Shown here one piece after another: positions 1 through 64,000 of a stretch of 64,000 bases of DNA (the first letter of the stretch is position 1; each line of letters starts with the position of its first letter). This DNA is from Gammaproteobacteria bacterium (lineage in GTDB: Bacteria; Pseudomonadota; Gammaproteobacteria; JAJDYQ01): contig OY759969.1 in assembly GCA_963662865.1 (NCBI GenBank), positions 1,583,891 through 1,647,890 of the forward strand, read 5' to 3'. The notes under the pieces were generated by a model. The model had not been told where the DNA came from, ran no database searches, and saw nothing but the letters and a program-made list of their open reading frames with translations. A program made the position numbers and the translations under genes.

Positions 1-351
1 GGTACCTGAACCGACATTTCCCGGATTAATGCGATATTTTGCCAACGCCTGGGCACAATCCGGATACTTCGTCAGCAGGGCATGGCCGATATAATGAAAG
101 TCACCGATGAGGGGAACATTGATATTGCGTTTCAGCAGGCCCTCATAAATCGGGCCAACAGCGGCGGCGGCCTCCTCAGTATTTACCGTGATTCGTACCA
201 GTTCAGAACCAGCTTCGGCCAGCAGGGTAACCTGCTCAATAGTCGCATCAATGGCGGCGGTATCGGTATTTGTCATGGATTGCACCACTACCGGCGCATC
301 GCCACCCACCACGATATCTCCCACCCTGACGCCAACAGACTGTCTTCTCAT
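1..351 (-). CDS. ispG: 4-hydroxy-3-methylbut-2-en-1-yl diphosphate synthase (5' part; runs off window start)
   Basis: Not in ORF track. Manual minus-strand translation from ATG at 351: [31 protein letters not shown]...[11 protein letters not shown]...[12 protein letters not shown]...[10 protein letters not shown], the diagnostic IspG N-terminus. Confidence 0.95.
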
Positions 352-413
352 AATCACTGACTGATCCCCGCAAACGCGAATTTATCCAGAATGGCAAATC
401 ATACCGGATCAGG

Positions 414-863
414 CTAACGCCTGCGTGCCAGACGGCGAAGTGATCGCGCCAGACGCTCGTCAGACACATCGTTTGCCGACATGGCAACCAGATCACGGGC
501 AGAGTCACTCATCCGGCGTTCGACCTGCCTCGGTCTGACGTCATCCTCTGCCATATCCTTCAACGGTCTGTTTTTTACAACGATACCACCGAGACCATCA
601 AGGCCACAGGACTTCAAAATAGCCAGAACCATGCGCTGCTGCATCCTGACATGCGTTGCCCACTCACCTCCTTTAACGTGGATGACGGCCCGCTTATGGG
701 TATCAATATCAGCCAGCTTTACCACGGTGTTAATCGACAACGGTAACTGCCGAATCAGGCACTTATTCAGCCTCGATAACTGCAAGGCCCGCGCCCGAAT
801 ATCGGCAAGCACACTTTTGCCAATCAAGGAATCTACACGATGTCTGGACATTCGTACCATCAT
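414..863 (-). CDS. DUF721/DciA-like protein
   Basis: About 150 aa. 'EWATHVRMQQRMVLAIL' core and C-terminal 'MSDSARDLV...DERLARSLRRLA' resemble gammaproteobacterial DUF721 proteins. Start uncertain. Confidence 0.6.
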   Translation of the reverse strand: MMVRMSRHRVDSLIGKSVLADIRARALQLSRLNKCLIRQLPLSINTVVKLADIDTHKRAVIHVKGGEWATHVRMQQRMVLAILKSCGLDGLGGIVVKNRPLKDMAEDDVRPRQVERRMSDSARDLVAMSANDVSDERLARSLRRLARRR

Positions 864-1059
864 ACATTTACCCAGGATATTGGCAATGCCATGCACCGGA
901 ACATGGTACATTATTAACAGCAATCAAGCGCAATATGTGATGGACTCATACCGTGGATGAAATATGGTGTTTATTCTCCGGACCGGCCTTTGTACTATCG
1001 CCGTCCTGTTCGCTCAATTGCTTTACAATCACAAGCGTTTTTAACTTGGAGGTCGGACC

Positions 1060-1380
1060 ATGGTTGGCTGGACGGATGTCGCCAGGGCTTCTGAACTGGC
1101 ACCCGGCGAGTATCGCGTGGTAGATATTGATGACGTGATGATTGCAGTATTCAACATTAACGGCGAGTTTTATGCCATTGAGGATAACTGCACACACGAC
1201 CATTTATGCCTGACAGGTGGTGAGATCGAAGGCGACGAAATTATCTGCCCGCATCATGGTGCACGCTTTAATATCAAGACCGGAAAGGCTTTAACGGCCC
1301 CTGCTTATGAAGAAGTACCAATCTTTCCCGTTCAGATCGTAAACGGCGTGATTCAGACCAGGGACGACCGCTGGGACTAA
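1060..1380 (+). CDS. Rieske [2Fe-2S] ferredoxin (dioxygenase ferredoxin subunit family)
   Basis: CTH...CPHHGARF Rieske motifs; GGAGG ribosome-binding site upstream. Confidence 0.9.
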   Translation: MVGWTDVARASELAPGEYRVVDIDDVMIAVFNINGEFYAIEDNCTHDHLCLTGGEIEGDEIICPHHGARFNIKTGKALTAPAYEEVPIFPVQIVNGVIQTRDDRWD

Positions 1381-1471
1381 CCAGCGATCATACAGACCCA
1401 ACCGGGCACTGACTGAAAAGAAAAACCGCACTAAGCCGGAAAACAGACTGCGTGACGATAAGGGCAGGTAA

Positions 1472-1888
1472 CTAGCCCTTTGATCCTGAAATATCCCAGG
1501 CATAAGTACAGTCAAGATGAGAGCGAATCCTGATCAGGCCACTCACGCCATCATCAACCATGATTTGAAGCGGTGTACGTTTCTGGAACTTTTTACTACG
1601 AGAACATATAAAGCGGGCACGTGCGTGCTTACTATTGGGGAAATACGTGCACAAAGCCTCGGCGATACCCAGAAGATGCCCAGCCCTTTCCAGAACATCC
1701 CGATCATCCGGCAAGGGCATATCTTCTCCCAGCTTATACATATGGCGTTTGCGGATAGCCTCAGGGAGCGCCAGCAGGGCATGCTGATCATCAAGACTCA
1801 GTTGCCATTGACCAAACATATCCATAATAAACCTCGCCATGTGCATACGAGTATCTTCATCAAACTCCTTTGCTTGAGCGCCCATCAC
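1472..1888 (-). CDS. Xre/MbcA/ParS-type (DUF2384-like) antitoxin-domain protein, no adjacent toxin
   Basis: 'FGQWQLSLDDQHALL...DVLERAGHLLGIAEAL...F...TPLQIMVDDGVSGLIRIRSHLD' pattern typical of this family. Confidence 0.6.
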   Translation of the reverse strand: MMGAQAKEFDEDTRMHMARFIMDMFGQWQLSLDDQHALLALPEAIRKRHMYKLGEDMPLPDDRDVLERAGHLLGIAEALCTYFPNSKHARARFICSRSKKFQKRTPLQIMVDDGVSGLIRIRSHLDCTYAWDISGSKG

Positions 1889-2075
1889 ATCATTCTCGCT
1901 GAAATTCAGGGTTTTTCATATAGCCAAAGAGGCTGGGAAATCTCTGAATAACTCCCAGAGGATGGAATATATGGCTAAAACCACTTCTCAGAGACTACCT
2001 GAGGACAGGAAGTAACTGGCGATGAGGCAAGGCCGCCTCGCTTGATTTCAATTCACAGGATGGGCCACTGAAAAA

Positions 2076-2468
2076 TCAAGCAGATACGGAATATACGGGA
2101 AGCATCATATCACCCAACCGGTACAGGCAAACCAGACAAAACACCATAAAGAAGCACCATATACTGGTAAAAAGTGACGTGTTGAAATTAAACAGCAGGC
2201 CCACCATGCCGACGCAGGCCAGCAAAATCCCGGACCCCAGGCCCCAGCCAAGGTATCGCTGCGCGATATCCACATAGCAGCGGGTCGAACCGGTCAATAT
2301 CGACAAGGACACACTGGCAAAACCAGCAGTAATCGCGCCAAAGGTGACCGTCGCGCTTAAGATAGTCACTTGATGGGTTCCGAGTTTCAGCTCAGCCCAC
2401 CAAGACACCGCGCCACTCAACGCGGCAAACACTTGCGGATAGTACTTCTGCCAAATCGTGAGTGCCAT
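2076..2468 (-). CDS. hypothetical multi-pass membrane protein just downstream of tRNA-Ser
   Basis: Three to four hydrophobic segments; lies directly 3' of the tRNA, a typical integration position. Confidence 0.5.
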   Translation of the reverse strand: MALTIWQKYYPQVFAALSGAVSWWAELKLGTHQVTILSATVTFGAITAGFASVSLSILTGSTRCYVDIAQRYLGWGLGSGILLACVGMVGLLFNFNTSLFTSIWCFFMVFCLVCLYRLGDMMLPVYSVSA

Positions 2469-2505
2469 TATAACGCCATTTTGGTCCAAAAATTACAAAC
2501 GGCTA

Positions 2506-2593
2506 TGGCGGAGAGCGAGGGATTCGAACCCCCGGAGGGTTGCCCCTCAACGGTTTTCAAGACCGCCGCTTTCGACCACTCAGCCAGCTCTCC
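2506..2593 (-). tRNA. tRNA-Ser (anticodon TGA)
   Basis: GGAGAGCTGGCTGAGTGGTCGAAAGCGGCGGTCTTGAAAACCG...GGTTCGAATCC...CCGCCA; long variable arm; encoded CCA. Confidence 0.97.
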
Positions 2594-2934
2594 GATGACT
2601 TCATTTAACTTCCCGGCCATCATCTTAATGTCTGGCCCGCGTTTACCTCGCCTTACCTGCTGCGGGGAGTATGAGGATACCGGAAACGACATTGGAAAAC
2701 TACTTCATGCCCTGGTTCAGTGCCGATGAGACAAAATCAAGCGGCCTGCATGGGCTGCCGATAGCCGTCCATGGGCGTTTCCAGACCAGCTTCATCATCC
2801 TGCATGTTGGATTATCAGGCTACCCGATTTCCTGGCCTGCCAAAGTCGCATTGTGGCGGAGGTTTGAAACCGTGGCTATGGCACGACGGTGCCGAGTTTG
2901 CCCGGCAGTCCGGCGGAGAGCGCCAAAGGTGTCT

Positions 2935-2961
2935 GAACTTATGCACGGGTTGGCACTCTAT
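2935..2961 (+). promoter_or_regulatory. sigmaE (RpoE)-like promoter of rpoH
   Basis: GAACTT-N16-TCTAT, close to the GAACTT-N16-TCnnA sigmaE consensus; overlaps the CIRCE left arm. Confidence 0.6.
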
Positions 2962-2976
2962 AAGGGAGAGTGCTAG
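2950..2976 (+). promoter_or_regulatory. CIRCE operator (HrcA site) upstream of rpoH
   Basis: TTGGCACTC-tataaggga(N9)-GAGTGCTAG versus consensus TTAGCACTC-N9-GAGTGCTAA. Confidence 0.8.
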
Positions 2977-3023
2977 AATGCCGTCAGAAACTTTGGATAC
3001 TGAGGAATTCAGGGAGGTTATAA

Positions 3024-3899
3024 ATGACATCGACTGTTTTAGTCCCGAAACAAAATACAGAAATGGCAATGCCGTTACTGACGGGTAGCCTGGACCAATA
3101 TATCCAGAGCGCCTATAACGTACCGATGCTTTCCGCTGAGGAGGAGCATGAACTGGCTGTGCGCTTCCACGAGGAAAGTGACCTGGATGCCGCACGCAAA
3201 CTGGTCATGGCACACCTGCGCTTCGTTATACACATCGCACGTGGCTACAGCGGCTATGGTCTGGCGCTAAACGATCTTATTCAGGAAGGTAACATCGGTT
3301 TAATGAAGGCTGTCAAGCGATTCGACCCTATGGTCGGTGTACGCCTTGTCTCCTTCGCGGTTCACTGGATTCGTGCTGAAATCCATGAATTTGTATTACG
3401 CAACTGGCGTATAGTCAAAGTGGCCACCACCAAGGCGCAGCGTAAGCTGTTCTTCAACCTGCGCAGCAGAAAAAAGCGTCTGGGCTGGCTCAACCGGGAA
3501 GAGGTTAATGCAGTTGCTGAAGACCTTGGCGTTAAGCCGGAAACCGTTCTGGAAATGGAGCGTCGCCTGAGTGCGCACGATACTGCGTTCGATGCTCCGG
3601 TAGATGACGATGACGAAGATGCCTGGAAAGCCCCGGCGGCTCACCTGCGGGACCGTCAGACTCCGGACCCGGCGCAGGTGCTGGAAGACGATGACTGGCA
3701 AACCCGGCAACAGACCAGCCTGATTTCGGCACTTGAAGAGCTGGATGATCGCAGCAAGGATATCCTGCAGCGTCGCTGGCTGAATGAGAAAAAAGCCACA
3801 TTACACGAACTGGCGAACGAATACGGCGTATCCGCTGAACGTATTCGCCAGATTGAAGCTGCTGCAATGAAGAAAATGCAAATATCGATAGCCTTGTAA
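3024..3899 (+). CDS. rpoH: RNA polymerase sigma-32 factor
   Basis: RpoH box QRKLFFNLR; [18 protein letters not shown]; [10 protein letters not shown]. Confidence 0.98.
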
Positions 3900-3920
3900 A
3901 TCTCAGGGTCCACCAACTAT

Positions 3921-3949
3921 AAAAAAGCCGGTCATTGACCGGTTTTTTT
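3921..3949 (+). terminator. intrinsic terminator after rpoH
   Basis: AAAAAAGCCGGTCA-T-TGACCGGTTTTTTT hairpin plus T-tract. Confidence 0.85.
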
Positions 3950-3992
3950 ATGCCGAACATTGACTGATTTCGACTTGTGTCATTTCTGTTCT

Positions 3993-4020
3993 CTTGAATT
4001 TCCGGCACCAAACCCTATGT
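3993..4020 (+). promoter_or_regulatory. sigma-32 promoter of hsp20
   Basis: CTTGAA-N14-CCCTATGT versus consensus CTTGAA-N13-17-CCCCATnT. Confidence 0.7.
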
Positions 4021-4069
4021 AACTACCGCAACAAAGCAGCATTGTTATATTGTTATAAGGAGATGAAAT

Positions 4070-4510
4070 ATGAACTTAACACATTTTGATTCATATAAAA
4101 TGATCCCGCGTCATGGTGATCCTGGTCGTTTACTCGACGCATTTATGCCTCGTTTTGAGCGCGAGGAAACAGCAGCCGGCTATGACTGGGTCCCTGCTGT
4201 CGATATTAAAGCGGCAGGCAACAGCTACATTATCCATGCCGATGTTCCCGGCATTAAGCCGGAAAACATTGATGTTTCGCTGGAAGACGGTGTTCTGACG
4301 ATTCGCGGTGAACGCCGATTCGACGGCGAAGAGGCCAAGGATGGTTACAGACATGTTGAGCGTGTACGCGGCACTTTCTACCGTCGCTTCACAATCCCTG
4401 ACATGGCCGATCAGGAAAGGGTGACAGCCAGGTGTAACGATGGCGTACTGGAGGTTGTTATTGAAAAACAGGAGAAGGCACTACCCAGAAAAATTGCTGT
4501 TAATTCATAG
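4070..4510 (+). CDS. small heat-shock protein, Hsp20/alpha-crystallin family
   Basis: PAVDI...ADVPGIKPENIDVSLEDGVLTIRGER...ER..G.FYRRF...DGVLEV. Confidence 0.95.
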   Translation: MNLTHFDSYKMIPRHGDPGRLLDAFMPRFEREETAAGYDWVPAVDIKAAGNSYIIHADVPGIKPENIDVSLEDGVLTIRGERRFDGEEAKDGYRHVERVRGTFYRRFTIPDMADQERVTARCNDGVLEVVIEKQEKALPRKIAVNS

Positions 4511-4720
4511 CAATGTGTTTTGTGATGCGGCATAGCTATCACCTGCCGCATCCTGAGTTTTTCCTTTCCTCTGGAGCGTCGAGGAGGCAGTCGTCGCAAG
4601 TAGCATGGCTGTCGCACCTTCTTGATTTAGATCTGGCCTTGAGGGCGACTACCCAGGCATGAATCCGTCGGTAATTTTATGGTCTGATACCGCTTCTAAG
4701 GAACATCATCCGGACGTTTT

Positions 4721-6130
4721 ATGGCTATACGAAATCACACCTTTATCGGGCTTTTGCTGATTATCGCCCTGTTTGTATCCGGGGTGTTACATGTACATGC
4801 CGCCCTGCCTCTCCATGCCAGCGGACAGGCCCTGCCCACCCTGGCACCCATGCTTGAAAGGATAACTCCGGCCGTTGTAAACATTTCGGCAATTGGTGAA
4901 GTTCAGGTACGTTCCCGAGCCCGTAGCAACCTGTTTGATGAACCCTTCTTCCGACACTTTTTCGATATGCCCGGCTACCGCCCTGAAACCCGCAAGACGC
5001 GCAGTCTGGGCTCAGGCGTTGTTGTAGATGCCCAGAATGGGTATGTCCTGAGTAACCATCATGTCATCGAGGATTCTCAGCAGATTATTGTAACTTTTAA
5101 GGATGGTCGGCAACTGGAAGCCCGACTTATGGGCTCAGACCCGCGCACAGATGTCGCTGTCCTGCAAATCCCCGCCAGGAATCTAACGGCTGTACCCATG
5201 AGCGATTCTGATAAATTAAGAGTCGGTGATTTTGCTATAGCCATTGGTAATCCCTTTGGATTGGGACAAACCGTAACCTCCGGTATTGTCAGCGCCCTGG
5301 GCAGGAGCGGTCTGGGTCTGAGCGGAAAAAACGGCCAGCAAAACTTCGAGGAGTTCATTCAAACCGATGCAGCCATCAATGTCGGTAATTCCGGAGGTGC
5401 GCTGGTTGATCTGAGTGGTAAGCTGGTCGGTATCAATACGGCGATTCTGTCGCCGAATAGAGGGGGGAATGTGGGAATTGGCTTTGCCATTCCAATCAAC
5501 ATGGCTAAAGCCGTCATGGACCAGCTTGTCGCACATGGGGAGATCAAACGCGGCTATTTTGGCGTAGTCGTACAAACACTGACACCGGACCTGGTAGAGG
5601 CCATGAATACCAGGTTAAAGAATGGGGTCATTATTGCCGGGGTCGAAAGCGACTCGCCCGCCGAGAATTCAGGTCTTCAAGTACACGATATCGTCACCAG
5701 CATCAACGGCCATTCCGTGAAGAGTTCAATCGAAATGCGCAACCGGATTGGGCTGCTCAATATCGGTGACCGTGTCACCATGGATGTCTATAGAGGGGAT
5801 AAAAAAATTACGTTAACTGCGGAAATTGGCAGTGAAAAACCTGCCAGATCCATTGCGGGCGATAAGATTGATCCAAGGTTGGCCGGTGCAGTTATTGCCG
5901 ATATCCCGACTGGTTCAAAACCGGTTGATCGGGGAGTTTTTATAGCTGAAATTGAGCGCGACTCACCTGCATCGGGATATAGCCTGGAAAAGGGCGATAT
6001 TATCGTCTCTGTCAACCGCAGGCGTGTAACGAGTATTAAAGATATCCGGGCGATAATGCGCCTGCGACCGAAACAGATATTGATCAATATTCAGCGTGGT
6101 CAATCGGCTTTTTTTCTCCTGATCAGATAA
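4721..6130 (+). CDS. degQ: periplasmic serine endoprotease DegQ/DegP family
   Basis: Signal peptide, trypsin triad (SNHHV, TDVAV, GNSGGAL), two PDZ domains. Confidence 0.93.
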   Translation: MAIRNHTFIGLLLIIALFVSGVLHVHAALPLHASGQALPTLAPMLERITPAVVNISAIGEVQVRSRARSNLFDEPFFRHFFDMPGYRPETRKTRSLGSGVVVDAQNGYVLSNHHVIEDSQQIIVTFKDGRQLEARLMGSDPRTDVAVLQIPARNLTAVPMSDSDKLRVGDFAIAIGNPFGLGQTVTSGIVSALGRSGLGLSGKNGQQNFEEFIQTDAAINVGNSGGALVDLSGKLVGINTAILSPNRGGNVGIGFAIPINMAKAVMDQLVAHGEIKRGYFGVVVQTLTPDLVEAMNTRLKNGVIIAGVESDSPAENSGLQVHDIVTSINGHSVKSSIEMRNRIGLLNIGDRVTMDVYRGDKKITLTAEIGSEKPARSIAGDKIDPRLAGAVIADIPTGSKPVDRGVFIAEIERDSPASGYSLEKGDIIVSVNRRRVTSIKDIRAIMRLRPKQILINIQRGQSAFFLLIR

Positions 6131-6263
6131 TAAGCCGGGCGGGCCGGTGTTGTCTGATGCCCTTCGATATGATGTCTGCCATTTGACAGCATTATTACCG
6201 GTCTGCGGCACTGGCATAACAGATTTTATCCCGGCAGCGTCGATCCCGGTACGACAGTTACCT

Positions 6264-6407
6264 AACAGGCTGTTGAAATTCTACTCATGCGGCACGATAC
6301 GGCGTTAAAAATGACCTCAAAATGCTCATTTACTCTGGGTAAACTGCGCTTTTTCGGCCATTTTTGCCTTGTCTCGCACTCGCCTGAGCGAATTTCAACT
6401 ACCTGCT
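6264..6407. mobile_element. ~144 bp MITE-like intergenic element
   Basis: Imperfect terminal inverted repeats A(A/G)CAGGCTGTTGAAATTC ... GAATTTCAACTACCTGCT and an internal palindromic core; partial second copy at 40096-40143. Confidence 0.7.
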
Positions 6408-6425
6408 CAATGTCGATTTAAGCCG

Positions 6426-9152
6426 CTAATGGGTTTCATCCCAGTTATTTCCAATGCCTGATTGGACCAGTAACGGTAATGACAATTCGACCGCATTACT
6501 CATCAGCGTGTTTATCTCTGCGGAGATTTCTTGAGCCGATGGCCGTTCTATTTCAAACACCAGTTCATCGTGAACCTGCATAATCATTTTGACCGGCGGA
6601 CTTTCTCTTTTTATCCAGCCATACACGGAAATCATTGCGCGCTTAATAATGTCGGCGGCGGTTCCCTGCATGGGCGCATTGATTGCGGTGCGCTCTGCTG
6701 CCTGACGACGCATGGCGTTACGTGCACGAATCTCCGGCAGATAGAGTCGGCGCCCAAATAATGTCTCTACATAACCATCAACTGCCGCCTGCTTTCTCAT
6801 GCGGTCCATAAATTCCAGCACACCCGGATACCGACCGAAGTAGGAATCAACATATTCCTGTGCTTCATTATGACTGATATTGAGCTGCCGGGCCAAACCA
6901 AAGGCGGACATGCCATAAATCAATCCGAAGTTAATGGCCTTGGCTGCGCGTCTTTCATCATTACTCACCTCGTCCAATGCCAGACCAAAAACCTCTGCGG
7001 CTGTCGCACGATGTATGTCCCCACCACTGTGAAAGGCCTTGACCAAGCTTTCATCCTGCGAGAGATGCGCCATGATTCTCAATTCAATTTGAGAATAATC
7101 CGCCGCTAAGAGAACGTGATTTTCAGATGCGATAAACGCCTGCCGAATACGCCGGCCTTCCTCAGTGCGTATGGGGATATTTTGCAGATTAGGTGATGTT
7201 GAAGACAGTCGCCCGGTCGCCGCCACCGCCTGATGATAAGAGGTATGTACACGACCTGTATTTTTATCCAGTTGTAGCGGCAGCTTATCGGTATAGGTGG
7301 ATCTCAGTTTGCTCAGACCACGAAATTCAAGAATTAACCTGGGTAATTCATGATTCTTTGCCAACTCCTGCAACGTGTCTTCTGCGGTGGAGGGCTGTCC
7401 TTTGGGTGTCTTTTTGATCACTGGTAATTTCAGTTTATTAAACAGTATTTTCTGTAATTGTTTTGGCGAACCCAGATTAAAGGATTGCCTTGCCTCGTCA
7501 TGCGCCTTTTGTTCCAGAACCAGCATACGGTCAGCCAATTCCTTGCTTTGTTGATGTAGCAGATCACTGTCAACCAGCACTCCGGTACGCTCCATGGATG
7601 ACAATACAGGGATCAAAGGAATTTCTATTTCATTCAAGACCGACTGCAATTGATTATCACTCTGCAATCTGCCGGCCAGTACTTTATGAAGCTGTAACGT
7701 GATGTCAGCATCTTCTGCCGCATAAGGCGCTGCAGTCTCCAGGGGCACCTCGTTAAACGTCAGTTGTCTGGCACCCTTGCCCACAATATCTTCATAGCGA
7801 GTGGTATCCGCACCCAGATATTTCTTTGCCAGTGAACCCATATCATGGCGCACCGCCACAGAATTCAATACATAGGACTCCAGCATGGAGTCATGTTTCG
7901 CGCCCCGCAGCTCTATATCGTCATTGGCCAGAACATTCATATCGTATTTAATATTCTGACCAACCTTAATTTGAGCATCATCTTCAAGAAGCGGTTTTAG
8001 TTGTGCCAACACCCATGCGCGATCAAGCTGGGGCAACACTCCCGGATAATCATGCCCTATCGGAACATAGGCAGCCTCGTTCGCTCTGACGGCAAATGAC
8101 ACACCAACAATCTTTGCCTGCATATAATTCAGATCGTCTGTTTCCGTGTCGAAGGCAAAAATATCGGCTTCTTTCAGGCGGTCCAGCCATTGCGTAAATT
8201 CCTCCTGAGATAAGATGGTTTGATAATCCTTCTCCTGCCTCACCTCACCTGCATCACTGGCCTTGTCTTCATTTTCCACAAACTGGCCGATACCCGCACT
8301 GAACTCAAAGCGCTCAACCAAAGGCTGCAGGGCAGATAAATCCGGGTCGGTTCTCAATAGCGATTCCGGCGTTTCCGAAAGCCGGACATCTGTTTTAATC
8401 GTGGCCAATTGGCGTGAAAGTGGCAAAAATTCCAGTGAATCACGTAAATTCTGACCGACCCTGCCCTTAACATTTTCAGCGTCTGCCATAATGGCATCCA
8501 GTGTCTGATATTGACCCAGCCATTTAACCGCCGTCTTCGGGCCCACTTTGGGCACCCCGGGAACGTTATCTACCGTATCACCAATCAGCGCCAGATAATC
8601 AATAATCTGGTCGGGCCGCACTCCAAACTTTTTCAGCACACCGGCTCCATCCATGTGTGTGTCTGACATGGTATTGATTAGACTGACATCCGGGTTGACC
8701 AGTTGCGCCATATCTTTGTCGCTTGTTGAAATCACGGTTTGCAGGTCATGCTCTCGCGCCTGCACAGCAAGTGTGCCAATCACATCATCGGCTTCCACGC
8801 CTGAAATCATGAGTAGCGGCAGGCCCATCGCACGCACAAAGTCATGTATCGGCCCGATCTGTACACGCAGATCATCCGGCATTGGCGGACGATTTGCCTT
8901 GTATTGATCGTACAGATCATCACGAAAAGTTTTACCCTTGTCATCAAAGACAATACCAACGTAGTCAGGCCGCCATTCCTGCACTGTCTTTTGCAGCATA
9001 TTAATCACACCGCGAATAGCACCGGTTGGTTCACCTTTGGAGGTACTTAGTGGAGGTAATGCGTGATAGGCCCTGAACAAATAAGAGGAACCGTCCACTA
9101 ACAACAGGCGTTTATCATCTTTTTCCTGATCTTTACTGGTCATATCTGCCAT
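6426..9152 (-). CDS. polA: DNA polymerase I
   Basis: 5'-3' exonuclease (LLLVDGSSYLFRAYHA), 3'-5' exonuclease (FDTET), polymerase motifs DYSQIELR, AKAINFGLIYG, QVHDELV. Confidence 0.99.
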   Translation of the reverse strand: MADMTSKDQEKDDKRLLLVDGSSYLFRAYHALPPLSTSKGEPTGAIRGVINMLQKTVQEWRPDYVGIVFDDKGKTFRDDLYDQYKANRPPMPDDLRVQIGPIHDFVRAMGLPLLMISGVEADDVIGTLAVQAREHDLQTVISTSDKDMAQLVNPDVSLINTMSDTHMDGAGVLKKFGVRPDQIIDYLALIGDTVDNVPGVPKVGPKTAVKWLGQYQTLDAIMADAENVKGRVGQNLRDSLEFLPLSRQLATIKTDVRLSETPESLLRTDPDLSALQPLVERFEFSAGIGQFVENEDKASDAGEVRQEKDYQTILSQEEFTQWLDRLKEADIFAFDTETDDLNYMQAKIVGVSFAVRANEAAYVPIGHDYPGVLPQLDRAWVLAQLKPLLEDDAQIKVGQNIKYDMNVLANDDIELRGAKHDSMLESYVLNSVAVRHDMGSLAKKYLGADTTRYEDIVGKGARQLTFNEVPLETAAPYAAEDADITLQLHKVLAGRLQSDNQLQSVLNEIEIPLIPVLSSMERTGVLVDSDLLHQQSKELADRMLVLEQKAHDEARQSFNLGSPKQLQKILFNKLKLPVIKKTPKGQPSTAEDTLQELAKNHELPRLILEFRGLSKLRSTYTDKLPLQLDKNTGRVHTSYHQAVAATGRLSSTSPNLQNIPIRTEEGRRIRQAFIASENHVLLAADYSQIELRIMAHLSQDESLVKAFHSGGDIHRATAAEVFGLALDEVSNDERRAAKAINFGLIYGMSAFGLARQLNISHNEAQEYVDSYFGRYPGVLEFMDRMRKQAAVDGYVETLFGRRLYLPEIRARNAMRRQAAERTAINAPMQGTAADIIKRAMISVYGWIKRESPPVKMIMQVHDELVFEIERPSAQEISAEINTLMSNAVELSLPLLVQSGIGNNWDETH

Positions 9153-9221
9153 TCAAAGTACACTGCGACGAAGGATTGCCGGTTTATAATGCCTAAACCG
9201 GCGTTGCAACCGGGATGCCCC

Positions 9222-9941
9222 ATGAATGCAGACAACGACAACTTACGGACCCGTCCGGTTAACGAAGACATCCTGACCCGTCAGTCCTGGAAAATCTTCC
9301 AGATTATGGCCGAGTTCGTAGAAGGATTTGAGAGGTTGTCCGGTATCGCTCCCTCAGTGAGCATTTTTGGCTCCGCAAGAACCAAACCTGATAATAAATA
9401 CTACCACCTGGCCGAAGAAATAGCACAGTTACTGTCTAATGCGGGCTTCTCTGTTGTCAGCGGCGGTGGTCCCGGCATCATGGAGGCCGCCAATAAAGGC
9501 GCCCACGAAGGCAACTCTCCCAGCATCGGTCTTAATATCATATTGCCCCATGAACAGGTTGGAAACCAGTATCAGGATATCGAGCTTAACTTCCGCCACT
9601 TTTTTTCGCGTAAAGTGATGTTTGTTAAATACGCCTCAGCCTATGTCGTCCTCCCCGGTGGATTCGGCACTCTGGACGAATTGGCCGAAATTCTAACCCT
9701 GGTACAGACAAGCAAGACACGGCGTATTCCCATCATACTCGTGGGCTCAAAATTCTGGGACGGCCTTGTCAACTGGATGAAAAACACACTGGTGATCGAA
9801 GGAACCATCAACGAAGACGATCTGGGCTTGTTCCAGATTATTGACGAACCCGAGCTGGTAATAGATGCCATCTTCAAGCATTATGAACATCGTGGATTTG
9901 AGCCAACCGTTGCAGAAACAGAAAAAATGCTGCATCTATAA
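9222..9941 (+). CDS. LOG-family Rossmann-fold protein (TIGR00730-like)
   Basis: IFGSART, SGGGPGIMEAAN, PGGFGTLDE motifs; usual divergent neighbour of polA. Confidence 0.9.
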   Translation: MNADNDNLRTRPVNEDILTRQSWKIFQIMAEFVEGFERLSGIAPSVSIFGSARTKPDNKYYHLAEEIAQLLSNAGFSVVSGGGPGIMEAANKGAHEGNSPSIGLNIILPHEQVGNQYQDIELNFRHFFSRKVMFVKYASAYVVLPGGFGTLDELAEILTLVQTSKTRRIPIILVGSKFWDGLVNWMKNTLVIEGTINEDDLGLFQIIDEPELVIDAIFKHYEHRGFEPTVAETEKMLHL

Positions 9942-9959
9942 GCTATACAGGGGCAAATA

Positions 9960-10325
9960 ATGCTATTAATCAATACCAAAGGACTGCTGCTGTCGCTGCT
10001 GCTGTCGCTTTCTGCAGGAGCAGCTTACGCTGAACGCCCGGATAATCTGGAGCCAGTGCCGGAACCGCCACCGCCACCGCGTGGTGTGCAAAGCGGAGAA
10101 GCCATCCCACTGGGTGAACCCCAGATCACCATTTTCCGCCGCGGCGAGAATCTCATAAAAGAATATCGCCTGAACGGCCATCTATACGCCATAAAAATTA
10201 CACCGGATGGCGGTACACCCTACTATCTGATCGATATGGACGGCGACGGCCACATGGAAGGACAGTTCTTCGATAATGATAATGCAAAAATCATAGTCCC
10301 CATGTGGGTGCTGCATCGCTGGTAG
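9960..10325 (+). CDS. DUF2782-like exported protein
   Basis: Signal peptide, Pro-rich linker, EPQITI...EYRLNG.LY.IK.TP..G.PYYL.D.DGDG...PMWV..RW. Confidence 0.8.
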   Translation: MLLINTKGLLLSLLLSLSAGAAYAERPDNLEPVPEPPPPPRGVQSGEAIPLGEPQITIFRRGENLIKEYRLNGHLYAIKITPDGGTPYYLIDMDGDGHMEGQFFDNDNAKIIVPMWVLHRW

Positions 10326-10488
10326 GCACTGAATTAACATCCAATACCGCCCTGCGATATTAGCTGTCACCGCTTGACCGCCGGGTGCGAAACCATAACG
10401 CATTCCGCAATCAGAACTCCAACCAGCACCACCTGACCGGAATCCCCCGGCGCCAGAGGTCTTGCGAAGGTGATGACAATTCACGGGA

Positions 10489-10578
10489 TGGCGGAGAGCG
10501 GGGGATTCGAACCCCCGGAGGGTTTCACCCCTCAACGGTTTTCGAGACCGCCGCTTTCGACCACTCAGCCAGCTCTCC
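10489..10578 (-). tRNA. tRNA-Ser (anticodon CGA)
   Basis: Cloverleaf with anticodon arm GCGGT-CTCGAAA-ACCGT, long variable arm, CCA end. Confidence 0.97.
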
Positions 10579-10859
10579 GGTGGTTTTATTGGTTTGACCG
10601 ATTCATGGTCCGGATGCCTGATCTGCACCTACCCCGCCTTGCCACAGGGCGCACAGTAAACAACATTGGGAAACGACTGTAAACAGCACTTGCTTTTTAT
10701 CGATTGATGCCCAGTATGTTACCTTGGATATCATGGTATCCGGTCTGCTTTGTCCGGGTTTAAATCATTAATTTCCCATGCTATACTCGGAACAAACCCA
10801 GTTCGGACCTGTCATTTGATCACAGGTGTAATTAGTGTAAATTCAGGAGAAACATAATT

Positions 10860-11537
10860 ATGGAACAGTTTAATCAGGCACTAAGTCGTTCTCAGACGTC
10901 AATCGTCTCTACCAACAAGGTGCTGAAAAATACTTATCTACTGCTGTCCGCCACGCTGGCTGTCAGTGCTATTTCCGCTGTCGTTTCCATGGCGCTTGGC
11001 GTGCCCGTGTGGACGTATATGGCCTCGATAATCGTCAGTATGGTTCTTGGCATATTTGTCTTGCCTAAAACGGCCAACTCTGCGGCCGGCATCGGTGTCA
11101 TCTTTCTGATTACCGCCCTGATGGGCTTTGGCCTGGGCGCAATTCTACAGGTTTATGCCGCCATACCTAAAGGGCCAGAGGTTATCGCCACGGCATTCGG
11201 CGGCACCGCAGCAATCTTCCTGAGCCTGTCCGGCTACGCGCTGGTGAGCCGCCGTGACTTCAGTTTCATGGGTGGCTTTCTGTTTGCCGGTATGATGGTC
11301 GTTATGGTTGGCATCCTGGCTAACCTGTTCTTCTCGCTGCCCGCGCTGTCGCTCGCGCTGTCCGCTGGCATCATCCTGTTGATGAGCGGTTTTATCCTGT
11401 TTGATACCAGTCGCATCATTAACGGTGGTGAAACCAACTACATTATGGCGACTTACGGCCTTTACCTGAGCATCTTCAATATTTTCATCAGCCTGCTACA
11501 AATCCTGATGGCATTTGCCGGCGGTGATGAGCGGTAG
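10860..11537 (+). CDS. yccA: Bax inhibitor-1/YccA family membrane protein
   Basis: NKVLKNTYLLLS, seven TM segments, ILFDTSRIINGGETNYIMAT; divergent from tRNA-Ser. Confidence 0.93.
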   Translation: MEQFNQALSRSQTSIVSTNKVLKNTYLLLSATLAVSAISAVVSMALGVPVWTYMASIIVSMVLGIFVLPKTANSAAGIGVIFLITALMGFGLGAILQVYAAIPKGPEVIATAFGGTAAIFLSLSGYALVSRRDFSFMGGFLFAGMMVVMVGILANLFFSLPALSLALSAGIILLMSGFILFDTSRIINGGETNYIMATYGLYLSIFNIFISLLQILMAFAGGDER

Positions 11538-11553
11538 TCTGCTTTTATCCTGC

Positions 11554-11580
11554 AAAAGCCCCGTTTAACGGGGCTTTTTT
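11554..11580 (+). terminator. intrinsic terminator after yccA
   Basis: AAAAGCCCCGTT-T-AACGGGGCTTTTTT. Confidence 0.85.
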
Positions 11581-11611
11581 ATGGCTGATTATGAAATACC
11601 GAGGAAGTTAA

Positions 11612-11797
11612 ATGGAAATGGCATTAAAAATCATGGCCGCTATTGCTATTGGCATGATGCTGTTTGCCATGTGGCCGGCCTATAAATACTGGTCACAAAA
11701 CGGACCGAAGGCGAATAAGGGTGACTGGGCAAATGTCGTCTTTATTCTCGGGCTGGTAGTGCTTTTTGTGTCGCTGTTGATTATGTCGGTACAGTAA
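11612..11797 (+). CDS. small two-TM hypothetical membrane protein
   Basis: 61 aa, GAGG ribosome-binding site, two hydrophobic helices around 'GPKANKGDW'. Confidence 0.7.
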   Translation: MEMALKIMAAIAIGMMLFAMWPAYKYWSQNGPKANKGDWANVVFILGLVVLFVSLLIMSVQ

Positions 11798-11828
11798 GCA
11801 CTCTCTGCCGGGGAACGCCGGATAACGG

Positions 11829-13121
<1,293 letters not shown>

Positions 13122-13424
13122 TTATTCGTATATCGTTGCAGATCAGGAAACGGTCCGGCTGGGTTCGACAGGCAGTCAAAGGTCTTCAATCGTGGCGGCG
13201 ATTTTATCAGCCGAATCAAAAAACTCCAGTAGTTGTATGAGTCCGCCACAAATTGCACTTTTTGTTGTGGTTGATAATGTACTGGACTGAGGGTTGTCAT
13301 CCCAACCCTTTGTGCAATCAAAAGACGGACAATCCGGCTGGCCTGAATCAAGCGGAATAGAAAGCCGGATAGAAACGAACAAGGCGGCTGGTATTGCGGC
13401 AATAACCGGCGGCCATGTCGAATG

Positions 13425-16400
13425 CTACCAGCGCAGCTTCCACTGTGCGCCGATGCCGTGGTTGGTTTTGCCTTCGTCGTCCCGGCGGCGCAGCGCCTTG
13501 ACGTCCAACTCGGTATCCAGGTCACCCGGTGCCGACAGCAGACGCCAGCCCAGGGTCAGGTCGTGCCCGGCATCGGACGACGACAGGCCCGCATACGGGA
13601 TGCCGGTGGCGCCGTCATTCAGGGCCAGGCCCCACTCGCCCTCCAGGCTCCAACGACCGGAGGCCGGGCCGGGCTGCGATGAATCTTCCTCCAGTGCGTC
13701 CGACAGCGAATCCGACAACAGCCGATCCAGGCCACCCGAGGCCGGGGCGGTGCCGTATTCCTGACGTAGACTCAGCGACGGCCCATGAGCGGAACCCGGC
13801 TGCCGTTCATAGCGCAGCGAACCGGACACGCCCCACTCACGCCGGTCGGCGGCCTCATGATCCAGCAGACGCCGGCCACGCAGGTCAATGGTCAAGCCCC
13901 TGGAGGGCAACTGCCAACTGATGCCGCCGCCCAGTTCCACGCCCAGGCCGTCGCTGGTATCGCCGCCGTCATAGCGCATCCCCAACTCCAGTTCCGGAAT
14001 CAACCGGCCACCGTCCGCCTGCGGCAACTGCCAGGACCACTCCAGACCCATTCGGAAACGCTGCGTGTCCGCCGACATACCCGACATACCGTCGGCATCG
14101 TCCGACTCAATACGCGCCAGCGCCGCATCCGAGATCAGCGTCAGCGTCAGGCCGCCCTCCTCTAGCGGGCGCTCCAGCAGTATCCCGCGCACACCGGCCG
14201 AGGCCGATCTCTGCTCGATGTCATGCTCCGTACTCATCGTGGCCGAAGTCTGCTCCAGGGTCTGCTCCAGCTCGCCACGGCCATAACTCGCCGCCGCCCA
14301 CACCTGCAATCGCTGCGTTACGTTATGCCGGATATACGGCAGCAGCGAGGTCAGCTGGCTCGACAACTCGCCCTGTTCCGAAGCACCGCTCCAATCGCCA
14401 TCGCCGTCGCTGTACGACAGCGCCAGTCCGAGCAGCGTGCGGCCATTGTCACGATCCACGCCCAGCATGCCGGTGGTCACCTCGCCATCCACCGCGATGC
14501 CGTCCTGGTCATCCTCGTAGCGCGAATAGGACGCCTGGCCCCACACCGAAACCCCGTTCTCCCCGCCGCGGTGCACAAAGCGGCTGCCGCGCAGCATATC
14601 GCGCAGCGACAGTGTCCTGGACAGATTCAATAGCCGGTCAACCGAACCGGCGCCCAGGCCATCACCGCCGCCTCCGCCCTGGCCGAAGCCGTCCGCGCCC
14701 AAACCATATCCCGTGCCGGTTCCATTACCGCCCCCATGCAGCGCTCGACCAGCGGACAGGCCACTCACATTGCCCGACAGCCCAGGTTGATCGGCCACCG
14801 ACAAGCGGTAATCCAGGCCGCCCAGCAGATGCTCTACCGCCGTCAGACCGAAACGCGGCAGCCAGGCTTCCTGTGCCGCCTGCATCTCTTGCATCGCCCC
14901 CGTACCGACCGGGGCCGCGTCGTTGTCGGCGATCGTCAGTGTGTGCACACGATCGGTGCCCACCGTGTAACCCGAACCTGCGGTCAGGGTCAGTATGACC
15001 GTCTCGCTGCCCTCTTGTGTGCTGTCATCGGTGATGACCACCGAAATATTAACGCTGGACGCACTCGCAGACGCCACGACCGTGCCGGTCAGCGCGGCGT
15101 AGTCGGCCGCCGTGCTGGTGCCGGCCACCGTGTAGCTGATCGTCGTGTTCGCGGCTGGCACCGGAGTCAAATTGACTACCACGTTGTAGGTACCCGAGCC
15201 TTCGTTGGTGGTAAAACCGGCCACGGCGAACGAGGCGACCGGCTCGTCGTCGTCGGTGACCGTGACTTCCACCGTGGCTATGGCCAGACCATCCGGGTAA
15301 CCCGCACCGTCGCCGTCGCCGCTGTCTATACTATGGCTGATGGTCGCCGTGCGGTTACCGCCAACGTTGTCGTTGACGCCCGTCACCGTCACGGTCTGTA
15401 CCGTATCCCAGTTGCTCGCAGTGAACTCCAGGCTCAGCGGCGCCACGGTCGCCGCACCGGGCGTGTCGGAGGCCACCGTGATCTCGACATCGCCGGCCGG
15501 TGGCGTGTCCAGCACCACCGTGTAGGTGTCCATGCCGTTAGCCTCGGCGACCGTGATGCGGGCCGTGCTCAGGGTCACGCCCGCCACCGCATCGTCGTCG
15601 GTCACCGTCACCGTGACATCCTGATTCAGGTCACCCACCGCATAGCTGCCGCCGTCGCCCGTAGTGATCGCATGGCCGATGGTCGACTCACGGTCGCCGG
15701 TATCGTCGTCGTTTATGCCGGTCACCGTGACCGTCTGCGCCGTGTCCCAGTTGACCGTCGTGAACGTCAGGCTGGTCGGGGTCGCCGTGGCCGCGCTGGT
15801 CAGACCGGAGGTCACCGTGATCTCCACTTCGCCGGACGGTGGCGTGTTCAGCACCATCGTGTAGGTGTCCATGCCGTTAGCCTCGGCGACCGTGATTTCG
15901 GTCTCGCTCAGGGTCACGCCCGGTGCCACATCGTCGTCGGTCACCGTCACCGTGACCGCCGCCGGGGTCGGAGGGCCACCGGTCGGGTAGTCGCCGCTGT
16001 CGCCGCTGCTGATGCGGTGGCTGAGCGTCGCCATGCGGGCATCGCCGGGGTTGTTTATATTGTCATCAACTCCCGTGACCGTCACCGTCTGCTCCATATC
16101 CCAATTGGTCATAGTGAACGTCAGGATCGGCGGGCTCACCGTGGCCGCACTGGTCAGGTCGGAGGTCACCGTGATCTCCACCCCGCTCGCCGGTTGGGTG
16201 GCCAGCACCACCGTGTAGGTGTCCGTGCCACCGGCCTCGCTGCCGTTCTCCAGAACCGTGGTGGTACCCGCCGTCTCGCTGATGGTGATGGCCGCCGTGT
16301 CGTCGTCGGTGATGATCACCGTCACAGCGCCTGTGACCGCGCCATAACCTGTCGTGCCTGAGGCCGTATGCGTCAGACTCACCGTGTCGTCTGCCGCGTC

Positions 16401-19400
16401 GCCGTCCTGAACCGCGGTCACCGTCACCGTCTGGGCCGTGTCCCAGTCGGTCATCGTGAACGTCAGGCTGGTTTCGTCCGGCGTCAGGTCGGTGCCGCTA
16501 TGACCGCTGACCGTGACCGTCACGTCTCCCGTCGGGATAGTCGTCAGGGCCACCGTGTAGTTGGCGGTGGCACCTTCGGCTACCGTGATCATCTCGCCAG
16601 AGAACGACAGGCCGGCCTCGTCGTTGTCGCTTACCGTCACCATGACAGCCGCCGGGGTCGGGGGGCCATCGGTCGGGTAGGTGCCGCCGTCGCCGCTGCT
16701 GATGCGGTGGCTGAGCATCGCCGTGCGTTCGCCGCCGGCGTTGACCCGATTGTCGTTGACGCCCGTGACCGTCGCCGTCTGCTCCATATCCCAGTTGGCC
16801 GTCGTGAACGTCAGGATCAGCGGGCTCACCGTGGCCGCACTGGTCGTATCGGAGGTCATCGTGATCTCCACCCCGCTCGCCGGTTGGGTGGCCAGCACCA
16901 CGGTGTACGTGCCCTCACCACCCTCTGCAATCGTTATCGCCGTCTCGCTGATGGTCACGTCCGCCGTGTCGGGGTCGGTGATGGTCACCGTCACCGCGCC
17001 TGTTATCGAACCATCATAATCGGCTGCGCTGCCTGAGGCCGTATGTGTCAGGCTCACTGTGTCGTTCGCCGCGTCGGCGTCGGTAGCCGCCGTCACCGTG
17101 AAGGTCTGTATCATATTCCAGTTGGTCGCCGTGAACTCCAGGCTGTTCGGATTCAGTGTCAGGTCGGTGCCGGAGTGACCCGTGACCGTCACCGTGACAT
17201 TGGCCATCGGGGCGGTTGCCAGGGACACCGGGTAACCGACACCATCGGTATCGCCTTCAGCGACCGTCAGGGTCAGTGGCAGCACGATGGTCGGATCCTC
17301 CATGATGGTGAAGTCCAGGCTGCCTGTGCCGCTGGCGCCGCCGCCCAGGCCGGTGCCGGAGTTGCTGTCCAGGGTGCCCAGGGCGATGGTGATGGTCTCG
17401 CTGGCGTCGGACGTGCCGTCAACCTGCACGGCCAGGGCCAGCGTGGCGGTGGCCAGGGCCGGGCCGGTAAATGTCACCGTGCCGACGTTGCCGGTGTCCG
17501 GGATGTTGTAGGCAAGGCCGCTCGCCGCGGTGCCGGTCAGGGTGTAGTCCGTGCCCCGTGTCGCGGTGCCGCCCAGGGTCAGCGGTACGGCCAGGCTTTC
17601 TCCGGCAACCAGGGCGCGGTCCAGGGTGACCGTGAGGTTGCGGGTGACGCCCTCACTGATATTGCCCGCCGTGCCCGTCAGGGTCACCGTGGTGGCGTCG
17701 TCGTCGGTCACCCCGACCATGGCCGAGGACGGCATACCGACGGTGTAACCGGTGCCGTCCGCTATGGTTACCGTGATGGTGCCGTTGGTCTCGTCGGTGC
17801 TGTCGGTCTGTGTGGGGATTTCAACGGTGGCCGTGGTGGCTCCGGACAGGGTGACCATGTTATCGCCTTCGTCGCCTGAGTCCAGATAATCACCGGCGGC
17901 GGCGTCCGCTACGGTCAGGTCAATCATCAGGGCGCTGCTCGGAACTCGATTGGCTGTCACGGTGAAGGTCGCGGGGCTGCCTTCGGTGACGGCAGTTCCG
18001 CCGGTGATGCTGATGAGCAGCGGGTCTTCGATGCTGAAGTCGTCCAGGCTGTCTGTGCCGCTGGCGCCGCCGCCCAGGCCGGTGCCGGAGTCGCCGTCCA
18101 GGGTGCCCAGACCGATGATGACCGTCTCGCCGCTGGCCTCAACATCGCTGTCGGGGGTCGCGCTCAGGGTCAGGGTGGCGATAGTGGCCGATGGGCCGGT
18201 AAAGGTCACCGTGCCTGTGGCGCTGTCCAGGCCGGTGTAGGCAACGCCGCTCGCCGCGGCGCCGGTGACGGTGTAGTCCGTGCCCGGTGTCGCCTCACCC
18301 ATGAAGGTCAGCGGCACCGCCAGTGCCTCGCCCTCGGCCAGGGCGCGGCCCAGGGTGACGGTGATTTCTTTGGCGGCGCCTTCCATGACGTTGCCCGCGG
18401 CACCCGCCAGGGTCACTGTGGTGGCGTCGTCGTCGGTCACCGTCGCCGTGATGGGGTCCGAGGTGAGGCCGCTGTAGTTGGTGTCTGTGGAGGTGATGGC
18501 GTGGCTAATGGTCACTTCCTGATTGGCGGCGTCGGCGTTGTTATTCTCCCCGGTGACGGTGAAGGTCTGGGCCATGGCCCAGTTGGCGCTGGTGAATACC
18601 AGGTTGTTGGGATTGATCGTGGCGGTGGCCGGTGTGCCTGAGGTGGGTGTGATGGTCACGTCTGCGGTCGGTTGTGAGGTCAGCATCATGCCGTAGTCGT
18701 CCGTGCCGCCTTCGGCGAGCGTGGTGGCGTCGTTCGTTTCGGTAATGGTCACGCCCGCCGTGTCGTCGTCGGTGATGGTGTAGGTGACGGTGGTGGCGTC
18801 TTCTTCGAAGATGACATTGACGAAGGTGCCGAACCGGACCAGAGCCAGCGTCACCGTCTCATCGGATTCATCCACTGTGTCGCCGTTTGCCCGAATCCTG
18901 AACGGAAGGGTGGCCCGATTGGCAGGAAAATTCAGAATAAGGGTTGGATCGCTTGCCGAACCGTCGGTATTGGAGCCGGCTACAAAGACAGAGTAGTCAT
19001 TGCCACCACGGGTGGCGGTACCGCCCAGCTGAATACTGAAGGAAACCACTTGCGGATTAGGCGGATCCATGGTCACCGTCATGGTCGCACCGTCGGTCAG
19101 CCCCGAATCGCCCTCGGCTCCCATTTCGGAGTCGAGACTGAGCGACATGGTGTGGCGCACGGAGTCCAGCACCTCCAAATCCAGGGTGTTGGTGGTCGCG
19201 TGCGGGTCGGCGCCGCCGCCGACATTGGTGCCCAGGGTTGTGCGGTCAAAGCCGTTGGTGCCAGCTCCGTCCGGGCCGAGGGCGATGGTGTAGGTCTCGG
19301 TACCGCCCTCGTCGGTTTCGTCGAATGTCGGTGTCAGAATCAGGTTGGCGCCGCCGAAGCTTGCAGCATCTGAAATGCGTAGCAGCGGGGTGGAAGTGTC

Positions 19401-21998
19401 CTCGCCCGACAGGGTCGCACCGCGACTTATGTCGCTTAATGCCAGGTTCCAGTCGGCCGGGGTCACATTCGTGCCGGAGATAGACAGCGGCACGTCGATG
19501 GTCTCACCGTCAATCAGTTGCCGGGACAGGTCAACTACAAGAGTCACTTCAGCTCCTTCGTTAATCGCGCCAGTGGCGCCGCCGAAACGAGTCAAGGAAA
19601 CAACCGTAGGTTCGTCGTCGATCACCGTTGCCGTGACGGGGTCCGGGGTGATTGCGCTGTAAGTGGAATCCGTGGAGGTGATGGCGTGGCTAATGGTCAC
19701 TTCCTGATTGGCGGCATCAACGGCGTTATCCACCCCGGTGACGGTGATGCTCTGGGCCGTGTTCCAGTTGGCGCTGGTGAATATCAGGCTCGATGGGTTG
19801 ATCGTGGCGGTGGCCGTTGTGCCTGAGGTGGCCATGATGGTCACGTTTGCGGTCGGTTGTGAGGTCAGCATCATGCCGTAGTCGTCCGTGCCGCCGTCTT
19901 CGGCGAGCGTGGTGGCGTCGTTCGTTTCGGTAATGGTGACGCCCGCCGTGTCGTCGTCGGTGATGGTGAAGGTGACGCTGTCGGCGTCTGAGTCGAAAAC
20001 GATTTCGCGGGGGGTTGCGTTCACCCGTTGCAAGGTCAGGGTCACGGTCTCGTCCAGCTCGTCCACTGTGTCGCCGTTTATCCGAATCTTGCGCTGAAGG
20101 CTGGCGAAATTGGTAACAAAATCAGCCACTAGATGGCACCCACTGTTAACGATCGCTGCACTATTATTGGGGCGGGTGAACCGCCAGTCGGCGCTGTCGC
20201 CGCGGGTGGCGGTGCCGCCGAAACATATATGGATATTTAAGTTTCCCGTATAAGGCGGGTCGAAGGTCACCGTCACGGTCGCGCCGTCGGTAATGCCGGA
20301 ATCGCCCTCGGCGGCCATGGTGCGGTCCAGGCTGATTGATACGGTGTGGGTGACGGCATCGGTCACCATCACGTCGATGGTATTGGCGCTGGCGTGCGGG
20401 TCGGCGCCGCCACCAACATTGGTGCCCCGACTGGCGTGGTCAAAGCCGTTGGCGCTGTTGTCGTTCGGGCCCAGCGCGATGGTGTAGGTCTCGGTGCCGC
20501 CGCCTTCGGCGGTGTCGTCGAATGTCGGTGACAGCACCAGGATGGCGGTCTGGGCACCCACACCCGAAAAGCGTAGCTGTGGCATGGCCGTGGTTTGGGC
20601 CGACAGGGTCACGCCGGTATTGAAGCCGTCGCCGGGAAAGGGCGCCAGGCTCCAGTCGTCTGTGGTCACCCCCGTGCCGCCGATGGCCAGCGGCACGTCG
20701 ATGATCTCTCCGGCAATCAGTGGCCGGGACAGGCTGACGGTCAATCCGATCGTGCCGACTTCGCTAACGGCACCGGTACCGACGCGGGCCAGGGAGACGA
20801 TGGTGGGGTCGTCGTCGGTGATGGTGTAGGTGACGCGGCCAGTGGTAATGCCCACGCCGTTGGGGGTGTTTACCGACGAGGAGCTTGTCGTCAACCTGGC
20901 AAGGGTCAGTACCACCGTCTCGTCCGGCTCATCTGTCGTGTCGCCGTCGGTCCGTATGTTGTAAGTTGTGCCTGTGCTTGTCGCATTGGCACCAACAACC
21001 ACGGTTGTGCAACCCGGCGTGGTAGTGCCCTCAGTTTGTGTAGTACTGCCCACGCCGACGATAAACGAATTTCTGCTTCCAGTCCTAAGGATAAAGTCCC
21101 TGCCCTCTCTCAGGTAGGTGGCAGTGCTGCCGGGGTCAATGCAGACTAAAAAGAAGGTGTTACTACTACGGGCAGGTGCCATGTTAATCTGGAACCTTGT
21201 GTCCTGCGAACCGGAATTGCCTTCGGAACCGGTGGTACTGGTCAGGCTAATCGATGCTTCGTGCGAGCCCACCAAGAAGACTGGGGAGAGGGCGAAGAAA
21301 GCGGTAGTAAGACTGGCATTTCCAGTAAATGAACGACCACTCAAACCATCATTGCCCGTCCCTGTTCTGACCTGGCCACCACTACCCAACTCCTGTCCGG
21401 TAAACGCGGTTCCATCGTCGTTGCTGCCTGTCCAAGCCTGGAAACTTGAGTCAACTGTACCCGCACTTTCGTTGCGTACTGCTGCGCTATCCCACGAGCC
21501 GTCGTGGAAGTCGGAGTAATTGTCGGCGACCCTGGCGCCGCCCAGCCAGTAGATAGGCACGCCGGTACCGGTGGTCATGGCATTGTCGCGGGCGTTCACC
21601 GTGGCGGTTGAGCCGAGGACGCGGAAGGCCGAGCTGTAGGGCCGAATGGCCATTTGGCCGGCGGCGGCGCGATTCTGCACGAAGGTGTTGTAGTCGGCGA
21701 TGTTCGCTGACACGGAGTTCCTGACGGTTGTGGTGCGGAACATCAGCCGGAATCTGCCGCCGGCGTTGACGGCAGACGGTTTCAGCGCCCAGTTCTGGGG
21801 GACGGTGTAGGAACCGTCGGCATTGGCCATTGGCGTGGTCTGGGCGGCGGCTTCGCTGGCCAGTCCTGCCAGCAGCGGCAAACCAAGCAACACGGCAACC
21901 AGCCCGCGGCGCAGGCCGGAAAGGCTAAAGCGGTTCAAGGCAGAAGCGAACCGATGGGATGCCGAGCGCCGCCCTGTGTCGATGGCGAGGCTAAGCAT
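13425..21998 (-). CDS. giant autotransporter-like adhesin: signal peptide, N-terminal lectin-like domain, many Calx-beta/Ig-like repeats, C-terminal beta-barrel
   Basis: 2857 aa; repeated 'TITDDD', 'FTxxNWxxxQTVTVTGVxD', 'DETVxLTL' motifs; barrel-like C-terminus ending W-K-L-R-W; visibly GC-richer than flanking genes. Confidence 0.85.
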   Translation of the reverse strand: MLSLAIDTGRRSASHRFASALNRFSLSGLRRGLVAVLLGLPLLAGLASEAAAQTTPMANADGSYTVPQNWALKPSAVNAGGRFRLMFRTTTVRNSVSANIADYNTFVQNRAAAGQMAIRPYSSAFRVLGSTATVNARDNAMTTGTGVPIYWLGGARVADNYSDFHDGSWDSAAVRNESAGTVDSSFQAWTGSNDDGTAFTGQELGSGGQVRTGTGNDGLSGRSFTGNASLTTAFFALSPVFLVGSHEASISLTSTTGSEGNSGSQDTRFQINMAPARSSNTFFLVCIDPGSTATYLREGRDFILRTGSRNSFIVGVGSTTQTEGTTTPGCTTVVVGANATSTGTTYNIRTDGDTTDEPDETVVLTLARLTTSSSSVNTPNGVGITTGRVTYTITDDDPTIVSLARVGTGAVSEVGTIGLTVSLSRPLIAGEIIDVPLAIGGTGVTTDDWSLAPFPGDGFNTGVTLSAQTTAMPQLRFSGVGAQTAILVLSPTFDDTAEGGGTETYTIALGPNDNSANGFDHASRGTNVGGGADPHASANTIDVMVTDAVTHTVSISLDRTMAAEGDSGITDGATVTVTFDPPYTGNLNIHICFGGTATRGDSADWRFTRPNNSAAIVNSGCHLVADFVTNFASLQRKIRINGDTVDELDETVTLTLQRVNATPREIVFDSDADSVTFTITDDDTAGVTITETNDATTLAEDGGTDDYGMMLTSQPTANVTIMATSGTTATATINPSSLIFTSANWNTAQSITVTGVDNAVDAANQEVTISHAITSTDSTYSAITPDPVTATVIDDEPTVVSLTRFGGATGAINEGAEVTLVVDLSRQLIDGETIDVPLSISGTNVTPADWNLALSDISRGATLSGEDTSTPLLRISDAASFGGANLILTPTFDETDEGGTETYTIALGPDGAGTNGFDRTTLGTNVGGGADPHATTNTLDLEVLDSVRHTMSLSLDSEMGAEGDSGLTDGATMTVTMDPPNPQVVSFSIQLGGTATRGGNDYSVFVAGSNTDGSASDPTLILNFPANRATLPFRIRANGDTVDESDETVTLALVRFGTFVNVIFEEDATTVTYTITDDDTAGVTITETNDATTLAEGGTDDYGMMLTSQPTADVTITPTSGTPATATINPNNLVFTSANWAMAQTFTVTGENNNADAANQEVTISHAITSTDTNYSGLTSDPITATVTDDDATTVTLAGAAGNVMEGAAKEITVTLGRALAEGEALAVPLTFMGEATPGTDYTVTGAAASGVAYTGLDSATGTVTFTGPSATIATLTLSATPDSDVEASGETVIIGLGTLDGDSGTGLGGGASGTDSLDDFSIEDPLLISITGGTAVTEGSPATFTVTANRVPSSALMIDLTVADAAAGDYLDSGDEGDNMVTLSGATTATVEIPTQTDSTDETNGTITVTIADGTGYTVGMPSSAMVGVTDDDATTVTLTGTAGNISEGVTRNLTVTLDRALVAGESLAVPLTLGGTATRGTDYTLTGTAASGLAYNIPDTGNVGTVTFTGPALATATLALAVQVDGTSDASETITIALGTLDSNSGTGLGGGASGTGSLDFTIMEDPTIVLPLTLTVAEGDTDGVGYPVSLATAPMANVTVTVTGHSGTDLTLNPNSLEFTATNWNMIQTFTVTAATDADAANDTVSLTHTASGSAADYDGSITGAVTVTITDPDTADVTISETAITIAEGGEGTYTVVLATQPASGVEITMTSDTTSAATVSPLILTFTTANWDMEQTATVTGVNDNRVNAGGERTAMLSHRISSGDGGTYPTDGPPTPAAVMVTVSDNDEAGLSFSGEMITVAEGATANYTVALTTIPTGDVTVTVSGHSGTDLTPDETSLTFTMTDWDTAQTVTVTAVQDGDAADDTVSLTHTASGTTGYGAVTGAVTVIITDDDTAAITISETAGTTTVLENGSEAGGTDTYTVVLATQPASGVEITVTSDLTSAATVSPPILTFTMTNWDMEQTVTVTGVDDNINNPGDARMATLSHRISSGDSGDYPTGGPPTPAAVTVTVTDDDVAPGVTLSETEITVAEANGMDTYTMVLNTPPSGEVEITVTSGLTSAATATPTSLTFTTVNWDTAQTVTVTGINDDDTGDRESTIGHAITTGDGGSYAVGDLNQDVTVTVTDDDAVAGVTLSTARITVAEANGMDTYTVVLDTPPAGDVEITVASDTPGAATVAPLSLEFTASNWDTVQTVTVTGVNDNVGGNRTATISHSIDSGDGDGAGYPDGLAIATVEVTVTDDDEPVASFAVAGFTTNEGSGTYNVVVNLTPVPAANTTISYTVAGTSTAADYAALTGTVVASASASSVNISVVITDDSTQEGSETVILTLTAGSGYTVGTDRVHTLTIADNDAAPVGTGAMQEMQAAQEAWLPRFGLTAVEHLLGGLDYRLSVADQPGLSGNVSGLSAGRALHGGGNGTGTGYGLGADGFGQGGGGGDGLGAGSVDRLLNLSRTLSLRDMLRGSRFVHRGGENGVSVWGQASYSRYEDDQDGIAVDGEVTTGMLGVDRDNGRTLLGLALSYSDGDGDWSGASEQGELSSQLTSLLPYIRHNVTQRLQVWAAASYGRGELEQTLEQTSATMSTEHDIEQRSASAGVRGILLERPLEEGGLTLTLISDAALARIESDDADGMSGMSADTQRFRMGLEWSWQLPQADGGRLIPELELGMRYDGGDTSDGLGVELGGGISWQLPSRGLTIDLRGRRLLDHEAADRREWGVSGSLRYERQPGSAHGPSLSLRQEYGTAPASGGLDRLLSDSLSDALEEDSSQPGPASGRWSLEGEWGLALNDGATGIPYAGLSSSDAGHDLTLGWRLLSAPGDLDTELDVKALRRRDDEGKTNHGIGAQWKLRW
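15400..19970. repeat. near-identical intragenic domain duplications in the adhesin
   Basis: For example ~15480-15620 vs ~15810-15960, ~15960-16220 vs ~16650-16900 and ~18490-18780 vs ~19670-19970 share long near-identical DNA stretches. Boundaries approximate. Confidence 0.85.
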
Positions 21999-22011
21999 AA
22001 ATACTCCATTT

Positions 22012-22036
22012 GGGGGGGGGGGGGGGGGGGGGGGGG
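22012..22036. repeat. 25-nt G homopolymer (poly-C on the adhesin coding strand)
   Basis: Counted directly. Lies between an upstream ATG (22087, AAGGAG site) and the ATG at 21998. Confidence 0.95.
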
Positions 22037-22876
22037 CATTAAATTGTGTAGGTCGCCTGTGGTGCGTTTCAGGGGCATTGTGACCATGTTTATCTCCTTT
22101 GTCTTGACGGTGTGCAGCCGGCCTTGCGGGCCGTATTCATTTCCAATCTGTTTCAACTTGTTCTACTCCGGGTTCTCTATACCGATGTTCTTTATTCAAT
22201 GCTCTTTCTGTTCAGGTTCGGCCTGTAGGCCGGTTCCCGGTTCGGAATTCAAGCCTGAATTTATACCGGCAATTTGGACTACTTTAGTCCTATCTGAACC
22301 GTATTGCAATATTTTTCTGAATTCATGGACTGCCGGGGAGATGCTCAAACAGGCCGGCTGCGGGTACCGGCGAAACGTCGCTCCGGCGAGGCCGGCGCTT
22401 ACCGATGGCAAGTCGCGCACTCAAGGCCGGGGGCAGTCGCCTGATTCTGGTCGGTCGGATCGTCTATTTGTGACTTTATCCCTGAACTCCAGAGATGGAT
22501 ACCGTGCGGGGGGATTTTAACCCGGACCATGTCCAGGGGCGGTTTGTTGATTTCCATGAGAAGCCGGCTGGTCGGATATAATCGCTTGCCGACCGCATAA
22601 AGGGCTGGGATTACATCTCCTGGTGCAGTACATTATCGGCATAAATCTAAAGGTGCAATCTGTGGTGGACCCATACAAGGTATTGACTGGAGCGGCAAAA
22701 TACCGGATATATGCTGCGTTATGGTGCGCGGTTACCCGGGTTGTGGGTGCGACGGATGGGCGCAGGCCTGGGCGGAAAGGGCTTTTCGGCCCTGGTTATC
22801 CCGGTTTTGTATGGCCGACATCAGGTCAAAATGCGCTATTAAAGCTGCTATCTAACTAAACTCCATTAATCAAGAT

Positions 22877-23458
22877 ATGACAGAGTATGCCCTGATTTTT
22901 CTCAGCACGGTGCTGGTCAATAATTTCGTCCTGGTGAAGTTCCTGGGCCTGTGCCCATTTATGGGCGTGTCGCGCCAACTGGCGCCCGCCATGGGGATGG
23001 CCGCCGCCACAACTTTTGTGCTGACGCTTTCTTCTACGCTGAGCTTTATTGTCGATACGTTGCTGCTGGTGCCTTTGGGGCTTGAGTATCTGAGGGTTAT
23101 CAGTTTTATTCTGGTCATTGCCGTAGTCGTTCAGTTTACTGAAATCATGGTGCGGGCTACGTCTCCGCTGCTGCATCAGGTGCTGGGTATTTATCTGCCA
23201 CTTATCACGACTAACTGCGCGGTACTCGGTGTCGCTTTATTGAATGTCCGGGAGGTGCATAATCTGATGGAGTCTGTGCTGTTTGGTTTTGGGGCCGCCG
23301 CCGGTTTTTCATTGGTGCTTATTTTGTTTGCCGCCATACGGGAGCGATTAAATGGCGCGGATATTCCCAAACCCTTTCAAGGTGCTTCTATTTCCCTTAT
23401 AACTGCGGGCTTGATGTCGCTCGCTTTTATGGGCTTTGCCGGCTTGGTCCGGGTGTAA
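22877..23458 (+). CDS. rnfA: Rnf/Rsx electron transport complex subunit A
   Basis: [20 protein letters not shown]; [16 protein letters not shown]. Confidence 0.97.
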
Positions 23459-23465
23459 CTGCTCC

Positions 23466-24008
23466 ATGCTTTTAACTGTTCCTGTTTTTGCCTTGATTGC
23501 TTTTGTGGCCGGTGCCTTGCTGGGCTTCGTGGCGCAGCGTTATACGGTTAAGGGTGACCCGGTGGCGGACAGGATTGATGCCTTGCTGCCTCAGACTCAG
23601 TGTGGTCAGTGTGAGTTTGCCGGCTGCCGCCCCTATGCCGAGGCTATCGCCGCCGGGGAGGCGGATATTAATCGTTGTGTGCCGGGGGGTGAGGCCACGA
23701 TTGTCGAGATCGCTTCGCTGCTGGACCGTGAGGTCGTCTCGCTTGACGAGGAGCCCGGGGAGGCGCCGCTGGCCATGGTGGCTGTCATACGGGAGGAGCA
23801 TTGTATTGGTTGTACCAAGTGTATTCAGGTTTGCCCGGTGGACGCCATTCTGGGACGCGCCAAACGTATGCACACGGTGATTGCCGACGAGTGTACCGGC
23901 TGTGAGTTATGTCTGCCTCCGTGCCCGGTTGATTGTATCGATATGGTCGCCATTCCGGAAACTGTTGATAACTGGCACTGGCCTCGCCCCGAAGGCTTAT
24001 CAACGTAA
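23466..24008 (+). CDS. rnfB: Rnf complex subunit B
   Basis: [14 protein letters not shown]; two 4Fe-4S motifs [12 protein letters not shown] and [12 protein letters not shown]. Confidence 0.96.
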
Positions 24009-25525
24009 TGGCAAAGGCTTTGACGACAGGTGTTCCGGTTAACGGTTATCAGGATATGGCCACGCGGCTGCCGGTGGCGCGGGTTCCTGTCTCCGGTGAG
24101 CTGGTGCTGCCGTTGCAGCAGCATATCGGTACGCCTTCCGAACCGATTGTCGCCAGGGGCGACCGGGTTGTCCGCGGTCAGCTTATTGCGCGAGCCAGGG
24201 GCTTTGTGAGTTCCAGTCTGCATGCGCCGGTCAATGCGGTCGTGCAAAGCATTGAGTGCCGACCGGTGCCTCATCCGTCCGGGCTGAACAGTTTGTGTGT
24301 GGTGCTGACCGCGGAGGAAGACGCGGGCTGGGCAGCACCTGTGCCTGATGTGGTGAATCTGGATGACTTTACACCACCGGAACCGGACGCTATTAAGATG
24401 ATGGTCCGTCAGGCCGGTATTGTGGGCCTGGGGGGGGCGACTTTTCCAACTTCTGTCAAAATTAAAAGCGGGATGTCGCAATCTGTTGATACCCTGATTA
24501 TCAATGGCTGTGATTGTGAGCCTTGGATCACTTGTGATGAGATGTTGCTTCGTGAGCGGCCCCGGCACGTTATCGCGGGTTCCCTTCTGCTACAGCAGAC
24601 GATTCAGGCTGGTCGGTGTGTACTGGCTATTGAAGATGACGCACCGGAAATGGCTTGTGCGTTGAAGCAGGTTATCGCTGACTGCGGCAGCCCGGTTGAG
24701 CTTGAGGTGTTGCCGGCACGTTATCCGACCGGAAGCGAAAAGCAGCTGATCAGTGCCATTACCGGTAAGGAGGTGCCTTCGCAGGGGTTGCCGGCCGATG
24801 TCGGTGTCGCTGTGTATAACGCCGGTACGGCGGCGGCGGTTTATCAGGCAGTCGTGCGTGACGAACCTCTGATTAGCCGGTTCGTGACGGTTTCCGGCCC
24901 TGGTATCGGGCAGCCCCGTGTTGTGGAGGCTCTGCTTGGTACGTCCGTCAGGGATTTGATCCGGTTTTGCGGCGGCCGGACCGCGGATGCCAACGGCCTT
25001 GTTATGGGTGGCGCCATGATGGGTCTGGGGCTTGCGACAGATGAGGTCCCCGTAACCAAGGGGATGAATTCTATTTTAGTCACGACGCCCGCTATGACGC
25101 AGGACGCTCAGGGGGAGATGCCGTGTATTCGATGCGGTGAGTGCGCCAGGGTTTGCCCTTCCCGGCTCGCTCCACAGCAGTTGCTCGGTCTGATCCGCAG
25201 TGGCGATCTTGAGCAGGCCCAACAACGCTGGGATCTTGAGGATTGTATCGAGTGTGGATGCTGTAATGCGGTCTGTCCCAGCCATATCCCGCTGGCCGGC
25301 TATTATCGCTATGCAAAAAGCGAAATCAGGAAGCAGGGTAAGGCCCGGGTTAAGGCGCAGCAGGCCAGACAGCGCTATGAGCTTCGTATGGAGCGTATTG
25401 AGCGCGCCAAGCGTGAACGCGAGGAAAAGTTGCGTAAAAAGAAAGAGGCCCTGCAAGCCACTAATAAGGCCAGGGCGCGTGCCGCCATGGCCGAAGAGGC
25501 CAGGTCAGTCGAGAATGAGGGGTGA
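24008..25525 (+). CDS. rnfC: Rnf complex subunit C
   Basis: LPLQQHIG, AGIVGLGGATFPT, CIRCGECARVCP, CIECGCC..VCPSHIPL. Confidence 0.96.
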   Translation: MAKALTTGVPVNGYQDMATRLPVARVPVSGELVLPLQQHIGTPSEPIVARGDRVVRGQLIARARGFVSSSLHAPVNAVVQSIECRPVPHPSGLNSLCVVLTAEEDAGWAAPVPDVVNLDDFTPPEPDAIKMMVRQAGIVGLGGATFPTSVKIKSGMSQSVDTLIINGCDCEPWITCDEMLLRERPRHVIAGSLLLQQTIQAGRCVLAIEDDAPEMACALKQVIADCGSPVELEVLPARYPTGSEKQLISAITGKEVPSQGLPADVGVAVYNAGTAAAVYQAVVRDEPLISRFVTVSGPGIGQPRVVEALLGTSVRDLIRFCGGRTADANGLVMGGAMMGLGLATDEVPVTKGMNSILVTTPAMTQDAQGEMPCIRCGECARVCPSRLAPQQLLGLIRSGDLEQAQQRWDLEDCIECGCCNAVCPSHIPLAGYYRYAKSEIRKQGKARVKAQQARQRYELRMERIERAKREREEKLRKKKEALQATNKARARAAMAEEARSVENEG

Positions 25526-26514
25526 CTATGGTTCGCCATGCTCCTCTTTATGCGCCCGATAACGCCGTGTCGATTACCATGCGGCGAGTGCTGCTGGCGC
25601 TGTCTCCGGGGATTGTTGTCTATACCGGTTTTTTTGGCTGGGGGCTGCTGGTGCAGCTGGCGCTGGCAACGGTTGCCGCACTGGGCTTTGAGGCGGTAAT
25701 GCTGAAGGTCCGCGGCAGGCCCGTGGCTTTGCATATCGGTGATTACAGTGCCGTCGTTACTGCCTGGTTACTGGTCATTTGTCTGCCGCCGCTGTTGCCC
25801 TGGTGGATGACATTGCTGGCGGTCTTTTTTGCTATCGTTATCGCCAAACATCTTTATGGTGGCCTTGGTTATAATCCTTTTAATCCGGCCATGGTGGGTT
25901 ATGCCGTGCTGCTGGTCTCGTTTCCATTGGAAATGACTCAGTGGATTCCGCCAGAGAATTATGCGGTACCCGGATTCAACGACACGTTGTCTGTTATCTT
26001 CGGCAGTTCGGTCACCTCTCATCTGGATGGCTTGAGCACCGCAACTCCTCTGGATCACTTTAAGCACAGCACCGCCGCCGCGCCTTCTATTATGGGGGTA
26101 TTCGCGGGCAAGGGCTGGGAATGGATTTCATTGTCCTGGCTGGCCGGCGGTTTGTGGCTGGCCTATGCCCGCGCCCTTGACTGGCGTATTCCGCTTTCGC
26201 TGTTGCTGACCGTCGGGTTGTTTGCCGTGGGTTTGTCGCTCGGCACGGATAATCCGGCCTGGCAAAACCCGTTGTTTCATGTGCTGTCCGGCGGTACGTT
26301 GTTCGCCGCTTTTTTTATAGCGACTGACCCGGTGACCGCCTCAACCACGCCAATCGGTCGCTGGATTTATGCGGCCGGTATCGGCCTGCTGGCGATGGTT
26401 ATCCGTGTCTGGGGAGGCTATCCTGATGGTTTTGCCTTTGCGGTATTGTTGATGAACCTGTCGGCACCGATGATTGATTACCTGTCTATGCCCCGCGCCT
26501 ATGGGCATAAATAA
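25522..26514 (+). CDS. rnfD: Rnf complex subunit D
   Basis: AKHLYGGLGYNPFNPAMVG; FMN-attachment STATPL; FFIATDPVTAS. Confidence 0.96.
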   Translation: MTMVRHAPLYAPDNAVSITMRRVLLALSPGIVVYTGFFGWGLLVQLALATVAALGFEAVMLKVRGRPVALHIGDYSAVVTAWLLVICLPPLLPWWMTLLAVFFAIVIAKHLYGGLGYNPFNPAMVGYAVLLVSFPLEMTQWIPPENYAVPGFNDTLSVIFGSSVTSHLDGLSTATPLDHFKHSTAAAPSIMGVFAGKGWEWISLSWLAGGLWLAYARALDWRIPLSLLLTVGLFAVGLSLGTDNPAWQNPLFHVLSGGTLFAAFFIATDPVTASTTPIGRWIYAAGIGLLAMVIRVWGGYPDGFAFAVLLMNLSAPMIDYLSMPRAYGHK

Positions 26515-27124
26515 TGAAACGCCGACATCCGGTAGCCTGTTGCCTGACTGGGTCAGGCCCGGTGGCCTGCTTGGTGTCTTTTCTCTGGCCTTTATTTTCG
26601 GGCTTTCCATAACTTTTGAGTTGACTAAAGACAGGGTGATCGAGCAGGAGCGGCTGAAATTACGGTCGCAGCTACAGGAGTTGTTGGTGCCGGGGAGTTA
26701 TGATAACGATCCGGATGAGGATTTTTTTATTGATGACGCCACCGGCCGGGTCATTTACCGGGCGCGTAAGCGGCGGCAACCGGTCGCCGCCCTGCTCCGA
26801 ACGGTGGCGCCTGATGGCTACAGTGGTTCCATATCTCTACTTGTGGGCGTCAGGACCGACGGTGAGCTGCTGGGCGTGCGCATACTCAATCATAGCGAGA
26901 CCCCGGGACTGGGTGACGCAATTGATTTGCGCCGTTCAGACTGGGTACTTGGCTTTACGGGCCGGTCTTTGAACTCGCCACCTGCGGATCTGTGGGCGGT
27001 TAAAAAGGATGGCGGCGCATTTGACTCTTTCACCGGCGCTACAATCACGCCACGGGCCGTGGTGAATGAGATCAGAAATACGCTGGTGTATTATCGACAA
27101 AATCGTCAGGAGATGTTCAGATGA
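26501..27124 (+). CDS. rnfG: Rnf complex subunit G
   Basis: APDGYSG, HSETPGLGD, FDSFTGATITPRAV; start uncertain. Confidence 0.93.
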   Translation: MGINNETPTSGSLLPDWVRPGGLLGVFSLAFIFGLSITFELTKDRVIEQERLKLRSQLQELLVPGSYDNDPDEDFFIDDATGRVIYRARKRRQPVAALLRTVAPDGYSGSISLLVGVRTDGELLGVRILNHSETPGLGDAIDLRRSDWVLGFTGRSLNSPPADLWAVKKDGGAFDSFTGATITPRAVVNEIRNTLVYYRQNRQEMFR

Positions 27125-27813
27125 GTACGCCCTCGGCAGGTGAAATCATTTATCAGGGTCTGTGGAAAAATAACCCCGGACTGGTGCAGTTACTGGGCCT
27201 CTGCCCGTTACTCGCCATTAGTAATACCTTTATCAATGCGCTTGGTATGAGTCTGGCGACGATTGCCGTATTGACGGCCAGTAATTTCGTCGTGGCTCTG
27301 TCGCGCCCGGTTATCCGGGAAGAAATCAGGGTGCCGATGTTCGTGCTTATCATTGCCGGCTTTGTGGGTATCGTTCAGCAGGTCATGCAGGCGTGGTTTT
27401 ATGATCTTTACCAGATACTGGGGATATTCATCCCGCTCATCGTGACCAACTGTATTATTCTGGGCCGCGCTGAGGCTTTTGCGTCCCGTCAGCCGCTGTG
27501 GGCGGCAACGCTGGACGGGTTGAGCATGGGAACCGGCTTTATGCTGGTCCTTGTTACTCTCGGGGGAATGCGTGAGGTTATCGGCAGTGGCACATTGTTT
27601 GCCGATGCCTGGTTAATTTTCGGCGACTGGGCGAAAGCATTGACCATTTCTCTGAGTGAAAACGCCCGCGGCATCCTGCTGTTTGCCTTGCCTCCGGGTG
27701 CGTTTCTGGGTCTGGGTTTTTTGGTTGCCTTGAAGAACATGGTGGATGAGCGTATGGAGAAAACCAGGTCGGTTGACGTAGAGCTGGCACAAACGGCTGT
27801 CGCAAAGTCCTGA
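27121..27813 (+). CDS. rnfE: Rnf complex subunit E
   Basis: GLWKNNPGLVQLLGLCPLLA; FIPLIVTNCIILGRAEAFA. Confidence 0.97.
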   Translation: MSTPSAGEIIYQGLWKNNPGLVQLLGLCPLLAISNTFINALGMSLATIAVLTASNFVVALSRPVIREEIRVPMFVLIIAGFVGIVQQVMQAWFYDLYQILGIFIPLIVTNCIILGRAEAFASRQPLWAATLDGLSMGTGFMLVLVTLGGMREVIGSGTLFADAWLIFGDWAKALTISLSENARGILLFALPPGAFLGLGFLVALKNMVDERMEKTRSVDVELAQTAVAKS

Positions 27814-27889
27814 TTTGTCTTCGCTACAGGGACATTGAGTACCCCGAGACGATAAAAATATTGCCTCCTCTGTATCTCCACACAGGTCA

Positions 27890-28522
27890 ATGAACAAAAG
27901 CAAACGCCAGGAAATCTTTTCGCGTCTTCGCCATGCAAACCCGAATCCGACAACGGAACTGAAGTTCAACAGTCCTTTTGAATTGCTGGTTTCGGTCATA
28001 CTCTCCGCACAGGCCACGGATGTGTCGGTCAATAAGGCGACCGGGAAGCTCTACCCTGTTGCCAGTACTCCCGGTGCCATTTATGCGCTGGGCGTCGAGG
28101 GATTGAAGAAATATATCAAAACCATTGGCCTGTATAATAACAAGGCCGAAAATATCATAAAGACCTGTCGCATTCTGATAGACAAACACGACAGCCAGAT
28201 TCCCGATAACCGCGCCGATCTGGAGGCACTGCCCGGCGTTGGGCGTAAAACCGCCAATGTCGTTCTGAATACCGCCTTTGGCCAACCTACCATGGCGGTG
28301 GATACGCATATCTTCCGTGTTTCCAATCGTACAGGGATCGCCTCGGGAAAAACGGTCCTGGAAGTCGAGAAAAGGCTATTGAAATTCATACCGAAAGAAT
28401 TTCTGGTCGATGCACACCATTGGTTAATTCTGCATGGTCGCTATACCTGTATGGCCATTAAACCTAAATGTGGCGGGTGTATGATTCGCGATCTTTGTGA
28501 ATATAAGGGGAAAGTGGTATAG
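27890..28522 (+). CDS. nth: endonuclease III
   Basis: LSAQATDVSVN; HhH LPGVGRKTANVV; C-terminal C-x6-C-x2-C-x5-C cluster. Confidence 0.98.
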   Translation: MNKSKRQEIFSRLRHANPNPTTELKFNSPFELLVSVILSAQATDVSVNKATGKLYPVASTPGAIYALGVEGLKKYIKTIGLYNNKAENIIKTCRILIDKHDSQIPDNRADLEALPGVGRKTANVVLNTAFGQPTMAVDTHIFRVSNRTGIASGKTVLEVEKRLLKFIPKEFLVDAHHWLILHGRYTCMAIKPKCGGCMIRDLCEYKGKVV

Positions 28523-28526
28523 GTTC

Positions 28527-28770
28527 ATGTCTGCCAAAATGAGTAAACATATTTCCACGTATCCCCTGGTGGATCTCTTTGCCGGGCCCGGTGGGCTTGG
28601 CGAGGGATTTGCTGAGCTATACAATGATGACAGTTCGCCAGCTTTTAAGTCCGTTGCGTCGATAGAGATTGCCTGGCTACAGTCATTTCCTGACAATTAT
28701 TTTTTCAAAGAACCCAGAACTTCACAATAGCATCAGGTTGGTAATGCGGTTCCGCCTTACTTATCTTGCG
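28527..28770 (+). pseudogene. DNA (cytosine-5) methyltransferase remnant with large internal deletion and premature stop
   Basis: Motif I (VDLFAGPGGLGEGF...ASIE) is joined directly to motif IX/X (AWLQSFPDNYFF...RTSQ*HQVGNAVPP); catalytic PC and ENV motifs and the target-recognition domain are absent. Confidence 0.85.
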
Positions 28771-28816
28771 GTACAGATTGCTGGGCTAAAAAACAAGTTT
28801 CGAGAGAAAGCTACAA

Positions 28817-29587
28817 ATGCCTAATAGAAAGAGATGGTCCCGTCAGGAACTGTTGATTGCATTCTGGCTATATTGCCAAATGCCTTTTGGCAAGTTGCAT
28901 TCGAGAAATCCTGACATTATTAAATATGCAAAACATATTGGCAGGACACCCTCAGCACTCGCCATGAAGTTAAATAACATTGCCAGTCTTGATCCGGCAA
29001 TCGTATCTACCGGACGCAAAGGCCTATCTGGGGCATCTTCGGCAGACAAAAAAATGTGGAATGAAATGCAACAAGATTGGGAAGGCTTTGCTCTGGAGAC
29101 AGAAAATGAAATTAGCTGCATTACGATAGACACCAGTTTAACTAAAAACTCAGTTGATCCCCTAGAAAAAGCGCATTATGCTGGTTCGGAAAAAGAAGTT
29201 AAAACAAAGGTTCGAATAGGCCAGCATTTTTTCCGCCGATCAGTGCTCAGCGCCTACAACTATAAATGTTGTATCACTGGACTTGCAGTACCTTCCCTTT
29301 TAGTTGCTAGCCATATTGTGCCTTGGCGTTCGGATGTAAAAAACAGATTAAATCCAAAAAATGGATTGTCATTATCGATTATACATGATAAGGCTTTCGA
29401 TCTTGGTATTATTACCGTAAATGACGACATGACCATTCGGGTATCAGAGGGATTTGCTTCTGAAAATGACTGTTTTTTTCAGATGGCACTGAAAAGCTAT
29501 GAAAATAAGCCGGTTTCTCTACCTGAAAAATTTGCTCCTGATATAGAGCTTCTTTCTTATCACCGAAAACACATCTTTCAACGGTAA
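28817..29587 (+). CDS. HNH endonuclease (putative restriction endonuclease)
   Basis: N-terminal helical domain (LYCQMPFGKLH...GRTPSALAMKL) plus HNH region (RIGQHFFR...CCITG...LLVASHIVPW...NGL.L...HDKAFD.G); AT-rich. Confidence 0.85.
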   Translation: MPNRKRWSRQELLIAFWLYCQMPFGKLHSRNPDIIKYAKHIGRTPSALAMKLNNIASLDPAIVSTGRKGLSGASSADKKMWNEMQQDWEGFALETENEISCITIDTSLTKNSVDPLEKAHYAGSEKEVKTKVRIGQHFFRRSVLSAYNYKCCITGLAVPSLLVASHIVPWRSDVKNRLNPKNGLSLSIIHDKAFDLGIITVNDDMTIRVSEGFASENDCFFQMALKSYENKPVSLPEKFAPDIELLSYHRKHIFQR

Positions 29588-29688
29588 GAAAATCGCCAGA
29601 ATATCAAGCTGACTTGTAATCCGGCAAGGCTGTAGATTATACCGGGTTTGCCGTACGCACCACCGATGCCGGATATAAGTTCATTATT

Positions 29689-30093
29689 AGGGTTCTCTAA
29701 GAACCTTGCTGAATACTCAATAATAAGATAACAACAACTCATTTTATTGCAAAGGACAATCGGAGGAAGTTGGGAAGCCTTCCGTAAAATAGTGCGTTCA
29801 GCGTATCCTGTGATGGTGGCCAAGCAGCGCAACCGTGGTAATGAGAATGCCGCCACTGTCTGCGAGTGGCGCCTGTCTTTGCACAACAGACCAATCGTTT
29901 GGTACGAACCATTGGCACAGAGTGGGCAGCGGTGAAAATCGGATTAATGAATGTGGTGTACAACCCTGCGGCGATTGACATGGCTGCCCGCCTGACCTTT
30001 CGTAAAGGCGGAGCAGTTATCGCAATCTCCTGTCTCTAAGGCATCCATTATGTTCAGGCCAGGTAAAATTAAATGGGGTTATTAGCGGTTCCC
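29689..30093 (+). mobile_element. degenerate, internally deleted IS5-family element
   Basis: Frameshifted C-terminal transposase fragment 'RVAPVFAQQTNRLVRTIGTEWAAVKIGLMNVVYN/LRRLTWL' (~29860-29990). Imperfect terminal repeats AGGGTTCTCTAAGAACC (29689-29705) and GGTTATTAGCGGTTCCC (30077-30093). Confidence 0.7.
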
Positions 30094-30102
30094 TTTATTC
30101 GT

Positions 30103-30140
30103 CAATTGTATCTGAACCGAGTCTGCCCGCAATCTACAAT
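30103..30140. repeat. 38-bp direct repeat, copy 1 (36-bp core resembles a type II-C CRISPR repeat)
   Basis: CAATTGTATCTGAACCGAGTCTGCCCGCAATCTACAAT, identical to 30880-30917; core ends ATTGTA...TACAAT are complementary. Confidence 0.95.
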
Positions 30141-30243
30141 TGTCTCGAATGAGAATGTTTGTCGTTGTTATGATGATTCTTTGCGCTTGGTTGTTCCTAC
30201 GCTTTATCAGATTGACCAATATTGCATTGGTTTTCAATGATGT

Positions 30244-30310
30244 CAGTAGCCACCACCCGCACGGAAGAGAGGCGCTTTGCGCCGTAGCTGAGTACGGATG
30301 GTGGCTGCTG
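30244..30310. other. long stem-loop with internal hairpin inside the repeat-flanked cassette
   Basis: On the minus strand CAGCAGCCACCATCCGTAC pairs with GTGCGGGTGGTGGCTACTG (one mismatch, two G-T pairs) around GGCGC-AAA-GCGCC. Confidence 0.7.
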
Positions 30311-30315
30311 CTGTT

Positions 30316-30477
30316 TTATATTCCTCTCGTGATGATGTATAGTGTGGATGCTGTTATTAATGTTACAGCCCATATAGATACGATGACGCCGATCATGGTC
30401 ATGGTTACTCTGTTTATCTCTTTCTGCATTTCAAGTTTGCTTTCTTTGATTTCTTGGCTTAGTTCTTCGATAGTCAT
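30316..30477 (-). CDS. 53-aa coiled-coil plus C-terminal TM protein (not in ORF track)
   Basis: MTIEELSQEIKESKLEMQKEINRVTMTMIGVIVSIWAVTLITASTLYIITRGI; AAGGAG site upstream; begins 12 nt after the upstream gene. Confidence 0.7.
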   Translation of the reverse strand: MTIEELSQEIKESKLEMQKEINRVTMTMIGVIVSIWAVTLITASTLYIITRGI

Positions 30478-30489
30478 TTTTACTTCTCC

Positions 30490-30714
30490 TTATAAATTCA
30501 CCTGGAAATTTTTTATTCCCAGGCGTTTAATGGTTGATACAACGCTGTCCAATGATTTGTAGACTCTGATTTTTCCTCTTGTTGTTTCTATCGGGCCTAG
30601 TGTCATTTTTCCCTTTATGTTTATATTTAGGATATAGCCGTCGAATTCCCAATCTACATCGGCTGTTTCAATAGCCCCCATTTTTTGACACATCATGGCT
30701 TGCCCATACTTCAT
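30490..30714 (-). CDS. 74-aa phage/plasmid-type hypothetical protein
   Basis: GGAG site and a consensus promoter upstream. The C-terminal 'IETTRGKIRVYKSLDSVVSTIKRLGIKNFQV' recalls small proteins of filamentous phages and plasmids (recognition from memory). Confidence 0.65.
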   Translation of the reverse strand: MKYGQAMMCQKMGAIETADVDWEFDGYILNINIKGKMTLGPIETTRGKIRVYKSLDSVVSTIKRLGIKNFQVNL

Positions 30715-30751
30715 TTTTTGTATCTCCGAAAGTGCTAAATTGCGCTCTCAA

Positions 30752-30780
30752 AGTGTAGTATATGCTCTACTAAATGTCAA
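30752..30780 (-). promoter_or_regulatory. sigma-70 promoter of the cassette
   Basis: TTGACA-N17-TACACT on the minus strand, overlapped by a GTAG-N8-CTAC palindrome. Confidence 0.65.
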
Positions 30781-30879
30781 TTTTTGATATACAAAAATGA
30801 TTTTTTGATTCTCTGGCCGGAATTGTTATTTCTCTAAGTTACTTTTGCTTTTGAAAAACGAACAGGCCCAACGGGCCCC

Positions 30880-30917
30880 CAATTGTATCTGAACCGAGTC
30901 TGCCCGCAATCTACAAT
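30880..30917. repeat. 38-bp direct repeat, copy 2
   Basis: Exact match to 30103-30140; 20 bp from the nusB stop codon. Confidence 0.95.
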
Positions 30918-30937
30918 CCCGGAAAAGCAGGCCTGAA

Positions 30938-31384
30938 TCACACTGGTTTCCTTGAGCCACACAAATCTTTCGCTACTCTGTCCAGTACACCATTGACAAA
31001 CTTATATCCCTGCTCGGCGCCATAGGTTTTGGCCAGTTCTATCGCTTCGTTAATCACTGCGCGATACGGAACGGAAGGGGTGTATTTCAATTCGTAGGTT
31101 GACAGTAATAATATTGCCTGCTCAATCGGGTCCACTTCATTGAATGGCCTGTAAAGAAATGGCTGCATAATATCGGCAAGTTCTTTGTGGTTTGCCTCTA
31201 CACCACGGATCAGTGCAGTGAGCATGCTCTGATCTGCGGACCGGGCTTCAGGGTCTTCAATATATTGATTTTCTATAGCCGTAATATTTTCCCGGCTCAT
31301 CAGCCATTGATAAATGGCCTGCATGGCCAGGCGTCGGGCGCTTGTGCGCGAACCGGTCTTTTTCTTATCTGCTGGTTTAACCAT
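30938..31384 (-). CDS. nusB: transcription antitermination factor NusB
   Basis: [37 protein letters not shown]; follows ribH. Confidence 0.96.
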
Positions 31385-31871
31385 CCATGCCGCCATGCCG
31401 GCCGATCTTTTGCAGCAGGCTGACCATTTCGATTGCGCCAAGCGCGGCTTCGGCGCCTTTATTTCCGGCCTTGGTACCGGCCCGTTCGATGGCCTGCTCA
31501 ATGGTATCCGTTGTCAGAATACCATTGGATACCGGCACCCCATGGCGCAGCATGCTCCTGGAGAGTCCACTGGCTGATTCGCCGGCAACGATATCGAAAT
31601 GCGGTGTGTCACCCCGGACCACTGCGCCCAGCGCAATAATCGCATCATGCGAACCGGCAGTAGCCAGTTTTTCCACAATCAACGGAATTTCAAAGGCTCC
31701 GGGAACACGGTACAACCGGATATTTGAATCAGCTACTCCGTGACGCTTGAGTGCGTTCACGGCACCTTCAATCAGGGTCTCTACAATAGGATCGTTAAAG
31801 CGGGAGGCAACGATGGCGTAGTGACCGCTTGCGTTTGCGAGGTTACCTTCAATATTTTCTATATTATTCAT
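31377..31871 (-). CDS. ribH: 6,7-dimethyl-8-ribityllumazine synthase
   Basis: [42 protein letters not shown]. Confidence 0.97.
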
Positions 31872-31907
31872 ATCTGTATTCCTGTGCTGTACTTTCGATA
31901 GCGTCTG

Positions 31908-33035
31908 TCAGCTATCCGGGGAAATATAATCGACCACTTCCAGCCCAAAACCTGCCAGACCGCGAAATACCTTGGGGGAGCTTAATACCCGCATTTTGGA
32001 TACGCCCAGATCAGCCAGAATTTGTGCACCGATTCCATAGGTACGTAGTTCCTGTGCCGCCGGATTATCTTCTATGACTTGTCTCTCTTCTTTCTCTTGT
32101 GGTTCGGCCAGGTGTCCCTGGATGCGCCGAATCATGTCGCGCGGATCAACCTTTTCACAGAGTATGATCAGTACGCCATGCTTTTCCTGCGCAATACGCT
32201 GCATAGCATTTTTTAATGGCCAACCACAGCGCTCCCAGGTTGCGCCCAGTAAGTCACAGAGATTATCTCGCACATGTACTCGAACCGTTGTCGGTTCTTT
32301 TCCGGTTATATCACCATTAACCAGGGCGAGGTGTAAGTTACCTTCAATGTCGTCCTGATACGCATGCAGCCGAAATGTACCATATTCGGTAGGCGCGTCA
32401 CTTTCAGCCGCGTGAATGATTGTCTTTTCGTTATTCAGGCGGTAATGAATCAGGTCGGCAATCGTACCAATTCTGATATTGTGCTTTTCTGCAACCTTTT
32501 CCAGGTCGGACCGACGTGCCATGCTACCGTCTTCATTCAAAATCTCGACGATAACCGCTGCGGGCTCAAGCCCTGCGAGTCGGGCTAAATCGCAACCCGC
32601 CTCGGTATGGCCTGCGCGTGTCAGTACACCGCCTGGCTGTGCCATTAATGGGAAAATGTGTCCGGGTTGAACAAGGTCTTCCGGTTTTGCATAGGGGGCT
32701 ACGGCTGCCTGGATAGTGACTGCACGATCGGCCGCGGAAATACCGGTTGTAACTCCACTTGCCGCTTCAATAGAAACGGTAAAGTTTGTTGATCGCCGGG
32801 CATCTGTCCCACTAACCATTAGTGGTAGTTGCAGTTGTCGGCATCGCTGTTCCGTCAGTGTGAGGCAGATCAGACCACGGCCATGCGTCGCCATGAAATT
32901 AATATCATTGGGTCGCACCATGGAGGCCGCCATGAGAAAGTCTCCTTCATTTTCACGGTCTTCGCCATCCATGATGATAACCATGCGGCCATTTTTCAGT
33001 TCTTCCAGTATTTCTTCTGTTGTATCCAATCGCAT
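31908..33035 (-). CDS. ribB: 3,4-dihydroxy-2-butanone-4-phosphate synthase fused to a probably inactive GTP cyclohydrolase II-like domain (RibBX type)
   Basis: DRENEGD, PGHIFPL, RAGHTEA; the C-terminal domain lacks the canonical RxHSEC...CDC zinc motif. Confidence 0.9.
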   Translation of the reverse strand: MRLDTTEEILEELKNGRMVIIMDGEDRENEGDFLMAASMVRPNDINFMATHGRGLICLTLTEQRCRQLQLPLMVSGTDARRSTNFTVSIEAASGVTTGISAADRAVTIQAAVAPYAKPEDLVQPGHIFPLMAQPGGVLTRAGHTEAGCDLARLAGLEPAAVIVEILNEDGSMARRSDLEKVAEKHNIRIGTIADLIHYRLNNEKTIIHAAESDAPTEYGTFRLHAYQDDIEGNLHLALVNGDITGKEPTTVRVHVRDNLCDLLGATWERCGWPLKNAMQRIAQEKHGVLIILCEKVDPRDMIRRIQGHLAEPQEKEERQVIEDNPAAQELRTYGIGAQILADLGVSKMRVLSSPKVFRGLAGFGLEVVDYISPDS

Positions 33036-33084
33036 TGCCTTACCTCATAACAGCCGGGCGAAGCTATACTGCTTCGAAAGTTCC

Positions 33085-33705
33085 TTAAGCAGTACCGTCC
33101 ATCGTGGCAGCCCTGTCACCGAGCATCAAGCGCTCAAGATAGCGGGCAACTACATCAACTTCCAGATTGACCTCGTCACCGCTCCTGAGATTGCCTATGG
33201 TGGTCACCTGCAGGGTATGGGGGACAATATTCAAGTCAAGCCGGTTACCTTCAGCACCATTGACTGTCAGGCTGATTCCATCCACGCAGATTGAGCCTTT
33301 CTCTGCGATATATTTCGCCAATCCGGTCGGTGCCTCAATCACAAACCGTTCAGATCGTCCATCCGGACTCCGGCTGATTATCCTGCCTGTACCGTCTACG
33401 TGACCACTGACCATGTGACCGCCGAGGCGGGTTGTCGGAGTGACTGATTTCTCCAGGTTTACAGCCAAACCACTCTTTAGCTTACCAAAGGTGGTTCGGG
33501 ATAAAGTTTCCCTGGATACATCAGCCATGTAGTAATCTGAACCAAAGTCAATTGCCGTCAGGCAAACTCCCTGACATGCAATGCTATCACCGGTTTTGAC
33601 GTCGGACATATCCAACTCGCCGGTACCGATAGCATATCGGGCGTCTGCGTCCCGGTATTCTACACTGCGTATTTCTCCAACTGCCTGAATAATTCCAGTG
33701 AACAT
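33085..33705 (-). CDS. ribE: riboflavin synthase alpha chain
   Basis: MFTGII, GDSIA..GVCLT, LGGH.VSGHVDG, KGSICVDGISLTVN. Confidence 0.96.
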   Translation of the reverse strand: MFTGIIQAVGEIRSVEYRDADARYAIGTGELDMSDVKTGDSIACQGVCLTAIDFGSDYYMADVSRETLSRTTFGKLKSGLAVNLEKSVTPTTRLGGHMVSGHVDGTGRIISRSPDGRSERFVIEAPTGLAKYIAEKGSICVDGISLTVNGAEGNRLDLNIVPHTLQVTTIGNLRSGDEVNLEVDVVARYLERLMLGDRAATMDGTA

Positions 33706-33789
33706 ATAGGCGGTTCTATTTGCAAGGGAGGGCGATTATACGGGAATCCCGGTGCTTTCAGCGCCTTGAGTGGCCTGATCAGTTGTCGT

Positions 33790-34899
33790 TTATTCGGGGA
33801 ATACCGTGATTTTCCAGTCAGCGCCTACGGCGCGTATATCAGAAATACGAAGTTTTTTCCGCTCTGACATCTTTTCCAGTGCCGGTAAACGGAATAGTCC
33901 GCGGGCATTGTCTCCCATGATATGCGGTGCCATGAAAATAACGATTTCATCTACCAGCCCGATATCAAGCAACTCGCCGGCGATACCCGCTCCCGACTCG
34001 ACCATCACGTCGTTAATTTCACGTCCGGCCAGCTCTTTCATCACTGCATCCAGGGGCAGCTTGCCATCTTCACCCGCATCAATCCGCAATATATCTGCGC
34101 CCGCCTGAGCAAGCGCTCTGCAATTGTCATTTTCCACCGTGGTAATCACCAGGGTCTGGCCTTCCAGGCGCAGCATTCTGGACTGTGGCGACATGCGCGC
34201 CCTGGAGTCGCAAACCACTCTCAGGGGCTGTGCCGCATTGACCGGAATGTCCGTTCGCAGGGATTCGTGTTCCGATGCCCGGAAGGTCAGTGACGGGTTA
34301 TCCACTGTGACTGTCCCAATCCCGGTCAGCACCGCACCGCTTGCGGCACGCATACGATGCACTTCAGCACGCACCTCAGGCCCGGTGATCCATTGACTCT
34401 CGCCAGATGCCATGGCGGTACGCCCGTCGAGGCTCATGGCCATCTTGATACGAATATATGGCAGCCCTGTGATCATGCGTTTGATAAAGCCGGGATTGAG
34501 CTTTTCGGCTTCGGTTCTCAGAATATCTTTGGTCACTTCGATTCCGAAGCCTTGAAGAAATTTGATCCCCGAGCCTGATACGACAGGATTGGGGTCAATC
34601 ATGCCAAGTGCGACCCGGGAAACACCTGCCTCAGCCAATATACTGGCACAGGGCGGCGTGCGTCCATGGTGCGAGCAGGGCTCCAGGGTCACATAGGCCG
34701 TCGCACCATGGGCCTGCTCGCCTGCGTCTCTCAGGGCATTCACTTCGGCATGTGGCTCGCCAACCCTGCAATGAAAACCCTCGCCGACAATCTCACCGTC
34801 TTTTACAATAACGCAGCCGACGCGAGGATTGGGACGAGTGGTGTACCAGCCCTGACGCGCCAGATGGATAGCCCGAGCCATACAAGCGGAATCGTTCAT
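33790..34899 (-). CDS. ribD: bifunctional pyrimidine deaminase/reductase RibD
   Basis: PNPRVGCV, HAEV, TLEPCSHHGRTPPC, SLDGRTA. Confidence 0.97.
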   Translation of the reverse strand: MNDSACMARAIHLARQGWYTTRPNPRVGCVIVKDGEIVGEGFHCRVGEPHAEVNALRDAGEQAHGATAYVTLEPCSHHGRTPPCASILAEAGVSRVALGMIDPNPVVSGSGIKFLQGFGIEVTKDILRTEAEKLNPGFIKRMITGLPYIRIKMAMSLDGRTAMASGESQWITGPEVRAEVHRMRAASGAVLTGIGTVTVDNPSLTFRASEHESLRTDIPVNAAQPLRVVCDSRARMSPQSRMLRLEGQTLVITTVENDNCRALAQAGADILRIDAGEDGKLPLDAVMKELAGREINDVMVESGAGIAGELLDIGLVDEIVIFMAPHIMGDNARGLFRLPALEKMSERKKLRISDIRAVGADWKITVFPE

Positions 34900-34969
34900 C
34901 GGCTGTTTTTATGGGTAGTGCCCGGATAAATACCGGACAACAGTGCGTATGAATGGCGCACTATGCTGG

Positions 34970-35470
34970 CTAATCCTGTTTGAGTAAGTCCAGTTGATGG
35001 TCTCGTAATTCGGGTGCTGGGACTTTCTCCAGTCGCTTGACTTCATCCGTGAATTCTCCGACATTCTTAAAGTCCCTGTAAACTGAGGCAAACCGAACAT
35101 AGGCGACGTGATCAATCTGTTGCAGTTCATCCATAACCATTTCGCCAATCTGACGTGAATCAATTTCACGATCATCAATAACCATGAGTTTGCGGCATAT
35201 ATGATTTAGCACCAGTTCAATGTCATCGACGGAAACCGGACGTTTTTCCAGAGCACGCCAGATGCCTGTCCGCACCTTGCCTTCATTAAAATCTTCACGG
35301 GCACCGTCAGTTTTAATTACCTTGGGATACTGTAACTCAGCTCTTTCAAATGTGGTAAAACGTGCCGAGCAGAGCACGCATTCACGGCGACGGCGAACCT
35401 GATTACTTTCAGACGCAAGGCGTGAATCGCATACCCTGGTATCCTGAGCGCCGCAAAAGGGACAGTGCAT
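34970..35470 (-). CDS. nrdR: transcriptional repressor NrdR
   Basis: MHCPFC...RRRREC..C..RFTTFE; ATP cone; VAYVRFASVYR. Confidence 0.97.
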   Translation of the reverse strand: MHCPFCGAQDTRVCDSRLASESNQVRRRRECVLCSARFTTFERAELQYPKVIKTDGAREDFNEGKVRTGIWRALEKRPVSVDDIELVLNHICRKLMVIDDREIDSRQIGEMVMDELQQIDHVAYVRFASVYRDFKNVGEFTDEVKRLEKVPAPELRDHQLDLLKQD

Positions 35471-35497
35471 AAATTAACCGATCACTATTTCCAGCAT

Positions 35498-36817
35498 TCA
35501 GGTGTGTAATACTGCGGCCTTTTTTATCTTGTCCATGTTATCTTCTTCACGGACGTAAACCGGAAATGAATGACACAGAGCACGGACTTTTTCACTGACA
35601 CTGCTCAGAACGGCGTCATCAACCTTGTTACCGGTCGCAAGGCAGTCAATGATGTCACACATCCAGTGTGTAAGATTCCGTGCCTCAGCCTCAACAAAAC
35701 CACGCGTCGTAATGGCCGGCGTACCGATACGAATACCACTGGTGACAAAAGGCGATTGAGGGTCATTCGGAACGGCATTTTTATTCACGGTAATCCCCAC
35801 AGAACCCAAAGTTTCTTCAATTGCCTTACCCGTCAGGCCCTTGTTAATGAAACTCAGCAGCAATAAATGATTATCAGTACCACCGGAAATAACGTCATAA
35901 CCGCGCTCCATAAAAATACCTGCCATAATCCTGGCATTCGCGATCACCTGCTGCTGGTAAACGACAAAATCAGGCGACATCGCTTCCTTCAATGCAACCG
36001 CTTTGGCGGCTATGACGTGCATTAGCGGGCCGCCCTGTATGCCAGGGAAAACTCGGGAATTGAGCTTCTTTTCAATTTCTTCATTTGCCCTGGCCATAAT
36101 CAGGCCACCACGCGGACCGCGCAGTGTTTTGTGTGTCGTCGTCGTGGTCACATCGGCTATTTGAACCGGACTGGGGTAGGCTCCGGTCGCAACCAGACCG
36201 GCAACGTGGGCCATATCGACAACGAGGTAGGCACCAACGCTATCTGCAATTTCACGGAAACGCTGCCAGTCTACGATACGGGAATAGGCGGAAAAGCCAG
36301 CGATAATAACCTTTGGTTTGTGCTCTTTAGCGAGCGCTTGCACCTGATCGTAGTCAATTTCCTGAGTGTCTTTGGTCAGCCCATATTGCACCGCATTAAA
36401 TATCAGGCCGGAAATATTCAGTTTCATACCGTGTGTGAGATGCCCTCCTTCTGCCAGGCTCATTCCCAACAGCGTGTCACCAGGCTTCATCAGCGCCAGA
36501 TAGGCTGCCGCATTCGCCTGCGAACCTGAGTGTGGCTGAACATTGACATAATCCGCACCAAATAGCTCTTTTGCGCGGTCAATCGCCAACTGTTCCGCAA
36601 CATCGACATATTCACAGCCGCCATAGTATCGTTTGCCCGGATAGCCCTCGGCATACTTATTGGTCAGTTGCGAACCCTGCGCCTGCATAACGCATGGGCT
36701 GCAATAGTTTTCCGAAGCAATCAGCTCAATATGATCTTCCTGGCGCTGTTCTTCGCTGAGTATGGCTCGCCAGATCGGCTTATCAAAACCTTCAATAGTA
36801 TCGTTCACAGAAAACAT
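35498..36817 (-). CDS. glyA: serine hydroxymethyltransferase
   Basis: [37 protein letters not shown]. Confidence 0.98.
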
Positions 36818-36944
36818 GAAAAAATCCCCTACGCTCGAAATAGACAGCGAAATTGGTAAGAATTGGAATAATAACGGATTTGGTTCAAAAATCACTCCAA
36901 AATCACGATGAATATGTTATTCAAGGAAACAAAGCATGAATTGT

Positions 36945-37910
36945 TTATCCGGCTGATTGGTCTCTGCCATAAGCAATCATTGCTTCGACCACCGCCGTCC
37001 AGGTGGTTGCGATATTGTCTCGATTATAACCACCGCCTCCCATTACCAGTAATCGCCCCTGACAATATTCGTCGGCGATCCGGCAGAGGCTGGCGGTAGC
37101 CTGCGCATGGGCCCGATGGGTAAATCGCATGTGGGTGATAGGATCTCCATCAATACTGTCGGCACCGGCTTGCAGGAGGATAAATTGCGGACGATGGCAA
37201 TGTAGATAGCTCTCAATCTGCTTCCAGTAAATCCCGAAAACGTCATCACTGGAGTTTGGAGGCGCCGGCAGATTCAGCTTCATCCCTTTTGCATTGCCCA
37301 GCCCTGTCTCCTCAATTGCACCGGTACCCGGATAAAGAAATTGTCCGTCTTCATGAATATCGGCAAAAAGCACCCGCGGGTCATCCTGAAAGCTGTAAAA
37401 AACACCGTCACCATGATGGGCATCGATATCAACATAGGCAATACGATCCAGGCCGAATTCATCAAGCAAGGTTTCGATGACTACCCCGCAGTCATTAAAG
37501 ACACAAAAGCCCGAAGCACTGTCGCGCCGTGCGTGATGCAAACCGGAAATTGGTATAAACGCACGCTCAATTTCGCCACTCATTATTGAGCGAACCGCTG
37601 ATAACGCCGTACCAACAACCGTCGCGGCGGCCTCATAAACTCCCCTGAAAGCCGGTGTATCCCCGCCGTCCAGATAGCCTTCACCGGTGCCAGACTTTTC
37701 TTTTACCAGTTCGACATACTCATGCACGTGAAAGCGCTCAATCTCATTCTGGCTCGCCTTCTCCGGTGATCGTTCACTGACGAGCCGGTCCAGGCCATTC
37801 TGCCGATAACGTGCCTCGAATACCCCCATACGATCCGGACCGAAAGGATGGTTTTCTCCAAAACCATAGCTCGCTAATTCTTCGCCAAGGTAAACCGCTA
37901 CATTAAACAT
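36945..37910 (-). CDS. histone deacetylase/AcuC-family amidohydrolase
   Basis: HPF...R, GLHHA...SGFCVFND, DIDAHHGDG, GADS..GDP, GGGGY. Confidence 0.92.
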   Translation of the reverse strand: MFNVAVYLGEELASYGFGENHPFGPDRMGVFEARYRQNGLDRLVSERSPEKASQNEIERFHVHEYVELVKEKSGTGEGYLDGGDTPAFRGVYEAAATVVGTALSAVRSIMSGEIERAFIPISGLHHARRDSASGFCVFNDCGVVIETLLDEFGLDRIAYVDIDAHHGDGVFYSFQDDPRVLFADIHEDGQFLYPGTGAIEETGLGNAKGMKLNLPAPPNSSDDVFGIYWKQIESYLHCHRPQFILLQAGADSIDGDPITHMRFTHRAHAQATASLCRIADEYCQGRLLVMGGGGYNRDNIATTWTAVVEAMIAYGRDQSAG

Positions 37911-38146
37911 AGTTATCCATGCCGGACTGATCCCCAAAACTGCTTTTGATTCTATAGAACGCACCCGCAGTGCGCCAGGATTATCCGAATTGAGACCATA
38001 TGTGGCTTGCCAAATAGTCTGCGTGAGTTGCTAATCCAGTTTGACTAATGTCTGGCAGAACAAAGGTACCGGTATCATACAAACTCTGACTTGATCAGGG
38101 TTTACCTATATAATCACCTCTCTTATCGCTCAATCCGGTTATTTTC

Positions 38147-39508
38147 ATGTTCGATAAACTTGCTGAACGCCTGTCAGAGGTCACTCGCCAGCTACGCGGA
38201 CAAGCCAGGATTACGGAAACCAATATCCAGGACGGCCTGCGGGAAGTACGAGTGGCCTTGTTAGAGGCCGATGTCGCCTTACCCGTTGTCAAGGTTCTGA
38301 TAGAAAAAATCCAGGGGCGTGCAGTAGGCCAGAAAGTTCTGCAAAGCCTGACTCCCGGTCAGGCATTGATCAAGATAGTGCAGGACGAGCTCGTTACCGT
38401 CATGGGGGAGGCTAATGAACAACTCTCACTCAATATCGCACCACCTGCCGTTGTGCTGGTGGCCGGCCTGCAGGGGGCGGGTAAAACGACTTCGGTTGCC
38501 AAACTCGCCCACTTTCTCAGGGAAAGGCACAAGAAGAAGGTTATGACGGTAAGCTGTGACATCTATCGTCCCGCAGCGATTGATCAGCTACAGATACTCT
38601 CGGCGGAGGCCGGTGCCGAATTCTTCCCATCCACAAGCAAAGATAAACCGGCCAAAATCGTAAAAAATGCGATCAAGCAGGCCAGAGTATCGACTGCCGA
38701 TGTTCTGTTGGTGGATACCGCCGGTCGCCTGCACGTTGATGAGGAAATGATGGACGAGATCAGGCAACTGCACTCGACCTGTAATCCCGTGGAAACCCTG
38801 TTTGTCATTGACAGCATGACCGGTCAGGACGCCGTCAATACGGCCAGGGCGTTTAATGATGCCTTGCCACTCACCGGTATTATATTGACAAAGGCAGATG
38901 GCGATGCTCGCGGCGGTGCGGCACTATCTGCCCGTTACATTACGGGTAAGCCCATCAAATTTATTGGGGTGGGTGAGAAAATCGCAGCCCTGGAACCGTT
39001 CCATCCGGACCGAATCGCATCCCGCATTCTGGGCATGGGCGATGTAGTCAGTCTGGTCGAAGAAGTTCAGCAGAAGGTTGACCATGAAAAGGCCGCCAGG
39101 CTGGCGAGGAAAATAAAGAGGGGCAAGGCCTTTGACCTGGAAGACTTACGTGACCAACTGCAACAAATGCTGGGAATGGGAGGTCTGAGTACCTTGATGG
39201 ATAAACTGCCCGGTATGGGACGGGTACCGGAAGCCGCCAAGGAACAGATGAATGACAGGCAACTAAGGCATATGGTTGCGATTATCAGTTCGATGACGCC
39301 GAAAGAAAGGCGCATTCCTACCCTGATTAACGGTTCCCGTCGTAAACGTATAGCACAGGGCTCAGGTACCACCATTCAGCAGGTAAATCAGGTGATGAAA
39401 CAATATAAGCAAATGTCAAAGATGATGAAAAAGATGGGCAAGGGCGGCGGCATGGCTAAGTTAATGCGGGGACTGGGCAGTAAAATACCGGGGAGTACGC
39501 CACTTTAG
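38147..39508 (+). CDS. ffh: signal recognition particle protein
   Basis: GLQGAGKTT, DTAGR, TKADGDARGG; Met-rich M domain. Confidence 0.98.
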   Translation: MFDKLAERLSEVTRQLRGQARITETNIQDGLREVRVALLEADVALPVVKVLIEKIQGRAVGQKVLQSLTPGQALIKIVQDELVTVMGEANEQLSLNIAPPAVVLVAGLQGAGKTTSVAKLAHFLRERHKKKVMTVSCDIYRPAAIDQLQILSAEAGAEFFPSTSKDKPAKIVKNAIKQARVSTADVLLVDTAGRLHVDEEMMDEIRQLHSTCNPVETLFVIDSMTGQDAVNTARAFNDALPLTGIILTKADGDARGGAALSARYITGKPIKFIGVGEKIAALEPFHPDRIASRILGMGDVVSLVEEVQQKVDHEKAARLARKIKRGKAFDLEDLRDQLQQMLGMGGLSTLMDKLPGMGRVPEAAKEQMNDRQLRHMVAIISSMTPKERRIPTLINGSRRKRIAQGSGTTIQQVNQVMKQYKQMSKMMKKMGKGGGMAKLMRGLGSKIPGSTPL

Positions 39509-39590
39509 GGCCTCACAATTATGGCAAGAATCGTTCTTGAATCAGGACGTTTAGCGCCTAACCTTCAGGTCAATAATCGGAGCAATAACT

Positions 39591-40097
39591 ATGCTAAAAC
39601 TCATTCGGATAATTTCTTTTGTGGGACTGGCTGCAGCCGGCGTTGGACCCGTTCACGCATGGTGGGACGAAAATAGCGGTGACTGGAAAAACTACCGCGA
39701 AAATAGCGATGCCCGCGGATATGGCTGGCGGAGGCACCCAGTCTCCGGTGAAGGCTGGAAACCCTGGAAAGACCGAATGTGGCAAGACTGGCGCGCACCA
39801 TGGAGTCATGATGGTAGCCGCTGGGGGGCAGGGCCATGGAGCTCTTTTGGTGAGTCCTTCGGTGATCTGATGGGAGAAGTCGAAGTTGATGCCAATGTCA
39901 GGGTCAAAGGTAAGACGTCCGGCAGTGGTGAAACCGAGGGTGAAATCTGGAATTATGGTTATTCCAATAACTACAGGGGGCACCCGTCACCATATCCTTA
40001 CGGGCCTGTGTCGTATCCTTACGGGCCTTACACAGGACCCTATCCTTATTACCGACCACAGGCTGCTCCATATGCGCCATATCCCCCACGACACTAG
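39591..40097 (+). CDS. sulfur globule protein family (Sgp-like) exported protein
   Basis: Signal peptide ending VHA|WW; Trp/Gly-rich N-part, 'FGDLMGEVEVDANVRVKGK..GSG' core and Pro/Tyr/Gly-rich tail. Confidence 0.65.
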   Translation: MLKLIRIISFVGLAAAGVGPVHAWWDENSGDWKNYRENSDARGYGWRRHPVSGEGWKPWKDRMWQDWRAPWSHDGSRWGAGPWSSFGESFGDLMGEVEVDANVRVKGKTSGSGETEGEIWNYGYSNNYRGHPSPYPYGPVSYPYGPYTGPYPYYRPQAAPYAPYPPRH

Positions 40098-40143
40098 CAG
40101 GCTGTTGAAATTCTACTCATGCAGCATGATACGGCGTTAAAAA
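40096..40143. repeat. truncated copy of the 6264-6407 element
   Basis: AGCAGGCTGTTGAAATTCTACTCATGCAGCATGATACGGCGTTAAAAA matches 6264-6311 with about 3 substitutions. Confidence 0.85.
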
Positions 40144-40168
40144 AGTTCCGTTGCCCCCTGTCCGCAGG

Positions 40169-42322
<2,154 letters not shown>

Positions 42323-42421
42323 CTAAAAAATATAAAAAAGTTTTCTTGACTTAATAAATTTTATGATAGAATCATTGCGGTGTTAGGGTATTTTTTTGAT
42401 CAATCAAGGAGGAAAACTTCG

Positions 42422-43789
42422 ATGAATCGCTTTTTTAACAATATTTTTATGACCTGCCTGTTGGCCTGTCTCCCGCTGGCGGTGTTATTGCCGGGAACCG
42501 TGCAGGCGCAGATGGTGCCCGAAGGGGGTGGCATGAAGCAGCAGCTTTCAGACAAGGGCTATAACTTTCGGTTATACGGCAAGTTCCGACCCAAGGTGTC
42601 CTTTCGCGATGACGACGACGGCAATACAAGTACAACCGACATCCGCGACGATTCCTCGCGGCTCGGCATCCAGGGCAAAATTCCGATCAACGACCGGCTG
42701 ACCGGGGTGTTGCGCGGCGAATGGCGAGTGGAGATCGGCGAAGATCGGGATCAGGACGGCAGAGGAGCCGGAGGATCTTTGGGTAATGCGCGTCTGGCCT
42801 ATGCCGGTCTTGAGAGCAAGGACGCGGGTTTTCTGGGTATCGGCCAGCAGTGGAACCCGTATTATGACATCGTCGGCGAGCAGGTGGATGTCCTATACAA
42901 TGCCTCCGATACTCCCGTTGGATATAATCGCGTCGAGGCTCCTTTTCGTACCAGTAACCTCGTCAAATATGCGCACAGCGTCGGGGCGTTCAAGTTCAGC
43001 GCCGGCCTGCAAGCGAACGGTGATGATAATACCGATGCGTTTACAGTCGGTTTAGGGCTTGATGTGGGTCGAGGCTACATCGGTATTGCTTACTTGCAGC
43101 AGGATATGGACGGGGCTGACAGCTTTCAAACGGGGATTTTCACCGGTGCGGGTAGCAACACTATTGGCGCATCGGCTGGTCGTTTGCCCCAAGAAAGAGT
43201 ACCTGCTGTTGACCCTGTGGCCCCTACTCCTGCTAACCCGTCAGGTACTCCTAGTAGCCCGGCTAGAAATGTTGACATTACAACTACTGGCCAGACGGGT
43301 ATCGCTACAGCCATACCCGCGGCTGGCAATGCTCGGGCTATTCCTGTTGAAAATAATATCATCGTCGGCGATCTTCGCACCGGTGATCGTCAAACGAAGC
43401 ACATTGGCATCGGCGCCAGTTATAGTGTCACCGATGATTTCTATGTGAGCGCCCTCTATCAGGATGTATCCATTGATAACGATGCCCAGTCCTGCACCAT
43501 CATCAGTGGTACTAGATATTGTGTCGATAAACCCAACGACGACCCCTCCTCTCTCGACATCGCAGCGGTCTATTCCTTCGGTCACGGCATGAAGCTGTTG
43601 GCAGGGGCGTACACTTATGACTCCGACAACAGCAGCGACGAGAAAGGCCTCACCCTCGGAATAGCCAAAAATCTGGCATCAGGTCTGGATATATATGTTG
43701 ATTGGTTAAGAGAGGACCGCGATGACAGAGATGCCACTAATACAGTCAATTTTGGTGTCCGCTACAACTTTGATGTCGGCCTTCTGTAA
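42422..43789 (+). CDS. Gram-negative porin with a long inserted loop
   Basis: Signal peptide; LYG, SRLGIQG, RLAYAGL, GVRYNF porin motifs; ~95-aa Pro/Thr/Gly-rich insert. Confidence 0.88.
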   Translation: MNRFFNNIFMTCLLACLPLAVLLPGTVQAQMVPEGGGMKQQLSDKGYNFRLYGKFRPKVSFRDDDDGNTSTTDIRDDSSRLGIQGKIPINDRLTGVLRGEWRVEIGEDRDQDGRGAGGSLGNARLAYAGLESKDAGFLGIGQQWNPYYDIVGEQVDVLYNASDTPVGYNRVEAPFRTSNLVKYAHSVGAFKFSAGLQANGDDNTDAFTVGLGLDVGRGYIGIAYLQQDMDGADSFQTGIFTGAGSNTIGASAGRLPQERVPAVDPVAPTPANPSGTPSSPARNVDITTTGQTGIATAIPAAGNARAIPVENNIIVGDLRTGDRQTKHIGIGASYSVTDDFYVSALYQDVSIDNDAQSCTIISGTRYCVDKPNDDPSSLDIAAVYSFGHGMKLLAGAYTYDSDNSSDEKGLTLGIAKNLASGLDIYVDWLREDRDDRDATNTVNFGVRYNFDVGLL

Positions 43790-43845
43790 GCCGAACCGTT
43801 TGGCTTGAAAATCAGGCGGAGGCAGCTTGCCTCGGCCCATGATTC

Positions 43846-43880
43846 ACGGGGACATGTCGATACATGTCCCCGTTTTTTTT
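43846..43880 (+). terminator. intrinsic terminator after porin 1
   Basis: ACGGGGACATGT-CGAT-ACATGTCCCCGT-TTTTTTT. Confidence 0.9.
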
Positions 43881-43935
43881 GGGTCATGACACAGGAAAAT
43901 TGACAACAATCGCCAGGACCGCCACTATTAACTCC

Positions 43936-44175
43936 ATGAGCACCATCCACAAAGAGGTTTACGATGCGTTCCTGGAGGCCGGCACTTCGGAAGAGAAGGC
44001 CGAATCGGCCGCACACGCTATCGCCACAGTGCCTGAAGGCCTAGTCACCGAAGAATCGCTAAAATCGGCATTGTCCGAATTGAAGTACGAACTGAAGTAC
44101 GAAATGTACCGACTTTTCACAACCGGAATCGGCGTGGTGCTCGCCGCCATCGCTGCGCTGGCCATCTTCAAATAG
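43936..44175 (+). CDS. DUF1640/CCDC90-like small coiled-coil membrane-anchored protein (copy A)
   Basis: MSTIHKEVYDAFLEAGTSEEKAESAA head, LVT neck, short coil, C-terminal TM ending LAIFK. Confidence 0.75.
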   Translation: MSTIHKEVYDAFLEAGTSEEKAESAAHAIATVPEGLVTEESLKSALSELKYELKYEMYRLFTTGIGVVLAAIAALAIFK

Positions 44176-44219
44176 AAAGAGAACTGACAAAACCGTCAAA
44201 ATCTCCCACGATCAACCCC

Positions 44220-44435
44220 ATGATCACCATTCAAAAAGAAGTTTACGATGCGTTCCTGGCCGCCGGTGTCCCGGAAGAGAAAGCGGATGCAGCAGCCCGA
44301 GCATTGGCCAGAAATCCCGATGACATGGCCACGAAAACCGACCTCGCCGAGCTTGAGGCACGCTTGACCTGGCGAATGGTGACTTTAACCGGACTGATAC
44401 TAACCGCCATCGCCGCCTTGGCCATCTTTAAATAA
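44220..44435 (+). CDS. DUF1640/CCDC90-like small protein (copy B)
   Basis: MITIQKEVYDAFLAAGVPEEKADAAA; MATKTDL neck; LEARLTWRMV plus TM ending LAIFK. Confidence 0.8.
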   Translation: MITIQKEVYDAFLAAGVPEEKADAAARALARNPDDMATKTDLAELEARLTWRMVTLTGLILTAIAALAIFK

Positions 44436-44579
44436 GAACAGGATGCCAGCCTCCGGCAATGGGGCAACTGCATGTGTCTGCCTGCTGCGGGCAGGCCGGC
44501 CCTGCCAGCTTTCCTGTGTCATCCCTTTTTTTATGCCGGCGATCACTTGAAGATCACCAATAATCCTACAACAGCAACG

Positions 44580-44666
44580 CCCATGCCGATCGCCCATAAA
44601 ATATGGCATGATCTCAATCTGCCTGGACGCGATAGTGTCTCTAATGTCGTCGTCGGTTAATATCAT
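44580..44666 (-). pseudogene. possible N-terminal fragment of a dCTP deaminase-like gene
   Basis: MILTDDDIRDTIASRQIEIMPY resembles the dCTP deaminase N-terminus; similarity ends after about 22 aa. Confidence 0.4.
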
Positions 44667-44941
44667 TCAAGCCCCTCCGAAGTCCCTGGATTTTTCACAA
44701 AAGTATCAAAGACAATATAGCAATAAAATTTAACCTCTCTTCCCTGACTAACCAAACGATGTTGATGGCATCCCCAAACTGGACCACAATGCGACCCAAC
44801 ATGGAAGCGGCAATGACACAGAAAGAACCAGGACGCCGGCGCCGCGCAAAGCACGACGGCAGCTCTAACGCGCCGGGAATCCCCGGCCGGCAACTGTTCC
44901 GGACCTCCGTGTCCCATCATGGGTAAATCGCAGAGGATAAT

Positions 44942-45523
44942 ATGATTGGCCTTCCGGATGACGTATTGGAGCGTATTCAGGCACTGCTGGAGCAGGCGGC
45001 AGATTTACCCGAGCCCCGGGCAATGTCGCTGGCGACGGTGGACGAGTCAGGCAAGCCGGTAGTCCGTACTGTATTGTTAAAGCATGTTGACCGACAAGGA
45101 TTAACGTTCTTTACCAATACGACCAGCAGAAAAGGACGACATATTGCCGCTAATCCTTTTGTGGCGCTTTGCATGTATTTCCAGGAATCTCACCAGCAGC
45201 TTCAGGTCGAAGGCCAGGTAGAGCAGCTTGCCGATGAACAGGCGGACAGCTACTGGTATTCACGGCCCAGAACCAGCCGCATCGGTGCCTGGGCATCGCG
45301 CCAGTCAACAGTACTGCAAGACCGGCAACAGTTGCTCGACCGTGTTACTCAATATGAGAAAAGGTTTGCCGATGCCGATGTCCCGCGTCCGCCGTTCTGG
45401 AGCGGTTATCGGGTCATTCCAAATGCCATTGAATTCTGGAAAGGACACCCCGACCGGCTAAATGAGCGCACCTGCTACCGATTAACGGGTGGTGAGTGGG
45501 TGAAGTTTTATCGTTATCCGTGA
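44942..45523 (+). CDS. pdxH: pyridoxamine 5'-phosphate oxidase
   Basis: AMSLAT, RTVLLK, FFTN..SRKG, SRIGAWAS.QS, PRPPFWSGY, IEFW.G...R. Confidence 0.95.
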   Translation: MIGLPDDVLERIQALLEQAADLPEPRAMSLATVDESGKPVVRTVLLKHVDRQGLTFFTNTTSRKGRHIAANPFVALCMYFQESHQQLQVEGQVEQLADEQADSYWYSRPRTSRIGAWASRQSTVLQDRQQLLDRVTQYEKRFADADVPRPPFWSGYRVIPNAIEFWKGHPDRLNERTCYRLTGGEWVKFYRYP

Positions 45524-45711
45524 ACCGCCTTTGATTCGGCGGCCTGACCCGATGCGTCTGGTTCAATCTGGATCCTGCTTTCTCAGGTACGTCACTCGCC
45601 AACCCGACTCTATAGCATGATCAGGTTCTGGGTTTATGCGCCGGGTCGTCCATCCTGAATGACATCTTTTTGTGCAATAGCCCCATCCATGGGACCGTTT
45701 GGAAGCCTCAT

Positions 45712-46068
45712 TCATGCCGCCACATACGTTGTTTTGAAAAACTCGATTGATGGTGAATACAGCGGTTTAGACTGACTCGAAGAATGTATTGGAGGCATCT
45801 TTTGGACATCCGGGTTCTTACTGCTGGACAATAGATACCTGACTCTAACTTCAGAAGAGGGCTGCTTTTTCAAAAAATGATCGATTGATCCGTGTTCTTC
45901 CAAATTACTTTGTAATGTAAGAGCCAGGCCAACAACAAAATTTTTCTTTGCTTCATCCTTTGTCTTTCCGCCGGCAACATAGTTAATATCCACTCCTTGG
46001 GCAATCCATCCGGGTCCGTCTTTTTCAATGAGGACGCGGAGCCTGGCAGAGATTTGATCTTTTTTCAT
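45712..46068 (-). CDS. HicB-like fold hypothetical protein
   Basis: LRVLIEKDGPGWIAQGVDINYVAGGKTKDEAKKNF resembles the HicB N-terminal domain; AT-rich. Confidence 0.55.
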   Translation of the reverse strand: MKKDQISARLRVLIEKDGPGWIAQGVDINYVAGGKTKDEAKKNFVVGLALTLQSNLEEHGSIDHFLKKQPSSEVRVRYLLSSSKNPDVQKMPPIHSSSQSKPLYSPSIEFFKTTYVAA

Positions 46069-46338
46069 AATCCCTATCCTCTTTTCAACTCCGACCGAAG
46101 TATGACAATACTATCAGGCGATACCAATCAATATTTTCAGGAATTGAAACCAAAAGTTGACAAAAATTCCAAACACTCTGGTAATTTGGATGGTGGAGAG
46201 CAGCTTCACCACTCGCTGCCGGGCAGGAGGCCTTTTTGCAAAATACAATAATGATATACGACGGGATGAGAGGCCAGGTCACAATAGCAAGGTTCTCATT
46301 ACCGAACCCAAAAGCCGGAATACAGTAAAATCCTTGCC

Positions 46339-48138
46339 CTATTCGTCATCTGCCGACGGCAAAGCAGTTCCGGCTTTACGTCGGCGCAGGCCAAGCTCCC
46401 GCAGTTGCCGGTCTCCGACCCCGGAGGGTGCCTGTGTTAGCGGACAACTGGCTGTCTGGGTTTTGGGAAACGCCATAACATCCCGGATTGAATCGGCGTC
46501 CGACATCAGCATCACCAGGCGGTCCAGGCCAAAGGCGATTCCGCCATGTGGCGGGCAACCATATTTCAGGGCATCCAGCAGAAAGCCGAACTTGTCACGA
46601 GCTTCATCTCCCCCAATCCCCAACAGGCCGAAAACCGCCTGCTGAATATCCTCCTTGTGAATGCGGATTGAACCGCCGCCTATTTCGCTACCGTTCAGCA
46701 CCATATCGTAGGCACGCGACAACATGGTTGCGGCATTGTCTTTAAGTTCTTCAGGAGACTGCGTTGCCGGGGCGGTGAACGGGTGATGCAGCGCCGTGAA
46801 ACGGCCCTCTTTGTCCCGCTCGAACATTGGGAAATCCACAATCCATACCGGTTTCCAGCCTTCCTCCATCAATCCCATGTCATGGCCAATCCTGACACGG
46901 ACAGCAGCCATGGATTCGTTCACGATATGCGCGTTTCCGGCACCAAAAAAGATCAGATCGTCATTTCCGGCGCCGACGCGTTCCGCCAGTTGGCTGATCA
47001 CCTCATCCGGCAGAAATTTCAGAATCGGTGATTGCAGGCCATCACGACCGGCAGCGACGTCATTGACCTTGATATAAGCCAACCCCCGGGCCCCGTAACG
47101 GCCCGCATAGGCCGTATATTCATCAATCTGCCGGCGGGTCAGCCTGTTCCCCCCAGGCACCTTAAGCGCAACGACACGCCCCTTCGGGTCCTGCGCGGGT
47201 TCCGAAAAGACCTTGAATTCAACATCCTTCATGATATCCGCCAGATCAACAAGCTGCAAAGGAACTCTCAGATCCGGGCAATCCACACCATACTTTTGCA
47301 GGGCTTCGGCATAACTCATGCGCGGGAACGGGTTCGGCAATTCCACATTCTGCACATCCCTGAACAACCGGCGGATCATTTCCTCCATAATCGACATAAT
47401 CTCTTCTTCATTCAGGAAGGAGGTCTCGATATCGAGCTGGGTAAATTCCGGCTGCCGGTCTGCACGCAGGTCCTCGTCACGGAAACAGCGGGCAATCTGA
47501 TAGTAACGGTCAAAACCCGACATCATCAATAATTGCTTGAATAACTGTGGAGACTGCGGCAGAGCAAAAACACTGCCGGGATGGGTGCGACTTGGCACCA
47601 GATAGTCACGCGCACCCTCAGGGGTCGCCCTGGTCAGTACCGGCGTTTCCATGTCGAGGAAGCCGCAGCCATCAAGAAAATTCCGCAGGTGGAGAACGAC
47701 TTTTGAGCGTAACAGCATACGCCGCTGCATCACGGGGCGGCGCAGGTCAACATAACGGTATCTGAGACGCACCTCCTCGCTGATATCGGAATCATCAAGC
47801 ATGAACGGCGGCGTCTCGGCGGCATTCAGGATTTCCAGTTCCCCGCACACCACCTCAATCCGGCCGCTGGCAAGACCTTCATTTACCGTACCCCGGGGGC
47901 GATGGCGAACCAGCCCCTTAACCCGAAGAACAAATTCATTACGCACACGCTCGGCATGCGCAAACGCCTGCCTGGTATCGGGGTCAACAACAATCTGCAG
48001 CAGACCTTCCCGATCCCGCAAGTCGATAAAAATCACGCCGCCATGGTCACGACGGCGATGAGACCAGCCAACCACTGCTACGGTTTGATTGATCAGGGAT
48101 TCATTTACCTCCCCGCAGTAATGAGTTCGCATACGCAT
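46339..48138 (-). CDS. aspS: aspartate--tRNA ligase (likely non-discriminating Asp/Asn type)
   Basis: [17 protein letters not shown] (His typical of non-discriminating enzymes), [23 protein letters not shown]. Confidence 0.98.
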
Positions 48139-48227
48139 TATCCGTTTTCAATGCCCATAAACGAGTAACGGACAGCGGAGCCGTCCGTTCAGGTCAGGCC
48201 GTATTTATCAGGACCCGGATCAGGCTG

Positions 48228-48587
48228 TCACTTCGCCACAGGACAGCAATCATCTGTTCCACAGGCGCTACCCTTGCCGCTCGCAGCACTCTTGCCGCCA
48301 TCCGCAGCACTCTTGCCACCGTCCGCAGCACTCTTGCCACCGTCCGCAGCACTCTTGCCACCGTCCGCAGCACTCCCTCCGCCATCTGAAACATTCTTCC
48401 GACCACCGGATTTGAAATCGGTCTCATACCAGCCGCCGCCCTTGAGACGAAATCCGGCTGCCGATACCAGCTTCCTTAGCTGCGACTCTTCGCATTCAGG
48501 ACAATCCATCAGCGGTACATCATTCACTTTCTGTATCGCCTCAAGCTTATGGCCACAGGCGACGCATTCATACTCATAAATCGGCAT
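48228..48587 (-). CDS. FmdB-family zinc-ribbon protein
   Basis: MPIYEYEC..CGH...CPEC...GFRLKGGGWYETDF; usual neighbour of aspS. Confidence 0.92.
   Translation of the reverse strand: MPIYEYECVACGHKLEAIQKVNDVPLMDCPECEESQLRKLVSAAGFRLKGGGWYETDFKSGGRKNVSDGGGSAADGGKSAADGGKSAADGGKSAADGGKSAASGKGSACGTDDCCPVAK
48282..48386. repeat. five 21-bp tandem units (ADGGKSA) in the FmdB tail
   Basis: CGCAGCACTCTTGCCACCGTC and variants in tandem. Confidence 0.9.
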
Positions 48588-48699
48588 GGTTCAACCCTCA
48601 AGAATCCGCCCCGAAACAATCCGGGAACCTTCAACATATCAGTACTCTATAATACTCAGGGAAATACGGCAAAGACGCAATATACCGGAGATTCTAACA

Positions 48700-49539
48700 A
48701 TGCCCCCGTACCCTGAAAATAAAACCATTTTAATCACCGGCTGTTCGACCGGCATCGGCCTGTGCATTGCCAACGGCCTGAACAACAGGGGCTATCGGGT
48801 GCTTGCGACTGCCAGAAATGCAGATGATGTCGAAATGCTGAAATTTCAAGGATTTGAGGCATTACAGCTCGATCTGGCAGATAGCACCTGCATACACAGC
48901 GCCGTCGATGAAGTCCTGCGTCGCACGGGAAACCGGCTGTTCGCCCTTTTTAATAATGGCGCTTACGGTCAGTTCGGTGCCGTCGAAGACCTAACCCGAG
49001 AAACTCTGCGCAGACAATTTGAAACCAATGTCTTTGGCTGGCATGAATTAACCCGCCGCGTCCTGCCTGTCATGCGGCAACAGGGATATGGCCGCATTAT
49101 CCAGAACAGTTCCGTACTGGGCCTTGTCGCACTCAAATATCGTGGTGCCTATAGCGCCAGCAAATTCGCCATTGAGGGCCTGACAGACACGTTAAGGCTC
49201 GAGTTTCGGGATACGGACATACACTTTGTGCTGGTGGAACCGGGCCCGATAACAAGCAACTTTCGACTCAACGCACTCAAGGCGTTCAGGGAAAATATCG
49301 ATCCGGACACAAGTCACCACGAAAAAGCCTATGCCCGTCTGGTCCAAAAGCTTGAACAGGAAGGCCCGGTTGTGCCTTTCACCCTACCTGCCGATGCCGT
49401 TCTCAGCAAGGTTATCAGGGCGCTGGAAGCGCAAAGGCCGAAAGCACGCTATTATGTAACGCTTCCTACCTATTTATTCGGCTATCTAAAACGAGTATTG
49501 CCGGTAAAGTGGATGGATCAGATACTTAAAAATTACTAA
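48700..49539 (+). CDS. short-chain dehydrogenase/reductase (YbbO-like)
   Basis: ITGCSTGIG, NNGAYG, YSASK. Confidence 0.92.
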   Translation: MPPYPENKTILITGCSTGIGLCIANGLNNRGYRVLATARNADDVEMLKFQGFEALQLDLADSTCIHSAVDEVLRRTGNRLFALFNNGAYGQFGAVEDLTRETLRRQFETNVFGWHELTRRVLPVMRQQGYGRIIQNSSVLGLVALKYRGAYSASKFAIEGLTDTLRLEFRDTDIHFVLVEPGPITSNFRLNALKAFRENIDPDTSHHEKAYARLVQKLEQEGPVVPFTLPADAVLSKVIRALEAQRPKARYYVTLPTYLFGYLKRVLPVKWMDQILKNY

Positions 49540-49554
49540 CTCTGCGGTTCCATC

Positions 49555-50505
49555 ATGAAAGTCATACTTGCCAATCCCCGTGGTTTTTGCGCCGGCGTAG
49601 ACCGAGCAATCGAAATTGTCGAACGTGCCCTTGAGGCTTTCGGCGCTCCGATCTATGTCCGCCATGAAGTCGTTCACAACAAATACGTTGTCAACCAGTT
49701 ACGCACCAAAGGAGCTATCTTTGTCGAGGAAGTCAACGAAATTCCGCAGGGGGCCACGGCAATTTTCAGCGCACACGGAGTCCCGCAACAAGTACGAGCC
49801 GATGCCAAAAGACGAAATCTCAGAATATTTGATGCGACCTGTCCACTGGTCACCAAGGTACATATGGAAGTCGCCCGGCATTCCAATGCCAACCAGGAAG
49901 TTATTCTTGTCGGTCATGCCGGACACCCTGAAGTGGAGGGCACACTCGGTCAATACAATAATCCCGATGGGGAGATCTATCTGGTCGGCCAGATAAAGGA
50001 AGTGGATCAGTTACAGGTAAAAAATCCCGCCAGTCTCCATTATGTTACTCAGACGACGCTTTCGCTCGATGATACCCGGGCTATTGTGACTGCCCTGCAA
50101 AACAGATTCCCAGAGATAAAAGGGCCGAAAAAAGACGACATTTGTTACGCCACACAAAATCGCCAGAACGCCGTCAATGGCCTCGTCAATGACTGCGACG
50201 TGATTATCGTTGTAGGTTCCCGCAACAGTTCCAACTCCAACCGCCTGCGCGAAATCGCTGCAAAAAGAAATACACCAGCTTATCTCATAGATGGGGCAGA
50301 CTGGCTGGACCCCGGGTGGCTGGAAGGCAAAACTACCATCGGAGTCACCGCTGGCGCCTCAGCTCCGGAAATTCTCGTCCGGCAGGTTATCAACAAACTT
50401 GGCGAGCTGGGTTACTCACTGGCGGAAGAATCAGGCGGAATCCAGGAAAATGTCGTATTCAACTTGCCGGCAGAATTAAGGAACCTGGGCACTTCCCGCA
50501 ACTGA
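49555..50505 (+). CDS. ispH: 4-hydroxy-3-methylbut-2-enyl diphosphate reductase
   Basis: [37 protein letters not shown]. Confidence 0.98.
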
Positions 50506-51590
50506 TGAGTTATGACGTCATTATCGTGGGCGCCGGAATCTCTGGCCTCCTGTCCGCCATTGAACTGGCAGGCTCCGGCCAGAAAGTCTGCATTATAGAA
50601 AAAACCCGGGTTGGCCAGGAATCATCCTGGGCCGGGGGCGGGATTCTCCTGCCCATTTATCCCTGGCATTATCCGGACCCCGTAAATGCCCTGGTTGAAT
50701 GGAGTCTGCACCATTACCCTGAATTCCTGACCACCCTTCATGCGGACACGGGCGTTGACCCGGAATGGCTCGCATGCGGACATTTAATACTGGATGCACA
50801 ACCGAATGCTACCGTCATTGAGCGCTGGTCCGGCCAGTTCCTTGTGGAAACAGAGTATGTATCCGGCGCAAGATTGAACCGGATCGAACCCGGACTCTCG
50901 AAGCAGCATATCAAAGCATTATGGGCCCCGAAAGTCGGACACGTCAGAAGCCCGCGCCTGCTGAAGGCGCTGGCAGTCAAAGCCGAGCAATTGAAGATCA
51001 ATATTCGGGAAAATACCGCTCTGACCGGCGTACAAACCAACGGCCGGACGGTGAAAGCAGTCAGGACATCAAGCGGTGACCATGCTGTAGGCTCCGTACT
51101 GATTACCGCCGGCGCATGGAGCGGTGATCTCGAACAATATGGATTGCCCCATGTGGCCGTGAGGCCGGTCAAGGGACAGATGATTCAACTGCAAACCAGC
51201 CCCGGTACCATCAAGACAATCACCTTATACAAGGATCACTACATCATACCCAGAAAGGACGGCAAAGTACTTGCGGGAAGCACCCTGGAACACTGCGGCT
51301 TTGATAAAACAACCAGCGAAGAAGTCGCGGAAACCCTCAGACAGCAAGCCATATCACTCTTCCCGGTGCTGGAATCCGCTCCGCTGATTAATCATTGGGC
51401 AGGGCTCAGACCGGGCAACGAGAGGCAAACGCCCTTGATAGGGCAGCATCCTGACTACAGCAACCTGTTCTACAATACAGGTCATTACCGAAATGGTATA
51501 GTCCTCGGCTTAGCATCTGCCAGGCTCTGTAGCGATATGGTGCTGGGGCGCCCGCCAATACTGACACCTGCCGACTACGCCTGGGAGTGA
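50505..51590 (+). CDS. thiO: glycine oxidase
   Basis: IVGAGISG, ESSWAGGGIL, PVKGQM, WAGLRP, GHYRNG; ATG overlaps the ispH stop. Confidence 0.88.
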   Translation: MSYDVIIVGAGISGLLSAIELAGSGQKVCIIEKTRVGQESSWAGGGILLPIYPWHYPDPVNALVEWSLHHYPEFLTTLHADTGVDPEWLACGHLILDAQPNATVIERWSGQFLVETEYVSGARLNRIEPGLSKQHIKALWAPKVGHVRSPRLLKALAVKAEQLKINIRENTALTGVQTNGRTVKAVRTSSGDHAVGSVLITAGAWSGDLEQYGLPHVAVRPVKGQMIQLQTSPGTIKTITLYKDHYIIPRKDGKVLAGSTLEHCGFDKTTSEEVAETLRQQAISLFPVLESAPLINHWAGLRPGNERQTPLIGQHPDYSNLFYNTGHYRNGIVLGLASARLCSDMVLGRPPILTPADYAWE

Positions 51591-51661
51591 GCCGGATCTA
51601 TCAGGAACAGCATGAGGTGCCCGACACGCCAGCGTGGCCTGGTTGCCAGAACAGCTCAACT

Positions 51662-51737
51662 GCCGGTGTAGCTCAGTTGGCAGAGCAGCGCATTCGTAAT
51701 GCGGAGGTCAGAGGTTCGACTCCTCTCACCGGCACCA
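51662..51737 (+). tRNA. tRNA-Thr (anticodon CGT)
   Basis: GCCGGTGTAGCTCAGTTGGCAGAGCAGCGCATTCGTAATGCGGAGGTCAGAGGTTCGACTCCTCTCACCGGCACCA. Confidence 0.97.
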
Positions 51738-51852
51738 TCTTTGCCATGGGTGGTTCCCGGAAATATATTTACAAAAGTCATATAATCAGCAGGGAAACCC
51801 TGAATGAATCAGAGTTTCCATAGATGCGTTCAATGTAAACAGAGAGAGGAAG

Positions 51853-52035
51853 ATGGAGAAAACAAAGCTGGAGATAGAAACAGAAAAAGTCTTCATGGAA
51901 ACCGTAAAACTCCATGGCGAAATCACATTGTTGCGCAAAAAAAAAATCAAATGGCATGAAATCACCATCATTGCCGGGATTTCCGCTGGATTGATGACAG
52001 CCGGTGCAGCCATTTTCAAACTGCTATTGGGCTAG
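51853..52035 (+). CDS. 60-aa coiled-coil plus C-terminal TM protein downstream of tRNA-Thr
   Basis: GAGG site; helical N-part, basic patch, TM ending AAIFKLLLG. Confidence 0.65.
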   Translation: MEKTKLEIETEKVFMETVKLHGEITLLRKKKIKWHEITIIAGISAGLMTAGAAIFKLLLG

Positions 52036-52104
52036 GAAGATAAAAAAAAGAAATCAACAGGAATTAATCCGACGATACTACAAACCGATCAGGATTCAGA
52101 GACA

Positions 52105-53667
52105 ATGTTCAGTGACCTTCATAAAACCATAGCCTCATTGCTGCTGGCGACCGTCATGCTGGCCTCCCATACAGCACTCGCCCAACAACCCGGTGCCCCT
52201 TCTGGCAGCTTGACAGATCATCCCGAACCCGTGTCGGCAAATACTGCCGGGGACACGCAGTCTGATCAGCCAACCGGTCGCAGCGGCATTACCAGCGACA
52301 TCGTGCTGTTACTGGATAATTCCGGCAGCATGAAGGCCAACGACCCGGATTTACTGATGGTAAAGGCAGTCAGGGAATTTATTGGCCAACTGGATTTCAA
52401 TACCCGTCTCGGCATTGTCATTTTCGACCAGAAGGTCAGGCTATCCTTTCCGCTGACCGAACTGTCCGACACAAGCCGGGCCGAGATGCTGGCCAGCCTT
52501 GAACAGATAGACTACAAGGGGCTGCATACCAACAGCCCGGACGGACTGGAGCGCGCCCTCTATGAATTGAAGCTGTATGCCCACGACGATATCGAGCGCT
52601 TCATCATCTTTCTAACGGACGGCATTGTGGACAGCGGCGACAAGCAAAAAGATGCCAGCAAGCTGGACTGGATGAGAAAGGAACTGGCCGCCGATGCCCA
52701 GAATAACAATATCAGGATTTTCGGTATTGCCTTTACCGACAGTGCGGATTTCCAACTTATACAGTCGCTGGCCCAGCAAACCGATGCGGAATACTACCGC
52801 GCATTCGCGGCCGATCAGCTATCTTCGGTCTTTGAACGCATACAAAATACCATTGCAGCAACGCATCAGGCCGCCGCCGAGGCGACCAAACCGATTCCGC
52901 CACCAATCGAACCCAGTTCAGCACCACCACCCAAACCGATTATCGTACAAATCCCCGAGCAAGCCGCCGGAACAGATACAAAGACACTATATCTTCTCTA
53001 CGGCATTGCCGGATTACTTGTTGTGGCCATCCTGGCCCTGCTGCTGCGTGGCCGCTCCGGTCCGACCCCATCTGCCACTCCGGGAGGCGCAGGGATGCCG
53101 CACGTCAAACTTGTTGATGTCTCCGGCATCACGAGTACAAGAGAACACCTCATTACCACCCCAGTCACCCAGATTGGCCGCATCATGGGCAAGCAGACAA
53201 CCGATGTCTCCCATATCGTCATCCCTGAAAAAAGCATCAGCCGCCATCATGCCGTTATTGAATACCGCAACCATGCATTCTGGTTAATGGACCAGGGCAG
53301 TGGCAACGGCACCAGGCTGAACGACGTCGAGTTGAAGGAAGAGAAACGGCTGAAACATGGCGACAGGCTGACATTCGGCAGCCTTGTATTCGAGTTCATC
53401 GAACCAAGCATGGAGCAGTCGGATGCGACTGTTGTACAGGTACCGGGCAATCAGGCGATAGCGGGCACAAGCCTTGATATGGAAGATACGGTATTAATGT
53501 CCTCAGAAGAGCCGGCCACCCCTGCGGATGACGGCGATATGGGTACCATGGACTTTGTGGTTGATTCCACGCCGGATAACCCGCCTGATGAAGAGGGTGA
53601 CGACATGACCCTGGCTGAGTTTGATCGTCTGTTTGCCGATATAGACGTGGAGGATAAAGAGAAATAA
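52105..53667 (+). CDS. membrane protein with extracytoplasmic vWA domain and cytoplasmic FHA domain
   Basis: Signal peptide; MIDAS DNSGS...T...LTDG; Pro linker; one TM; FHA motifs IGR...SRHH...D.GS.NGT; acidic tail. Confidence 0.88.
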   Translation: MFSDLHKTIASLLLATVMLASHTALAQQPGAPSGSLTDHPEPVSANTAGDTQSDQPTGRSGITSDIVLLLDNSGSMKANDPDLLMVKAVREFIGQLDFNTRLGIVIFDQKVRLSFPLTELSDTSRAEMLASLEQIDYKGLHTNSPDGLERALYELKLYAHDDIERFIIFLTDGIVDSGDKQKDASKLDWMRKELAADAQNNNIRIFGIAFTDSADFQLIQSLAQQTDAEYYRAFAADQLSSVFERIQNTIAATHQAAAEATKPIPPPIEPSSAPPPKPIIVQIPEQAAGTDTKTLYLLYGIAGLLVVAILALLLRGRSGPTPSATPGGAGMPHVKLVDVSGITSTREHLITTPVTQIGRIMGKQTTDVSHIVIPEKSISRHHAVIEYRNHAFWLMDQGSGNGTRLNDVELKEEKRLKHGDRLTFGSLVFEFIEPSMEQSDATVVQVPGNQAIAGTSLDMEDTVLMSSEEPATPADDGDMGTMDFVVDSTPDNPPDEEGDDMTLAEFDRLFADIDVEDKEK

Positions 53668-53851
53668 GATGGATTCATGCACGGGTCACGACTGACCGGC
53701 CCCTTATTATCGTAATACATTGACATCAGACGGGAATTCTCACATCCCTCGAATCAACTCCCCAATCATCCATCGCATGACACGTCAAATTGACATATGA
53801 TTAACATATACAACATCCACCACTACCGTATCTATCATTCAGGTACGAAAA

Positions 53852-54118
53852 ATGAGCAACATACAGATTTACGAAGCCTTCATCGAAGCAGGCGCAACCG
53901 AGAACAAAGCCAGAGTCGCGGCAGAAAGCCTGACTGAATACCGCAAAACAGATGAAGTAGCGACCAAAACGGATATAGCTGAAGTCAGAACAGAAATAGC
54001 TGAAGTCAGCGCGAAAATAGCTGAAGTCAGCGCGAAAATAGCCGGGCTCGAATCAAGACTAACCTGGCGAATGGTTATCATTGCCGGGATCATCATCGGC
54101 GTGATCAAATACCTGTAA
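53852..54118 (+). CDS. DUF1640/CCDC90-like small protein (copy C) with three 21-bp stalk units
   Basis: IYEAFIEAGATENKARVAAE; VATKTDI neck; IAEVRTE-IAEVSAK-IAEVSAK (53975-54037); LESRLTWRMV plus TM. Confidence 0.8.
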   Translation: MSNIQIYEAFIEAGATENKARVAAESLTEYRKTDEVATKTDIAEVRTEIAEVSAKIAEVSAKIAGLESRLTWRMVIIAGIIIGVIKYL

Positions 54119-54321
54119 AAGCCGCAGGCAACAAATAAATGTTGTTTTATTGCAACATCCATCCCAAAATAATGTTGTTCTTTCACAAAAAAATGCAAAA
54201 AAGTGTTGCATTTACCTCAAAGTTATAGAAATATAGCCTTCGCTGAGTGATCAGCAAGGGTTACGTAACCCCTGAAAACTATCTTTTAATCTGTTAGTTC
54301 CTTTAATTTGGGAGGAAAGTA

Positions 54322-55590
54322 ATGAATAAGCAAATTCTGGCAGCGGCCATCGCCGCCGGCCTGATGGCACCGGGGCTGGCTGTGGCGGACATCAAGATCT
54401 TCGGCCAGATCCAGGCCGAGACTGGCAGCCTTGAACGTGAAGGCAATGTTAATCCCGATGTTGACTATGTCCGTACCGACAATGTGGTCGGTTCCATCAA
54501 GGGCGGCGGTTCCAATGCCTTTGGCGTCAAGGGTGAAGAAAAGCTGGGCAGTGACCTGACCGCCTATTTCATGTTCAACAACGCCTTTTCCACCTTTGAT
54601 GGCGATACTCTCGCCAGTAGAGACGGAGAAAATTCGGGCGCTATCACGGCTCGGGACCGCTATGTGGGCCTCAAGGGCGACGGCTGGCATGTGCAGTTCG
54701 GCCGTATGAACGCCCTGTACAAGACCGCTTCGCACCGCTATGACCCCTTCCTTGCTACGGGCCTGCAATCGCGTGCCAACGGCGGTACGTCCGGTGGCCA
54801 TAACGGCTTCATCAACGATGTCGCACGTGTCGGTATCAAGTCCGGCGGCCTGAGCGCGGGTATCGAAGTCAAATGGGAAGACGCCTACGGTGAGGACACC
54901 CCTCAATCCGGTGGTGATACAAGGGGACTCAACACGGTTGATAGCGGTTCCTGGACAGGTAATATCAAATACGGTGAAAAAGACTGGGAAGTAGGTATGG
55001 CCTATATTGATTTCTCCTACCATGAATATACCCCGGCTACAGGTGCCCTTATCTCCCAGAATTCGGGCCCGACTGGAGCAGTTTCGCAACTCGATCCCGA
55101 AGATCCGGTACCGGCCGGTGCAATAGTCCTTGAAGAGGCACAAGCCGCTGAGGAAGATGAAGGCGATGCCAATGCCTGGAAAATCCATGGCAAATACAAT
55201 GTCGGTGCCTTCTCTCTGCGTGCGCAATACGAGCGGGTCAAGGTCGATGATGAGATTACCGGGCGACGCGGCGATGGTGGCAGTACGATAGTAGGTCTGG
55301 AAGGCGGCGACAGCGCGGAAACATACAGCTCGCTGTATGTCAGCGTGGTTTACAAGATTCAGGGCAGCACCAGCCTCATGGGTCACTTTGCGGATACCGA
55401 GTGGGAAGATGTCAGCGGCGAAACAGCAGACTACGATGTCGAAGGCAGGCATTGGGCCGTTGGTGTGCGGCACGACCTGTCCAAGCGCACTCATGTCTAT
55501 GGCGGTTACATGGACAATGATTATGACTATTCCGATAACCAGGACGATGAAATCACCGGCTGGGCGATCGGCATGCGCCACAAGTTCTAA
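54322..55590 (+). CDS. Gram-negative porin
   Basis: Signal peptide MNKQILAAAIAA; IFGQI, FGVKGEEKLG, RDRYVGLKG, HDLSKRT, IGMRHKF. Confidence 0.93.
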   Translation: MNKQILAAAIAAGLMAPGLAVADIKIFGQIQAETGSLEREGNVNPDVDYVRTDNVVGSIKGGGSNAFGVKGEEKLGSDLTAYFMFNNAFSTFDGDTLASRDGENSGAITARDRYVGLKGDGWHVQFGRMNALYKTASHRYDPFLATGLQSRANGGTSGGHNGFINDVARVGIKSGGLSAGIEVKWEDAYGEDTPQSGGDTRGLNTVDSGSWTGNIKYGEKDWEVGMAYIDFSYHEYTPATGALISQNSGPTGAVSQLDPEDPVPAGAIVLEEAQAAEEDEGDANAWKIHGKYNVGAFSLRAQYERVKVDDEITGRRGDGGSTIVGLEGGDSAETYSSLYVSVVYKIQGSTSLMGHFADTEWEDVSGETADYDVEGRHWAVGVRHDLSKRTHVYGGYMDNDYDYSDNQDDEITGWAIGMRHKF

Positions 55591-55617
55591 GGATTGCTTC
55601 CAATCCGATGAACATGG

Positions 55618-55647
55618 AAACGGGGCCTTATGGCCCCGTTTTCTTTT
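55618..55647 (+). terminator. intrinsic terminator after porin 2
   Basis: AAACGGGGCC-TTAT-GGCCCCGTTTTCTTTT. Confidence 0.88.
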
Positions 55648-55758
55648 AAGGGAAGCCCTGCACAGCACCAAAACACTCAAAGCGGACCGATTTAATGTTC
55701 GCCACCAAGACATGAATAAAGACTTGCTGACCATGGGAGACGCCATATAATGATGGCT

Positions 55759-56139
55759 ATGGGCACCATGCAAAGAGAAATCTACGACGCATTCATCGAG
55801 GCAGGCGTATCGGAATCAAAGGCCAGGGCCGCTGCGGAAGTGATAACCGAATACCGCAAAGCAGATGAAGTAGCCACCAAGGTGGATATAGCGGAGCTCA
55901 GGTCTGATTTCGCTGAACTCAAGTCTGAATTCGCAGAGCTCAAGTCTGATTTCGCGGAGCTCAAGTCTGAATTCGCAGAGCTCAAGACTGAATTCGCAGA
56001 GCTCAAGACTGAATTCGCAGAGCTCAAATCTGAATTCAAGGTAGAGATGGCGAATCTTGAGACCAGATTGACCCGTTTTATCATTGTGACAAATGGAATT
56101 GTCATTGGTCTTGTCGTTGGGCTGATCAAGATAATTTGA
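55759..56139 (+). CDS. DUF1640/CCDC90-like small protein (copy D) with seven 21-bp stalk units
   Basis: MGTMQREIYDAFIEAG aligns with copies A and B; VATKVDI neck; seven AELK(S/T)(E/D)F-type heptads; C-terminal TM. Confidence 0.82.
   Translation: MGTMQREIYDAFIEAGVSESKARAAAEVITEYRKADEVATKVDIAELRSDFAELKSEFAELKSDFAELKSEFAELKTEFAELKTEFAELKSEFKVEMANLETRLTRFIIVTNGIVIGLVVGLIKII
55891..56037. repeat. seven tandem 21-bp heptad-coding units
   Basis: GCAGAGCTCAAGTCTGAATTC and variants, 7 x 21 = 147 bp. Confidence 0.93.
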
Positions 56140-56424
56140 AGCGATACTGTTCGCTGTCTTGACATAACAACGGCCGAAAACCGCAAGAAGCGACCTTTTT
56201 TCAAAACACATCTATACCTGCGCATCTTCCTCCAACCCGGACTTCGACGGCCGGTACGCGCACCCTGTGACCTCAACTGTGAGGCAGCCCGCATTACGTC
56301 ATGGCTGAGCAGTTCGTACCAGCCTTATAAACTCCTGATTATTGACTACCTGTGACTCTTGGAGAGAGTTGAGCAAGTCACTATAGCGGAGGTCTCATAC
56401 TGCTTTTATCTAGAATACCTGTAA

Positions 56425-56479
56425 TATCAATCAGTTACATCAATATACAGCTACATAAATATACAGTTACATTAAAATC
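56425..56479. repeat. IHF-consensus site overlapping three 16-bp tandem repeats
   Basis: TATCAATCAGTTA matches WATCAANNNNTTR; CAGTTACATCAATATA / CAGCTACATAAATATA / CAGTTACATTAAAATC from 56432. Confidence 0.65.
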
Positions 56480-56535
56480 CCTTTTTCCACATAGTCCAGC
56501 CTCCATTAAATCACTGAAACTGAAGAGGAAAAACG

Positions 56536-56835
56536 ATGAATATAGCAAGATGTATCGGAGGTCTTGTATTGTTGTTCAGCCTGGCGTGTCCGGCTGCCTA
56601 CGCAGAAAAACTGAATATCAATACCGCCAATGCTCAAACGATTGCAGACGGCATGAAAGGCGTGGGCATGAAACGCGCCCAGGCTATTATTGATTATCGA
56701 GAGAAAAACGGTCCGTTTGCCAGTATTGATGACCTGATCCATATCAAAGGGATCGGCCCTAAAACCCTGGAAACCAATCGAGATAATCTGGCACTGGAAG
56801 ACCCAGCGCAGGCTGACAAGCCCACTGCAGAGTGA
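56536..56835 (+). CDS. comEA: ComEA-family helix-hairpin-helix DNA-binding protein
   Basis: Signal peptide; LNINTA...KGVGMKRAQAIIDYREKNGPF.SIDDL..IKGIG. Confidence 0.9.
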   Translation: MNIARCIGGLVLLFSLACPAAYAEKLNINTANAQTIADGMKGVGMKRAQAIIDYREKNGPFASIDDLIHIKGIGPKTLETNRDNLALEDPAQADKPTAE

Positions 56836-56877
56836 ACCATGCCCCACGTGCGGCGGTCACGCATCGTGGGGTTCCTT

Positions 56878-57819
56878 TCAGCTAAAGTCCAGCCTGTCTC
56901 CAAACTCGGCTTTATATCGTGTGCCGATATCTCGCTTTGAGGGCTTGTGATTCTGAGTTCCCTCATATTCTATCTTTATGCTGGCTATCAGTGAGGCAAT
57001 CCGTCCGGTTATTTCCCAACCCAGACTATTCAGAAGTCCATACAATAGCCCGCCACGATAGGCGTCACCGCATCCGGTCGGGTCCCTGATTTGCGCAACT
57101 CTGATATTGGGAATAACAATTTCAGCGCCGTTGCTGTAAATGACCGAACCCTCTGCGCCTCGGGTCACAATGAGCGCATCGATCTGTTCGGCAATTTCCT
57201 TTTCCGAATAGCCGGTACGCTCCCGCATCAGATGTAGTTCATAATCATTGACTGCGACCCATGTGGCCTGCCGGATAAACGCCTTGAGTTCTTCTCCATC
57301 AAACATGGGTGTCCCCTGGCCGGGGTCGAAGATGAACGGTATCCCCGCATCGGCAAACTGCCGCGCATGTTCAATCATGCCTCGGCGACCATCGGGAGAA
57401 ACAATACCTATCTTGATATCAGCATCACGGGGCACCTGATTAATATGGGATTCATTCATGGCGCCGGGATGAAAGGCCGTTATCTGGTTATCGTCTTCAT
57501 CCGTTGTGATAAACGCCTGGCCGGTATAGTTGTCCTCAATAACCGCCAAGTATCGCCGGTTTATGCCGCAACGGTCCATCCAGTCCGCGTAAGGCCGGAA
57601 GTCATGTCCAACCGCTCCCATCGGCAGTGCATCATCACACAGCAAATTGAGATTATATGCGATATTTCCCGCGCAGCCGCCAAACTCCTTTCTCATACCC
57701 GGCACCAGAAAAGAGACATTCAGCATATGAACCTTGTCGGGCAGGATATGGTTTTTGAATTTATCGCGAAACACCATAATAGTGTCATAGGCAAAGGAAC
57801 CGCAAATCAGCACAGACAT
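56878..57819 (-). CDS. PfkB-family carbohydrate kinase (adenosine kinase-like)
   Basis: GGCAGNIAY, FDPGQ, DPTGCGDAYRGG. Confidence 0.9.
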   Translation of the reverse strand: MSVLICGSFAYDTIMVFRDKFKNHILPDKVHMLNVSFLVPGMRKEFGGCAGNIAYNLNLLCDDALPMGAVGHDFRPYADWMDRCGINRRYLAVIEDNYTGQAFITTDEDDNQITAFHPGAMNESHINQVPRDADIKIGIVSPDGRRGMIEHARQFADAGIPFIFDPGQGTPMFDGEELKAFIRQATWVAVNDYELHLMRERTGYSEKEIAEQIDALIVTRGAEGSVIYSNGAEIVIPNIRVAQIRDPTGCGDAYRGGLLYGLLNSLGWEITGRIASLIASIKIEYEGTQNHKPSKRDIGTRYKAEFGDRLDFS

Positions 57820-57837
57820 GAAAAACCTGAAAATATC

Positions 57838-58209
57838 CTAAAAATATGCGGGGTAAAGAATCATAAACCAAGTGGATATAACCAGTATCAGCGAGATCAA
57901 TACGGCAGCAGCGCCCATATCCTTGGCGCGGCCCGCCAGTTCATGGCGTTCACCTTCAATCCGATCAACGACGGCTTCCACCGCAGAATTAAGTAATTCG
58001 ACAATCAGTACCAACAGGACCACGACAACAAGCAATGCCTTTTCCAGCGAACCAGGCCCCAGATAAACGCCAGCAGGAATCATAAAAACCGCTAGCAATA
58101 GTTCCTGCCGGAAAGCAGCTTCATGTTTGAAGGCGGCCTTTAATCCGAGCAGGGCATAGTCAAAGGCGTGAATAATGCGGACAAGACCTGTCTTTCCAGG
58201 TTTGGACAC
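57838..58209 (-). CDS. dgkA: diacylglycerol kinase
   Basis: EAAFRQE, ELLNSAVEAVVDRI, AKDMGAAAV. Confidence 0.95.
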   Translation of the reverse strand: MSKPGKTGLVRIIHAFDYALLGLKAAFKHEAAFRQELLLAVFMIPAGVYLGPGSLEKALLVVVVLLVLIVELLNSAVEAVVDRIEGERHELAGRAKDMGAAAVLISLILVISTWFMILYPAYF

Positions 58210-58217
58210 CGTTTGGG

Positions 58218-59699
58218 CTACGCAACTTTATTATCGACCTGTTCATTCACCTGGTCCGGATTCCAGGTCAGGTTCAGTTCCCGGGCGGCCTTGACGTCAT
58301 CTACCCGTCTCAACGGTGTGCTCGCTGGCGCCGCCTTTAATATTTCGACGTTAGTGTGGGCCTCTTCATCAATCAGCCGCATGGCTTTGACAAAGTCATC
58401 AAGCGTGTCCTTATCTTCCGTCTCCGTAGGTTCAATCAGCAGACACTCCGGCACCAGTAACGGAAAGTATGTCGTTGGTGCATGGTGACCATAGTCCAGC
58501 AGCCGCTTTGCGTAGTCCATTGCAGTTGCATTGTGCTCCTTTGCCTGACGCTTAAGGGTCACAATAAATTCATGCGTCGCCCTGCGACCGTCAAATGCCA
58601 GATCAAAGCCATTATCCTGCATGCGTTTCATCAGGTAGTTCGCATTCAACGTGGCAAATTCGGCAGCGCGCTGCATACCTTCCCTGCCCAGCATGCGAAT
58701 GTAAACGTAGGCGCGCAGCAGAACGCCAGCGTTTCCGCCAAAGGCGGACAAGTGACCAATCGTCCCGGGCATGTCATTTTCATCGGCCCAGCGATAGCCA
58801 TCTTCCTCTTCTATGACGTGGGGGACTGGCAGATACGGCACCAGTCGCTCACTGACGCCGACAGCCGCCGATCCTGGCCCACCACCTCCATGGGGGGTAG
58901 AAAAGGTTTTATGCAGGTTCAAGTGAATCGCGTCAAATCCCATATCCCCGGGACGGGCCTTACCGAGAATCGCATTCAGGTTTGCGCCATCGTAATACAG
59001 TAGGCCGCCCGCCTCGTGAACCGTTTTCGATATCTCCATAATCCGGCGCTCAAATACACCAAGCGTCGAGGGATTGGTCAACATCAGGCCAGCGGTTTGC
59101 GGCCCAACCATCGCCCGCAGGACTCCCAGGTCAACGTCACCCTCTTTATTGGTTGGAATTTCTCTGACCTTCATGCCGCACATAATCGCCGTCGCCGGAT
59201 TGGTGCCGTGCGCTGCATCAGGGACCAGCACTTCAGTACGATTATCATCACCACGCGCCTGATGATACGCCCGTATCATGGCCATACCGGCAAACTCGCC
59301 CTGGGCGCCCGCCATACCGGCCAGCGATATTTTCCGCATACCGGTAACGTCAGCCAGTATTTCCTGCAATTCATAAAGACAGCTCAGATACCCTTGAGAA
59401 ACATTATTCTGGCTCAAGGGATGGCGCCCCAGAAAACCCGGCAGCATGGCCAGACTGTTACAGGCCCGAGGATTGTATTTCATGGTGCAGGAACCCAATG
59501 GGTAAAAGTGTGTGTCGATTGAGAAATTCTTCTGCGATAGCTGCGTATAGTGGCGAACTGCCTGCAATTCAGATACCTCGGGCAACATTGGCTGGTCCTC
59601 GCGCAGCATGGATTTGGGGATATCGCCTGTCTCTATCTGATTGACAGGGGCCTGACCACCGGCCTGACGACCAGCAGATGATTTTTCAAATATCAGCAT
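58218..59699 (-). CDS. gcvPB: glycine dehydrogenase subunit 2
   Basis: [38 protein letters not shown]. Confidence 0.96.
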
Positions 59700-59702
59700 A
59701 AT

Positions 59703-60227
59703 TTACTCTTTGGAATCGCCGCCTTCCATATCAAGTGCCGCAAGAGCCGCATCGTAATCCGGCTCATCGGCAATCTCTTTGACTAACTGCGTGTAAATCG
59801 CCTTCCCGCTGGAATCCAGCACCACTACGCCACGTGCAGTAATACCGGCCAGCGGACCATCTTCTATCAGTATGCCATAGTCCCTGGCAAAATTCCGAGA
59901 GCGCATCATCGACAGGGGAACAACATCTTCCAGGTCTTCCGCACCGCAAAAGCGTCCTTGGGCAAAGGGCAGGTCCGCGGAGATAACAAGAATCACAGCA
60001 TCTCCGTGTGCAGTGGCAAGTTCATTAAATTTCCTGGTGGACGTTGCGCAGGTCGGTGTATCCAGGCTGGGAACAATATTCATTATGATTTTCTTTCCGG
60101 CAAAGTCGGACAGCTTTTTGTTTGCAAGGTCCCCATCCACCAGGGTGAAATCGGGGGCCTGCGCACCCACAGCCGGTAAATCGCCATTGGTGTGTAATTC
60201 ATTTCCCTGTAATGTCACTATCGCCAT
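59703..60227 (-). CDS. tpx: thiol peroxidase
   Basis: [28 protein letters not shown]. Confidence 0.95.
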
Positions 60228-60247
60228 GTTCGCTACTCCATTAGGTT

Positions 60248-61648
60248 CTATGTGAATTTAGGCCTGACCGGGCAAGGCACCTTTGATTGCAGCCCAACAA
60301 CCCGTTCAAGCAGTTCAATGTATTTGTTGATATCTGCATCGGTTTTTGTTTCTGTGGCACACACCAGCAAACATCCTTTCAGGTCAGGATATTCATTCGA
60401 CAGATCATAACCCGCCTGAATGCCATGGGCCGACATGCTGCGCAATATCCCAGCAACTTCACAACTCAGATCCAGCACGACTTCATGAAACGTCGGTCCG
60501 GCAAATCTTACGCGCACGCCAGAAATACTTTGTAGCCCGGCAACCAGCTTCCGCAAATTACCATGACAGGCAGAGGCTACTTGCTGCAACCCCTTTGCTC
60601 CCATGATTGACATGTAAATTGTCGAAGCGGTAACTACAAGCCCCTGATTGGTACAAATATTGGAGGTCGCCTTGGAGCGACGAATATGCTGTTCTCTTGC
60701 TTGCAAGGTGAGTGCATAACCAGGTTTTCCGTCCATATCCACGGTCTTGCCGACTATCCTACCGGGCATCTGGCGAATTATGGCCTGTTTGCAGGTCATA
60801 AAGCCATAATAAGGACCGCCGGAAGAGAGTGGCGCACCAAGGGGCTGCCCTTCGCCGCAGGCAATGTCAGCCCCCTGTTTCCCCCATTGGCCCGGCGGCT
60901 TCAATAGAGACATGGCCAGCGGGTTTACTACAGCAATCACCAATGCTTTGTTTGCATGCGCCCAATCGGTCATTTGATCCGCAGCTTCCAACTGCCCGAA
61001 AAAATTGGGCTGGTTAATCACTACCGCAGCGTTACTTTTATCCGGCCACTGTTCCAGCTCTGCGATATCGGTGAACCCGGTTTCCTTATCGAACGGAATT
61101 TCAACTAACTCAATGCCTTGCCGGTGTGTCAGCGTATGCGCCACTTTGCGATAGGTCGGATGCAGGGCACCCGGAACAAGAACTCTGCGGGAACCGGACT
61201 TGCGGTTTGCCCTGACCGCCATGAGTATGGCTTCAGCCAGTGCGCTCGCTCCGTCATACAGAGAGGCGTTTGATACATCCATACCCATAAGCGAGGCCAT
61301 CATGGTCTGATATTCATAAAGTAATTGCAACGTACCCTGGCTTGCTTCGGCCTGATATGGCGTATAAGCGCTGTAAAACTCGCCGCGCGTAGCCACTTCC
61401 CATACCGCAGCCGGGATATGATGCTCATATGCGCCCGCACCGATAAAATTCAGCGTCCCACCGTCCCGTGCCGCACATTCATGCATGATGCGCGACACTT
61501 CCATCTCTCCTATGCCCGAGGGTACCTTTTTCAGCCCGCCTATACGCAGTTTCGCCGGGATTTCATCAAACAGATCATCAATGCTGTCAGCACCAATGAC
61601 CTCAAGCATCTGACGGACATTTTCTTCAGTATGCGGAATAAAAGGCAT
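60248..61648 (-). CDS. gcvPA: glycine dehydrogenase subunit 1
   Basis: [36 protein letters not shown]. Confidence 0.96.
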
Positions 61649-61678
61649 ATCAATTTCCCTTGGATGATCGTAACAACA

Positions 61679-62068
61679 CTATTTTTCCTCGCAAAAAGCC
61701 TCGTAGGCCTCCGCATTCATCAGCCCTTCGAGTGCTTCTGCGTCATCAGCGCGTAGTTGAAATATCCAGCCCTCCCCATAGGGGTCATCATTGACCAGTT
61801 CAGGTTTATCGGTCAGATTGCTATTGCTATCCAAAATCTCGCCACCGACCGGGCTGTAAATATCAGAAGCCGCTTTAACCGACTCAACAACGGCACAGGC
61901 CTCTTCAGCTTCAAACCTGGCACCTGTTTCGGGCGTTTCAACAAATACCATATCGCCCAGGGCGGCCTGCGCATGGTCAGTAATACCAACAATGACCAGA
62001 CCACCGTCTTCAGCTCTGACCCACTCGTGACTCTTGCTATACTTTAAGTCGTCAGGGATTTTACTCAT
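61679..62068 (-). CDS. gcvH: glycine cleavage system H protein
   Basis: HEW, GITDHAQ, lipoyl-Lys motif VESVKAASD. Confidence 0.97.
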   Translation of the reverse strand: MSKIPDDLKYSKSHEWVRAEDGGLVIVGITDHAQAALGDMVFVETPETGARFEAEEACAVVESVKAASDIYSPVGGEILDSNSNLTDKPELVNDDPYGEGWIFQLRADDAEALEGLMNAEAYEAFCEEK

Positions 62069-62083
62069 TGTTAATCTCCAGAA

Positions 62084-63169
62084 TTATAGTTCGATACAGA
62101 TTTTGCCATTTCTGACAAATGGCGGTTTCACAATTCTCGCTTGCAAATGTTTATCTCTCACCTCCACCTCACAGGTTTCACTGTCCCCCTTCGGAATTCG
62201 AGCAAAACCGATTGAACGGTTAAGTGTGGGAGAAAATCCGCCACTGGTCAATTCGCCCTGCCCCTCTACCGTCAGCACCTTTTGATGGGTGCGCATCACT
62301 CCCTTGCCTTCCAGCAGCACTCCTACAAAGCGCCTTCCCACACCGTCGGTCTTCTGTCGCTCAAGCGCCTTGCGGCCAATAAAGTCACGCTCCACCAGCT
62401 CCCAGGCAATCGTCCAGCCCAGCCCCGACTCCAGCGGGCTCGTTGACTCGTCCATATCCATACCGTACAGATTCATACCCGCTTCAAGGCGCAGGGTATC
62501 ACGAGCTCCCAAGCCACAGGGCTTTACGCCTTCCTTGACTAAGTTATTCCAGAAACCGGCAGCTTCAGCTTCCGGCAATGTGATTTCAAAACCGTCTTCG
62601 CCCGTATAACCTGTGCGTGCAATGAACCAATCACCGCAAAACGCACCAACAAAGGCTGCCAGTTCATCGGCAATCCGCCTGGCTTCCCCGGACATGGCCT
62701 GCATGGCTTTTTGCCGTGCATTTGGCCCCTGGATTGCTATCATAGCGAGATCATCACGCACCCGCATAGCAACACCGTCATCAAGCCGGGATTTTATCCA
62801 AGCCACATCTTTTTCGGTAGTGCCGGCATTGATTACCATGCGGTAATACTGCCTGTCAATGAAATAAACAATCAGATCGTCAATAACGCCGCCGTCCTCT
62901 CGCAACATACAGCTATAAAGCGCTTTGCCCGGCGCCTTCAGTCTGGCTATATCATTAGCCAGCAGGCGGCGCAGAAATGCCTGAACGGCGTCGCCCCGTA
63001 AATCAATGACGGTCATGTGTGAAACGTCAAACATGCCTGCGTCCCGGCGAACAAAATGATGTTCATCCCTTTGCGAACCATAATGCAGCGGCATATCCCA
63101 ACCAGCAAAATCGACCATCCTGCCGCCAGCATCACGATGAATCTGATTAAGCGCTGTTCGTTGCGTCAT
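62084..63169 (-). CDS. gcvT: glycine cleavage system aminomethyltransferase T
   Basis: FAGWDMP, FDVSHM, RTGYTGEDGFE, GLGARDTLRLEAG. Confidence 0.97.
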   Translation of the reverse strand: MTQRTALNQIHRDAGGRMVDFAGWDMPLHYGSQRDEHHFVRRDAGMFDVSHMTVIDLRGDAVQAFLRRLLANDIARLKAPGKALYSCMLREDGGVIDDLIVYFIDRQYYRMVINAGTTEKDVAWIKSRLDDGVAMRVRDDLAMIAIQGPNARQKAMQAMSGEARRIADELAAFVGAFCGDWFIARTGYTGEDGFEITLPEAEAAGFWNNLVKEGVKPCGLGARDTLRLEAGMNLYGMDMDESTSPLESGLGWTIAWELVERDFIGRKALERQKTDGVGRRFVGVLLEGKGVMRTHQKVLTVEGQGELTSGGFSPTLNRSIGFARIPKGDSETCEVEVRDKHLQARIVKPPFVRNGKICIEL

Positions 63170-63315
63170 TGCCGACTCCTGTAAAATAAAACCATATGAA
63201 CATTATTGTACCGCCAAAATCAATAATCCCAAATCTAAATAAAGCCGGAGACCGGCAATGCCATCCCCAGATAGTGACAGGCTATGCCCGCATTAATAAG
63301 CGGGTCCCGCATGGC

Positions 63316-64000
63316 TTACCCTATGGCCTTACGAACAAGGGCGTTCTTGATCGGCACAAGCCCGTTGACAATATTTAACCCGGCATTACGCAAGTGTGCA
63401 AGCACTAACTGATCGTTACTGAACAGACGATTAATCACGTCAAACGAGCCCTGCATGAAACAGTTGTCGCCCTTACGTGAGCGCTCATAGGCCCGCAGTA
63501 CGCGCTGGCTGCCGATATCCCGCCCTTTTGCAATGGCTTCGATTATCTGCCGCGAGAGCGCCGATACATCAAGCAGACCCAGGTTTAGCCCCTGTCCCGC
63601 AAGCGGATGCACCGTATGTGCAGCATCGGCTATCAGGGCAACCCTGTTTGCAACGTAGCGGCTGGCATGAACAAGTTTTAATAAAAACTTTGCTCGAGGT
63701 CCTGTTGCATTAATACGGCCAAGACGCCGCTGAAAATCAGCCATCAGGCATTCGGCAAACTTTTCCCCTGGCATATTACATAAATCTCCCGCCCGTTGTT
63801 CCGATACTGACCAGACGATAGAGCACCATGGCCTTTTCATGGGCAAAAAAGCCAATGGTCCCTCCGGCAGGAATCGTTGCCAGGCAGTATCGGCATGATT
63901 GATTTCGGTCTCGACGGTGGCAACCACAGCCTGTTGGCGATAGTGCCAGCTAACGGTATCAATACCGGCCAATTGCCTGACAGGGGATTGTGCGCCGTCC
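63316..64000 (-). CDS. ubiI: UbiH/UbiF/VisC-family FAD-dependent hydroxylase (3' part; runs off window end)
   Basis: AWQRFL..GPLAFLP; DAAHTVHPLAGQGLNLG; position upstream of gcvT. Confidence 0.8.
   Translation of the reverse strand, partial: DGAQSPVRQLAGIDTVSWHYRQQAVVATVETEINHADTAWQRFLPEGPLAFLPMKRPWCSIVWSVSEQRAGDLCNMPGEKFAECLMADFQRRLGRINATGPRAKFLLKLVHASRYVANRVALIADAAHTVHPLAGQGLNLGLLDVSALSRQIIEAIAKGRDIGSQRVLRAYERSRKGDNCFMQGSFDVINRLFSNDQLVLAHLRNAGLNIVNGLVPIKNALVRKAIG

Follow-up and report, generated by a model that had tools for sequence, protein, structure and literature searches.

Two complete and identical 36-nt CRISPR repeats lie between nth and nusB in the window (the whole stretch of 64,000 nt analysed here), and a cassette of two genes sits between them. 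The key point is the geometry: the cassette fits exactly between complete repeats, without marks of transposition or of an integrase. Our literature search, which had a narrow basis, found no non-transposon gene cassette set flush between two repeats. We read the locus as a single relic with no present CRISPR function.

The repeat pair and its type II-C relatives

An earlier note on this DNA had described a perfect 38-bp direct repeat with a 36-bp core. We confirmed it: the 38-nt sequence CAATTGTATCTGAACCGAGTCTGCCCGCAATCTACAAT occurs at 30103-30140 and at 30880-30917, with 777 nt from start to start, and a pattern search of the whole 2,573,357-base genome returned these two copies only. The identity of the copies extends 2 nt past the 36-nt repeat. 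With up to 3 mismatches allowed, the repeat had two matches in the window, a number reached by none of 100 shuffles. No third or degenerate repeat matching at 24 or more of the 36 positions was present on either strand of the genome; the best other place matched at 23/36. Both 36-nt copies are complete, and the 741-nt insert is flush with both of them, which amounts to a precise duplication of the full repeat. Such a duplication is a hallmark of Cas1-Cas2 activity but is not specific to it, because recombination at a repeat leads to the same product.

The repeat has the length of 36 nt, the complementary ends and the terminal TACAAT that are found in II-C loci of the Neisseria/Campylobacter type. 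Repeats of the Neisseria II-C systems carry promoters. Among the other genomes, G041 carries an array of 21 repeats with spacers of 29-30 nt; 20 of these repeats are exact copies of the window's repeat. Beside this array stand an anti-repeat, cas9, cas1 and cas2, by tblastn in the same order as in G003. The latter genome, from the same genus as the window, has 12 repeats that match at 34/36, with a period of 66 nt and one gap of 62 nt. Its Cas9 was recognized by PADLOC (E 1.9e-85) and its Cas1 and Cas2 by Pfam, its cas2 is separated from the first repeat by 34 nt, and its anti-repeat (28/36) comes with a terminator. In both loci the crRNA sense is opposite to cas9. Repeat 1 of the window is identical at 36/36 positions to the 20 perfect repeats of G041 and to a solitary repeat in G042, and at 34/36 to the G003 repeat; neither G041 nor G042 is among the eight genomes of the window's order. 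The spacers of the related II-C arrays (n = 32, from G041, G003 and G042) range from 26 to 30 nt, and 30 of them measure 29-30 nt. The class was assigned from the cas9-cas1-cas2 operon and the tracrRNA anti-repeat. On the strength of the regularly spaced arrays beside cas9-cas1-cas2 and a tracrRNA in G003 and G041, we identify the 36-mer as a genuine type II-C CRISPR repeat, as the earlier note had proposed. The opposite outcome considered there, a 36-mer that never occurs in arrays or near cas genes, is contradicted by the same arrays.

The minus-strand crRNA sense assigned to the repeats at the outset was also right. The duplex of repeat and anti-repeat has an energy of -47.7 kcal/mol in this sense versus -36.3 kcal/mol in the other, and a terminator stands behind the anti-repeat only for the minus-strand sense.

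The II-C locus does not stay intact in the relatives. What is left of it in G042 is an anti-repeat, a 128-aa piece of Cas9, 9 nt of one repeat, a spacer of 30 nt and a single perfect repeat, and the G003 array stops 16 nt into its 13th repeat. Judging from this remnant and this broken array, decay of the II-C locus recurs. With the window, decay of the Cas9-type system is seen in three genomes, and the repeats outlast it as sequence prone to recombination, in a defence-island hotspot.

In the window's genome, tblastn with Cas9, Cas1 and Cas2 of G003 found no II-C counterpart (best E 0.4), and a genome-wide scan found no anti-repeat. The two Cas1 genes that the genome does have belong to arrays with other repeats. 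Therefore the repeats are an orphan relic of a lost Cas9-type array, unusual in structure and probably non-functional. Compared with the intact II-C loci, the window has two repeats that stand 741 nt rather than about 30 nt apart, and neither a cas gene nor a tracrRNA; of the features of a functional CRISPR-Cas locus, cognate cas genes and a tracrRNA are absent from the genome, and a spacing of 26-30 nt is absent from the repeat pair. With cas9, cas1, cas2 and the tracrRNA gone, the repeats would be unable to give immunity or to take up spacers. No Cas1 or tyrosine-integrase match from the genome-wide scans fell inside the window, and no ORF of the size of a transposase or an integrase was present in 27000-34000. 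The original observation that no cas or integrase gene is visible thus holds for Cas1 and tyrosine integrases over the whole window and for large ORFs in 27000-34000. We also looked for a remnant of the cas2-array junction in 29591-30104 and found none: alignment to the G003 and G041 junctions scored 17-19, versus 19.2 +/- 2.3 for shuffles.

Orphan or decayed arrays are known, for example CRISPR2 of Enterococcus faecalis (PMC4580645). The window resembles them in that its repeats lack cas genes in their own genome, the full system being kept in related genomes. By contrast, the known orphan arrays keep normal spacers, whereas the sole 'spacer' of the window is a gene cassette. We also weighed a reading as a regulatory mini-array, CreTA-like or of another kind, and discarded it because both an effector and a tracrRNA are absent.

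The insert and the island around it

The features of the locus are listed in Table 1. The promoter, the two small genes and the long hairpin that the earlier note had listed are each present.

Table 1. Features between nth and nusB, in window coordinates.
Feature	Coordinates	Strand	Evidence or remark
nth (endonuclease III), left border of the island	27890..28522	+	Pfam HhH-GPD E 1.6e-24, HHH, EndIII FeS
77-aa ORF, perhaps a C5 cytosine DNA methyltransferase remnant	28497..28730	+	weak Pfam DNA_methylase match, E 0.016, below cut-off
HNH restriction-type endonuclease, defence gene	28817..29587	+	PADLOC HNH PDLC04132 E 6e-121; Pfam HNH_2 E 1.7e-9
DNA between HNH gene and repeat 1	29588..30104		ORFs without Pfam or PHROG match
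Repeat 1	30105..30140	-	side facing cas2 in intact loci
741-nt insert	30141..30881	-	foreign low-GC DNA, flush against both repeats
Weak promoter-like site aimed at repeat 1	30218..30246	-	CTGACA-17-AATATT with TG, 9/12
Long imperfect hairpin after the 53-aa gene, no U run behind	30244..30310 (about)	-	fold
53-aa gene, predicted membrane protein	30316..30477	-	N-terminal part variable, C-terminal hydrophobic segment invariant
74-aa gene, distantly ParC-like (partition-associated small protein)	30490..30714	-	NCBIfam NF041544 ParC
Sigma-70-like promoter upstream of the 74-aa gene	30752..30780	-	TTGACA-17-TACACT, 10/12 consensus, best in region; consensus match only
Terminator-like hairpin and T run	30864..30878	-	terminator scan: GGGCCCGTTGGGCCT then GTTCGTTTTT
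Repeat 2	30882..30917	-	20 nt past nusB stop codon; joined to nusB by the 500-nt X4 contig
nusB, right border of the island	30938..31384	-	Pfam NusB E 2.7e-34; start placed by alignment to relatives

The GC content of the insert is 0.37-0.43, versus about 0.47-0.57 in the core genes on either side, and among 40 relatives only the part with the 53-aa gene had matches. From its sequence, the insert is a foreign mobile-element fragment and not a spacer. It has no transposon or integrase hallmarks. The cassette is probably transcribed today from its own promoter. The terminator-like hairpin, 3 nt past repeat 2 in the sense of both the crRNA and nusB, probably stops read-through from nusB. The stretch of 190 nt around the long hairpin folds with -57.5 kcal/mol (z = -4.8), and none of 200 shuffles folds as well; no Rfam family came near its gathering score. 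The promoter-like site aimed at repeat 1 is rated weak, because the region holds six sites of such quality where 3.3 are expected.

For the 74-aa protein, the best label suggested by sequence comparison is distantly ParC-like. Its match to NF041544 (E 1.6e-5) has 24.5 bits and does not reach the cut-off of 95, and a precomputed match to Pfam PF28031 is ParC-like by the atlas output (atlas leads only, 0.82-0.86). Besides the protein itself, one of 1.84 billion representatives (P0002, 33% identity, E 4.8e-4) was a relative at E <= 0.001. The protein had no match in phages, and in plasmids it had weak Burkholderia matches (E 0.02) that lie beside tra genes. AlphaFold without an alignment gave a poor model, with a mean pLDDT of 50.6.

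The 53-aa protein has ten relatives at 55-62% identity, in which the segment GVIVSIWAVTLITAS is invariant; we read this hydrophobic segment as a putative membrane helix. In the window's own genome, a paralog lies about 110 nt from the dif site; in G003, the neighbours of the family's copies are DUF3653, a G2P-Rep fragment and an IS1595 transposase. The initial description of the cassette as phage-like is partly borne out: in the genus, the family does occur beside dif, DUF3653 and a filamentous-phage G2P-Rep, but the copy in the insert has no dif-like site (best 16/28 inside the insert and 17/28 in 28400-31000). A reading of the 38-mer as an XerCD/dif site was dropped, because the two did not look alike by eye and no dif-like site came out of the scan.

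The earlier note had also suggested a comparison of the insert with inovirus and plasmid sequences. The region 29590-30940 had no blastn match in the plasmid or phage collections, and no donor was found. Viral contigs held no relatives of the 74-aa or the 53-aa protein, and no second copy of the repeat-cassette-repeat block turned up in any collection searched. The 148 spacers of the two other arrays in the window's genome and the 32 II-C spacers of relatives matched the window at chance level only, over at most 15 nt, and over at most 12 nt inside the insert.

The site between nth and nusB is, from its gene content across genomes, a variable defence-island hotspot. To the left, window positions 24020-28535 have 83% DNA identity to G003:C36; the stretch 28523-30104 that follows was not found in the 20 relatives examined. 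In the 77-aa ORF an N-terminal and a C-terminal motif are possibly fused, a reading made by eye. The HNH gene also matches, below the cut-off, the NCBIfam model of a PT-DNA restriction endonuclease (E 8e-17). In G003 the place between nth and nusB is taken by a PtuA/HEC-04-like ATPase, and in the same genome a 204-nt nth fragment adjoins the tracrRNA and cas9. In two further genomes, G005 and G001, nusB is immediately followed by a CRISPR array of a different type. The C-terminus of NusB in the window is, by eye, 5-6 aa longer than in three of four relatives.

Possible origins of the insert

We consider recombination between the array and a mobile element bearing the repeat, with later erosion, the most likely origin, and we hold this with about even confidence; the route, the order of events and the expression are what we infer. 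A mobile element with its own copy of the repeat (a solitary repeat or a mini-array) would cross over with a chromosomal repeat. The crossover would place the element between two full and identical repeats without a target duplication or inverted ends, and later deletions would shrink the element to 741 bp and remove the remaining array and the cas genes. The II-C repeat, the recurrent decay, the hotspot site and a mobile-like insert without transposase or integrase all speak for this route. The available text of PMC10651486 describes solitary repeat units on viruses and plasmids, and that of a preprint (10.1101/2020.10.09.333658) describes prophage integration in type II-A repeats and aberrant excision mediated by repeats. 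The solitary repeat units, or RNA anti-CRISPRs, could supply the element-borne copy of the repeat. In crRNA sense, the weak promoter-like site 70 nt upstream of repeat 1 and the terminator 3 nt after repeat 2 would be the expected trace of a split promoter-repeat-terminator unit. However, no such unit turned up on a free element, the promoter-like site is a weak one, and the anti-CRISPR role is only putative.

Other points weigh against recombination with a repeat-bearing element. Neither the 36-nt pattern nor its 22-nt core had a match in viral contigs or in metagenome contigs, and no mobile element with this repeat was found there. At least two more deletions, neither of which touched the repeats, are required. 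The insert looks like a single coherent transcription unit with no obvious patchwork, and a complete repeat duplicated flush with the insert is exactly what Cas1-Cas2, too, produces. A homology of 36-38 nt is about the lower limit for RecA recombination. If the route is true, it connects the 'solitary repeats' of phages and plasmids with the physical disruption of arrays in the host and with the delivery of genes into these arrays.

It is possible, though unlikely, that mobile DNA entered a 30-nt spacer by illegitimate recombination or with a transposase acting in trans, so that the outermost bases of the insert are the spacer halves. Precedents are 'long spacers' of at least 100 nt in arrays of E. 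coli, P. aeruginosa and S. thermophilus, most of them transposon-like (available text of PMC4524480), and Tn7-like elements that insert at a fixed position inside spacers (available text of PMC11837452). The window shares with these cases the non-spacer DNA between two array repeats. Yet the long spacers in the first source are mostly transposon-like and the Tn7-like elements in the second sit inside spacers, whereas the insert has no transposase, no inverted end and no target duplication. Within the genus, Mu-like DNA interrupts or abuts arrays, at a 35.6-kb gap in array B of the window's genome and at the end of the G003 array. The plus strand of the insert begins with TG and ends with CA, a post hoc observation with a chance of 1/256; TG...CA are the usual termini of DDE transposons. 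On the other side, the insert contains no target duplication of at least 3 nt that would be compatible with a split spacer of 29-31 nt, and its best terminal inverted repeat is 12/20. The terminator hairpin begins 3 nt from repeat 2, so a spacer half would hardly fit at that end, and none of the 32 II-C spacers of relatives matches the ends of the insert.

The use of the repeat as attB by the element's own integrase, followed by the loss of the integrase and most of the element's genome, is improbable. The precedent is phage AP1.1 of S. pyogenes, with attB inside a type II repeat, and, like the window, this prophage puts foreign DNA between sequences derived from type II repeats (type II-A; preprint 10.1101/2020.10.09.333658, available text). 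The identity of 38 nt in total, 2 nt beyond the repeat, would fit such a site, and the 53-aa family travels with elements that integrate site-specifically, next to dif. But AP1.1, as described in that text, is a whole prophage with an integrase and a shared core of 8 bp that splits the repeat, while here both copies are complete and only 741 bp lie between them. No integrase of the tyrosine type is present in or near the cassette or elsewhere in the window, the three tyrosine-recombinase (PF00589) matches of the genome all being far away outside it, and the dif scan was negative in and near the insert. The attB reading, which the earlier note had offered as one of two inferences, is thus not borne out.

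Still more doubtful is an arrival of the repeat-cassette-repeat block from another genome or a mobile element, either by double crossover with the resident array or as part of an import of the neighbouring island. The window shares its exact repeat with G041 and G042, neither of them among the eight genomes of its order, and the repeat of G003, in its own genus, differs at two positions. Two sequencing runs, X3 and X4, hold units of repeat, 29 nt and repeat at depths of 37.5 and 14.6, above those of the contigs of this locus, which shows live arrays in the same samples. In X3, moreover, the contigs of the insert have no differences from the window and the nearby nth and nusB contigs do differ, but these contigs have a low depth of about 3-4. 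No second copy of the block supports an import, and an import would merely move the question of origin elsewhere.

The other of the two inferences, an oversized acquisition, is hardly probable. In that event a II-C Cas1-Cas2, when still present, integrated 741 bp of gene-bearing DNA into a repeat, as in the full-site integration of casposons. The duplication of a complete and identical repeat, flush with an insert that lacks transposon or integrase hallmarks, is its one positive sign; it would follow equally from recombination with a repeat-bearing element. By eye and post hoc, 7 of the 32 related spacers start with TG like the insert (plus-strand orientation; about 2 expected). Casposases do insert kilobase-sized casposons with a target duplication, and the window resembles casposons in its gene-bearing insert flanked by a duplicated target. 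However, casposons have their own Cas1, terminal inverted repeats and a target duplication of about 14-15 bp, and all of these are absent here. The 32 spacers of the system are only 26-30 nt long, and so narrow a range fits a molecular ruler. No II-C Cas1-Cas2 is left in the genome, and no donor was found that could show a PAM. Our literature search brought up long spacers only as transposon-like insertions (available text of PMC4524480). If this route is nevertheless true, the locus would be the first natural gene-sized adaptation, and adaptation would occasionally capture working genes rather than memories of 30 nt. The locus is not proof that CRISPR captures genes; the gene capture through CRISPR repeats that had been suggested for it rests on one locus, and no donor element was found.

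Support for the assembled structure

That the structure is an assembly artefact, or the repeat a product of chance, is extremely improbable: nothing speaks for it except the collapse of short repeats, a general hazard of assemblies, and the shuffles speak against chance. The structure of the locus is not an assembly artefact, although the earlier note had allowed for one. Independent contigs from four runs of two studies cover the insert, and one of them bridges the right junction: the 500-nt contig at 30666-31165 from X4, a run of another study, connects insert, repeat 2 and nusB. In the public contigs of runs X1 and X2, which were built from 31-mers and cannot phase a 38-nt repeat, the locus is in three pieces each, to 30132, 30111-30909 and from 30888. 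The depths of these pieces are 7.8, 7.5 and 9.0 in X1 and 39.8, 33.8 and 27.5 in X2, with the insert comparable to its flanks. In X2, the node of the 38-nt repeat has a depth of 70.6, about twice that of the adjoining pieces.

Identity and fate of the repeat

As the earlier note had claimed, the window holds a perfect 38-nt direct repeat, at 30103-30140 and 30880-30917 (777 nt start to start). With up to three mismatches allowed, it matched twice in the window, whereas none of 100 shuffles reached two matches. The single-contig genome of 2,573,357 bases also gave two matches, and no other site on either strand agreed at 24 or more of 36 positions. The 36-nt cores enclose 741 nt; both repeats are complete and identical, the insert is flush with each, and repeat 2 lies 20 nt past the nusB stop codon. 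Identity extends two bases beyond the core (38 versus 36 nt), which has a chance probability of 1/16 and does not discriminate between origins. Public contigs confirm the repeat-insert-repeat structure. Sequencing runs X1 and X2 gave a left flank, a 799-nt insert piece and a right flank at similar depth, in contigs that do not phase the 38-nt repeat, and the 38-nt node of X2 had about twice the depth. A 500-nt contig from X4, a run of another study, spans the insert, repeat 2 and nusB.

Comparison of window 29900-31400 with 40 relatives returned 13 matches at about 66-nt spacing on contig C34 of the same-genus genome G003 (see table). An exact-repeat scan that took one genome per species found three stretches: this contig and contigs of two metagenome-assembled genomes (MAGs), G041 and G042. 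G041 carries an anti-repeat, cas9 (62% identical to that of G003), cas1, cas2 and 21 repeats, of which 20 match the window's exactly, the distal one having a single mismatch. In G042 the locus has decayed: beside a gene pair recognized by eye as VapBC-like in the ORF translations, it keeps the anti-repeat, cas9 codons 1-128, the terminal 9 nt of one repeat and, after a 30-nt spacer, a single perfect repeat. Within the window's order, the repeat is present in 2 of 8 genomes, the window's own and G003; G041 and G042 lie outside these eight. The earlier note would have been refuted by a 36-mer that never occurs in arrays or near cas genes; this is not the case, since it stands in arrays beside cas9-cas1-cas2 in G003 and G041 and is a repeat of type II-C CRISPR.

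The crRNA sense corresponds to the minus strand of the window. In this sense, the duplex of repeat and anti-repeat reaches -47.7 kcal/mol, versus -36.3 in the opposite one; it is also the sole sense in which the C-to-T changes of the anti-repeat give G-U pairs (by eye), and a strong terminator follows the anti-repeat on the minus strand only. The crRNA sense therefore agrees with the direction of nusB and runs against that of cas9.

In the window's genome, a search with the G003 Cas9 gave no match, tblastn of Cas9, Cas1 and Cas2 gave a best E of 0.4, and the anti-repeat was not found. Two other Cas1 genes are present, and the arrays that go with them comprise 63 and 88 repeats unrelated in sequence. 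The two repeats are therefore an orphan relic, which gives no immunity today because an effector, a tracrRNA and an integrase to act on them are all absent from the genome.

Contigs from X3 and X4 that align to window 30103-30918 contain repeat-29 nt-repeat units at depths of 37.5 and 14.6, respectively. In an X1 contig, other sequence of at least 255 nt precedes the repeat, and its final 30 nt look, by eye, like the G003 cas2-array junction. These contigs point to live II-C systems with the same repeat in co-occurring organisms.

Features of the window and, in their order, of the type II-C locus on G003 contig C34
Feature	Position	Strand	Details
nth	27890-28522		
Possible C5 DNA methyltransferase remnant, 77-aa ORF	28497-28730		overlaps nth end; Pfam only E 0.016
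HNH restriction-type endonuclease	between nth and nusB		PADLOC E 6e-121
53-aa ORF	30316-30477	minus	Shine-Dalgarno-like sequence by eye
74-aa ORF	30490-30714	minus	Shine-Dalgarno-like sequence by eye
Promoter-like TTGACA-17-TACACT	30780->30752	minus	
Terminator-like hairpin	30878->30864	minus	3 nt after repeat 2
Long hairpin		minus	surrounding stretch folds at -57.5 kcal/mol, z -4.8
nth fragment	C34, 1		204 nt
Anti-repeat	C34, 2		
Cas9, 1284-aa ORF	C34, 3		PADLOC E 1.9e-85
Cas1, 296-aa ORF	C34, 4		Pfam E 9e-30
Cas2, 113-aa ORF	C34, 5		Pfam E 8e-21
12 repeats of 36 nt	C34, 6		2 positions unlike window's; spacers 30 nt, one 26 nt
13th repeat	C34, 7		cut after 16 nt, fused to Mu-like DNA

Content of the insert

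The promoter-like site, the two small genes and the long hairpin proposed for the insert were all located, on the minus strand. Judged by sequence, the cassette's own promoter probably drives its transcription, and read-through from nusB probably stops at the hairpin that follows repeat 2. The insert is foreign, mobile-element-like DNA, with a GC content of 0.37-0.43 versus about 0.47-0.57 in the neighbouring rnf-nth and nusB-rib genes. Besides itself, the 74-aa protein has one relative at E <= 0.001 among 1.84 billion representatives (P0002, E 4.8e-4). It matches the NCBIfam partition-associated ParC model at E 1.6e-5, far below the cut-off, and has a precomputed match to PF28031, which the atlas output calls ParC-like.

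The 53-aa protein has 10 unnamed relatives that share an invariant hydrophobic segment, which we read as a membrane helix. In their alignment, all 11 members keep the hydrophobic segment GVIVSIWAVTLITAS.LYI.T unchanged, against a freely variable N-terminal half with a DNA identity of only about 75%; the presumed membrane segment is under unusually strong constraint. One G003 copy (contig C42) adjoins a DUF3653 'phage protein' gene. The other (C26) adjoins a DUF3653-like gene (by eye), an IS1595 transposase and a fragment of G2P, a filamentous-phage-type replication protein. In the window's genome, a 57-aa paralog (locus L036, C1:911021-911176) lies about 110 nt from the only dif site. This site (C1:911285-911312) matches the pattern at 28/28 positions, the next best being below 22/28, and directly follows a helicase-nuclease gene; the locus hints at a small element, or what is left of one, integrated by way of Xer. 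The earlier note's proposal to look towards inoviruses was a sensible one. The insert itself, however, showed no dif-like site in a pattern scan and had no match in phage and plasmid collections.

The nth-nusB region

Between nth and nusB lies a defence-gene hotspot. The island at 28523-30104 was not found in 20 relatives, and G003 has a PtuA/HEC-04-like ATPase between nth and nusB. In two other same-genus genomes, G005 and G001, a CRISPR array of another repeat type directly follows nusB, and the nusB 3' flank is therefore a recurrent CRISPR site. These arrays (L017, about 10830-11100, and L006, 1-135) begin about 25-40 nt from the nusB stop codon and share their repeat with the array at C1:1393471-1397606 of the window's genome. 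Next to the tracrRNA and cas9 of G003 lies an internal piece of nth (L015, 203-406), 96.6% identical to that genome's own intact nth on contig C36; it suggests that the II-C locus was formerly sited at nth, the alternative being a MAG of mixed strains.

The 77-aa ORF adjoining the intact HNH gene shows, by eye, an N-terminal FxGxG-like and a C-terminal motif, the middle apparently deleted. The stretch left of repeat 1 was considered as a cas2-array junction and ruled out by comparison. Compared by eye, NusB extends 5-6 aa further at its C-terminus than its counterparts in G003, G005 and G001, and the relative G004 has its own, unrelated extension. The nusB-relic junction seems polymorphic between strains: in the sole X3 contig covering window 30931-30955 (the last nusB codons; depth about 3.6), 7 substitutions and 2 indels fall within 25 nt. 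X3 contigs on the insert showed no differences.

Arrival of the insert

The sequence excludes the easy answers, since no transposase or integrase ORF was found at the locus, the best terminal inverted repeat of the insert reaches 12/20, and no target duplication of at least 3 nt fits a split 29-31-nt spacer. The three tyrosine-recombinase matches genome-wide all lie outside the window. On the plus strand, the insert ends read TG...CA, a post hoc curiosity.

Two processes give flush, complete repeats: crossover between repeats and Cas1-Cas2 integration. We favour the former, in which a circular mobile element carrying a repeat copy would cross over with the chromosomal repeat, because spacers of the II-C system measure 26-30 nt, no II-C integrase is left in the genome, and mobile DNA has repeatedly damaged arrays in these genomes, as at the end of the G003 array and through a Mu-like block of 35.6 kb in the 88-repeat array of the window's genome. 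Integration of gene-sized DNA by Cas1-Cas2, the boldest reading, would duplicate the repeat and yield the same product, but it is improbable. The origin is judged from one locus. Solitary repeat units are described on viruses and plasmids (PMC10651486), and phage-array exchange mediated by repeats is shown in S. pyogenes (10.1101/2020.10.09.333658). A split promoter-repeat-terminator unit would leave a terminator after repeat 2 and a promoter before repeat 1; in the crRNA sense, a gap of 3 nt separates repeat 2 from the terminator, and a weak promoter-like site precedes repeat 1 by 70 nt, which is consistent with crossover and does not prove it. Counting against crossover, at least two further deletions are needed, and searches of viral and metagenome contigs with repeat patterns found no element carrying the repeat.

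Orphan arrays are known. 'Long spacers' of at least 100 nt are mostly transposon-like (PMC4524480), prophages occur in type II repeats (10.1101/2020.10.09.333658) and Tn7-like elements are aimed at arrays (PMC11837452). Unlike all of these, the present locus is a small gene cassette that lacks a transposase and fits precisely between two complete repeats in a II-C relic devoid of cas genes.

The Mu-like block (C1:1256802-1292409) interrupts the 88-repeat array at C1:1255712-1297377, outside the window. It has Mu-like inverted ends and begins with TG right after a complete repeat; its end adjoins a partial repeat (the last 15-21 nt), and a simple 5-bp target duplication does not fit the flanks. 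The right part of the block shares 74% identity with the DNA by which the G003 II-C array is cut short.
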